IMG/VR virus record: IMGVR_UViG_2850796239_000007
Location: 1-38,467 of that record
Source: a virus
Taxonomy: Duplodnaviria > Heunggongvirae > Uroviricota > Caudoviricetes
Reading direction: 5' to 3' (one strand)
Length of the DNA stretch: 38,467 nucleotides
Shown here: positions 1 to 38,467 of the stretch, piece by piece
How the letters are laid out: every line of letters begins with the position of its first letter
How positions within the stretch are numbered: position 1 is the first letter of the stretch
Notes under the pieces: generated by a model
Databases searched by the model: none
Seen by the model: the letters and a program-made list of their open reading frames with translations, nothing else
What the model was told of the DNA's origin: nothing
Position numbers and translations under genes: made by a program

Positions 1-342
1 ATGATGAAAAAAAGTATTCTGGCGTTTCTGTTACTCACCAGTTCTGCAGCGGCGCTGGCTGCACCGCAGGTGATTACCGTCAGTCGTTTTGAAGTGGGTA
101 AAGACAAATGGGCATTTAACCGCGAAGAGGTGATGCTGACTTGCCGACCGGGTAATGCTTTGTATGTTATTAATCCGAGTACCCTCGTGCAGTATCCTTT
201 AAACGATATCGCACAAAAGGAAGTTGCCAGTGGGAAGACCAATACCCAACCCATTTCGGTGATTCAGATTGATGATCCTAACAATCCCGGCGAAAAAATG
301 AGTCTGGCACCGTTTATAGAACGAGCTGAAAAACTCTGTTAA
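1..342 (+). CDS. small secreted protein, DUF1161/YnfD-like; host-side flank of prophage
   Basis: 113-aa ORF with N-terminal signal peptide ([22 protein letters not shown]); family assignment is from memory, not searched. Confidence 0.6.
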
Positions 343-569
343 TTACCTAAAATAGCCTTTTGATTTCCAATAAAAAAAACGCCTCAGTTCTTTCACCAGA
401 ACGGGCGGTTTTTAACATTTAAGCTGATGACCACCGCGCTTTTTATTGACCATTTTGCACGCAAACTGGAAAACCTGGCGTCGTCATCTATTCTTAAAGG
501 GCAAGGCAACTAAGCCTGCATTAATGCCAACTTTTAGCGCACGGCTCTCTCCCAAGAGCCATTTCCCTG

Positions 570-603
570 GACCGAATACAGGAATCGTATTCGGTCTTTT
601 TTT
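570..603 (+). terminator. Rho-independent terminator-like hairpin
   Basis: GACCGAATA ... TATTCGGTC inverted repeat followed by T7 run. Confidence 0.45.
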
Positions 604-637
604 AATTGCATTTGAAATCAATTAGTTACAAATGCTT

Positions 638-657
638 CCCCGAAATTCCCCGAAATT
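638..657. repeat. tandem 10-bp direct repeat CCCCGAAATT x2 in putative attL arm
   Basis: two perfect adjacent copies about 80 bp from int stop. Confidence 0.5.
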
Positions 658-734
658 TACTCGAATTTCTGTATTCCGGTCTTTTTTGGTTATATCACAA
701 CCAAAATACATTTAACAATCCATTTACGTTAAAA

Positions 735-1811
735 TCAGAGCAGTAAGTACGTTTTTTCTCTCTCATCAAGATACATTTTTGTTGTCTTCTCCGATGTGTG
801 GCCAAGTAGACGCTGAGCAAATTCTTCTCCACATATTTCTTTGTACAATCGTCCAGCCAGGCTTCTGATTTCGTGAAAAGTTGGTGGGTTTTCACTGAAC
901 AGGATACCTGTTAATTTTCTGGCTGCGACAAATTTCTTTGTCAGGCCGTCCGGGTGAATGCTGCCGTCAGGGCTGTTTTTTCTAATCCCGGCACTGATTA
1001 GATAATCCCCCCTACTTACCATGCGGCACTGTTTAACTACTGCACCAAGTCGTAAACCAGCGACAGGAAGGCTGAGTGACAGGGGGATAGCAATCATCAT
1101 TCCTGTCTTAATTTGCCTGATGTGGAGACGATCATCATAAATATCACTGAACCGCATATTCGTTATGTCTTCGCGACGTTGTCCTGTTACAAGGGCTAAG
1201 TCCATAGCTAATGGGAACCATGCCGGAAGTTGATCTGCTGCCTCCCTGATGCAGTTGTATGTCTTTAGTTTCAGCCGTTCTCTTGTAACTACTATTTTCG
1301 GTGCTCTTGTTGGCGTTACTGGATTTTGAGATATACGTCCTTCAACAATGGCTTCGCGGAACATATCAGATAACACAGAACGCATTGATCCTGCCATCGT
1401 GTTTTTCCCTCCTTCAATCCACAAATCAAGAAACTCGGCGATATGGCGAGTGGTTATTTCTGTCAGTAAAACCCCTCCTAATTTTTCTTTTATTGTCTCC
1501 AGTTGATTTACCCGAGTTTTATAAGTATTTCTGGACGCTTTTCTCCTTATAAGAATCGTTTTGTAACGTTCAATCCAGTCTGCCATAGTAAATGAGTCGA
1601 CCCCTTTAAGCTTTTCAATTAGGGCAGCAGGAGAGTAGTTTTTGTATATATAATGATTTGCTTCAATTGCCTGCGCTACTGCATCTCTTCTTGAAATTTT
1701 ACCTAGTGTAAATTCTTCTTTCGTCAGAGGGTTGCGCCAGTAATATGCTTTGTCTCTCCTTCGATATGTTAAGTTTCTAGGCAAATTGGGATCGTATTTT
1801 TTCCGCTGCAT
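735..1811 (-). CDS. int: lambda-type tyrosine integrase
   Basis: 358 aa; lambda Int-like C-terminal catalytic motifs ([15 protein letters not shown], terminal Tyr region); ATG start. Confidence 0.9.
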
Positions 1812-2064
1812 GTTTTAACTTCTCCATTAACGGACTGTCTCTCCCTTGTCGCCCATTAGGCTGATGGTGTGTTATATCGGTATCAACCTTATTTGGGTTG
1901 ATATAGAAAGCCTCCGGAACCACCCTGTAACTCCTCCCGTGTAGTTCAGGTGCAGGATAAATGTTTCCATTCCTTGCCCATCGTCTCAGCGTTGATATTG
2001 ATGGTGGGGTATCCGGATATCTGAGTTTTCCCCACGTTTTGAGTGTCACAAGATTCATTGCCAT
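1777..2064 (-). CDS. xis: excisionase (Xis-like)
   Basis: motif TLRRWARNGNIYPAPELHGRSYRV resembles lambda Xis; overlaps int start; track ORF begins at GTG 2073, ATG at 2064 preferred. Confidence 0.7.
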   Translation of the reverse strand: MAMNLVTLKTWGKLRYPDTPPSISTLRRWARNGNIYPAPELHGRSYRVVPEAFYINPNKVDTDITHHQPNGRQGRDSPLMEKLKHAAEKIRSQFA

Positions 2065-2164
2065 ACCTCTCACGATATGACCGCCAGTAAATATACAGAA
2101 TACTGGCGGGTGTGGTTGATTTTTAATAATCAGCTATGAAGTTCTAATCTGGATATAATGAAAT

Positions 2165-2353
2165 TCACGAGGACTGAAGTTTCTCGCAATTAAAATTTAT
2201 CAGTTTTACTTTCTGCTCTCTGGAAACGCCTGCTTCTTTTTCCCCTGAGAGCATTTTTTCGCATTCTGATTTCGTTAGTTTTGTCTTTGAGTATCTTGTC
2301 CAGCTGGCAGGAGAACCACCTTCCTTTTCAATAGTGGCTGTAATTTTATACAT
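2165..2353 (-). CDS. hypothetical phage protein (62 aa)
   Basis: ATG with GGAGG SD 5 nt upstream; track ORF extended to 2386. Confidence 0.5.
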   Translation of the reverse strand: MYKITATIEKEGGSPASWTRYSKTKLTKSECEKMLSGEKEAGVSREQKVKLINFNCEKLQSS

Positions 2354-2392
2354 GAACACCTCCATTAATATTTTCCCAAAATGCACTTGGTT

Positions 2393-2683
2393 TTACACCG
2401 GAATATTCTCATCGTATCCTGCTTGTTGCGTTTCGTTTTGTGTTTGTGGATCCGGGAATGCATATTCAACGCCTTCCAGTTCAATCCATAGTGCATTACG
2501 ACCAGCTTTGATTGTCGGCCAGTCCATACCTTTGATTCTTTCCCATGAGCGGGAGGTGAATGTTTTTTCCAGCAAATCAGCTTTTGCGCGTTTGGCGTCG
2601 TTACTGGTGCCCCCATGGTGCTTGTTGAGCAACTCGATAATTTCATCAAGTGCGATTTCTTTTGCACGCTTTTCTTTTAGCCA
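2393..2683 (-). pseudogene. 3' portion of early-region gene cut by IS600
   Basis: reading frame open from the IS600 boundary (2683) down to stop at 2393; no ATG start of its own (track start is TTG). Confidence 0.4.
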
Positions 2684-2747
2684 TGAGGTAGCCTGAGTTT
2701 AACGGACACTCCTTCCTGAAATAGAATGGCATCGGAAGGAGCTAATA

Positions 2748-3050
2748 ATGAGCAGAAAAACCCAACGTTACTCTAAAGAGTTCAAAGCCGAAGCTGTCAG
2801 AACGGTTCTTGAAAATCAACTTTCGATCAGTGAAGGCGCTTCCCGATTATCCCTTCCTGAAGGCACTTTAGGACAATGGGTTACCGCCGCCAGAAAAGGG
2901 CTCGGTACTCCTGGTTCCCGCACGGTGGCTGAACTGGAATCTGAAATTCTGCAACTGCGTAAGGCGTTAAATGAAGCTCGCCTTGAGCGAGATATATTAA
3001 AAAAAGCAACAGCGTATTTTGCACAGGAGTCGCTGAAAAATATGCGTTAA
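2748..3050 (+). CDS. IS600 OrfA (HTH transposase subunit)
   Basis: 100 aa; A-rich slippery run near 2998-3004 for OrfAB -1 frameshift. Confidence 0.9.
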   Translation: MSRKTQRYSKEFKAEAVRTVLENQLSISEGASRLSLPEGTLGQWVTAARKGLGTPGSRTVAELESEILQLRKALNEARLERDILKKATAYFAQESLKNMR

Positions 3051-3085
3051 TCGAACAATGGCGACAACAATTTCCCATTGAAGCG

Positions 3086-3904
3086 ATGTGTCAGGTATTT
3101 GGTGTATCCAGGAGCGGTTATTACAACTGGGTACAGCATGAACCCTCAGACAGAAAACAAAGTGATGAGCGGCTAAAACTGGAGATTAAGGTGGCACATA
3201 TCCGCACTCGCGAAACATATGGAACCCGGCGGCTCCAGACGGAGCTGGCAGAGAATGGCATCATCGTTGGTCGTGACCGACTGGCACGTCTTCGTAAGGA
3301 GCTAAGGCTACGCTGTAAGCAGAAACGCAAGTTCAGAGCGACTACGAACCCGAACCACAATCTGCCAGTTGCGCCAAATCTGCTGAACCAGACGTTCGCT
3401 CCTACAGCACCAAATCAGGTCTGGGTGGCGGACCTGACGTATGTTGCCACACAGGAGGGATGGTTGTACCTCGCTGGCATCAAAGATGTTTATACGTGCG
3501 AAATTGTCGGCTACGCCATGGGAGAGCGCATGACAAAAGAGCTGACAGGTAAAGCCCTGTTTATGGCGCTCAGGAGCCAGCGCCCACCTGCCGGGCTAAT
3601 CCACCACTCTGATCGAGGTTCACAGTACTGCGCATACGATTACCGGGTCATACAGGAGCAGTTTGGTCTGAAAACATCAATGTCGCGTAAAGGTAACTGT
3701 TACGACAACGCTCCGATGGAAAGCTTCTGGGGAACGCTGAAAAATGAGAGCCTGAGCCACTATCGTTTTAATAACCGGGATGAAGCCATCTCAGTAATAC
3801 GGGAATACATTGAGATTTTCTACAATCGTCAGCGTCGTCACTCTCGTCTGGGGAATATCTCCCCGGCAGCCTTCAGGGAAAAATATCATCAGATGGCTGC
3901 TTAA
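3086..3904 (+). CDS. IS600 OrfB (DDE transposase catalytic part)
   Basis: 272 aa; -1 frame relative to OrfA. Confidence 0.9.
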   Translation: MCQVFGVSRSGYYNWVQHEPSDRKQSDERLKLEIKVAHIRTRETYGTRRLQTELAENGIIVGRDRLARLRKELRLRCKQKRKFRATTNPNHNLPVAPNLLNQTFAPTAPNQVWVADLTYVATQEGWLYLAGIKDVYTCEIVGYAMGERMTKELTGKALFMALRSQRPPAGLIHHSDRGSQYCAYDYRVIQEQFGLKTSMSRKGNCYDNAPMESFWGTLKNESLSHYRFNNRDEAISVIREYIEIFYNRQRRHSRLGNISPAAFREKYHQMAA

Positions 3905-3947
3905 AAAAAGAACAAATGGTAGTGTCCGCTATTGCCAGTACACCTCA

Positions 3948-4082
3948 AGCACCACGGGAGATGGCAATGGATAATTTTTTCGCTTTAGCCCAGTAAAAAC
4001 CGCCTTTAATACCGAGGCGTTTTCTTACTTTGTCATTTTTTGCTTCGTAATACAGTGGGTAAACTTGTTTATCGGTGCTCAT
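3948..4082 (-). pseudogene. 5' portion (45 codons) of a gene truncated by IS600
   Basis: ATG at 4082 with GAGGT SD; ORF runs into IS600 right end; same codon phase as fragment 2393..2683. Confidence 0.35.
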
Positions 4083-4105
4083 TGTTTTTTAACCTCAACT
4101 CATAT

Positions 4106-4402
4106 TCAGATTGCATAAAAGAAACGAACTGATGATGCGATATGAGAGAGTTCTTTCAGTCGTTGATAACTGATACCGTATTTCTTGTCAGCCTCTTCAA
4201 TGCGAGCTGTGAGTAATGCAATTTCTTTAATGGCACATACACAACAATCAAATGTTCTCAGAACGTAACCGCCATCAATAATTACCGTGACGTTTTCTTT
4301 TTGGGAAATCTGAATGAAACTATGTAATGTATTCCCACATTTAAATTCGGCGAGAGAATCGTTAATAACATTAAGTTCAATTTCACATTCAATAATACTC
4401 AT
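4106..4402 (-). CDS. hypothetical phage protein (98 aa)
   Basis: ATG with AAGGA SD; AT-rich; in operon downstream of Rha gene. Confidence 0.5.
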   Translation of the reverse strand: MSIIECEIELNVINDSLAEFKCGNTLHSFIQISQKENVTVIIDGGYVLRTFDCCVCAIKEIALLTARIEEADKKYGISYQRLKELSHIASSVRFFYAI

Positions 4403-4476
4403 TGCTGTTTCCTTTTTTAAGGTTGAGTGAATCCCTGCCATTGCTGGCATAAATTCAGTTTCGAATATTCAGTTAA

Positions 4477-4758
4477 TTAAAGTTCGTGTGCCATCTGGTC
4501 TTTTTCGGCACAGATTTCACTACAATATTTGCGTTTCTTTTTCCTCATCATGGTTCCGTGCATGTAAATAAGTTCAGCAGTGTAAGCCTTATCAGGGCTT
4601 ACTTGTCTGTCACACAGGCCATAAGCACAGGGAATTAAATCGGGATCACCTTTCTGCTGGAGGGTTTTTTTGATTATCCATAACAATTTTTTGATTCCGG
4701 TGTGTGTTATGGTCTGCTGAGGTGCAGAGGTAAAACAATAATCAAGCATAGGGTTCAT
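4477..4758 (-). CDS. hypothetical protein with two CxxxxC pairs (possible zinc ribbon)
   Basis: 93 aa; ATG with GGAGC SD; motifs CAYGLC and CSEIC. Confidence 0.5.
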   Translation of the reverse strand: MNPMLDYCFTSAPQQTITHTGIKKLLWIIKKTLQQKGDPDLIPCAYGLCDRQVSPDKAYTAELIYMHGTMMRKKKRKYCSEICAEKDQMAHEL

Positions 4759-4774
4759 ATCCGTAGCTCCATTT

Positions 4775-5323
4775 TTATTTTAAAGAAAGTAATTGTTCCA
4801 CAGTCATATTTTTAATTGCGCCCCGGTTAACAAGAGTCCATCCCTGTTTTTCCAGATAAAACCGGAAAGTCTCCAGGGTACAGACCAGTGCGCCATCAGG
4901 AACGGTTTCGGTGAATTCGACATTGCCGAATTTGTCGAAGTGAACAACCAGAGTGCGACCATCTCCCGGAATCATCTTGTCAGCAGGTGGGGTGTTATTC
5001 TGGCGCAGTTCGGCCTCCATGCGGTCTAACTCAGCAATGTAGGCTTCCTTGAATGCGGCGGCTTTTTTGCCAGTGAAGCCCATCACCAGGAAAACGAAGC
5101 CGTTTTTGGTGATTTGGTACATTGGGAGTTTGCGCCCGGTTGAGTCGGTGTATTCGCTCGCCTCAAAATTGAGGGCAGTAAATTTATCTGAGCATTCAAT
5201 ATTTGCGATGGCACGTAACACATTGTCGTGTCGTTTGTGGAAGAACTCTGCAACCGCAACAGACGTAGTGACAGCGCGACCGTTTTCTACGGTTACACAA
5301 GGGTGAGAAAGGGTAGTAGCCAT
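4775..5323 (-). CDS. Rha-family phage regulatory protein (antirepressor-like)
   Basis: motif AVTTSVAVAEFFHKRHDNVLRAIANIEC typical of Rha domain; start set at ATG 5323 (MATTL) because the promoter of the leader module lies inside the longer track ORF. Confidence 0.75.
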   Translation of the reverse strand: MATTLSHPCVTVENGRAVTTSVAVAEFFHKRHDNVLRAIANIECSDKFTALNFEASEYTDSTGRKLPMYQITKNGFVFLVMGFTGKKAAAFKEAYIAELDRMEAELRQNNTPPADKMIPGDGRTLVVHFDKFGNVEFTETVPDGALVCTLETFRFYLEKQGWTLVNRGAIKNMTVEQLLSLK

Positions 5324-5486
5324 GATGGCAGCCTCCGCGATGAATTTGATTAACTCACCACCGGAGGTAGCAATCTCATGGGTGGTGAGACGTACAGGGT
5401 TGCTACAACCGGTCATCACGGAACCCGGCCAGTCTTGCGACTGCCCCGCACGCCCCACCATAATTTGAATGTGGCTGTGCATTACG
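5324..5486 (-). promoter_or_regulatory. structured 5' leader of Rha gene (GNRA hairpin, target site, RBS-proximal hairpin)
   Basis: paralogous to leaders at 7736..7897 and 11849..12009; hairpin CAGTC-GCAA-GACTG at 5430..5443 (minus). Confidence 0.5.
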
Positions 5487-5556
5487 CATAAAAAAACCGC
5501 CTGAGCGCGGTTATGCGCCGTGAATGACTTCGGGGTAGCAATCCCGGCACCCGTTT
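5487..5556 (-). ncRNA. candidate short terminated RNA (c4/IsrK-like) upstream of Rha gene
   Basis: promoter TTGAAA-17-TATAGT (plus coords 5563..5601), two hairpins, intrinsic terminator AACCGCGCTCAGGCGGTT + U7 (5487..5514). Confidence 0.4.
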
Positions 5557-6012
5557 TATGAGGTGCAGGTGCACTATAATTCCACCCGTTCTGGTTTTCA
5601 ATAGCTACATTCAACATTTTCTCTTTCCTTTCATCACCGAAGTGAACTTTGTTGATGCGGTGCCTGGTGCCTCCAGGTGACGTTAACCAGTTAACAATTA
5701 ACGCCGGAATAAGGGATTTTCCTTACTGTTTTAACTGTTCCGCGTGCGCTGAGCCGCATTCACCGCATCACAAAATTCACTTTAAAAAGGGCGGACATCA
5801 GCCAGCAATTAAACCGATGCCGCCAACTGGTACTTCACACAGCAATGTCGTTATTTACAACCGGAGGCGCACTCCCACCATTTAAATTTAACAGACAAGA
5901 CCGACTCTTTATGGATACCGGAAATGCGCCTTCGTGTTGTGCCCGGTTTTATTTCACCACCTCCGGGCTTTGGTGGTATCTTTACTGAAGTTCTCGCACA
6001 ACCAGTAAGGAA

Positions 6013-6102
6013 ATGAATATGCCAACGTATCTCGCCAGAGTAGAACTATATAATGCTGAGCCAGAGGATTACGAAGGGCTTCATAAATATATGCTCTCAC
6101 TA
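6013..6102 (+). pseudogene. 5' part of small gene interrupted by IS5-family element
   Basis: joins in frame with 7021..7170 when IS and one TA copy are removed (80-aa ORF). Confidence 0.45.
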
Positions 6103-6162
6103 GGCTGTGTCCCTTAATCATCTGAGCTATAGTAACTGTCTGTTTACACAACATATTGAACT

Positions 6163-6612
6163 ATGGCTCGCTACGACCTTCCCGATGAGGCATGGACCAT
6201 CATCAAGCCCCTGTTACCTCCTGAACCCGCCACACCACGGGCCGGACGCCCATGGGCTGAGCACCGTAAAATCATCAATGGCATGTTCTGGGTGTTATGT
6301 TCCGGTGCACCATGGCGCGATTTACCCGAACGATATGGGTCATGGAAAACTGTTTATAACCGCTTTAACCGATGGTCAAAGTCAGGCGTGATTAATATTA
6401 TTTTCAACAGGTTGCTTTCGCTACTTGATGCAAACGGCTTTATTGACTGGTCTGCCACCGCGCTGGATGGCAGTAATATCCGGGCGCTGAAATGTGCCGC
6501 CGGTGCTCAAAAAAACATCCCGATATCGACGGAGATAATGGGCTGGGTCGCTCTCGCGGCGGTTTTGGCACCAAAATCCATCTGGCAACAGACGGAAGTG
6601 GCCTCCCGTTAA
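6163..6612 (+). CDS. IS5-family transposase OrfA
   Basis: 149 aa, MARYDLPDEAWTIIKPLLPP...; contains A AAA AAC slippery heptamer at about 6511..6517. Confidence 0.8.
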   Translation: MARYDLPDEAWTIIKPLLPPEPATPRAGRPWAEHRKIINGMFWVLCSGAPWRDLPERYGSWKTVYNRFNRWSKSGVINIIFNRLLSLLDANGFIDWSATALDGSNIRALKCAAGAQKNIPISTEIMGWVALAAVLAPKSIWQQTEVASR

Positions 6613-7007
6613 ATATCGTGCTAAGCCCCGGACAAGCTCATGAAAGCCAGTTCGCGCAACGACTTCTGGACGGGATTGGCGTTCAGCGTCAGAACGGCAG
6701 CATGAAACGCCGTGGACATGCGGTACTGGCTGATAAAGCGTATTCAGGGCGCGCATTGCGCAACGAGCTGAAAAATAACGGTATAAAGGCAGTAATCCCC
6801 CGAAAGTCAAATGAGAAAATGGCATCGGATGGACGTGCACAGCTTGATCGTGATGCGTACCGCAATCGTAATGTCGTTGAACGGTGCTTTGGGCGGCTGA
6901 AAGAATATCGCCGCATCGCCACGCGTTACGACAAAACGGCGAGAAATTACCTGGCGATGGTGAAACTGGGCTGCATCCGACTCTTTTATCAACGCTTACG
7001 TAATTAA
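6492..7007 (+). CDS. IS5-family transposase OrfB (DDE domain), -1 frame
   Basis: 171 aa in -1 frame overlapping OrfA. Confidence 0.8.
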   Translation: MCRRCSKKHPDIDGDNGLGRSRGGFGTKIHLATDGSGLPLNIVLSPGQAHESQFAQRLLDGIGVQRQNGSMKRRGHAVLADKAYSGRALRNELKNNGIKAVIPRKSNEKMASDGRAQLDRDAYRNRNVVERCFGRLKEYRRIATRYDKTARNYLAMVKLGCIRLFYQRLRN

Positions 7008-7020
7008 GGGACACAGCCTA

Positions 7021-7170
7021 GCATCCAGTAATCAGGTTAGCGAATTAACAATGTGGGTTAAACGACTGGTCAGTCAACTGAAAAAAGCTAAGCCTGACTG
7101 CAAATTACCGGAGAAGGCGATGGATTACCTGAAGCGAAATGGACTGATAAGCGTGGAGGATGTTTTACGA
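7021..7170 (+). pseudogene. 3' part of small gene interrupted by IS5-family copy 1
   Basis: in-frame continuation of 6013..6102. Confidence 0.45.
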
Positions 7171-7252
7171 TGACCTGGCCTGAAGCATTCACCACGGTAG
7201 GAATTGCAATGGCGGTGGCGCTGGTTGTGTATTCGATTTGCCGCTGGGGGTA
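7169..7252 (+). CDS. possible 27-aa hydrophobic peptide (MTWPEAFTTVGIAMAVALVVYSICRWG)
   Basis: ATGA overlap with upstream ORF stop; very short, unverified. Confidence 0.2.
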
Positions 7253-7259
7253 AGGTAAA

Positions 7260-7278
7260 CCAGCCCCGAACGGGCTGG
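7260..7278. terminator. hairpin CCAGCCC-(CGAAC)-GGGCTGG between convergent genes
   Basis: 7-bp GC-rich stem; U-rich on minus strand side. Confidence 0.4.
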
Positions 7279-7282
7279 TAAT

Positions 7283-7570
7283 TTAAAGAGGTAATTTGAT
7301 GATGGCTGTCAGTGCGCCAACAGCAACGACGAGCATGCCACCAAATCTGACGGTCAGTTGCAGGCTGAGTTTGTCTATTTTTGCATCAAGGGCTGCAATG
7401 TCGTTTTTTAGTTCAGTTCTGACATCATTTAGGTCGCGCTTTGTGGCGACTTCTGCGGCTTCGTGAGAATCTTTCACTGCGGCAGATATAGCGCGCGCCT
7501 GAGCTGCCGGCATTCCTGCGGCTTCCAAGGTTTCGACGAACTTCAGTGTATCAAAATAGACCTGAGCCAT
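7283..7570 (-). CDS. DUF1640-like coiled-coil protein with C-terminal TM helix
   Basis: 95 aa; ATG with AAGGAT SD; family recalled from prophage annotations. Confidence 0.55.
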   Translation of the reverse strand: MAQVYFDTLKFVETLEAAGMPAAQARAISAAVKDSHEAAEVATKRDLNDVRTELKNDIAALDAKIDKLSLQLTVRFGGMLVVAVGALTAIIKLPL

Positions 7571-7657
7571 GTTAAATCCTTCGTTGTTGGGGAATATTGT
7601 TAGTTTAGCCTGTAGTGGCTGTTGACGACAACGTTAATCCGGGGCTATATTCCTCAC

Positions 7658-7735
7658 GCGCCAGCAAAATCTGGCGTCGGGATTGGCGTCCCGGATGTTT
7701 ACGGAGCGATATGAGACGCGTCCGCGTCTTTTTTC
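7658..7735 (+). ncRNA. candidate short terminated RNA (c4/IsrK-like), copy upstream of ORF6N gene 1
   Basis: promoter TTGACG-18-TATATT (7622..7651); hairpins at 7659..7676 and 7677..7692; terminator 7714..7735. Confidence 0.4.
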
Positions 7736-7897
7736 ATATCGTTTGCACAGTCACATTCGCGATTTATGGCGGGCTGTGTGGGGGAGCCGAAAGGCTCGCC
7801 GGTTTCCGTACCCGGTTACGCCAACCCTGCACAGTTCGCCACCAGTTCGATTGGCGTCGTCGGTGGCGATAATTTCCAAATGTACGGAGTTATCGTT
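7736..7897 (+). promoter_or_regulatory. structured leader of ORF6N gene 1
   Basis: GNRA hairpin GAGCC-GAAA-GGCTC 7784..7797; ACGCCAAC site 7818..7825; hairpin TCGCCACC/GGTGGCGA 7846..7869. Confidence 0.5.
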
Positions 7898-8446
7898 ATG
7901 ACCACTCAAATCTCTGTTGAAACTCTCTCCCCGATCGCCCATAACCAGATACCTGTTATTACCACTGAACTTTTGGCGCAGTTGTACGGCACAGAAGCGA
8001 TTCGCATTCAGCAAAATCACGCCAGAAACGCTGAACGTTTTATTGAAGGTAAGCATTTTTATAAGTTAGTGGGCGATGAGCTTAGAGGTATGAAGCACAG
8101 ACTATCTTTAAGCGAGTCTGTGAAAATTGCCCGTAACGTTCGCTCCCTCATTCTCTGGACAGAACGCGGAGCAGCACGTCACGCCAAAATGCTCGAAACC
8201 GATCAGGCGTGGGAAGTATTCGAAAAATTGGAAGACTGCTACTTCAACCAGTACGAGAAAGATCGGGCTACGGGGAAAATGAACATCGATATTCACCTGG
8301 CGATCCGTGATGATAAAACTGCCTTCATCCGAAGTTATGCGCCTGGTCAGCTGGTGACGGTTGAAGAAGCCCTGATGTTGCTTAAATCGCGCGGATGGCT
8401 GGTAATGCCGCGAGATGAACTTGCCGGAAAATTAATGGAGCTTTAA
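7898..8446 (+). CDS. antirepressor-family protein, ORF6N-type N-terminal domain
   Basis: 182 aa from ATG 7898 (MTTQISVETL); paralog of 12010..12567; C-terminal motif shared with Rha protein. Confidence 0.6.
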   Translation: MTTQISVETLSPIAHNQIPVITTELLAQLYGTEAIRIQQNHARNAERFIEGKHFYKLVGDELRGMKHRLSLSESVKIARNVRSLILWTERGAARHAKMLETDQAWEVFEKLEDCYFNQYEKDRATGKMNIDIHLAIRDDKTAFIRSYAPGQLVTVEEALMLLKSRGWLVMPRDELAGKLMEL

Positions 8447-8460
8447 CTGGTTAAATTAGC

Positions 8461-8486
8461 CCCGATATGGGAATTCCCATATCGGG
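8461..8486. repeat. 26-bp perfect palindrome CCCGATATGGGAATTCCCATATCGGG
   Basis: 15 bp downstream of ORF6N gene 1 stop; not followed by a U-run. Confidence 0.5.
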
Positions 8487-8675
8487 AGAACATTACCACC
8501 GGGGATAAAATGATTTGCGGTGAAAGGGAAGTTAAGTAGAATTGCTGCGGGTGCTTGAGGCTATCTGTCTCAGGCATGAACACCAAAAGGCAGATGAGAA
8601 GCCCCAGTTAACATTACGCGTCCTGCAAGACGCTTAACATTAATCTGAGGCCAATTTCATGCTAGGCTGTGTCCC

Positions 8676-26280: not shown

Positions 26281-27309
26281 ATGAGCGCATTTACTCCTGC
26301 GACTACTATTGTGTCGCCGTCAATGGTGCTGCCGGAAATGATCGTGCAACAGAGCATGGCTTCCGGGGCGTTTGAAGTCCTGGCCGGTGGTGCTCCAGCG
26401 GTAAAAATCAGTTCCAGTGATTTGATGGTCTATCAGAAATATCTGCGCATGACCTCGCAGGCGCAGGTCAGCCAGTCTCTGCCGGGTCAGTTACCGTCTT
26501 CCAGTATCTCTGGCGGCTATGACGGAATGATGACTTACCGAATTTCTTCCCGCTCGCAATACAGCTATCTCGATACTGATGCAGCAGATCGCTGGGGCTA
26601 TTCTCTGATTGAAGGCCTGCGCCTGGCTAACCGTCAGGGACACGCTCAAATGTTGCGTAATATGCTGCTGTATGGCGTGAATGCAGCTAATAACGAGGGG
26701 ATCACCAACTCACCGAACGCAGTGACGCTGAATCTGGGCAACGACAGCAAAGGTAACGATTCGTACACCACCTGGGATTCCGGCGAGATGGCTAAATTTA
26801 TGCTTGGCCTGATTGCTGACCAGAAAACCCGCATGTTGCTGCTGGGGCAGCCATTAACGACTGTTATTCTGAGCCCACAGCGATTCATGAAGGCGCTGGA
26901 GTGGACAGGAATTGTTGAGCTGACCAGTTACCAGCGTCCTGGTGGTGGTACCGGAACGGTGGGAACGATGGTTAAAGACGTCGCCGATAAGGCGACAGGC
27001 GACGACATCATGTTCTGCTAGGACGACACGCTGATCGGTAAAGGCGCTGGTGGTAATGACCTGATCATCGTTACGAACCCGACGATTGAGGTTCCGGAAG
27101 CGCGTCACACCATTAACACCAATATTTTCTCCACGCTGGTACCTAACCAGCAGGCCGTCAACGTGATGTTCTGTGATATGGCAGCGCCGACGGAAATCCC
27201 GTCCCCTATGCCGGATGGCGGCCTGACCACGTTGTATACCATGCGCGCGACGCCGGGCTGGAACTTCCGCCCTGAGGGGATCACCCTGTTGTCTGCCAAA
27301 TACGCATAA
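26281..27309 (+). pseudogene. major capsid protein candidate with in-frame amber codon
   Basis: ORF 26281..27018 continues in the same frame after TAG at 27019..27021 to TAA at 27307..27309 (342 codons total). Confidence 0.5.
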
Positions 27310-27365
27310 ACGTTCAATCTGATAACGCGGGGAGCTAAATGCTCCCTTTTTTGTGGGAAAAATTT

Positions 27366-27836
27366 ATGAAGCTCTACATCGCTAACTGCTCACGTCAGCC
27401 GCACACGTTCAACTACAAACTCCCCGAAAAAACGCAGTCGTTCGGTGTGACAATTCCGTCCGGACGTCAGCATATGATCGAAAATCAGTCCGATATTATC
27501 GACCACATCATCCGACAGCATGAGCCTTACGGATTCCAGCGTTGTGACAAGGTGGACAAGAATTTTTCCGGTATCTGCTATTCCATCGATAAACCTGTGA
27601 GCGTCGGTCGCATTGAGGATTGCGCGGAGCAGAAAACGGAAAATCTGGAATCCCTGTCAGAAGAAATTCTTGCAGCCAGCGCCGTATCGCTGAATAACGC
27701 AGTGGATCAGGCAGTGATTCAAAGTGGCGAAAAACCTCAACCGGGTGGTATTGAAATGGAAATCACCGGGGAAGCGATTAACACTGAACAGGAAAATCCG
27801 CCCAGCACAAAGCGAAATATTAAGGTTAAAAAATAA
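27366..27836 (+). CDS. hypothetical head/neck protein
   Basis: 156 aa from ATG 27366. Confidence 0.45.
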   Translation: MKLYIANCSRQPHTFNYKLPEKTQSFGVTIPSGRQHMIENQSDIIDHIIRQHEPYGFQRCDKVDKNFSGICYSIDKPVSVGRIEDCAEQKTENLESLSEEILAASAVSLNNAVDQAVIQSGEKPQPGGIEMEITGEAINTEQENPPSTKRNIKVKK

Positions 27837-27961
27837 TGACCTTGCGTCCGTCACTGGAGGGATTTATTCGCTTTGTTCGTGACGACATGAAAGTATCGGT
27901 TCACGCTATTGCTGACGATGATCCGACGCTGGAATGTTGCTTTCAGTCTGCTATGGAGCTA
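27836..27961 (+). pseudogene. 5' part of structural gene interrupted by IS5-family copy 3
   Basis: joins in frame with 28879..29193 to give a 146-codon ORF. Confidence 0.5.
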
Positions 27962-28021
27962 GGCTGTGTCCCTTAATCATCTGAGCTATAGTAACTGTCT
28001 GTTTACACAACATATTGAACT

Positions 28022-28471
28022 ATGGCTCGCTACGACCTTCCCGATGAGGCATGGACCATCATCAAGCCCCTGTTACCTCCTGAACCCGCCACACCACGGG
28101 CCGGACGCCCATGGGCTGAGCACCGTAAAATCATCAATGGCATGTTCTGGGTGTTATGTTCCGGTGCACCATGGCGCGATTTACCCGAACGATATGGGTC
28201 ATGGAAAACTGTTTATAACCGCTTTAACCGATGGTCAAAGTCAGGCGTGATTAATATTATTTTCAACAGGTTGCTTTCGCTACTTGATGCAAACGGCTTT
28301 ATTGACTGGTCTGCCACCGCGCTGGATGGCAGTAATATCCGGGCGCTGAAATGTGCCGCCGGTGCTCAAAAAAACATCCCGATATCGACGGAGATAATGG
28401 GCTGGGTCGCTCTCGCGGCGGTTTTGGCACCAAAATCCATCTGGCAACAGACGGAAGTGGCCTCCCGTTAA
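28022..28471 (+). CDS. IS5-family transposase OrfA (copy 3)
   Basis: identical 149-aa product. Confidence 0.8.
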   Translation: MARYDLPDEAWTIIKPLLPPEPATPRAGRPWAEHRKIINGMFWVLCSGAPWRDLPERYGSWKTVYNRFNRWSKSGVINIIFNRLLSLLDANGFIDWSATALDGSNIRALKCAAGAQKNIPISTEIMGWVALAAVLAPKSIWQQTEVASR

Positions 28472-28758
28472 ATATCGTGCTAAGCCCCGGACAAGCTCAT
28501 GAAAGCCAGTTCGCGCAACGACTTCTGGACGGGATTGGCGTTCAGCGTCAGAACGGCAGCATGAAACGCCGTGGACATGCGGTACTGGCTGATAAAGCGT
28601 ATTCAGGGCGCGCATTGCGCAACGAGCTGAAAAATAACGGTATAAAGGCAGTAATCCCCGAAAGTCAAATGAGAAAATGGCATCGGATGGACGTGCACAG
28701 CTTGATCGTGATGCGTACCGCAATCGTAATGTCGTTGAACGGTGCTTTGGGCGGCTGA
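28351..28758 (+). pseudogene. IS5-family transposase OrfB, frameshifted in copy 3
   Basis: CCCCC to CCCC at about 28654 changes reading frame. Confidence 0.6.
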
Positions 28759-28878
28759 AAGAATATCGCCGCATCGCCACGCGTTACGACAAAACGGCGA
28801 GAAATTACCTGGCGATGGTGAAACTGGGCTGCATCCGACTCTTTTATCAACGCTTACGTAATTAAGGGACACAGCCTA

Positions 28879-29193
28879 ATCCCTCACGATCAGGGGCTGG
28901 AGCGTTTACCCATCATCTATGTGCGAACGGTTTATAACGCTGCCGCCTCATTTCTCCTGAATTTCGCTCCCGGCTCGTGGTTTGCCGACCTGAGAAAAAA
29001 ACTCAACCTTGGGAAACTGGCTACCGGGCTTGTCAGCGCGGCAGCAGACCAGGGGACATCTGGTTCGATCACCATCAGCGACGCGCTGAGTAATCTGTCT
29101 TTGCTGGATTTGCAGATGTTACAGGATCCGTATGGACGACAGGTTGTTGCGGTGCTGATGCAGATGGGCACGGTATGGGGTTACACGCCATGA
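28879..29193 (+). pseudogene. 3' part of structural gene interrupted by IS5-family copy 3
   Basis: in-frame continuation of 27836..27961. Confidence 0.5.
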
Positions 29194-29630
29194 AACTTTG
29201 TTTTGGGGTTATCGACCAGCCGTATGACTACGGCGACGAACTGGGAAAAACCACGTTTGACGTGGCCTGTGACCTCGAGGAGCGATACGAAATTTTTACG
29301 CACTTCTGGGAAATGCATAAGGACGAGATTATCCAGGAGGCAGGTACTGAACTGGCGTACCAGTTGGTCAATCACTTCAAGTATAAGGCTCCGCTACCTG
29401 GCGAGCATTTTCTGGAAGGGACCGGGAAGATTTTCCATATATTTCTTGAAACCGAAGAAATGGCCGGAATGACGATCAACGGAAATCAGGTCCCAACCCA
29501 GGCTGCGTTACAGGGTGTTAACTCAAGGCTTAAGGACAAATATACCGGGGAGCGGCGCCCGTCATTCATAGATGGCGGCCTGTTTAAGGGCAGCTTTATA
29601 GCGTGGATAGATAACAATGCCGAGTCTTGA
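29190..29630 (+). CDS. hypothetical tail/neck protein
   Basis: ATG in ATGA overlap with upstream stop. Confidence 0.5.
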   Translation: MKLCFGVIDQPYDYGDELGKTTFDVACDLEERYEIFTHFWEMHKDEIIQEAGTELAYQLVNHFKYKAPLPGEHFLEGTGKIFHIFLETEEMAGMTINGNQVPTQAALQGVNSRLKDKYTGERRPSFIDGGLFKGSFIAWIDNNAES

Positions 29631-30561
29631 AGAATTAGCCGAACAGCACAGTTCGCAGCTCTCGTCCGTTCTTAAATCCGCAGTTGAAACCATCTCGTCA
29701 GACTAGGAAATCACGTTCAGGCTCTATGTCCGGCAGGTTCTGCCGCTGGATGGCTTTGTCTATTGGGTTAATGCGGAAATCATCAGTTGCGATGAACTGT
29801 GTCGTCTGAATATTGAGTCACCAACTCGTCTGAAAATCAAAGGCAGCCTGCATCGTCAGATTATTGCGATTCAGGACGAGTCTGTCTCGAAGGATGTGAA
29901 CAACATTATTTTCACGCCTGTTCAGCAGGTTGATGATTTTAATGTGGAAAATCCCGATGCGATCTATCTCGGTGAGTACGGCGGCGTCCAGTTCGCTTTT
30001 TCTCGAATGGAGAGCCGCTATCAGCAGTCGGGTATTTTTCATTATCGCGGCATGGCGATTTTTCCAACCATGCGTTCCCAGATTATCGACTGCGAGGAGG
30101 ATATCAGCGACGAGCAGATCATATCCAACAGCATCCCGATCTGGCTGCAAATGAAAGATGCCGCGACCGTGTATCCGTCTTACCTGGTACCGCAGAACCT
30201 TCGCCCTCCGTATATCGCGGTGGATGTTCGCAACAGTATTCCATTGCAGGTGGCTCCCGTTGTTTTCGGTGGTGAGCGATTCCAGCTCGTCCAGGATTCG
30301 GTTCGCCTGACGCTTTATGGATTCAGCAATAAAATGGCGCTGGATCTTGTCGACTCGGTGGTGAACAGGGCGCTGGAGGAGGAAAAGTTTGGTGTAACCA
30401 ATATTCCGGTGGTTCAGGACGCAAAGTCGGGACAGGTTGAAATCAACGCTCTGGCGAAGAAAAAGATTGTCGATTTTGACGTGAATTACTACCAGAGCAC
30501 CGCCCGGGAAATATCCCGGCAGTTGATTGAAAAAGTCATTTGTAAATATGAGGTTAAATAA
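29617..30561 (+). pseudogene. structural protein with in-frame amber codon at codon 30
   Basis: ATG 29617 overlapping upstream gene; TAG at 29704..29706; frame open to 30561. Confidence 0.5.
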
Positions 30562-31814
30562 TGGGGTTTAATATCGTCACGGTGAATGTGTCCCAGACCA
30601 TCGGGGCCATTCCCTCGAATTTGCAGCAGATGTCCGCTGTTCTCTCGTTTGGCTCCACGACTCATGAGCCGGGAAAGCCTGTATTACTCACCCGTAATCA
30701 GGATATTAACGATCTGGTAAGAAATCCGATTGCTGCGTTGTCGGCGGCTGCTGCAGGAAAATCTGCGGCAAACGTCACCGTTACGATGACGCTTCCGGAA
30801 GGGAGCAACATCCGACGCGAAAACAGTTCTGAGGTGAAAATTGTTGTTTCCGGGTGTTCGCCCGACGCGTGGAATGGCGAATATACTGCTACCGTCACGG
30901 ATGAAAAAACACTGACCTGGACGATTGCTGATTCTCAGCTTTCCGGTTCGCCAGTGACACTGGGGCAGTTTTCCATTGTTGGCAGTGAAAATCTGGTGAC
31001 GGCAGTAAACACGTTTTTTGCCCAGGGAAATTCAGTTGGGATTTACCTGCTGGAGCTGGGAGTACAGAAAGGTGGAGTCAGTAAGGAAATCGCTGCACTG
31101 AAAGCTTATATGGAAGATCCGCTCCTGCGTTTTTATGCGTATCTGGTGCCGCAGCCGTGGGATGGTGACGCAGAGTTTATCAGTCTGGCAAAACTCCACA
31201 CCGCCAACGAAGCGATGCAGTATTTCTTCGTGCTGACGAAAACGCCGGACGACACGAATTACGTTTCGCCTTATGCCGGTATTAAGTCGGTTATTGCAAC
31301 GGCGGATGATACGTACCCGGCGACAAACGCGGCAGCAGCCGTAATGTGGAACTATGTTTCCGCATCACCTTCAGAAATCAACAAGGTGCCGCCGATGGCA
31401 TTTCGCTATCTACAGGCGGTAAACGCCCACACGGGCAAAAATTCAATTCTGGTCACGATGACGAAGCAGAATATTAACTACGTCGACACGGGGGCTGAGG
31501 GGGGAATTTCCAACACGATTCTGGTGAAAGGCGTTACCAGTGACGGTAACGATATGACGTACTGGTATTCCGTGGACTGGGTGCAGATTAATGTCGATAT
31601 GCAGCTCGCACAGGCGGTGTTCAATACGGGCGTATCTTACGGCCTGGTCAACGGTCAGCCTGTCATCGATGCAGTGCCTTTCCGCCAGTATATCAACACT
31701 AATCCCAATGATTACGGTATCGGGCGTTATGCAGGCCTTTCGGCCTCCTATACGCCGATGCGCGGATTTGTCGAAATCATTTTTAACATCAATGTGACAA
31801 TGCAGCTTTCGTGA
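30561..31814 (+). CDS. tail sheath protein (putative)
   Basis: 417 aa immediately upstream of tube-sized gene, chaperone pair and tape measure. Confidence 0.5.
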   Translation: MGFNIVTVNVSQTIGAIPSNLQQMSAVLSFGSTTHEPGKPVLLTRNQDINDLVRNPIAALSAAAAGKSAANVTVTMTLPEGSNIRRENSSEVKIVVSGCSPDAWNGEYTATVTDEKTLTWTIADSQLSGSPVTLGQFSIVGSENLVTAVNTFFAQGNSVGIYLLELGVQKGGVSKEIAALKAYMEDPLLRFYAYLVPQPWDGDAEFISLAKLHTANEAMQYFFVLTKTPDDTNYVSPYAGIKSVIATADDTYPATNAAAAVMWNYVSASPSEINKVPPMAFRYLQAVNAHTGKNSILVTMTKQNINYVDTGAEGGISNTILVKGVTSDGNDMTYWYSVDWVQINVDMQLAQAVFNTGVSYGLVNGQPVIDAVPFRQYINTNPNDYGIGRYAGLSASYTPMRGFVEIIFNINVTMQLS

Positions 31815-31825
31815 GGGACTGAACC

Positions 31826-32269
31826 GTGCCTAATCCAATGATCCCCGTTGGCACCCTTAACCGGGTTCGCGCCAGCGTTAAATTCACCTCCCATTCTGAA
31901 CTGAATGTGTCCGCCTCATTTCTGGCAAAAGAAGGCGTCGAATTGTCCTGTCAGGGCAATATCACGGAGTTTTTACCCGCTATGACGGGAGCCGTGCAGT
32001 CGCCGCAGCCATACATGATTTTACAGGCGCGTGTTCATCTGCTGCGTAGCCAGGCGCTGGGAAAACAATTCAAGGCGCAATGGGAAAAGAATGCCACGAT
32101 CGGCGACGCAAAAGTGTATAGCGACAGCACGGTGTTCGGTGACTTCGATATCTATAACACGGCGATCACCAACGTGCAGGATATGACCTTCGCCGGGGGC
32201 GAGCCGGGTGTGGCCATCACCATTACTGGTACGTATTACATCAACTCTGAAATGTGGGATCTGGTATGA
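31826..32269 (+). CDS. tail tube protein (putative)
   Basis: 147 aa; gene order. Confidence 0.45.
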   Translation: MPNPMIPVGTLNRVRASVKFTSHSELNVSASFLAKEGVELSCQGNITEFLPAMTGAVQSPQPYMILQARVHLLRSQALGKQFKAQWEKNATIGDAKVYSDSTVFGDFDIYNTAITNVQDMTFAGGEPGVAITITGTYYINSEMWDLV

Positions 32270-32639
32270 AAATCGCGCGAAATTTAAACCTGATTATTCC
32301 TGTCCGGACAGAAAAGGGTAATGGCTGGATCCATGCCACGCCGATCAGCAAAGAGGTGTTTAAAGAGCATTTCTTCATTCTGAGTAAAACTTTTTCTGCC
32401 ATTTTTTCAGAAGGTTTTGGCGTCGTTGCGGGTCCGCGTATCGCTTTTTTGATGCTGGAGCGGATCTCGCGTGATTCTAATATCTGGGAAGGTGATAAAG
32501 GGGTCCGTAATACACTTGTTAATGAGGTCATTCGCCTGGCAAACCTTGTTTACCCAGTGGAGGGTAAAGGCTACGACACAATCCCTCTCGATATGGCGCT
32601 GGAGCGTGAAATCATTGATTTGGATGAAGTGGCGGGTGA

Positions 32640-34597
<1,958 letters not shown>

Positions 34598-34943
34598 GGA
34601 TGATATTGATGAACTAAAAATTCAGCTTAAGGAACTGAACCAGAAGCGCACAGAGCTACAGACCACGATTGATAGCATGAGGCGTAAGGCTTCACTCACT
34701 GATAAGGAACTACCCCAGCTTAAAGATATTGACCTGACAACTAAAGCGGGTCGTGTCGAGTGTCAATTAATTTTGTCCAAACATCTGGAATCCCTGACAC
34801 TGGGTAGAGGGCAAGTGACGGTTAAGTTGAGTAATGGGACTGAAATCATAGTTCCTACAGACCCATTACCATTAACTGACGGAGCTGCAATCTTTGAAAT
34901 TGCTGAGAAAAATCTTTTGAATATTGACACTTTCCAACTGTAG
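34598..34943 (+). pseudogene. 3' fragment of unknown gene (reads out of IS600 end)
   Basis: ORF 34566..34943 uses ATG inside the IS600 end; 115 host-derived codons. Confidence 0.3.
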
Positions 34944-34977
34944 CAATCAATCAGGGGGCTATGACCCCCTTCTATCA

Positions 34978-35409
34978 ATATCTCTTGTTAGGGTTGACAG
35001 ACAGCCTCTTCAAAACATTACCTGTACCAGCATTATTAAGCACCTTTGAAGCTTGCTCATTAGCGGCATCTGAGAAGGTGCTTTTTCCGTTCTTAACTTT
35101 GACACTTTTACCACAATTGATACGGGCTTGAAGTTGCTCATTAGTAAGTTCACTCGTAGAGCGATTATATAGCTCCTGACACATCAACATACCGTTACCT
35201 AGACTTGTCGTAGTGTTCCCTGTATTCTTCTTAGAAGTTGCACCGCCATCATTCGTGGTAGCGACCTTTCCAGTAGCTGCTGAAATATCAGTTTGTCCTA
35301 CGATTGAACGAAACTCTACACCTTGGAAGGTCATCTGAATACGAAGACCGTTAGCAATGGTATGCTCTTTACTCGCTTTAAACTGAGTAATGATACTATC
35401 AGTGATAGC
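34978..35409 (-). pseudogene. unknown 257-aa protein (gene X), C-terminal part, split by IS2
   Basis: joins in frame with 36741..37084 when IS2 and one ATAGC copy are removed; Thr/Asn/Gly-rich. Confidence 0.5.
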
Positions 35410-35500
35410 TAGACTGGCCCCCTGAATCTCCAGACAACCAGTATCACTTAAATAAGTGATAGTCTTAATACTAGTTTTTAGACTAGTCATTGGAGTACAG

Positions 35501-35866
35501 ATGATTGATGTCTTAGGGCCGGAGAAACGCAGACGGCGTACCACACAGGAAAAGATCGCAATTGTTCAGCAGAGCTTTGAACCGGGGATGACGGTCTCCC
35601 TCGTTGCCCGGCAACATGGTGTAGCAGCCAGCCAGTTATTTCTCTGGCGTAAGCAATACCAGGAAGGAAGTCTTACTGCTGTGGCCGCCGGAGAACAGGT
35701 TGTTCCTGCCTCTGAACTTGCTGCCGCCATGAAGCAGATTAAAGAACTCCAGCGCCTGCTCGGCAAGAAAACGATGGAAAATGAACTCCTCAAAGAAGCC
35801 GTTGAATATGGACGGGCAAAAAAGTGGATAGCGCACGCGCCCTTATTGCCCGGGGATGGGGAGTAA
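35501..35866 (+). CDS. insC: IS2 OrfA
   Basis: [24 protein letters not shown]... Confidence 0.9.
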
Positions 35867-36729
35867 GCTTAGTCAGCCGTTGTCTCCGGGTGTCGCGTGC
35901 GCAGTTGCACGTCATTCTCAGACGAACCGATGACTGGATGGATGGCCGCCGCAGTCGTCACACTGATGATACGGATGTGCTTCTCCGTATACACCATGTT
36001 ATCGGAGAGCTGCCCACGTATGGTTATCGTCGGGTATGGGCGCTGCTTCGCAGACAGGCAGAACTTGATGGTATGCCTGCGATCAATGCCAAACATGTTT
36101 ACCGGATCATGCGCCAGAATGCGCTGTTGCTTGAGCGAAAACCTGCTGTACCGCCATCGAAACGGGCACATACAGGCAGAGTGGCCGTGAAAGAAAGCAA
36201 TCAGCGATGGTGCTCTGACGGGTTCGAGTTCTGCTGTGATAACGGAGAGAGACTGCGTGTCACGTTCGCGCTGGACTGCTGTGATCGTGAGGCACTGCAC
36301 TGGGCGGTGACTACCGGCGGCTTCAACAGTGAAACAGTACAGGACGTCATGCTGGGAGCGGTGGAACGCCGCTTCGGCAACGATCTTCCGTCGTCTCCAG
36401 TGGAGTGGCTGACGGATAATGGTTCATGCTACCGGGCTAATGAAACACGCCAGTTCGCCCGGATGTTGGGACTTGAACCGAAGAACACGGCGGTGCGGAG
36501 TCCGGAGAGTAACGGAATAGCAGAGAGCTTCGTGAAAACGATAAAGCGTGACTACATCAGTATCATGCCCAAACCAGACGGGTTAACGGCAGCAAAGAAC
36601 CTTGCAGAGGCGTTCGAGCATTATAACGAATGGCATCCGCATAGTGCGCTGGGTTATCGCTCGCCACGGGAATATCTGCGGCAGCGGGCTTGTAATGGGT
36701 TAAGTGATAACAGATGTCTGGAAATATAG
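35824..36729 (+). CDS. insD: IS2 OrfB transposase
   Basis: 301 aa DDE transposase overlapping insC. Confidence 0.9.
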
Positions 36730-36740
36730 GGGCAAATCCA

Positions 36741-37084
36741 ATAGCTATTCCATCTCTACAAACAATAGTGATGATTTGCTTCTGGTCTCGCCATTGTTCA
36801 ACCGTAGAAATAAAGGTTTCTACAAGTTGCCCCTGTCTGGTTAATAGAACTGAACCCGTCGAATCAACCACTACAACACCGCTAATAGAGATGGTCTTAG
36901 GTGCTCTCTGAACATTATCAGTGATAGTTTGCCCCGATTGCATAGCCTGAGTTGTCACCATCATCGGTGAGTCATAGTCCATCTGTTCAGTAGCTGTTAA
37001 GGCAAGAAAAGATTCTACATTATCTCTAAGGTGAAAATAGATACCATCTTTACCTGAGTATCTAATTTGCTTTGTGTCAAACAT
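36741..37084 (-). pseudogene. unknown 257-aa protein (gene X), N-terminal part
   Basis: ATG at 37084; 114 codons before IS2. Confidence 0.5.
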
Positions 37085-37087
37085 TGT

Positions 37088-37290
37088 TTATTCCTCTGGG
37101 TAAGCTGAGCTAATCAAGGTATCTTCCTGCATACGATTAATATGAGATGTGGTTCTTTCATCAATAACCTTTCCATCAAGTACCGTCTGAGTTGTGATAT
37201 TGATTGTCTGAGGCTGAATATTTACTGACGGCTTGATAACCTTTAAATCTTGTGTGAATGTTTCCACTCGACCTTTCAGATTATTTAATG
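37088..37290 (-). pseudogene. 3' fragment of unknown gene W, interrupted by IS911
   Basis: frame open from the IS911 boundary to stop 3 nt upstream of gene X start. Confidence 0.35.
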
Positions 37291-37298
37291 TGAAGTGG

Positions 37299-38467
<1,169 letters not shown>

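Follow-up and report, generated by a model that had tools for sequence, protein, structure and literature searches.

Organization of the locus

The gene for a Rha-family regulator, a putative antirepressor-like protein, is located on the minus strand of the window analyzed (the whole stretch of 38,467 nt) at positions 4775..5323, and it encodes 182 amino acid residues with an N-terminal Rha domain. Residues 8-109 of this protein matched TIGR02681 with 112.4 bits (cut-off 45.95), and PF09669 was also matched. In the C-terminal part, residues 106-170 matched phrog_2379, which is the family of the proteins encoded at two further modules of the same window, M1 and M2. The downstream protein matched PHROG anti-repressor families in all three modules, and the Rha protein would be antirepressor-like by analogy.

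The region preceding the gene (minus strand, 5321-5601) is here named M3. A first-pass annotation, made from the sequence, had described it as a third, divergent copy of a regulatory module. When the minus strand was read directly from 5625 to 5300, every element listed in that annotation was found to be present, with small slips in the coordinates. An IS element at 6100 cuts the upstream context of M3. Among complete E. coli sequences, the best match to 4400-6100 showed 97.7% identity over 84% of the query, and the abundance of IS copies may point to Shigella or an IS-rich E. coli.

A sigma-70-like promoter (5573..5601, minus strand) was predicted by a consensus scan. It consists of the -35 box TTGAAA (5601-5596), a 17-nt spacer and the -10 box TATAGT (5578-5573), which are the elements proposed in the first pass, and it agrees with the consensus at 10 of 12 positions. 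Two promoter-like sites were found in the 600-nt scan against 0.5 expected, and the predicted promoter is colinear with the TTGAC.../TATATT promoters of M1, M2 and 50 related loci. Transcription likely starts at ~5566, 7 nt past the -10 box and at position 1 of the Rfam isrK model. The start near 5556 that had been suggested is ~10 nt off, as judged from the -10 box spacing and the start of the isrK model.

The promoter is followed by an IsrK-like short RNA (5488..5566, minus strand), which was delimited by the Rfam match, a terminator scan and the predicted fold. Two hairpins were predicted at 5566-5547 and 5546-5531, and the loop of the second one is the b1 site, AUUGCUAC, at 5542-5535; the loop had been recognized in the first pass but was placed one nucleotide away (5536-5543). 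The a1 site, UCAUUCACGG (5527-5518), lies just 3' of the b1 hairpin. Directly after a1 there is a predicted intrinsic terminator, with a stem at 5512-5495 and a U-tract reaching to 5488. Its presence agrees with the earlier description, and its limits differ slightly from the earlier 5487-5514.

The next element is a C4-type antisense RNA (5378..5465, minus strand) with an outer stem of 17 bp. A conserved AUG (5461-5459) lies at its 5' foot, and CCA sits directly 3' of the outer stem. Within the stem, the GNRA hairpin CAGUC-GCAA-GACUG was found at 5443-5430 (written CAGTC-GCAA-GACTG in the first pass), the 12-nt loop of hairpin 2 is the a' site GUUCCGUGAUGA (5424-5413), and the single-stranded b' site is UGUAGCAAC (5407-5399, core GUAGC). 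The first-pass annotation had listed a leader site, GUAGCAAC, as the partner of the short-RNA loop. This site is indeed present at 5406-5399; rather than being a passive target, it corresponds to the b' of the structured C4 antisense RNA.

The b2 site, GAUUGCUAC, follows at 5375-5367. It has the same sequence as b1 and is the sense copy near the RBS that had been noticed earlier. After b2, an anti-SD sequence CCUCC (5367-5363) closes the Shine-Dalgarno (SD) sequence in a local hairpin. The translation-initiation region of the Rha gene (5321..5343, minus strand) contains the a2 site, the SD, an 8-nt spacer and the AUG at 5323-5321; the a2 site, UCAUCGCGGAGG (5343-5332), includes the SD GGAGG (5336-5332). 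The second recognition site, a1/a'/a2, which co-varies and covers the SD, was missed in the first pass.

Assignment to known RNA families

The whole window was scanned with Rfam at the gathering threshold. On the minus strand, isrK (RF01394) was matched at 5566-5490 over model positions 1-77 of 77 (64.8 bits, cut-off 50), and the C4 antisense RNA (RF01695) was matched at 5465-5378 over model positions 1-87 of 87 (79.0 bits, cut-off 45). The short RNA shows the layout of isrK, namely two 5' hairpins and then the predicted intrinsic terminator. The isolated C4 RNA of 88 nt gave an MFE of -44.5 kcal/mol and a fold equal to the Rfam structure, in which a long outer stem encloses the tetraloop hairpin, the large-loop (a') hairpin and the single-stranded b'. 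A match to c4-a1b1 (RF03163) overlapping the M3 short RNA scored 20.6 bits, below the cut-off of 46.7, and the same model was passed by M1 (52.2 bits) and M2 (52.9 bits). The a1/b1 complementarity is present in M3 despite this sub-threshold score.

Both of the other modules lie on the plus strand. M1 (7645..8446) contains isrK at 7658-7734, C4 at 7762-7846 and an ORF6N-type antirepressor gene at 7898-8446, and M2 (11760..12567) contains isrK at 11773-11847, C4 at 11874-11958 and an antirepressor gene at 12010-12567, with an ORF6N-type product downstream in both cases. M2 directly follows a gene for a Q-like antiterminator (11066-11740), and the gene order at M2 is that of the Gifsy-1 isrK locus. 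M1, M2 and M3 align colinearly from promoter to start codon, and isrK and C4 scored above the curated cut-offs in all three modules of the window. The same colinear architecture and the same Rfam families bear out the description of M3 as a third, divergent copy. M3 represents a known type of phage RNA switch in intact form, composed of an IsrK short RNA and a C4 antisense RNA. Compensatory change of its recognition sites is an already described mechanism of immunity specificity, and M3 is an unannotated member with an address of its own.

Complementarity and covariation of the recognition sites

The b1/b' complementarity of M3 (UUGCUAC/GUAGCAA) is exact over the 7 bp noted in the first pass, and it reaches 10 bp with GGG/CCC and one bulged A. 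The 8-mer GTAGCAAC occurs twice in the window, where about one occurrence is expected, and this alone is not significant; the significance comes from the Rfam matches above cut-off, the colinear architecture in three modules and the covariation over 53 modules described below.

Related modules were collected from viral contigs by two exact-pattern scans, which allowed 5-9 nt and then 1-4 nt between two anchors. The 5-9 nt pattern misses the M3-type modules, and the 1-4 nt pattern recovers them. The scans yielded 188 module copies, 92 of them distinct, of which 59 were parsed, and an alignment (A3) of 53 distinct modules was used. About one third of the unique modules fell outside the parsing pattern (truncated, recombined or more divergent) and were excluded, so that the allele counts given here are lower bounds.

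Among the 53 distinct modules, b1:b' was paired in 99.4% of the cells and b':b2 in 99.2%, and the unpaired cells all came from one hybrid locus (L180). The first-pass annotation had claimed, from the three modules of the window, that the loop and its partner had changed in a compensatory way. Over the 53 modules this was seen at all five variable positions, which changed on both sides for b1:b' as well as for b':b2. None of 500 shuffles reached the observed b covariation score, and when the partner columns were slid by 1-3 positions, pairing fell to 10%-52%. Chance complementarity was ruled out by these controls. At least seven b' cores were found (ACGCC, GUGCU, GUUCC, GUCUC, GUAGC, GUAUC and CGGCC); the tabulated ones, all but CGGCC, match b1 as well as b2. 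At least 11 a' alleles occur, with the cognate site being the best a1 partner of all 11 and the best a2 partner of nine. In every allele a2 overlaps or abuts the SD, and the a and b alleles were found in many combinations. The allele series is strong comparative proof that one code is read by the upstream (IsrK) sites, by those of C4 and by those at the RBS. The three-way covariation shows that pairing of a'b' with the upstream and with the downstream copies must both be possible.

Duplex energies were computed on the accessible elements only. The M3 b' gave -17.0 kcal/mol with its cognate b1 and -8.7 kcal/mol with the b1 of the other modules; with its cognate b2 it gave -11.1 kcal/mol, compared with -3.9 and -5.8 kcal/mol for the non-cognate sites. 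The a':a2 duplex of M3 gave -20.4 kcal/mol, compared with -8.2 and -10.3 kcal/mol when a2 was taken from M1 or M2. Duplex predictions of the whole C4 RNA against its targets were also tried and were rejected, as they returned long, unrealistic duplexes that did not discriminate between modules.

The "address" of such a switch would comprise a 5-nt b core and an a site of 8-12 nt. The address of M3 is GCUAC/GUAGC together with UCAU(U)CACGG/CCGUGAUGA. In M1, the b allele is GGCGU/ACGCC and the a allele is UACGGAG/UUUCCGUAC; M2 has the b allele of M1 and a different a allele, AUCGAAACG/AUGUUUCGA. Since the M3 address is unlike those of M1 and M2, the M3 switch should be blind to theirs. Because the b allele is the same in M1 and M2, full insulation cannot come from b alone.

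Start of the Rha gene and the N-terminal extension

An ORF that is open from ATG 5617 to 4775 would add 98 codons (5324..5617, minus strand) to the N-terminus of the Rha protein. The first-pass annotation had located the promoter inside this ORF and had placed the start of the gene at 5323 instead. On both points our results agree with it: ATG 5617 lies upstream of the promoter, and the start at 5323 is supported by several features of the aligned sequences. The ATG column is invariant in 53 of 53 modules, whatever gene follows; the SD GGAGG is located 8 nt upstream of ATG 5323; and in the short (182-aa) protein the Rha domain starts at residue 8. In addition, the extension, which overlaps the promoter, isrK, the terminator and C4, lacks a coding signature. 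In a protein-guided codon alignment, the variable columns at the three codon positions numbered 21/18/23 in the extension, with no third-position bias, and 84/62/123 in the Rha CDS, and the ratio of synonymous to non-synonymous changes was 57:132 in the extension, an excess of non-synonymous ones, and 317:444 in the Rha CDS. The extension is most likely not coding; it is most likely translated promoter, IsrK and C4 DNA and not a protein domain.

Existing annotation contradicts the short start, on weak grounds. RefSeq/PGAP annotate a CDS of 843 nt, the long ORF, in close relatives, and residues 14-104 of the long ORF matched the Pfam family PF10554 (Phage_ASH) with 59.5-63.6 bits against a cut-off of 26. 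Read at face value, with the upper score of 63.6 bits, these entries describe a real two-domain "Ash-Rha" protein of 280 aa, encoded by 4775-5617, to which the RNA-family matches would be secondary. A purine-rich stretch ahead of ATG 5617 is in its favor, as is the frame through the RNA region, which is open and fused to Rha in 20 of 20 M3-like copies, a regularity that our reading leaves unexplained. We nevertheless regard such a protein as highly improbable. Its start codon would lie upstream of the module's own promoter, an intrinsic terminator would lie within the supposed domain, the codon-position bias and the ratio of synonymous to non-synonymous changes seen in the Rha CDS are not seen in the extension, and the substitutions are compensatory at the level of RNA. 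The frame is also broken in most non-Rha modules, and the same "domain" is joined to unrelated proteins in six PHROG families. When the extension was used in tblastn, matches were found at the RNA-immunity loci of N15 (cA), SfV, D6 and phiKO2. In P4, PF10554 matches the obsolete "cI" ORF over the CI RNA, and the epsilon protein matches PF25738; the equation of PF10554 with the P4 epsilon protein, which is made in one paper, was therefore rejected.

Comparison with known RNA immunity systems

In P1/P7, the C4 RNA is processed by RNase P to about 77 nt and represses antirepressor synthesis in trans. The immI operon of these phages, with the c4 antisense RNA, icd and ant, was reportedly described by Citron and Schuster in 1990. 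The homologous RNA in P4 and N15 is held to act by premature termination and not by RBS block, and binding of the short RNA to Hfq, like its activation in trans of translation from the read-through mRNA, is known only for Gifsy-1 (PMC4825925).

As in immI of P1/P7, the C4-fold RNA of M3 is part of the leader of the operon that it would control, and its a' and b' sites are matched by copies both upstream (a1, b1) and at the RBS (a2, b2). The gene controlled in immI is an antirepressor gene, and that of M3 is antirepressor-like by analogy. Specificity shifts through compensatory substitutions in both, in the allele series to which M3 belongs as in the heteroimmunity of P1/P7, where the c4 RNA blocks ant translation at the RBS and is the basis of heteroimmunity (reviewed in PMC12197685 and PMC6906374). 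Unlike immI, M3 is located in a lambdoid, Rac-like chromosomal prophage remnant, its a1/b1 part is predicted to be a separately terminated short RNA, it is without an icd-like gene so that the covered RBS is that of the Rha-domain protein itself, and its a and b sequences are different.

The elements of the IsrK/STnc1160/orf45/anrP locus of Gifsy-1 (Hershko-Shalev et al., 2016; PMC4825925) are ordered as in M3, from the promoter, short RNA and terminator to the C4 region and the antirepressor, and the two sequences are alignable. There, the compensatory mutants G28A/C162U and G31A/C159U proved the b1:b' helix (PMC4825925). When the Gifsy-1 start was set 2 nt before GCCAGC, all numbered nucleotides of that paper fitted: G28 and G31 are part of the b1 core GGCGU, and C159 and C162 are part of the b' core ACGCC, which is the b allele of M1 and M2. 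The proven helix, b-I, is thus the b1:b' pairing of the M3-type modules. Likewise, the first AUG of orf45 (nt 107) corresponds to the AUG at the C4 foot, invariant throughout the 53-module alignment. M2 is like Gifsy-1 in its surroundings, with a Q-antiterminator gene upstream and tRNA genes downstream. M3 differs from Gifsy-1 in the b core (GCUAC vs GGCGU) and in the a site. It is located in the early-left region of a Rac-like element and not after Q, and it precedes a Rha-domain protein and not an ORF6N-type protein. In addition, the leader ORF of M3 runs in frame into the gene, whereas that of Gifsy-1 ends before it.

In Gifsy-1, IsrK supplied in trans raised antirepressor translation more than 100-fold, and STnc1160 is a stable RNA of the C4 region that arises from the same promoter as IsrK (PMC4825925). 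Both RNAs are highly expressed in lysogens. Over-expression of the STnc1160/C4 region did not relieve IsrK toxicity (PMC4825925). The published sign of regulation differs between the two systems: C4 is a repressor in P1/P7, and the short RNA is an activator in Gifsy-1 (PMC4825925).

P4 resembles M3 in having Rfam matches to C4 (8507-8420) and isrK (8692-8615), and N15 resembles it in that the translated M3 region matches the N15 cA locus. In P4 CI (seqA/seqB/seqC) and N15 CA/antC, a processed leader RNA pairs with flanking sites, as is proposed for M3. The outcome in P4 and N15 is described as premature termination of transcription of the replication or antirepressor operons, whereas the position of a2 over the SD suggests translational control in M3.

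Proposed mechanism and alternative explanations

Taken together, M3 is most likely a self-contained RNA immunity module of the P1/P7 immI, P4 CI, N15 CA and Gifsy-1 IsrK kind, which controls a Rha-type antirepressor-like protein. A single predicted promoter (about 5601-5573), presumed constitutive, would give two transcripts. The majority would end at the terminator (5512-5488) and form an IsrK-like RNA of ~78 nt that presents b1 and a1. Read-through would give the C4-type RNA (5465-5378), presenting a' and b', followed by the Rha leader with b2 and a2 at the RBS. By analogy with P1/P7, the C4 RNA would probably be freed by RNase P. Its b' and a' would then pair with b2 and a2 and cover the SD, which would switch off Rha in cis and in trans. 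The IsrK-like RNA carries the sites of the target and would compete for C4, both in trans and, inside the unprocessed leader, in cis; by analogy with IsrK, it may act as a target mimic, that is, as a decoy and an activator.

The predicted folds of the leader bear on how such a switch would operate. For the unprocessed M3 leader of 257 nt, an MFE of -109.4 kcal/mol was predicted (z = -4.7). In this structure a1b1 pairs with a'b' in cis over 24 bp, and the SD and AUG lie inside a local hairpin, for which -30.6 kcal/mol (z = -4.0) was obtained. This fold is the counterpart of the inactive "structure A" described for Gifsy-1 (PMC4825925). The MFE structure of the M2 leader is like that of M3, and that of M1 retains the C4 fold. 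Because the SD is predicted to be shut already by the local hairpin, the share of C4 pairing in repression is put forward as a proposal.

The cis helix between a1b1 and a'b' in the MFE structures of M3 and M2 is also what would be expected if the switch worked by activation, with the C4-like segment serving as part of an inactive leader fold that the short RNA opens and not as a repressor in trans. A leader ORF would then be translated from the conserved AUG 5461, and the ribosomes would run on into Rha; in M3 the in-frame fusion would give a Rha protein of 228 aa. This model has experimental support in Gifsy-1 (PMC4825925), where AUG107 of orf45 is the AUG at the C4 foot that is invariant in the 53 modules. 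An elongating ribosome would open the local hairpin that closes the SD and AUG of Rha, and in 18 of the 53 modules the main gene continues the leader ORF in frame. The covariation of b2/a2 with b'/a' would be left unexplained, however, as would the retention of the full C4 fold and of the 3' CCA, features of the P1/P7 RNA, whose processed form acts as repressor. In other modules, moreover, the leader ORF is 8 to 35 codons long and its amino acid sequence is not conserved, and no SD is visible in the sequence before AUG 5461. Activation as the sole function is for these reasons considered rather unlikely for M3. An even smaller probability is given to control of termination as in P4 CI and N15 CA, in which the C4-like RNA, by binding a1b1 and a2b2 of the nascent transcript, would cause premature termination instead of a translational block. 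P4 has the same isrK and C4 matches in Rfam, the tblastn search with the translated region reached the N15 cA and phiKO2 loci, the P4 CI RNA terminates transcription by pairing seqA and seqC (summarized in PMC4825925), and in M3 a predicted intrinsic terminator lies directly after a1. Against this, a2 overlaps the SD in every allele, which fits an RBS block with any polarity being secondary, and the terminator scan found no terminator-like site between C4 and the Rha start. The reading that we prefer is a translational switch by C4 pairing at the RBS, with the IsrK-like RNA as a decoy.

Implications for prophage regulation and genome annotation

The three look-alike regions of the window are explained as known RNA immunity modules. 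The natural allele series, with its at least seven b' cores and at least 11 a alleles, links two separate literatures, that of the c4 repressor of P1/P7 and that of the IsrK activator of Gifsy-1. The results also point to a problem of annotation, since genome pipelines call a 98-codon N-terminal extension over RNA genes and the Pfam "Ash" family appears to be built on translations of RNA genes. "Ash" is used as a marker of the P4 epsilon protein, and a "Rha/Ash domain" is discussed in Stx phages.

A broader proposal is advanced only tentatively, with rather less than an even chance of being correct. In it, the a and b sites would together make up an address of two parts used in combination, with at least seven b cores and at least 11 a alleles reassorting freely among enterobacterial prophages. 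Many co-resident prophages could then run separate antirepressor switches, and partial sharing would couple some switches deliberately, as for M1 and M2, which have b in common and differ in a. The IsrK-type RNA would be a general decoy for C4-type repressors, which would unify the P1/P7 and Gifsy-1 models. As a by-product, translation of this RNA locus would account for PF10554 "Ash", for several PHROG families and for the N-termini of thousands of RefSeq "Rha family" entries. Prophage induction, also in Stx phages, is under the control of such antirepressor switches, so that knowledge of the shared addresses would predict which prophages can cross-induce.

Annotation of the Rha gene and the RNA locus

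The Rha gene of the minus-strand module (M3), which lies behind an IsrK-like short RNA and a C4-type RNA, has relatives in two RefSeq E. coli genomes, where the PGAP annotation gives a long-form CDS (L001, 3376-4218, and L002, 3366-4214). In both, the product named "Rha family phage regulatory protein" carries ∼98 additional N-terminal codons that lie over the RNA genes, and no ncRNA is annotated by PGAP at the RNA genes of either locus. The long form was annotated likewise in phage records, under varying product names.

Pfam PF10554 "Phage_ASH" is tied to 5324-5617 (minus strand) in the window and to locus L190 (8168-8584) in phage P4, where its match corresponds to the old "cI" ORF over the CI RNA. 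The epsilon of P4 is not matched by PF10554, although published papers rely on this model to mark epsilon in P4-like satellites; the term "Rha/Ash domain" is also used in published papers, for Stx phages. It appears that what PF10554 models is not a protein but the translated IsrK/C4 (P4 CI) RNA locus.

The C4 RNA has an AUG at its 5′ foot that is invariant in the alignment of 53 related modules. It is located at 5459-5461 in M3, and at 7766-7768 (M1) and 11879-11881 (M2) in the two plus-strand modules that carry ORF6N-type antirepressor genes; its counterpart in Gifsy-1, a Salmonella prophage, is the start of orf45. The ORF beginning at this AUG comprises 8-35 codons in most modules, but it continues in-frame into the downstream gene in M3, in M1 and in every Rha-type copy.

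Genomic context of the modules

The window is a prophage cluster rich in IS elements. Two 925-bp IS copies with an IS4/IS5-type transposase (DUF4096), at 6100-7024 and 8659-9583, are 100% identical and inverted relative to each other; the left copy interrupts the region upstream of M3, and together they flank a 1634-bp segment containing M1 and its antirepressor gene, which could be inverted or transferred as one unit. Additional IS-like transposase ORFs (2748-3904, 13784-14980 and 23483-24712) comprise one orfA/orfB pair of the IS3 family as well as two similar ORFs, each ∼400 aa long. For 4400-6100, no full-length match with >98% identity was found in complete E. coli genomes.

At the left end, the chromosomal sRNA pair SraC/RyeA and SdsR/RyeB (463-607) adjoins a lambda-type integrase gene (735-1811, minus strand), and 2169-2347 holds RalA, the antitoxin sRNA of a type I toxin-antitoxin system (RalR/RalA) like that of the Rac prophage. 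Four tandem tRNA genes (12775-13082) immediately follow the M2 antirepressor gene, an arrangement paralleled in Gifsy-1, where anrP is followed by a tRNA gene.

Pairing addresses

Covariation of the pairing sites had a sole exception, the natural hybrid module L180 (5094-5418), in which b1 (AGCAC) is mismatched with b′ (GUAGC) and b2 carries a 1-nt insertion; this module may be a recombinant or a defective switch. When M1 (7645-7906) and M2 (11760-12018) were compared, the b address (GGCGU/ACGCC) was common to both modules, whereas the a addresses differed (UACGGAG versus AUCGAAACG). With only one of their two addresses distinct, these co-resident modules may show cross-talk and are no more than half insulated from each other.

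Follow-up and report, generated by a model that had tools for sequence, protein, structure and literature searches.

A single ISSfl7-type insertion sequence in a Shigella boydii prophage probably marks a deletion that joined two unrelated genes

Is an insertion sequence (IS) that is flanked by matching dinucleotides, and whose removal opens a reading frame, necessarily a simple insertion into a former gene? The question is raised by a stretch of 38,467 nucleotides (hereafter the window) from virus record IMGVR_UViG_2850796239_000007. At 6103..7018 on the plus strand it holds a 916-bp element, copy 1, with TA on both sides (6101-6102 and 7019-7020), so that CTA precedes the element and TAG follows it; 6013..6102 joined to 7021..7173 makes an open frame of 80 codons. 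A sequence-only reading had taken this for a clean, hence recent, insertion into a small gene. We find that the flanks map to two genes and that none of 4401 E. coli genomes holds the joined site, and we put a probability of about 0.8 on the conclusion that the ISSfl7-type copy at 6103..7018 is not a simple insertion and marks a prophage deletion of about 5 kb that took the repressor and replication genes.

Judged by its sequence, the element is an already catalogued Shigella/EIEC insertion sequence of the ISSfl7 type, of the IS5 family and with an IS427-like organisation. Its left terminal inverted repeat, GGCTGTGTCCCTTAAT (6103..6118, plus strand), is a perfect 16/16 complement of the right one, ATTAAGGGACACAGCC as read directly (7003..7018, plus strand), and the ends proposed by the sequence-only reading thus stand. 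The 916-bp boundaries were set by the three copies in the window together with complete TA-flanked copies in E. coli (locus L006) and Brenneria (L016). Copy 2 (8665..9580, minus strand) is identical to copy 1. Copy 3 (27962..28876, plus strand) has 915 bp, and the three differ only by one C deleted in copy 3 (C5 to C4), a deletion that breaks orfB ahead of the catalytic Glu. The flanks are CTA/TAG for copies 1 and 2 and CTA/TAA for copy 3, so the earlier placing of all three copies in CTAG or CTAA targets was correct.

Outside the window, E. coli CFSAN029787 and FDAARGOS_943 have elements that match copy 1 at 100% identity, and a few E. coli/EIEC genomes, one of them at up to 36 places, contain copies with 99.9-100% identity across the full 916 bp. 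The NCBI annotation pipeline PGAP labels a 99.9% identical copy as an IS5-like element ISSfl7 family transposase with programmed frameshift, and its coding sequence corresponds exactly to 6163..7007; the name ISSfl7 as used here rests on this label (PGAP follows ISfinder). An ISSfl7 copy has been reported inside fimD of a S. boydii serotype 7 strain (PMC4374849). A scan of genome contigs with the left end of the IS gave matches in Brenneria only, because Shigella has no separate representation in those contigs; the Brenneria relative is 82% identical overall.

The left part of the joined frame, 6013..6102 on the plus strand, is the 5' fragment (codons 1-30) of a Rac-prophage gene encoding 96-98 aa, here called gene A, cut at an in-frame CTA followed by G. 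The 30 codons are identical to the start of the gene A protein, which reads MNMPTYLARVELYNAEPEDYEGLHKYMLSL followed by GFRRTIPHGDG...AKTR. Gene A is intact, with the empty site CTCACTAGGATTC, at two E. coli loci (L001 and L002) and four Shigella loci (L026-L029), and it continues past the IS point as TAGGATTCAGGAGAACG. The homology of the window DNA to the two E. coli loci goes no further than 6104. Another apparent case of intact gene A (L023) was rejected, being a short, window-identical contig that ends within the IS.

The right part, 7019..7173 on the plus strand, is the 3' fragment (the last ~50-51 codons and the stop) of a nin-region gene, gene B, whose intact product has 113 aa. The C-terminal 51 residues of one intact gene B protein (P0001, 113 aa; ...GKADNLL followed by ASSNQVSELTMWVKRL...VLR) are 100% identical to the window. 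Its intact site, found in P0001 and the corresponding locus L019, is ...AACCTACTAGCATCC and reads ...CTACTAGCATCC, with the 5' part of the gene running up to the IS point as ...GCCGACAACCTACTA. The L019 DNA is 100% identical to window 7018/7019..7696, and the 642 nt that precede this stretch have no counterpart in the window. Many nin-region proteins have the C-terminal module of gene B in common, with varied N-termini, and some of them are annotated as ead/Ea22-like.

Compared in this way, the 80-codon frame is a chimera of two unrelated genes: gene A matches phrog_8894 over its full length (E = 3.8e-38), gene B matches another PHROG family, phrog_660 (E = 3.3e-36), and homology to each parent stops exactly at an IS end, the junction being gene A codon 30 against gene B codon 62. 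The sequence-only reading was right that the frame is open once the IS is removed, but what is restored is not a pre-existing gene. The fused frame is open because gene A and gene B each carry an in-frame CTA followed by G (a Leu codon, then a codon starting with G). The odds of such an open frame by chance are 1 in 3 for the frame itself, after which ten more stop-free codons suffice before the ATG at 7051.

The earlier interpretation had staked itself on finding the uninterrupted 80-residue frame in relatives, and none was found: not one of the 151 protein matches to the chimera bears both halves. Matches that cover 86-99% of it turned out to be full-length relatives of gene B aligned across unrelated N-termini, and none of them holds MNMPTYLARVELYNAEPEDYEGLHKYMLSL; the high-coverage proteins P0001, P0005 and P0019 have the C-terminal module and the residues ASSNQ in common with the chimera and nothing more. 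Searches of Pfam and NCBIfam with the chimera, gene A and gene B gave no family, and the PHROG families of the two genes are of unknown function only.

A simple insertion should leave both flanks contiguous in an uninterrupted homologous site, and such sites were sought for all three copies. For copy 1 the query was the reconstructed site of 803 nt, searched against E. coli genomes, with coverage of at least 80% counted as joined. None of the 4401 partly matching E. coli genomes reached this coverage (0/4401), each match covering either the left half or the right half, and with the IS and both its flanks as the query no genome was found to contain either junction. Some E. coli matches (query 30-411) run 8 bases past the junction; these were discounted as chance identity at 6 of 8 positions, GGATTCAG in gene A against GCATCCAG in gene B, after the shared CTAG.

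The other two copies served as controls. The contiguous empty site of copy 2, whose insertion point lies in codons 2-3 of the mok/hok reading frame, was recovered in 194 E. coli genomes as one uninterrupted match of 98% coverage, and also in FDAARGOS_943 (L004). The empty site of copy 3, in a 146-aa phage gene (phrog_6356), was recovered in 85 E. coli genomes with 100% coverage and 99.7% identity. Copies 2 and 3 are thus simple insertions with TA duplicated, in CTAG and CTAA respectively; the method works, and copy 1 is the exception. The TA flanks of copy 1 are uninformative about its origin, since TA adjoins every copy examined: the 12 left ends in Brenneria, the two complete copies from outside the window and those within it. 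Of the clean TA duplication claimed earlier, the TA on both sides is real, but the two TAs derive from two different sites.

What separates gene A from gene B in relatives is the immunity and replication modules. Gene A lies there between rha/kilR and a DUF1391-repressor-cro-ydaT block. In FDAARGOS_943, rha is followed by gene A, DUF1391, HTH repressor, Cro/CI, YdaT, an O-like gene, ydaV, DUF977 and a 118-aa gene, and the series continues with QueH, hokD, a 95-aa gene, DUF1367, DUF1364 and DUF1133. The four Shigella loci read rha, gene A, a 67-aa gene, DUF1391, repressor, cro, ydaT, and in S. dysenteriae CP027027 (L020) ydaV, DUF977 and the 118-aa gene are followed by DUF7167, a 58-aa gene and then gene B. 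A tblastn search of the 38-kb window found none of DUF1391, repressor, cro, ydaT, O-like gene, ydaV, DUF977, the 118-aa gene, DUF7167, the 58-aa gene or the 5' part of gene B. The same search did find hok, the 95-aa gene, DUF1367, DUF1364 and DUF1133. The missing stretch amounts to about 4.3 kb in FDAARGOS_943 (counted from the CTAG in gene A through the 118-aa gene) plus 0.7 kb in CP027027, that is about 5 kb, a figure that is a composite estimate from two loci differing by mosaic segments and not a measurement. With flanks from two genes and the modules between them missing, copy 1 is best read as the mark of an IS-associated deletion of about 5 kb.

Two routes could have produced such a junction. 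Two copies in the same orientation, one in the CTAG of gene A and one in that of gene B, could have undergone homologous recombination; alternatively, an element at one of these sites could have transposed within the same molecule into the second CTAG, generating an adjacent deletion; cointegrate formation by IS1248, a member of the IS427 group, makes this plausible (PMC3281130). Either route would leave TA on each side, and the data fit both equally; no strain with the two-copy intermediate was found. An inversion between copies 1 and 2, which are inverted and 1.6 kb apart, was ruled out, since window 7041..11565 is collinear and co-oriented with a lambdoid nin region. Swapping the copy 2 flank onto copy 1 also speaks against inversion, as it yields a 31-codon stub and not gene A.

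The IS copies that recombined could instead have lain in two prophages or at distant loci, the outcome being an inversion, a translocation or a large deletion and the window a hybrid of two prophages. This we consider unlikely. The lineage is rich in this IS, as the related strain with up to 36 places illustrates, and several Rac-like or lambdoid prophages occur in Shigella genomes: a Rac-type copy lies at ttcA (in L026 and L027), and the window prophage adjoins ryeA/ryeB. Identity to FDAARGOS_943 is also uneven, about 92-93% to the left of the IS and 97-99% for parts of the right, but such differences between modules are normal lambdoid mosaicism. Moreover, order and orientation fit a single prophage with an internal deletion: int, early-left genes, the gap, nin, a Q-like gene, tRNAs, lysis, terminase and portal. 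There is no reciprocal junction within the 38-kb window, and an exchange between prophages requires more assumptions than an internal deletion.

A recent simple insertion into a pre-existing 80-codon gene, with TA duplicated and the gene restored by precise removal, is far less probable still. The open joined frame and the TA on either side are what it predicts, and at copies 2 and 3 the element has inserted in exactly this way. Against it stand the 0/151 proteins spanning both halves and the absence of the joined site from the E. coli genomes, the assignment of the halves to different full-length genes of different PHROG families, the break in homology to each gene exactly at an IS end, and the location of gene A and gene B in different modules in relatives. 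That the halves were first joined without the IS, through a deletion or mosaic recombination of phages, and that the IS later inserted precisely at the junction, is equally improbable. The mosaicism of lambdoid phages and the interchangeable N-termini of gene B homologs speak for it, but it demands an insertion exactly at an existing breakpoint, whereas both parent genes independently carry CTAG at the break, as an IS-driven event predicts, and the window contains few CTAG sites, 15 where base composition predicts ~150.

The transposase of the element is encoded in two overlapping frames. The orfA gene (6163..6612, plus strand; 149 aa), as identified from the list of open reading frames and Pfam, encodes an N-terminal DUF4096 domain as well as the predicted first catalytic Asp (D102, within ALDGS). 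The OrfB frame (6492..7007) is -1 relative to OrfA, and the overlap holds an A7 run; the part of orfB that would enter an OrfAB fusion of 281 aa in total is 6516..7007 on the plus strand. The fusion scores 320.4 bits against NCBIfam NF033580 (transpos_IS5_3), with a cutoff of 110, and covers profile positions 2-257 of 258; Pfam finds DUF4096 at residues 6-80 (E = 9.6e-30, 103 bits) and DDE_Tnp_1 at fusion residues 99-271 (78 bits). The IS5-family assignment made in the sequence-only reading is thereby borne out. The Y-(2)-R-(3)-E-(6)-K signature of IS4/IS5 transposases is present as Y233-R236-E240-K247 in YRNRNVVERCFGRLK. By this motif, D102, D191 (in LADKAY) and E240 would make up the catalytic triad. 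D102 lies upstream of the proposed shift site and D191, E240 and the signature lie downstream of it, and therefore the full predicted triad exists in the fusion only.

The proposed site of a -1 shift into orfB is the slippery heptamer A AAA AAC in the orfA frame, at 6510..6516 on the plus strand; it falls there because the A7 run (6509..6515) reads CAA AAA AAC in the OrfA frame. The earlier claim of this motif in the OrfA/OrfB overlap was accurate apart from its position, about 6511..6517, which is one base off. The motif and its flanks (GGTGCTCAAAAAAACATCCCGATATC) are unchanged in the Brenneria copy. Relatives in E. coli that are 90% identical have an A6 or A8-like run in place of A7; the A6 copy, which would need a +1/-2 shift, is still called intact by PGAP, and the A8-like copy is pseudogenised. 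RNA 3' of the slippery site folds like shuffled sequences (z = -0.53), with no significant structure. In E. coli, A AAA AAC is a weaker shifter than A AAA AAG. With the motif kept in Brenneria, the run A6 or A8-like in E. coli and a structure absent, we rate the proposed -1 frameshift from OrfA to OrfAB, a conventional route, as plausible.

Drawing on knowledge of the family and on the sequence, the element might work as follows. OrfA made alone would comprise the DUF4096 N-terminal domain and the first catalytic Asp, and a rare -1 shift at A AAA AAC would join it to OrfB to give the 281-aa DDE transposase. The shift could be ribosomal or could come from RNA polymerase adding an extra A in the A7 run, and the sequence data fit both. 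The transposase would then target the TA of YTAR (mostly CTAG), duplicating TA. If slippage by RNA polymerase were the main route, A7 and A6 could both stay functional; that the fusion is made mainly in this way on the homopolymer, with both run lengths functional and run length acting as a heritable switch of the transposition rate, is a speculative idea to which we assign little weight.

The window is one decayed Rac-like/lambdoid prophage in Shigella boydii. Positions 1..15617 are 100% identical to CP026875.1 (S. boydii), and the Rha protein exactly matches that of Shigella boydii ATCC 9905. The left junction is present in three assemblies and the right junction in partial proteins from two draft assemblies; with CP026875.1, ATCC 9905 and the two draft assemblies as the places where it is seen, the junction is specific to a S. 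boydii lineage. From left to right the window holds an integrase by ryeA/ryeB, RalA, rha, the deletion junction, the nin region, four tRNAs, lysis genes, a TrkH-family gene, and terminase and portal genes. Its IS load consists of IS600, IS2, an IS110-family element present twice and the three ISSfl7-type copies. It is because of the copy 1 junction that the prophage is without repressor, cro and replication genes. We infer that, shorn of its immunity and replication modules, it is locked in place as a remnant; it is probably non-inducible, yet keeps cargo such as the TrkH/TrkG-type transporter gene.

For biology at large these results mean little, the element being catalogued and IS-driven decay of Shigella prophages being of a well-known kind. 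What can be carried over to other loci is a caution: for IS families with a fixed dinucleotide target, matching duplications and a reopened frame do not prove a simple insertion, and an empty site in relatives is needed.

Among known systems, the element compares most directly with the IS427 group (for example IS1248, ISPpa2 and ISPaes1), whose members duplicate 2 bp of the target, have a pair of overlapping ORFs that include a frameshift motif, and complete the DDE triad in the fusion only (PMC3281130). The window element is likewise organised in each of these respects, and its terminal inverted repeats are likewise short and begin with GG. The group has elements of ~800-1000 bp with short inverted repeats; the window element has 916 bp and 16-bp perfect repeats, somewhat longer than the 832-865-bp Paracoccus members, the grouping being by organisation. 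The 2-bp duplication is displayed by copies 2 and 3, for which E. coli empty sites hold a single TA where the window has TA-IS-TA; copy 1, with TAs from two different sites, does not display it.

The IS630 family has the same target, CTAG with TA duplicated, but its transposase is unrelated (Pfam DDE_3 as against DDE_Tnp_1/DUF4096), is encoded in one long ORF and belongs to a larger element. The TA of gene B that borders copy 1 is taken up in S. dysenteriae CP027027 by an IS630-family element (DDE_3), so that the single CTAG of this gene has been struck independently by two unrelated IS families. There are hints here that the scarcity of CTAG funnels insertions into few prophage sites. From ISSfl7 the window element cannot be distinguished: the E. 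coli/EIEC copies are 99.9-100% identical to it, and the host group is likewise Shigella boydii.

IS-mediated deletion and prophage decay are well documented in Shigella. The present case likewise shows a single IS with flanks from two genes and the intervening DNA gone, here in a prophage that carries at least five IS types; the junction itself, gene A codon 30 against gene B codon 62, is particular to the S. boydii lineage.

In S. dysenteriae CP027027.1 (locus L020), gene B, the nin-region gene whose 3' fragment lies to the right of the ISSfl7-type copy 1 in the window, is intact on its 5' side and is interrupted by an IS630-family element encoding a 343-aa DDE_3 transposase. The relevant stretches (L020 6860-6890 and 8030-8045) match window position 7019-7020, and the insertion point is the identical TA within the identical CTAG (...AACCTACTA|AATAGCTGCG...CAGCTATT|TAGCATCC). 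Therefore, two unrelated CTAG-targeting IS families struck one site independently. The tetranucleotide is rare in the window, where it was found 15 times versus about 150 expected from base composition.

The homopolymer at the proposed frameshift site of the ISSfl7-type element (window 6509-6515) differs in length among IS lineages. An A7 run is present in both the Shigella and Brenneria copies. Two E. coli relatives, each about 90-91% identical to the window element, carry other lengths: L025 has an A6 run and is still labeled 'programmed frameshift' by PGAP, its CDS length implying a +1 rather than a -1 shift, and L024, a pseudogene interrupted by an internal stop, has an A8-like run. Many copies of a relative 82% identical to the Shigella IS were observed in genomes of the plant-associated Brenneria sp. 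L3-3Z and B. alni (L007-L018), mostly at contig ends; the first 30 bases of this relative are those of the Shigella element.

Copy 3 has a C4 run (28656-28660) where copies 1 and 2 have C5 (6797-6801), which shifts the orfB frame ahead of the catalytic Glu. Because of this shift, copy 3 cannot by itself encode an active transposase. Copy 2 (8665-9580; flanks 8640-8664 and 9581-9800) lies just upstream of hok, within codons 2-3 of the mok frame (ATG CTA GAC), and splits the mok/hok coding portion off from the leader and promoter that precede it, which probably silences the hok toxin locus.

Additional IS copies or fragments, namely IS600 (IS3 family), IS2, two identical copies of an IS110-family element, and two repeats of about 570 bp in inverted orientation, were located at 2683-3947, 13755-15210, 23488-24942, 33780-34606, 35410-36740, and 37290-37858. 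When the three ISSfl7-type copies are counted as well, much of the 38-kb window consists of IS DNA. A TrkH-family potassium transporter gene (16511-17986, + strand), similar to trkG of Rac, follows the lysis genes, and the RalA antitoxin sRNA (2169-2347, + strand) is encoded close to the integrase. Directly beyond the integrase end are two chromosomal sRNAs, SraC/RyeA and SdsR/RyeB (463-607), and their position puts the prophage at the ryeA/ryeB-yebY locus.

Three copies of the isrK / c4-a1b1 / C4 antisense RNA module were detected with Rfam above the gathering score, at 5378-5566 (- strand), 7645-7846 (+ strand), and 11760-11958 (+ strand), and they explain repeats D5-D8 and I6 of the repeat scan. 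Each is upstream of a Rha/Ash or ORF6N (antirepressor-like) gene. It is unusual for a single prophage remnant to carry three P1/P7-type C4 immunity-like modules.

Follow-up and report, generated by a model that had tools for sequence, protein, structure and literature searches.

A probable P1 immI/Gifsy-1 isrK-type RNA switch upstream of an antirepressor-like ORF6N gene in an IS-ridden lambdoid prophage

The region 7622–7897 of a 38,467-nucleotide stretch of viral DNA, here called the window, is very probably (at roughly 85%) an RNA switch of the P1 immI and Gifsy-1 isrK type that controls the antirepressor-like ORF6N gene downstream of it in a lambdoid prophage. In this analysis the assignment is based on family membership, on the fold, on the positions of six short specificity sites and on their co-variation; that the C4 antisense RNA is processed and acts in trans, that it represses and the short RNA activates, and that the protein works as an antirepressor is presumed from the P1 and IsrK literature. 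The element is an already known one, ordinary though real and under selection, and carries little weight as a discovery, the RNA families being curated and the prototypes (P1 c4 and Gifsy-1 IsrK) experimentally studied. It is of use for annotation: three RNA-controlled antirepressor-like genes are marked in a single prophage rich in IS elements, and prophage induction can be driven by switches of this kind. Mildly new, at the level of curation, are three points: the equivalence of isrK with the c4-a1b1 element, the probable C4 nature of the orf45/STnc1160 region, and the frequent sharing of a single specificity site between modules.

Organization of the locus

The whole window was scanned with Rfam at the curated gathering thresholds. 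Three families, isrK, c4-a1b1 and C4, were found at 7622–7897 (copy 1), in order and on the strand of the downstream gene, with E-values for the region of 1e-13 to 1e-14. The locus begins with a sigma-70 promoter at 7622–7651 on the plus strand, consisting of TTGACG (7622–7627), an 18-nt spacer and TATATT (7646–7651), as the original prediction had described it. The promoter matches the consensus at 10 of 12 positions and is the sole promoter-like site within 7400–8000. Transcription is predicted to start at about 7658, the position at which the Rfam isrK match begins.

The short IsrK-type RNA (RF01394; 7658–7734, plus strand) scores 75.1 bits against a cut-off of 50, and in the predicted fold consists of hairpin 1, hairpin 2 with site a1 in its loop, site b1 and an intrinsic terminator. 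The c4-a1b1 motif (RF03163; 7645–7697, plus strand; 52.2 bits, cut-off 46.7), which represents the upstream C4 target sites, overlaps the 5' half of this RNA. The terminator (7713–7735, plus strand) is formed by GAGACGC-GUCC-GCGUCUU followed by a U run, with the stem at 7713–7730 and the T run extending to 7734; that its sequence is unlike the terminator of the second copy was borne out.

The C4 antisense RNA lies further downstream at 7762–7846 on the plus strand (RF01695, a member of Rfam clan CL00128), with 77.6 bits against a cut-off of 45. The match covers model positions 1–87 of 87 (E = 1.1e-13). Its fold comprises a 17-bp closing stem (7767–7783 with 7825–7841) that encloses inner hairpin 1 (7784–7797) and hairpin 2 (7798–7816), and is reproduced by the MFE structure. 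The leader folds with a z-score of -5.5. Given this value and the Rfam E-values, the features of copy 1 far exceed chance.

The regulated gene (7898–8446, plus strand; ATG at 7898) encodes a 182-aa ORF6N-domain protein (Pfam PF10543, 73 bits), annotated in E. coli as 'ORF6N domain-containing protein'. At the level of annotation only, this protein and the Rha-family protein encoded downstream of the third copy appear antirepressor-like. No Q gene adjoins copy 1, in agreement with the original prediction; the upstream neighbors are a divergent 95-aa ORF (7283–7570) and an IS copy.

Specificity sites of copy 1

The sites were named after P1 usage (a1, b1, a', b', a2, b2) and located by a complementarity search limited to the unpaired a' and b' segments of C4. 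RNAduplex calculations that set C4 in full against full-length IsrK or downstream segments gave long duplexes for cognate and non-cognate partners and were discarded as uninformative.

Within C4, b' (UUCCGUAC, 7804–7811) occupies the loop of hairpin 2, equivalent to the P1 b' loop, and a' (ACGCCAA, 7818–7824) is the single strand 3' of that hairpin. Upstream, a1 (UUGGCGU, 7683–7689) is in the loop of hairpin 2 of the short RNA and forms 7 bp with a', and b1 (UACGGAG, 7700–7706), just 5' of the terminator, forms 7 bp with b'. Downstream, a2 (UUGGCGU, 7851–7857) begins 5 nt past the end of C4 and forms 7 bp with a', and b2 (GUACGGAG, 7882–7889) forms 8 bp with b' and includes the Shine-Dalgarno sequence GGAG. 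All six sites are on the plus strand. The b2 site ends 8 nt 5' of the ATG at 7898 and sits on the ribosome-binding site (RBS) of the ORF6N gene itself.

One of these contacts had been seen in the original prediction, which paired a loop ATTGGCGT (7682–7689) with a target ACGCCAAC (7818–7825). Both sequences are present and their complementarity, that of a1 with a', is real and co-varies across homologs; the pairing extends over seven positions rather than eight, UUGGCGU at 7683–7689 with ACGCCAA at 7818–7824. The leader had been taken solely for a target of the short RNA. The a1/a' contact was correctly recognized, and the leader hairpins turn out to be the C4 antisense RNA itself. The b1/b' pair, a2 and the RBS-covering b2 were absent from that description, and the RBS-covering target site is the point of the whole system.

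Two further modules in the window

The 7622–7897 region aligns over its full length with 11731–12015 and more loosely with the minus strand at 5318–5625. The architecture attributed to 11737–12009 is indeed shared, in that a module consisting of a promoter, a short terminated RNA, a structured leader and an ORF6N gene is repeated. Copy 2 (11737–12009, plus strand) lies directly 3' of a DUF1133/antitermQ (Q-like) gene (11066–11740) that abuts it, and is followed by an ORF6N gene at 12010–12567. All three Rfam families recur at 11760–11958, with isrK at 11773–11847 and C4 at 11874–11958 (both plus strand). The complementarity search placed a1 at 11798–11804, b1 at 11813–11820, a2 at 11962–11968 and b2 at 11992–11999 on the same strand. 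The a sequence is that of copy 1; the b sequence differs (b' UGUUUCGA; b1 and b2 UCGAAACG), and b2 stops 2 nt before the Shine-Dalgarno sequence, without overlap.

Copy 3 (5324–5601, minus strand) is located 5' of a Rha-family gene (5323–4775) and has a promoter TTGAAA-17-TATAGT at 5601–5573. At 5378–5566 on the minus strand, isrK (5566–5490) and C4 (5465–5378) reach their cut-offs in the Rfam scan of the window, and c4-a1b1 stays below its own. Sites a1 (5541–5535), a2 (5373–5367) and b2 (5343–5333) were obtained from the complementarity search on the minus strand. Both specificities differ from those of copy 1 (a' GUAGCAA, b' UUCCGUGAUGA), and a1, a2 and b2 match them. The b1 site was not recovered by the ungapped complementarity search; read by eye, it matches only with a one-base bulge.

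Covariation and selection on RNA structure

The two leader hairpins had been reported to differ between copies 1 and 2 by compensatory changes, from which selection on RNA was concluded. The hairpin GAGCC-GAAA-GGCTC (7784–7797) and its copy 2 counterpart GAGTT-GAGA-GACTC are present as described, with one C-G pair changed to U-A and one C-G pair to U-G from copy 1 to copy 2. The stem TCGCCACC (7836–7843)/GGTGGCGA (7862–7869) and the corresponding TCACCACC/GGTGGTGA of copy 2 are likewise found. Across homologs the argument holds for the GNRA hairpin, at the 7784–7797 equivalent of which five of five pairs are compensatory, and is weak for the second stem (4/8 pairs).

For this comparison, 210 loci encoding relatives of the ORF6N or Rha proteins were collected, and a C4 covariance model of our own, R1, was built from 13 sequences above the Rfam threshold. 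R1 scores the C4 of copy 1 at 90.6 bits and, in a search for further copies among relatives as the original prediction had suggested, identified 160 C4 copies (102 unique modules) in related loci. C4 is found about 50 nt 5' of the start codon in nearly every ORF6N/Rha locus fetched from IMG/VR. In 63 distinct sequences, P1 included, 99% of the cells of the C4 fold are paired and 18 of the 27 pairs show compensatory changes, with both sides changed. None of 500 shuffles reached this value, and slid-register controls gave at most 7 pairs.

Among the 102 unique modules, 30 b' types and about 17 a' types occur in 57 combinations. The targets keep their positions across homologs: a1 and b1 lie at about -77 and -61 relative to the C4 start, a2 follows C4 at +4, and b2 follows it at +31 to +38. 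In copy 1, copy 3 and most homologs, b2 overlies the Shine-Dalgarno sequence and matches the cognate loop. Mean complementarity runs at a1, b1, a2 and b2 are 7.2–8.9 bp for cognate and 4.3–5.8 bp for non-cognate combinations, and at each of the four sites 0 of 10,000 permutations reached the observed cognate mean. All four target sites co-vary with a'/b'. On the alignment, pairing of a' with a2 is kept in 92%, with six of seven pairs compensatory. A hairpin followed by a T run is present about 30 nt 5' of C4 in all 76 unique upstream segments (76/76), in 35 different sequences.

The stem 7836–7843/7862–7869 has a different behavior. Its downstream strand (GGUGGCGA, 7862–7869, plus strand) can pair with 7836–7843, the 3' strand of the C4 closing stem, and the helix is 96% paired and nearly invariant across homologs; its covariation involves 4 of 8 pairs and 9 cells, mostly at one G-U-tolerant position. 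The helix competes with the C4 closing stem by using its 3' strand, and can therefore form only in the unprocessed transcript. A conserved block GGUGGUGA located 3' of a2 can pair with that same 3' strand, which would place a2 in a hairpin loop; an equivalent helix can be formed in P1, and in a further locus (L212) at about 412–420 with 434–442. This a2-looping helix might time C4 processing or present a2.

As seen from the compensatory pairs and from an overlapping ORF that varies in frame and length, selection acts on RNA structure and not on protein.

Shared sites between co-resident modules

Copies 1 and 2 share their a site. Pairs of modules in three homologous loci, L003 (C4 at 38–125 and 2363–2449), L007 (2365–2451 and 3370–3456) and L157 (442–529 and 856–943, approximately 330 nt apart), each share exactly one site as well. 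Sharing of one site between co-resident modules could have arisen when a module was duplicated locally and one of its sites was then replaced, or could be a deliberate partial cross-wiring. It is conceivable from these sequences, if on balance rather unlikely, that the a and b sites are two independently exchangeable 'address' modules and that the three antirepressor switches of the window are partly cross-wired via shared contacts. If the sharing were functional and not a by-product of duplication, shared decoy and antisense contacts would link the switches, which would then not be independent immunity units.

Proposed mechanism and alternative readings

In the proposed mechanism, the single promoter at 7622–7651 would drive both the short RNA and a long transcript. 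Most transcripts probably end at the terminator (7713–7735), yielding a short RNA of about 77 nt with a1 and b1, and those that read through would include the C4 RNA (7762–7846). By analogy with P1, C4 would be excised and act as an antisense repressor, with the single-stranded a' pairing to a2 (7851–7857) and the loop b' to b2 (7882–7889). With the Shine-Dalgarno sequence inside b2, paired C4 would leave the ORF6N gene untranslated, and occlusion of its RBS via a'/a2 and b'/b2 is the most likely mode of action. The short RNA has the same two sequences as the mRNA target and would hence compete for a'/b', whether C4 is free or still folded within the long transcript. In excess, it would serve as a decoy that frees the RBS and switches the ORF6N gene on.

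A simpler circuit, in which regulation comes from the short RNA and the leader is no more than its target in cis or trans, with the loop AUUGGCGU pairing to ACGCCAAC and no separate antisense RNA released, is improbable. It accommodates the a1/a' complementarity, which is real and co-varying, and corresponds to the way regulation is framed for IsrK, with trans activation by the short RNA (PMC4825925). It leaves unexplained, however, why a2 and b2 occupy fixed downstream positions and co-vary with the same a'/b', and it does not fit the leader being a full-length C4 match, the P1 annotation of a separate 77-nt RNA that acts on a2/b2, or the processed species of about 80 nt seen in Salmonella (PMC4825925). 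Even less likely is a mode like that of P4 CI, in which C4 acts mainly on transcription and a translation block is not the main effect; pairing at a1/b1 on the nascent leader would then promote termination at 7713–7735, and pairing at a2/b2 premature termination. The placement of a1/b1 directly 5' of the terminator is compatible with it, and the IsrK authors suggest it for STnc1160 by analogy with P4 CI and its seqA/seqC sites (PMC4825925). That b2 sits on the Shine-Dalgarno sequence in copies 1 and 3, as it does in most homologs, points instead to translational control, and constitutive STnc1160 left the IsrK-mediated growth arrest undiminished (PMC4825925). Transcriptional and translational modes are not mutually exclusive.

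The chance that the leader is conserved for a peptide, with the ATG at 7766 either starting an ORF upstream of the gene or extending the ORF6N protein at its N terminus, is close to nil. An uninterrupted in-frame ORF (7766–8446) does run from the AUG in the C4 stem into the ORF6N gene, and orf45 of Gifsy-1, at the same relative position, is translated and required for coupling (PMC4825925). Across 66 unique modules, however, the ORF from the equivalent AUG either spans 8–45 aa or is fused, and the conserved block 3' of it is distributed over all three frames (30/16/12); substitutions are compensatory with respect to RNA pairing, and orf45 itself is, according to the IsrK authors, conserved as nucleotides and variable as amino acids (PMC4825925). 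We rejected this reading on the variable length and frame of the ORF across homologs. Occlusion of the RBS by C4 is retained as the preferred reading for copy 1; details in Gifsy-1 may differ, since coupling is via orf45 there, whereas here b2 lies on the ORF6N RBS and the upstream ORF is not conserved.

Genomic context and distribution

The element is widespread: of 5426 complete E. coli genomes, 4329 gave a match, as did 281 phage records. Most of these records are Stx-converting phages; SfV and APSE are also among them, and in one APSE record the a' and b' regions of C4 are annotated. Copies 1 and 2 belong to one prophage. Gene order is the same in an E. coli relative that lacks the interruption, where the module is found between the replication genes and a hok-DUF1367-DUF1364-DUF1133(Q) cluster. 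The left end of the window (1–2700) contains yebY, the SdsR/RyeB and SraC/RyeA sRNA pair (463–607), an integrase gene (735–1811, minus strand) and an excisionase gene, with the RalA antitoxin sRNA at 2169–2347. The succession of yebY, sdsR/ryeA and integrase indicates a prophage inserted beside sdsR, and E. coli RMDEC465, which carries the closest homolog of copy 1, has the same insertion site. Four tRNA genes at 12775–13082 lie directly 3' of the copy 2 ORF6N gene, their usual position between the Q and lysis genes in lambdoid and Stx-type phages.

An IS4/5-family element with DUF4096 transposase ORFs is present in three copies (6100–7024, 8659–9583 and 27959–28878). Between the first two, identity is 100% over 925 nt; they lie in inverted orientation and flank copy 1 with its ORF6N gene. 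The third shows a 1-nt register shift. We considered whether the IS-flanked segment had been inverted and rejected this, as gene order and orientation equal those of the uninterrupted E. coli prophage. The ORF of a Hok/Gef-family toxin (9529–9789) starts at the edge of the second IS copy, and this insertion may have cut hok off from its upstream regulatory region. An IS3-family (IS600-like) orfA/orfB pair is located at 2748–3904; a 252-nt segment of it recurs in identical form at 34346–34597, and further inverted repeats lie at 33780–34347 and 37290–37858. This high density of IS elements suggests that the prophage background is Shigella-like or decaying. IS elements break up the prophage, and the switch may no longer control anything useful.

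Comparison with known systems

A second RNA family takes the position of C4 in some relatives. In Pectobacterium, Entomohabitans, Symbiopectobacterium and Arsenophonus, sRNA-Xcc1 (RF02221) is found 5' of ORF6N genes (L004, 2376–2461; L006, 2137–2220 and 2708–2792; also L009, L010 and L013). In L004, the hairpin loop UUUCUUUUGC of sRNA-Xcc1 is complementary to GCAAAAGAGG at the Shine-Dalgarno sequence, and this RNA appears from its sequence to work in the same way as C4. The two belong to different Rfam families, and the copies in the window score as C4 and not as Xcc1. In APSE phages, isrK has been reported to occur together with C4, and sRNA-Xcc1 together with ORF6N genes (PMC7313666).

The CI RNA of satellite phage P4 is processed from the leader of the operon that it controls and has the complementary sites seqA and seqC (PMC4825925). 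Likened by description only, the module would share with P4 CI an antisense RNA derived from the leader and complementary sites on either side of it. The effect of P4 CI is to terminate transcription of the replication genes prematurely, whereas the downstream site here is on an RBS.

The isrK-orf45-anrP-isrJ locus of Gifsy-1 in Salmonella was described by Hershko-Shalev et al. (2016; PMC4825925). Partial read-through of the IsrK terminator gives a translationally silent mRNA, and the short IsrK, which binds Hfq, activates in trans the translation of its own read-through mRNA; activation goes via the translated orf45, coupled to anrP, and from the part of the read-through transcript downstream of IsrK an RNA of about 80 nt, STnc1160, is processed (PMC4825925). 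The module of the window would resemble this locus in having one promoter, a short terminated RNA together with a read-through mRNA, and an antirepressor-like gene behind. Copy 2 directly follows a Q-like gene as Gifsy-1 isrK follows antQ, and copy 1 differs from Gifsy-1 isrK in this respect. A conserved equivalent of orf45 was not found among 66 unique modules, and in copy 1 the ORF at that place is fused in frame to the gene. The published Gifsy-1 model does not invoke C4, and a link of orf45/STnc1160 to C4 is absent from the IsrK paper (PMC4825925) and from a 2025 review. By its position and size, the orf45/STnc1160 region is probably a C4 RNA, and the published IsrK biology could, if this is true, be reinterpreted as a C4/a1b1 decoy circuit. 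The same isrK, C4 and ORF6N layout is present in a Salmonella homolog (L005), which is distinct from the SL1344 Gifsy-1 copy and has an upstream ORF of only 16 codons. The comparison shows that one and the same upstream element is described by the isrK and c4-a1b1 families.

A parallel in layout is drawn with P1 and P7. Work by Citron and Schuster in 1990 and 1992 is said to have described the c4 antisense RNA of P1/P7 immI, with a1/b1 and a2/b2 upstream of icd-ant, and P1 c4 is reportedly excised from the leader, with RNase P acting at its 5' end, as a trans-acting RNA of about 77 nt (1992). The GenBank annotation of P1 immI gives the order promoters, a1, b1, a 77-nt c4 RNA, a2, b2, icd and ant1/ant2, with a2 located 4 nt past c4, b2 on the icd RBS, and a2/b2 as sites of icd-ant translational repression. 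Synthesis of Ant is repressed by c4 in P1 (PMC8546580). Scanned with Rfam, P1 immI yields a C4 match of 68.8 bits and a c4-a1b1 match in the annotated a1/b1 region; the second inner hairpin carries b' as its loop and is followed by a' as a single strand. The upstream part of P1 stays below the isrK cut-off, unlike that of the window, which scores as isrK. The protein regulated here is of the ORF6N or Rha type instead of Ant1/2, copy 1 has no icd-like ORF in between and carries b2 on the ORF6N RBS itself, and the host element is a chromosomal lambdoid prophage with three modules, not one. In common with P1 are the promoter, the hairpin with a1 in its loop, b1, the terminator-like hairpin, the C4 fold, a2, the location of b2 on the RBS of the first ORF, and an antirepressor-type gene downstream. 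As in P1/P7, specificity resides in short a/b sequences, which change in concert across the six sites: the classical heteroimmune pair P1 and P7 differ by 2 nt in each of the six and almost nowhere else, and the differing specificities of the copies in the window mirror this pair.

Follow-up and report, generated by a model that had tools for sequence, protein, structure and literature searches.

A premature amber codon in CTAGG, a former Dcm site, within the putative major capsid gene of a decaying Rac-like Shigella boydii prophage

INTRODUCTION

The window analyzed here, a stretch of 38,467 nucleotides, contains a prophage whose putative major capsid gene is interrupted in frame by an amber codon (TAG) lying within the pentamer CTAGG. 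Dcm methylates the inner (second) cytosine of CCAGG, and a first-pass annotation of this DNA had accordingly attributed the stop to deamination of 5-methylcytosine at such a site, which would turn a glutamine codon into TAG and inactivate the prophage head. This raised the question of whether the stop is real, what preceded it, by which route it arose, and what it meant for the capsid protein and for the prophage as a whole. Shigella flexneri has dcm, and CCWGG methylation has been detected in its DNA (PMC12215381).

RESULTS

An amber codon divides one reading frame into two

Direct reading of the window gave ...ATG TTC TGC TAG GAC GAC..., with the T, A, and G of the stop at positions 27019, 27020, and 27021. 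The C at 27018 precedes the stop and the G at 27022 follows it, which completes the CTAGG pentamer at 27018-27022. Translation of 26281-27309 in a single frame yielded 246 amino acids, a stop, another 95 amino acids, and a terminal stop (TAA, 27307-27309). Both the divided open reading frame and the pentamer were therefore as the first-pass annotation had described them. Features bearing on the argument are collected in Table 1.

ARAGORN identified four tRNA genes in the window, Met-CAT, Arg-TCT, Thr-TGT, and Gly-TCC, at 12775-13085. None of these four has a CTA anticodon able to read UAG, again in line with what had been stated before. The genes form a cluster inside the prophage with only 1 to 3 bases between them, and the one with the CAT anticodon could equally represent a lysidine-modified Ile tRNA.

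Table 1. Features of the window that bear on the capsid amber and on the state of the prophage
Feature	Coordinates	Strand	Remarks
terS homologue with a one-base deletion (~18499)	18269..19359	+	same deletion in AERN01000081.1
IS110-family element (ISEc20/ISSso6-like) in the DUF2213 gene	23488..24942	-	second copy at 13755-15210
Truncated 5' part of the putative major capsid gene (rac45 homologue)	26281..27021	+	ATG start, 246 codons plus amber
CTAGG, former Dcm site; changed base is the inner C	27018..27022	+	CCAGG in three aligned homologues
Premature amber TAG, ancestral CAG (Gln247)	27019..27021	+	read directly; homologue alignment
Orphaned 3' part of the capsid gene, in frame	27022..27309	+	95 codons plus TAA; translation
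IS5-family ISSfl7-like element in the rac47 homologue	27959..28878	+	further copies at 6100-7024 and 8659-9583
rac49 homologue (phrog_6359, function not known), directly upstream of the tail sheath gene	29617..30561	+	second amber, at codon 30
Second CTAGG, from CCAGG (TAG at 29704-29706, ancestral CAG)	29703..29707	+	comparison; also in AERN01000081.1
Junction left by the in-frame loss of 84 bp (28 codons) from the tail sheath gene (30561-31814)	31601..31609	+	compared with three intact prophages
Remnant of a gene annotated as lytic transglycosylase in Rac-SA53	32948..33796	+	849 of 2,076 nt left

The interrupted gene is predicted to encode an HK97-fold major capsid protein

The 1,029-nt stretch matched 84 E. 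coli chromosomes, in 82 of which at least 80% of its length was covered. In every record inspected, the intact homologue is one uninterrupted gene of 342 codons labelled "hypothetical protein." The gene corresponds to rac45 of Escherichia phage Rac-SA53 (KU052037), and the copy in the window differs from its intact homologues by 3 mismatches in 1,029 nt.

For protein searches, the translation with glutamine restored at position 247 was used as the query. This search retrieved 247 relatives, the best 120 of which are ~340 amino acids long, apart from a few entries of 220 to 302 amino acids; several of these 120 are annotated with PF09950 or as "major capsid family protein." Relatives at 43 to 73% identity carry PF09950 and matched the query at E values of ≤1e-80, and 23 of the 28 aligned homologues matched PF09950 (Major_capside; best E = 8.1e-9). 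For the intact E. coli homologue itself, a Pfam scan gave no match at E ≤ 0.01 and an NCBIfam scan assigned no family. A partial match of the capsid protein to phrog_264 (major head protein) was found, and a sequence-profile search of solved structures returned nothing meaningful.

An AlphaFold model was built from the homologue alignment and reached moderate confidence (mean pLDDT, 68.9). Its best Foldseek matches were the phage capsids FCWL1, T1, Pa193, Pam3, XM1, and E217, with an E value of 1.8e-12, a probability of 1.00, and TM scores of 0.58/0.66 for the best PDB match. The top 50 PDB matches listed were all phage capsid or encapsulin shell entries. The predicted fold thus agrees with that of the PF09950 capsids (formerly DUF2184), which have relatives in FCWL1, T1, Pa193, and E217. 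Unlike these capsids, the protein of the window is truncated, and the E. coli/Shigella protein itself falls below the Pfam threshold.

The position of the gene is that of a capsid gene in a head module. The order runs terS, terL, portal (PF06381), rac42, a DUF2213 gene, rac44, and rac45, and 3' of rac45 there are small genes without known function and then a tail sheath gene (phrog_205). The DUF2213 gene weakly matched PHROGs for head maturation protease and corresponds to the Pa193_gp24-like gene of the Pa193-type head module. Together, the modelled fold, the PF09950 homologues, and the place in the head module indicate that the gene product is an HK97-fold major capsid protein, which upholds the earlier designation of the reading frame as a putative major capsid gene.

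The stop is real and is derived from a glutamine codon

All three aligned homologues, from E. coli C7, Rac-SA53, and E. coli W, have CCAGG and a CAG codon at the site (TGC CAG GAC), just as the first-pass annotation had anticipated for intact copies. The T in place of C is the sole difference between the window and these three at this spot. Aligned against three comparators only, the change is one from CCAGG to CTAGG, and from Gln247 to amber, that is derived on the lineage of the window.

Homopolymer deletions and changes at methylation motifs are a familiar pattern of error in long-read assemblies, and a long-read miscall at a methylated motif would make the stop an artefact of sequencing or assembly. 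Probable errors do occur in the window assembly: seven deletions each shorten a G or C run of at least 5 by one base, and homopolymer lengths vary among copies of a given IS in the window. However, an exact look-up of the 246-amino-acid product located it in CP026875.1, AERN01000081.1, QWSH01000241.1, and the Logan assembly of run SRR3793777, and T is present at 27019 in all four. CP026875.1 (GCA_002950355.1) is 100% identical to the window over 20.7 kb; the three other assemblies come from separate projects and data, and one of them was built from a public read set. Independent assemblies thus have T, and never C, at this base. AERN01000081.1, which also spans the second amber discussed below, has T at 29704 too. 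Moreover, the product has been an NCBI protein (WP_001272369.1/EFW53619.1) since the 2011 draft genome of Shigella boydii ATCC 9905. A long-read artefact, which would be exceedingly improbable, was rejected for the TAG, which is common to three other assemblies, whereas the homopolymer deletions are private to one. The TAG is real and no sequencing error.

The seven deletions themselves, at 19663, 23487, 23529, 25733, 25842, 28655, and 34276, all lie in G or C runs of at least 5 and are private to the CP026875.1 assembly. None of the seven occurs in AERN01000081.1, and the two that lie within the coverage of QWSH01000241.1 and SRR3793777 are absent there as well. They are probably assembly errors of this record. 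Among 50 window-specific differences from three intact prophages, 5 are one-base homopolymer deletions. The deletions produce apparent frameshifts in terL, in rac44 (split into 25651-25863 and 25811-26266), in an IS110-family transposase, and in an ISSfl7 copy; such false frameshifts are relevant to pseudogene counts in the CP026875.1 record.

An exact scan of one genome per species did not recover the 30-mer containing the TAG. Likewise, the 41-mers centred on each of the two TAG codons were absent from 5,426 complete E. coli genomes, a test that spans the closest haplotypes only, as the wild-type (C) control 41-mer was present in only 8 complete E. coli genomes. The TAG allele appears to be confined to one S. 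boydii lineage. A literature search for accession CP026875 found nothing, and the only paper found to name Rac-SA53 deals with matters unrelated to the capsid.

The truncation removes conserved parts of the capsid protein

In the 28-sequence alignment of homologues (43 to 100% identity), a near-invariant DDTLIGKG motif directly follows the stop position. Beyond residue 246, 17 positions are invariant (D248, T250, L251, G255, G258, D260, T280, N281, F283, D299, P303, P309, R322, G326, W327, R330, and S338). Homologues ending at the position of the stop would have refuted the proposed origin, as the first-pass annotation had pointed out. No homologue in the 28-sequence alignment ends there, and the best 120 of the 247 relatives are mostly of the full length given above. 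The alignment column of the stop is occupied by Gln, Ala, Met, Pro, Val, or Tyr in the more distant homologues. Because the missing 95 residues hold many invariant positions, the 246-residue product, judged from this conservation, cannot work as a capsid protein, and the allele would be null.

We also considered that the stop might be tolerated or even used, with a suppressor tRNA or readthrough giving full-length capsid protein, or with the 246-amino-acid fragment being functional. The 95 codons downstream are still open and show few differences from intact homologues, and a glutamine-inserting suppressor would give back the wild-type residue. Yet an open downstream frame is expected anyway for a recent mutation, and a suppressor tRNA is absent among the four tRNAs of the window. 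No homologue in the 28-sequence alignment ends near residue 246, and adjacent head, tail, and packaging genes are broken too (Table 1), which leaves no virion for the capsid protein to build. A tolerated or functional stop is hardly credible on these grounds, and loss of capsid function remains the preferred reading.

A second amber and an excess of transitions point to Dcm methylation

A second amber was found 2.7 kb downstream of the capsid amber, in the rac49 homologue. Here, too, a C-to-T change had occurred at the same inner base of the pentamer. For counts of lineage-specific changes, the ancestor was defined by the positions at which C7, Rac-SA53, and W agree, over 13.3 kb. G:C-to-A:T transitions were found at 2 of 56 positions in Dcm targets (28 ancestral sites), compared to 21 of 6,147 other G/C positions. 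The resulting enrichment at Dcm targets has an odds ratio of 10.8 (one-sided Fisher P = 0.018) and rests on two events. With a background of only ~0.19 transitions expected over the 56 Dcm targets, each of the two events is favored by roughly nine to one to be related to methylation.

An ordinary C-to-T change, caused by deamination of unmethylated cytosine or by a replication error that fell within CCAGG by chance, would leave the same stop. The background of such changes is not negligible: G:C-to-A:T transitions (C to T and G to A) account for 23 of the 44 lineage-specific substitutions and are the commonest class, and a lone C-to-T change is not assignable to methylation with certainty. Even at this background, about 0.19 chance events are expected at the 56 Dcm targets, against the two observed. 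Both transitions hit exactly the cytosine targeted by Dcm, and the magnitude of the excess agrees with the classical hotspot. A change unrelated to methylation is therefore unlikely, and we favor deamination of 5-methylcytosine, for which the second event and the 10.8-fold enrichment lend support to the original proposal.

That this is a known hotspot mechanism in E. coli, as had been asserted, is borne out by the lacI gene, in which CCAGG forms a hotspot for ambers at its second C, with ~10-fold overrepresentation (Coulondre, Miller, Farabaugh, and Gilbert 1978; reviewed in PMC12606429). The lacI hotspots share with the capsid amber the pentamer, the base, and the change from CAG to TAG. They differ in being selected laboratory mutants with a measured frequency, whereas the change in the window is a natural mutation fixed in a prophage of a wild Shigella lineage and deduced by comparison.

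The prophage is defective irrespective of the capsid amber

The prophage is collinear with KU052037 and with the prophages of E. coli C7 and A17, with 97 to 99.5% identity over 18124-33796 and only IS-related or deletion breaks. Rac-SA53 and the prophages of C7, A17, and W have a complete structural module, and their genes from terS through the tail region are arranged as in the window. In contrast to these Rac-SA53-type prophages, the window has the IS110-family and ISSfl7 insertions, two ambers, a terS frameshift, and the 84-bp deletion in the sheath gene, the junction of which falls on an imperfect direct repeat of 9 bp (GCAGCTCGC / GCAGGTCGC). The terS frameshift is probably real, because the deletion is common to AERN01000081.1. 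Compared with Rac-SA53, the prophage retains the first 849 nt of the annotated lytic transglycosylase gene and lacks all that follows; homology to the intact prophages stops at 33796, and IS sequence begins there.

Judged from these lesions, the prophage is defective, presumably unable to form particles, and would be dead even without the capsid amber. The expectation that the amber would inactivate the prophage head thus holds for the protein and is uninformative on the prophage, in which no fewer than five further lesions are disabling. The contigs QWSH01000241.1 and SRR3793777 end in the same IS elements, and every carrier examined has both the amber and the insertions, so that either may have come first.

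Both Dcm-site events are nonsense mutations in structural genes, a pattern that would also be expected if ambers had been favored by selection to silence virion production, i.e., in the course of prophage domestication. However, an amber would result at 18 of the 70 Dcm target positions (26%) of the intact module, a share that reflects how often the sites are read in the frames C-CAG-G and CC-TGG. With no selection at all, both hits would accordingly be ambers with a probability of ~0.07, and virion production is already abolished by the IS insertions alone. Selection for the nonsense mutations is very improbable and was set aside as unnecessary, given that 26% of the Dcm targets in the module are amber-prone. 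A further reading holds that Dcm deamination is an outsized source of nonsense pseudogenes in S. boydii, for example because Vsr is weakened or lost, in which case the two ambers would belong to a CCWGG-to-CTWGG signature that extends across the genome, or else that ambers are selected for silencing; we regard this reading as distinctly unlikely.

Deamination of 5-methylcytosine at a Dcm site, combined with neutral decay, is in our view the best explanation and a probable one. In an S. boydii lineage with a Rac-SA53-type prophage, the inner C of the Dcm site at capsid codon 247 would have changed to T, most likely by hydrolytic deamination of 5-methylcytosine to thymine, and the resulting T:G mismatch would have escaped very-short-patch (VSP) repair by Vsr. 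CAG would thereby have become TAG, with translation ending after residue 246, the last 95 residues gone, and a null allele left behind. The same kind of event would have struck a second structural gene 2.7 kb downstream, both ambers being neutral pseudogenising mutations in a cryptic, decaying prophage. We infer the chemical cause (methylation and deamination), the escape from VSP repair, and the neutrality from the pattern described above.

The mechanism is already known: a textbook mutation has struck a Dcm site in a Rac-like S. boydii prophage whose decay is itself ordinary, and the truncated capsid product is already in the databases. The case is a clean natural instance of the classical 5-methylcytosine hotspot, found twice within 2.7 kb, and it mainly matters for annotation. 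The capsid locus should be called a pseudogene by nonsense mutation, rather than two hypothetical open reading frames, and the prophage a defective remnant. With IS110-family, IS5-family (ISSfl7), and IS2/IS3-family elements in multiple copies in 38 kb beside point-mutation pseudogenes, the window is typical of the pseudogene formation and IS-driven decay of Shigella and has no distinguishing feature.

Mobile elements and accessory genes in the window

The two copies of the IS110-family element, at 13755-15210 and 23488-24942, are two G/A substitutions and one homopolymer length apart, and the NCBIfam label for the family of this element is RNA-guided transposase. The ISSfl7-like copies at 6100-7024 and 8659-9583 are identical and inverted. 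They flank ~1.6 kb (7025-8658) with an open reading frame of 226 amino acids (7766-8446), and the pair might represent either a structure resembling a composite transposon or the two ends of an inversion.

A gene for a TrkH-family potassium transporter (16511-17986; 491 amino acids) is placed between the lysis module and the terminase module, much as trkG is in the Rac prophage of K-12. Its product scores below the TrkH equivalog cutoff (452 versus 866 bits).

Sequences of the IS3 family are clustered past the point where prophage homology ends. They include the stretch 35456-36729, with IS2 TnpB at 35824-36729, and a pair of inverted repeats of ~566 bp at 33783-34347 and 37290-37858. The minus strand of this region also encodes a fragment of a Dit_like protein (distal tail protein), which hints at part of another prophage.

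Follow-up and report, generated by a model that had tools for sequence, protein, structure and literature searches.

An ISSfl7-like insertion in the putative head-to-tail adaptor gene of a decayed Rac-like prophage of Shigella boydii

A homologue of rac47, a putative head-to-tail adaptor gene, is interrupted by an ISSfl7-like element in a decayed Rac-like myovirus prophage, which we assign to the chromosome of Shigella boydii ATCC 35964. The single-base shortening that breaks the second transposase reading frame of this element is probably an assembly artefact, and we hold this account as a whole to be correct with a probability of roughly 85%. The window, by which we mean the entire 38,467-nt stretch of DNA that was analyzed, was 100% identical to CP026875.1 over 21,437 nt; the strain name was taken from the adjacent record CP026876.1, which we assumed to be the companion plasmid of CP026875.1. 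On both sides of the element, the DNA matched the structural module of a full-length Rac-type phage, Escherichia phage Rac-SA53 (KU052037).

Once the element and one TA dinucleotide were taken out, two plus-strand segments (27836 to 27961, codons 1 to 42, and 28879 to 29193, codons 43 to 146 and the stop codon) joined in frame into a 441-nt open reading frame (ORF) of 146 codons plus stop, as the preliminary description of this DNA had proposed. All 42 codon positions of the 5' part aligned to rac47 of Rac-SA53, and the 3' part overlapped the start of the rac48 homologue by 4 nt. The homologue search that had been suggested as a check bore the reconstruction out: the joined ORF aligned to rac47 without gaps (441 vs. 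441 nt, with 437 of 441 nt and 144 of 146 amino acids identical), its protein matched phrog_6356 from end to end (residues 1 to 146 against 1 to 145 of the 145 profile positions, E = 1.1e-72), and more than 70 full-length homologues of 145 to 158 aa were found. The two copies of the duplicated TA lie at 27960 to 27961 and 28877 to 28878. Across the junction, the Rac-SA53 empty site reads GGAGCTAATCCC and contains a single TA, which proves both the boundary of the element and the 2-bp duplication. The occupied site reads GAGCTA, the element, and then TAATCC, vs. GAGCTAATCC in the Rac-SA53 empty site. For the three copies of the element that the window contains, the target sites read CTAG, CTAG, and CTAA. 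Following the insertion, the 5' part of the gene reads into the element and ends at 27976, creating a chimeric 46-aa ORF; its product has the accession EFW53616.1 in the annotation of S. boydii ATCC 9905.

One in three random joins falls in frame, and the two segments could in principle have met by coincidence without ever having formed one gene. A chance join was rejected on the strength of the rac47 alignment, since rac47 is uninterrupted, has the same length, and matches without gaps at 437 of 441 nt, with the junction falling exactly on its single TA; the full-length PHROG match and the large set of homologues of 145 to 158 aa argue against coincidence as well, and we regard its probability as negligible.

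The three copies of the element lie at 6103 to 7018 (copy 1, plus strand, 916 bp), 8665 to 9580 (copy 2, minus strand and thus inverted with respect to copy 1, 916 bp), and 27962 to 28876 (copy 3, plus strand, 915 bp as assembled), the last delimited from the three-copy alignment. Repeat finding and three-way alignment showed them to be identical at all bases except within one run of C residues, which has five bases in copies 1 and 2 (C5) and four in copy 3 (C4, plus strand, 28656 to 28659); this is the only difference returned by the base-by-base comparison that the preliminary description had called for. Copies 1 and 2 read AATCCCCCGAAAG at this location, and copy 3 reads AATCCCCGAAAG. Each copy is flanked by TA and ends in terminal inverted repeats, GGCTGTGTCCCTTAAT, that agree at 16 of 16 positions at both ends (27962 to 27977 and 28861 to 28876 in copy 3). 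Both orfA and orfB are open in copies 1 and 2. In copy 3, orfA is found in the ORF list at 28022 to 28471 (plus strand, 149 aa in the zero frame), and orfB as assembled occupies 28351 to 28758 (plus strand, 135 aa); with C5, it would extend to 28865 and encode 171 aa, as in copies 1 and 2. The two reading frames overlap around a slippery run of seven A residues (A7, 28368 to 28374), and a conceptual OrfAB fusion produced by a –1 shift on A7, built from copies 1 and 2, has 281 aa. This fusion scored 321.5 bits against NF033580 (transpos_IS5_3; cutoff, 110 bits), with residues 3 to 275 aligned to profile positions 2 to 257 of 258, and an end-to-end match was given by the –1 fusion only. OrfB has a precomputed Pfam match to DDE_Tnp_1.

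The copies were 99.3 to 99.9% identical over 915 nt to sequences on Shigella and Escherichia coli plasmids and chromosomes that RefSeq annotates as "IS5-like element ISSfl7 family transposase," and our use of the name ISSfl7 rests on these annotated copies; older Shigella annotations name the element ISSfl1. A match was present in 176 plasmid records, 130 of them from Shigella, and one chromosome labeled as E. coli matched the element in 32 places. Within the IS5 family, IS427-group elements are described as generating 2-bp direct repeats and as having a pair of overlapping ORFs with a frameshift motif, of which only the fusion product contains a complete DDE motif (PMC3281130). The element described here encodes a DDE transposase in two ORFs that overlap around a slippery motif, is bounded by terminal inverted repeats, is flanked by a 2-bp target duplication, and is nearly identical to ISSfl7. 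Judged by these sequence features, the copies are ISSfl7-like elements of the IS5 family and of the IS427-group type. They share with ISSfl7 a length of ~0.9 kb, 16-bp inverted repeats, the TA duplication, two overlapping ORFs, and the A7 frameshift motif, and they differ from it in nothing of substance, the one base missing from the C-run of copy 3 being probably an assembly error. The clean interruption by an IS5-family element and the accompanying duplication of TA, both reported earlier, are upheld by the Rac-SA53 empty site, the NF033580 match, and the perfect ends. We propose that the element inserted by cut-and-paste DDE transposition at CTAA, at codon 42/43 of the rac47 homologue, with duplication of the TA, and that its transposase would normally be made by –1 ribosomal frameshifting on A7, which would fuse OrfA to OrfB.

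Exact protein look-up found the chimeric junction ORF (27836 to 27976) in CP026875.1, in S. boydii ATCC 9905 (AERN01000081.1), in QWSH01000241.1, and in the Logan assembly of SRR3793777. The occurrence of the same insertion in ATCC 9905 and in short-read contigs indicates that it is real and inherited. None of 5,426 complete E. coli genomes covered 80% or more of positions 27700 to 29300, and the occupied site was not found among them; the insertion appears to be restricted to the S. boydii records found by exact look-up. From these matches, we consider the rac47 insertion to be fixed in a lineage of S. boydii and presumably old enough to be common to several isolates. Neither the strain nor its accessions turned up in a literature search.

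The resemblance of the prophage to Rac-SA53 extends beyond rac47: from terS to rac52, the structural genes follow the same order and their proteins are 90 to 100% identical, and a trkG-like TrkH gene lies downstream of the lysis genes in both. The Shigella prophage differs in being defective and in lacking the toxin genes of Rac-SA53, and queries with later Rac-SA53 tail genes (rac54-56, bppV, rac63-64, and tail1-2) gave no match within the window. An IS110-family element (23491 to 24942) splits rac43, and amber codons (CAG to TAG) interrupt the capsid-like gene rac45 at 27019 and rac49 at 29704. Like the ISSfl7 insertion in rac47, these lesions are also present in ATCC 9905 and are real, the amber codons because the substitutions are common to both strains. 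The tail sheath gene rac50 encodes a product 28 residues shorter than that of Rac-SA53, and rac53 is cut by IS911 near 33780, past the end of the ATCC 9905 comparison. The frameshifts in terL (19664) and rac44 (25734 and 25843) are probably artefacts in G/C runs. As far as can be judged from these lesions, the prophage is already dead independently of the loss of rac47. Since the amber codons in rac45 and rac49 and the other IS insertions are already present, the rac47 insertion would be selectively irrelevant, and in a prophage that is otherwise dead, loss of the adaptor gene would have no further consequence for host or phage.

The preliminary description had called the interrupted gene structural, and this view gained support from the predicted fold of its product and from its place between the capsid and tail sheath genes. 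An AlphaFold model of the reconstructed protein (mean pLDDT, 78.9; pTM, 0.74) has a predicted fold that matches head-to-tail adaptors of the HK97 gp6/SPP1 gp15-like type. Fold comparison gave values of 9.0 for the E217 gp27 head-to-tail connector, 7.5 each for the FCWL1 adaptor, the XM1 head completion protein, and the Pam3 adaptor, 6.5 for HK97 gp6, and 6.0 for Mu gpJ. The genes are ordered rac45 (capsid-like), rac46, rac47, rac48, rac49, and then rac50 (tail sheath), which places rac47 two genes downstream of rac45 and three upstream of the tail sheath gene (phrog_205), in a head/tail position; the product of rac45 is a weak match to phrog_264, a major head protein. The rac47 product thus resembles HK97 gp6/SPP1 gp15-type adaptors (for example, gp27 of Pseudomonas phage E217, PDB 8fvh) in its position between a capsid-like gene and a tail sheath gene in a contractile-tail phage, but shares only 9 to 17% sequence identity with them. 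Pfam searches with the reconstructed protein found no family, connectors included, at an E value of 0.01 or better, an NCBIfam search found no match, and a profile search of PDB sequences found none at an E value of 1 or better. No curated connector family claimed the sequence, the sole match being to phrog_6356, which PHROGs lists as function unknown, and a Foldseek search of BFVD gave a single significant match, to an uncharacterized protein. Fold and gene position, and not membership of a sequence family, lead us to predict that the rac47 product is a head-to-tail adaptor that sits on the portal.

As assembled, the C4 run of copy 3 shifts the OrfB frame after NNGIKAVIP and leads to a stop at 28758, so that the product has 135 rather than 171 aa. 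In this C4-type OrfB, the second aspartate region (DKAY) is still present but the YRNRNVVERCFGRLK segment beyond it is lost; going by the signature common to IS5-family transposases, that segment should hold the catalytic glutamate. The preliminary description had reported that a C5-to-C4 change breaks OrfB and had named a read error as the finding that would undo this claim. The change is indeed present in the sequence as assembled; as a mutation it was not supported, a read error being the most likely explanation.

Over 21,437 nt, the window differed from ATCC 9905 by seven indels and four substitutions. All seven indels were one-base deletions in the window and fell within G/C runs: G6 to G5 at 13754 and 19664, G5 to G4 at 23488 and 25734, G4 to G3 at 23530, and C5 to C4 at 25843 and at 28656, the last being the run in copy 3. 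Neither insertions nor A/T-run changes were seen across these 21.4 kb. In ATCC 9905, the run in the orthologous copy of the element is C5 and OrfB is intact at 171 aa. Seven short-read-type contigs of 3.1 to 8 kb, which cover parts of the region and differ from the window by 0 to 1 substitutions each, showed the longer run wherever they covered 19664, 23488, 23530, 25734, or 25843, contradicting the deletion at each of the four sites that they reach. These contigs end at the boundary of the element, and the C4 call in copy 3 was judged by analogy with the six neighboring deletions. Among runs of five or more bases, counted in the ATCC 9905 version, 6 of 24 G/C runs were shortened in the window vs. 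0 of 103 A/T runs (Fisher p = 2.6e-5). The sparing of the A/T runs, which are longer and commoner, together with the lopsided ratio of deletions to substitutions, makes this pattern unlike natural slippage. We conclude that the C4 in copy 3 is very probably an under-call in a long-read consensus and not a mutation; copy 3 would therefore be a normal ISSfl7.

Could the C4 nonetheless be a real, strain-specific slippage mutation in ATCC 35964? The sequence as given does have C4, with a predicted product that loses the YRNRNVVERCFGRLK segment, homopolymers are natural slippage sites, and both the prophage and the host genome contain real pseudogenes, such as those with amber codons common to ATCC 9905. 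Copy 3 would then specify OrfA plus an OrfAB that is cut short before the catalytic glutamate, making it a non-autonomous element that could be mobilized in trans through its intact inverted repeats. This reading has to accommodate, however, six further one-base G/C-run deletions within 21.4 kb of the same assembly that are contradicted by independent assemblies and accompanied by essentially no substitutions, no insertions, and no A/T-run changes, as well as the C5 of the orthologous copy in ATCC 9905, and we consider it unlikely. ATCC 9905 is a different strain, and a real deletion specific to ATCC 35964 is compatible with its sequence.

The distribution of the C4-type product also points to an under-call. 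Exact look-up found the 135-aa protein only at CP026824.1 loci (at least 10, on a chromosome of >1 Mb), and the block summary placed it in six blocks, four of them with contigs of >1 Mb and none with contigs of <5 kb; the intact OrfB product occurred in 50 blocks, with contigs of every size. A cluster listing added CP026875.1 and a S. dysenteriae record (VDG accessions) for the C4-type product, and the only name given to it by a source came from S. dysenteriae. The records of this product that were inspected were all contigs of >1 Mb from complete assemblies (CP026824.1 and CP026875.1), and its C terminus was absent from cluster members named from S. sonnei, S. dysenteriae 155-74, and ATCC 9905. 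We take the CP0268xx Shigella genomes and the VDG (NCTC) records to be PacBio assemblies, in which repeats are the least well polished part. The copies of the element in CP026824.1 contain further scattered one-base deletions, at element positions 79, 106, 191, and 570. One ISSfl7 copy in ATCC 9905 was called C6 at the same run (its product ends VIPPKVK), which indicates that this run is miscalled in both directions. A literature search on PacBio homopolymer errors in Shigella found nothing.

The CP026824.1 copies also raise the idea that C4 marks a genuine defective ISSfl7 lineage, without the catalytic glutamate and mobilized in trans in S. dysenteriae and S. boydii, of which copy 3 would be a member or to which it would have been converted. 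At least 11 copies in CP026824.1 lie at unrelated loci and combine C4 with a shared 759 C>T change, a S. dysenteriae assembly has the identical 135-aa product among its annotations (VDG88444.1), and CP026875.1 encodes two variants that each differ from it by one residue. Copy 3, however, lacks the 759 C>T change and is otherwise identical to its C5 neighbors, and the orthologous insertion in ATCC 9905 has C5, such that a real C4 in copy 3 would have to postdate the insertion rather than come from a C4 donor. The CP026824.1 copies, moreover, were picked through a search with the C4 product and show the scattered one-base deletions typical of unpolished repeats, and the C4-type product appears in no contig of <5 kb whereas the intact product is spread over 50 blocks and all contig sizes. 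Together, these points make a defective lineage very improbable as the origin of copy 3. If it did exist, it would be a full-length non-autonomous IS derivative spreading naturally by means of transposase from intact copies, having reached at least a dozen copies in certain Shigella genomes. All 11 of the CP026824.1 copies examined, 10 of which had been selected for C4, had C4 linked to 759 C>T, which may be a genuine allele there.

The preliminary description went on to call copy 3 probably immobile. This was an overstatement even if the C4 that we attribute to an under-call were real, since the ends of the element are intact and two open-frame copies, identical to copy 3 save for the C-run, are present in the same window (the nearer ~18 kb away), making supply of transposase in trans possible. 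In copy 3, the inverted repeats are still perfect and both orfA and the slippery site are kept, and with a real C4 the copy would be non-autonomous, not immobile.

For users of CP026875.1, these results suggest about one spurious one-base G/C-run deletion per 3 kb, and genes that appear frameshifted in this record, including the transposase gene, terL, and rac44, need to be checked before they are counted as pseudogenes. A smaller gain is that phrog_6356 can be given a putative function as a head-to-tail adaptor. The insertion itself is an ordinary event of an already known kind, an ISSfl7 element in a decaying Shigella prophage, and its biological weight is small: Shigella genomes are a textbook case of both IS expansion and the decay of prophages, and disruption of a S. 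boydii gene by ISSfl7 has been reported before, in fimD of strain CIP52-54 (PMC4374849).

Compared with Shigella boydii ATCC 9905, which carries the same ISSfl7 insertion in rac47, the window contains 1-base deletions in G/C homopolymers at 13754, 19664, 23488, 23530, 25734, 25843 and 28656. Short-read contigs contradicted the deletions at 19664, 23488, 23530, 25734 and 25843. Judging from these sequence comparisons, the G/C-run deletions probably reflect errors in the consensus of CP026875.1, the source assembly, arising at a rate of ~1 per 3 kb. The terL gene looks frameshifted because of the deletion at 19664, and the rac44 homologue (rac names refer to homologues in Escherichia phage Rac-SA53) looks frameshifted because of those at 25734 and 25843.

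A near-identical pair of IS110-family elements is present at 13755-15210 and 23488-24942, the second of which splits the rac43 homologue. Their transposase ORFs, both on the minus strand (13784-14980 and 23483-24712), matched NF033542, ‘IS110 family RNA-guided transposase’. The ORFs are 398 aa versus 409 aa in length, a difference that coincides with the G-run deletions at 23488 and 23530.

The window has three ISSfl7 copies. Copies 1 and 2, both inserted at CTAGCAT, lie in inverted orientation within 6103-9580 and flank 1.6 kb of DNA (7021-8662). This segment has a diverged paralogue, with 78-90% identity, at 11731-12366, where a region with an ORF6N-domain gene lies downstream of the Q antiterminator. 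In their arrangement, the two copies and the enclosed 1.6 kb resemble a composite transposon. At 28401, within copy 3, all three window copies have G, whereas the ATCC 9905 orthologue of copy 3 has A. The G could be due to homogenisation among the ISSfl7 copies via gene conversion; alternatively, it could be a strain-specific change.

In a copy of the same prophage in E. coli (GCA_030346105.1), rac47 is fused to rac51 by a 3.06-kb deletion, with the junction at locus position ~2625, corresponding to window positions 27961 and ~31859. The left end of the deletion is the exact TA used by ISSfl7 copy 3. A TA is found at both ends (CTAA and TTAA), with one TA retained. The junction could be the footprint of an IS-mediated deletion or excision; alternatively, the event could have been a deletion at TAA microhomology.

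Nested IS3-family debris occupies 33780-34347, 37290-37858, 3696-3947 and 34346-34597, and includes a 252-bp repeat in common with the IS3-family element at 3086-3904. The rac53 homologue (tape-measure/lytic transglycosylase) is cut short by two IS911 segments in inverted orientation, which share 99.5% identity with the IS911 found in Shigella phage Sf6.

The prophage's homologue of the Q antiterminator has a cluster of four tRNA genes (Met-CAT, Arg-TCT, Thr-TGT and Gly-TCC) downstream of it, at 12775-13085, an arrangement shared with many lambdoid prophages. A trkG-like gene encoding a TrkH-family potassium transporter lies between the prophage lysis genes and terS (16511-17986), consistent with a Rac-type prophage.

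CAG to TAG changes create amber codons at 27019-27021, in the capsid-like rac45 homologue, and at 29704-29706, in the rac49 homologue. Both mutations are also present in S. boydii ATCC 9905 and are therefore genuine prophage-inactivating mutations.

Follow-up and report, generated by a model that had tools for sequence, protein, structure and literature searches.

How did an in-frame stop codon come to lie at the thirtieth codon of a late gene in this element, and does it serve any purpose there? The window (the whole stretch of 38,467 nt that was analysed) holds a Rac-SA53-like myovirus-type prophage of a Shigella boydii lineage. The reading preferred here, with a probability of roughly 0.8, is that the stop, a TAG at 29704, arose by a C-to-T change at a methylated Dcm site in a conserved virion gene of a decaying prophage.

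The amber codon at 29704 and its gene

Read directly from the window, the ATG start codon of the gene lies at 29617-29619. The frame that it opens runs through MPSLEELAEQHSSQLSSVLKSAVETISSD and then meets TAG at 29704-29706, which is codon 30. The 284 codons after the amber are free of stops, the next in-frame stop being TAA at 30562-30564 (codon 315). The pentamer CTAGG (29703-29707) spans the amber. All of this had been recorded in an initial annotation of the sequence and can be seen in the window, but the accompanying statement that no ATG follows downstream was literally wrong, since there are five in-frame ATGs past the amber (codons 131, 146, 152, 179 and 240). The upstream gene ends in a TGA at 29628-29630, so that its last 14 nt overlap the gene that starts at 29617, and the downstream sheath gene begins at 30561, where the 29617 gene ends; the genes here form a tightly packed phage late operon. 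The features at the site are as follows.

29617-30564, plus strand: pseudogene, homolog of rac49 of Rac-SA53, PHROG 6359, 314 codons plus stop (from the window sequence, homologs, profile and model)
29704-29706, plus strand: derived amber codon, ancestrally CAG (Gln30), from the homolog alignment
29703-29707, plus strand: CTAGG, the mutated Dcm-site remnant of CCAGG, with T at 29704 in place of the second C, the one open to methylation

The ancestral state is clear from the relatives. Two phage records, Escherichia phage Rac-SA53 (KU052037) and one that bears the name Actinobacillus phage pPE4, match the region at 97% identity, and prophages of 85 complete E. coli genomes match it at 97-99.5%. 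Rac-SA53 and the E. coli genomes GmM062, EC11, RM11911 and W all have the gene annotated at 945 nt (314 codons), starting and stopping at the same positions. In a 161-nt alignment around the amber, the six sequences are almost identical; all five relatives read CCAGG (CAG, Gln) and the window reads CTAGG. CCAGG also occupies the position equivalent to 29703-29707 in 9/9 relatives of a wider late-region alignment. The change is thus C to T at 29704, in the ancestral context AGACCAGGA. An 81-mer of the window centred on the amber had no exact match in the 83 complete E. coli genomes with the region, where the best matches were 98.8% identical (one mismatch), and an exact-match scan of species-representative genomes with 32 nt of amber context gave no match either; the amber lineage evidently lacks a member among the species-representative genomes scanned.

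Might the 29 codons before the TAG be non-coding, with the true start downstream? Gene callers run on the mutant genomes do pick a 221-aa ORF beginning at GTG 29896 (codon 94). Against this, every intact relative is annotated from the ATG equivalent to 29617. Protein homologs number 333, in Escherichia, Salmonella, Yersinia, Cronobacter, Enterobacter, Pantoea, Serratia and Arsenophonus, and among the 120 of these that were listed, almost all are 310-317 aa long with about 100% coverage of the query. An alignment of 27 homologs, reaching down to 58% identity, shows good conservation of the first 29 residues and no variation at Gln30; 11 positions from M1 to Q30 never vary (M1, L4, E6, A8, L15, L19, A22, E24, T25, S27 and Q30). 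The PHROG 6359 profile, too, aligns to residues 1-314 of the rac49 homolog. Because the N-terminus is conserved, a start downstream of the TAG is excluded for practical purposes, and the natural start beyond 29706 that would have undone the initial annotation is not what the homologs have. As judged by comparison of sequences, then, TAG 29704-29706 is a CAG-to-TAG nonsense mutation in a conserved 314-codon gene, a premature stop at codon 30 of 314 where almost all listed homologs are full length.

A second amber lies upstream, in a gene with a likeness to capsid genes.

26281-27309, plus strand: capsid-like gene, rac45 homolog, PHROG 6671, with a weak match to the major head protein PHROG 264
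27019-27021, plus strand: first amber, CAG to TAG, codon 247 of the 342-codon capsid-like gene, ancestrally within CCAGG

Here CTAGG at 27018-27022 derives from CCAGG by a C-to-T change at 27019, the ancestral context being CTGCCAGGA. The initial annotation had named this as a first amber of the same kind, and the ancestral sequence bears out that the CCAGG-to-CTAGG change is the same as at 29704.

Could the TAG instead be a sequencing or assembly error in the window record? The record does contain likely errors: the window differs from the ATCC 9905 draft by seven indels, each of them a single base missing from a run of G5 or C5 in the window (19663, 23487, 23529, 25733, 25842, 28655 and 34276), and these under-calls are probably long-read assembly artefacts. 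However, they are homopolymer indels, not substitutions, and the amber allele was found in four separate assemblies. CP026875.1 is 100% identical to window positions 16281-37021. The exact 31-nt context of both ambers occurs in CP026875.1 and in AERN01000081.1, a contig of the ATCC 9905 draft, whose assembly (GCA_000193915.2) is listed as Shigella boydii ATCC 9905 in a published table (PMC6397287). The context of the 29704 amber is also present in QWSH01000206.1 and in the Logan assembly of ERR200285, both reached by exact-protein look-up of the 221-aa ORF from GTG 29896. The capsid amber is likewise carried by four assemblies, an exact look-up of the truncated capsid product (246 aa) leading to CP026875.1, AERN01000081.1, QWSH01000241.1 and the Logan assembly of SRR3793777. 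Since four separate assemblies carry the T, the amber is not a sequencing error, and that explanation retains a negligible probability.

The under-calls matter in their own right. The 1-bp deletions at 19663, 25733 and 25842 were considered as signs of decay and rejected, because all seven indels are G5/C5 under-calls; the frameshifts that they would cause in the terL homolog (19663) and the rac44 homolog (25733, 25842) are likely not real. The deletions at 25733 and 25842 are also absent from two further assemblies. As a practical warning, the single-base "frameshifts" of this record are probably artefacts, while the ambers are real.

What does the interrupted gene encode? PHROG 6359 is annotated as "unknown function". 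The repaired protein matched no Pfam family at E≤0.01, nor did the products of the neighbouring genes, and a PDB sequence-profile search gave no significant match (best E=0.96). An AlphaFold2 model built from a 27-sequence alignment reached pLDDT 62 and pTM 0.46. The top Foldseek matches of this model in PDB and BFVD are almost all neck, tail-terminator or tail-completion proteins, among them neck proteins of PhiTE, E217, Pam3 and Pa193, lambda gpU, T4 gp15 and the R2 pyocin collar; the matches span about 135 of 314 residues, with E values of 1e-4 to 1e-5 and target-normalised TM scores of 0.4-0.5, figures to be read in light of a poor model. The gene also sits between the head-completion genes and the sheath and tube genes, ending at the sheath ATG (30561). 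From its modelled fold and its place in the operon, the product is probably a neck or tail-terminator-like virion protein, and the initial description of a tail-region structural gene is plausible on the same grounds. It is a candidate member of the tail terminator and neck gateway proteins, such as lambda gpU, T4 gp15 and those of PhiTE and E217, for which the fold matches of the model serve as a lead and do not classify it. It shares with them the sheath-adjacent site and possibly the fold, whereas it is about twice as long (314 aa) and has none of the Pfam or PDB sequence matches.

The prophage and selection on its late genes

The element around the gene has suffered a good deal of other damage.

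18134-33796, plus strand: late region (packaging, head, neck, tail), Rac-SA53-like, colinear with relatives at 97-99.6% identity
23491-24941, minus strand: ISEc20 (IS110 family, 1.45 kb) in the DUF2213 head-morphogenesis gene, boundaries within about 2 nt
27962-28875, plus strand: ISSfl7 (IS5 family, 914 bp, TA target duplication) in the rac47 homolog
30561-31814, plus strand: tail-sheath gene, PHROG 205, with an 84-nt in-frame deletion, junction at about 31601-31624

The blocks colinear with relatives are 18134-23491, 24942-27961, 28876-31624 and 31601-33796. Colinearity stops at 33796, where the tape-measure gene is cut and IS2/IS911 material replaces the baseplate and fibre genes. Compared with all relatives, the sheath gene has gone from 445 to 417 codons, a deletion that is present in all assemblies of the lineage examined; it lies between imperfect short repeats, GCAGCTCGC... 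and GCAGGTCGC.... The IS insertions, the sheath deletion and the truncation at 33796 are all common to ATCC 9905. Leaving the 29704 amber aside, the prophage is defective on other grounds: a capsid-like gene with its own amber, a DUF2213 gene broken by ISEc20, a rac47 homolog broken by ISSfl7, and the loss of the baseplate and fibre genes. For the 29617 gene itself, translation would end after 29 residues, and an in-frame restart codon is absent for 64 codons, the first ATG, GTG or TTG in that frame after the amber being GTG 29896. A stop after 29 residues with no restart for 64 codons makes the gene a pseudogene in a defective prophage, and the amber carries no programmed function.

Several other features of the element deserve mention. 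A Rac-type integrase is encoded at 735-1811 on the minus strand. A second copy of ISEc20 lies at about 13755-15210, and there are further ISSfl7 copies at about 6100-7024 and 8659-9583. The latter two are inverted, with 925-nt arms that are 100% complementary, and they flank a 1.6-kb segment with a 226-aa ORF (7766-8446); the pair resembles a composite transposon, or else a substrate for inversion. Repeats of IS2/IS911 type (IS3 family) pair 33780-34283 with 37355-37858 and 3696-3947 with 34346-34597, lying at the truncated end and in the early region, and these repeated IS fragments could have mediated deletion of the baseplate and fibre module. Four tRNA genes with anticodons CAT, TCT, TGT and TCC are spaced 1-3 nt apart at 12775-13085. 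Between the lysis genes and the terminase, a 491-aa ORF (16511-17986) matches Pfam TrkH (PF02386) and is a potassium-uptake cargo gene, reminiscent of trkG in the Rac prophage of K-12. After the large terminase gene, the relatives' equivalent of 20691-22130 (478 aa) carries the RefSeq name "anti-CBASS protein Acb1 family protein", and the precomputed Pfam match of the same protein is Phage_portal_3; the product is probably a portal protein and the automatic name misleading. Finally, the record PP818812.1, "Actinobacillus phage vB_Apl-pPE4", has Actinobacillus pleuropneumoniae as its recorded host and is 97-98% identical to E. coli and Shigella Rac-like prophages in the late region and 97% in the integrase, so that its host assignment looks doubtful.

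Is the element still under selection? Substitutions private to the window lineage were collected from four colinear blocks (about 12.9 kb) aligned with nine relatives, a private substitution being one where the nine relatives agree and the window differs. The 26 found comprise 8 synonymous, 16 missense and 2 nonsense changes. This gives the lineage a nonsynonymous-to-synonymous ratio of 18:8, as against 245:569 for the variation among the nine relatives (odds ratio 5.2, p=1e-4); the lineage value is near the 1.7:1 expected for random GC-to-AT changes. This near-neutral ratio implies that the late genes of the lineage are evolving without purifying selection; together with the IS insertions in late genes and the truncation, it agrees with the initial view of an element no longer under selection.

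One might go further and suppose that positive selection favoured the ambers as a means of disarming a lytic prophage. Several independent inactivating lesions do gather in the late genes, and a lysogen may gain from the loss of virion production. On the other hand, the coding sequence offers 6576 possible GC-to-AT changes, 335 of them nonsense, so that about one nonsense change is expected under neutrality among 20 GC-to-AT changes, and two were seen; the near-neutral ratio likewise indicates that disabling changes are not in excess. Moreover, after the first IS insertion in a head gene, further knock-outs would add no benefit. Domestication is unnecessary because the counts match neutrality, and we consider it improbable.

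Nor does it seem that the amber is read through. If TAG were decoded as Gln, by recoding or by suppression in a supE-type host, the gene would remain functional, and a Gln-inserting suppressor would give the wild-type residue at both ambers. Both also lie in late genes, the class marked with TAG in recoded phages. However, no suppressor tRNA (anticodon CTA) was found among the four tRNAs of the window. There are two in-frame TAGs only, private to one lineage, with CAG in all relatives, and the prophage is inactivated anyway by the IS insertions and the truncation. The chance that such decoding keeps the gene alive is vanishingly small.

Mutation spectrum and Dcm targets

If the late genes drift freely, by what mutational process did the two ambers arise? 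The private substitutions are dominated by GC-to-AT transitions, which account for 20 of 26 (12 C to T, 8 G to A). Dcm targets were defined as the second C of CCWGG on either strand, and 60 conserved target bases were counted. GC-to-AT changes had struck two of these 60 (27019 and 29704) and 18 of 5875 other G/C positions, an odds ratio of 11 (Fisher p=0.017), although this rests on two events and on a hypothesis formed after seeing them. A second comparison considers stops only: 18 of the 335 possible GC-to-AT nonsense sites in the ancestral coding sequence (5.4%) are Dcm targets, so that the probability of both nonsense changes falling there is p=0.0029, again for two events and a post hoc hypothesis. 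The enrichment, with p-values of 0.003-0.017, is suggestive.

The main competitor to a Dcm origin is that methylation-independent GC-to-AT mutation struck two CAG codons, the CCAGG context being coincidental. This has a good deal to commend it. Of the 20 private GC-to-AT changes, 18 are found away from Dcm sites, so that the background is mainly one of ordinary AT-biased mutation, and CAG to TAG is the commonest route to a stop (165 of the 335 possible GC-to-AT nonsense sites). Among the nine relatives, moreover, Dcm targets show no detectable excess of polymorphism (5/68 vs 309/6281, p=0.39); this missing signal probably reflects variation shaped by selection and recombination. What counts against coincidence is that both ambers fell within the small Dcm fraction of the nonsense sites and that Dcm targets changed at about 11 times the per-site rate of other G/C. 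The initial annotation had argued that two nonsense codons share one mutational signature, and these two tests agree with it in making a uniform GC-to-AT process unlikely. Coincidence is thus a minority explanation, though by some way the strongest of the alternatives to a Dcm-site origin.

The distribution of the pentamer itself was also examined. CTAGG occurs at 10 sites in the window, counting both strands, against 39.7 expected from shuffles, a depletion that fits the usual CTAG avoidance of these genomes. Half of these sites (6100, 7017, 8662, 9579 and 27959) were created at ISSfl7 junctions, that at 27959 by joining the target CTA to the IS end GG. Two sites in the integrase gene, 1702 and 1777, were examined for an origin from CCAGG as well; phage pPE4 has both, and neither is a stop in the reading frame. 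The late region proper has no CTAGG other than at the two derived ambers.

Origin of the amber and known parallels

The target of Dcm in E. coli is the second C of CCWGG; T:G mismatches left by deamination of the methylated base are corrected by Vsr, but this very-short-patch repair is incomplete (PMC3527292). S. flexneri has dcm, and its CCWGG sites are methylated (PMC12215381). From the literature on these two species, we infer by analogy that Dcm methylation also operates in the S. boydii strain, whose window sequence does not extend to the dcm/vsr locus. The second C of the ancestral CCAGG would then have been methylated by the host Dcm methyltransferase; the 5-methylcytosine would have been deaminated to thymine, and the T:G mismatch would have escaped Vsr repair, after which replication would have fixed the C-to-T change at 29704. 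The capsid amber at 27019 would have arisen by the same route. That the ancestral sequence in the alignment of relatives is CCAGG, with C to T at the second C in both ambers, is in keeping with the methyl-C deamination first proposed for them. The amber would have persisted since the prophage, with two IS-interrupted late genes, its baseplate and fibre genes lost and a near-neutral substitution ratio, was free of purifying selection.

What follows from the finding is mainly a matter of annotation. What is called as a 221-aa ORF from GTG 29896 in these Shigella genomes is the 3' part of a pseudogene, and the prophage that contains it is defective; beyond annotation the significance is small, except that the site offers a clean natural example of the classic CCAGG-to-CTAGG amber hotspot. 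A broader idea starts from the fact that 18 of the 60 Dcm-target bases in the late region (30%) are one deamination away from TAG. Dcm sites might then be built-in weak points, and Dcm ambers a disproportionate and predictable early route by which enterobacterial prophages are inactivated. We regard this as speculative and rather unlikely. If it were true, weakened Vsr repair in the Shigella lineage could perhaps accentuate Dcm-driven ambers, and the proportion of CCWGG sites already converted could act as a clock of the time since selection was lost.

Amber hotspots in lacI that arise by change of CCAGG to CTAGG are the classic case, and such hotspots at CCAGG were reportedly described by Coulondre, Miller, Farabaugh and Gilbert in 1978. 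The window ambers resemble them in the pentamer (CCAGG), in the base affected (the second C), in the change (C to T, CAG to TAG) and in the E. coli/Shigella setting. They differ in that the window change is a fixed natural substitution in a prophage pseudogene rather than a rate scored in a reporter, and in that methylation of the site is something we infer. Rac-SA53 and the Rac-like E. coli prophages are the closest relatives of the element as a whole: their late regions are colinear with that of the window (97-99.6% identity), the gene order is like that of Rac-SA53 (terS, terL, portal, DUF2213, capsid-like, rac46-49, sheath, tube, tape measure), and the window element, like Rac-like prophages, has a Rac-type integrase and a TrkH-family cargo gene. 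Compared with Rac-SA53, on the other hand, it carries two ambers, ISEc20, ISSfl7 and the 84-nt sheath deletion and is missing the baseplate and fibre module, and its early region is a mosaic with only 80-95% identity in patches. The element also follows the pattern of IS-driven decay in Shigella, of which the many IS copies in its 38 kb (ISSfl7, ISEc20, IS2, IS911) are typical, and it shares the relaxed selection and AT-biased substitutions of Shigella genome decay. A Dcm-site amber in a decaying Shigella prophage is an already well known kind of gene decay.
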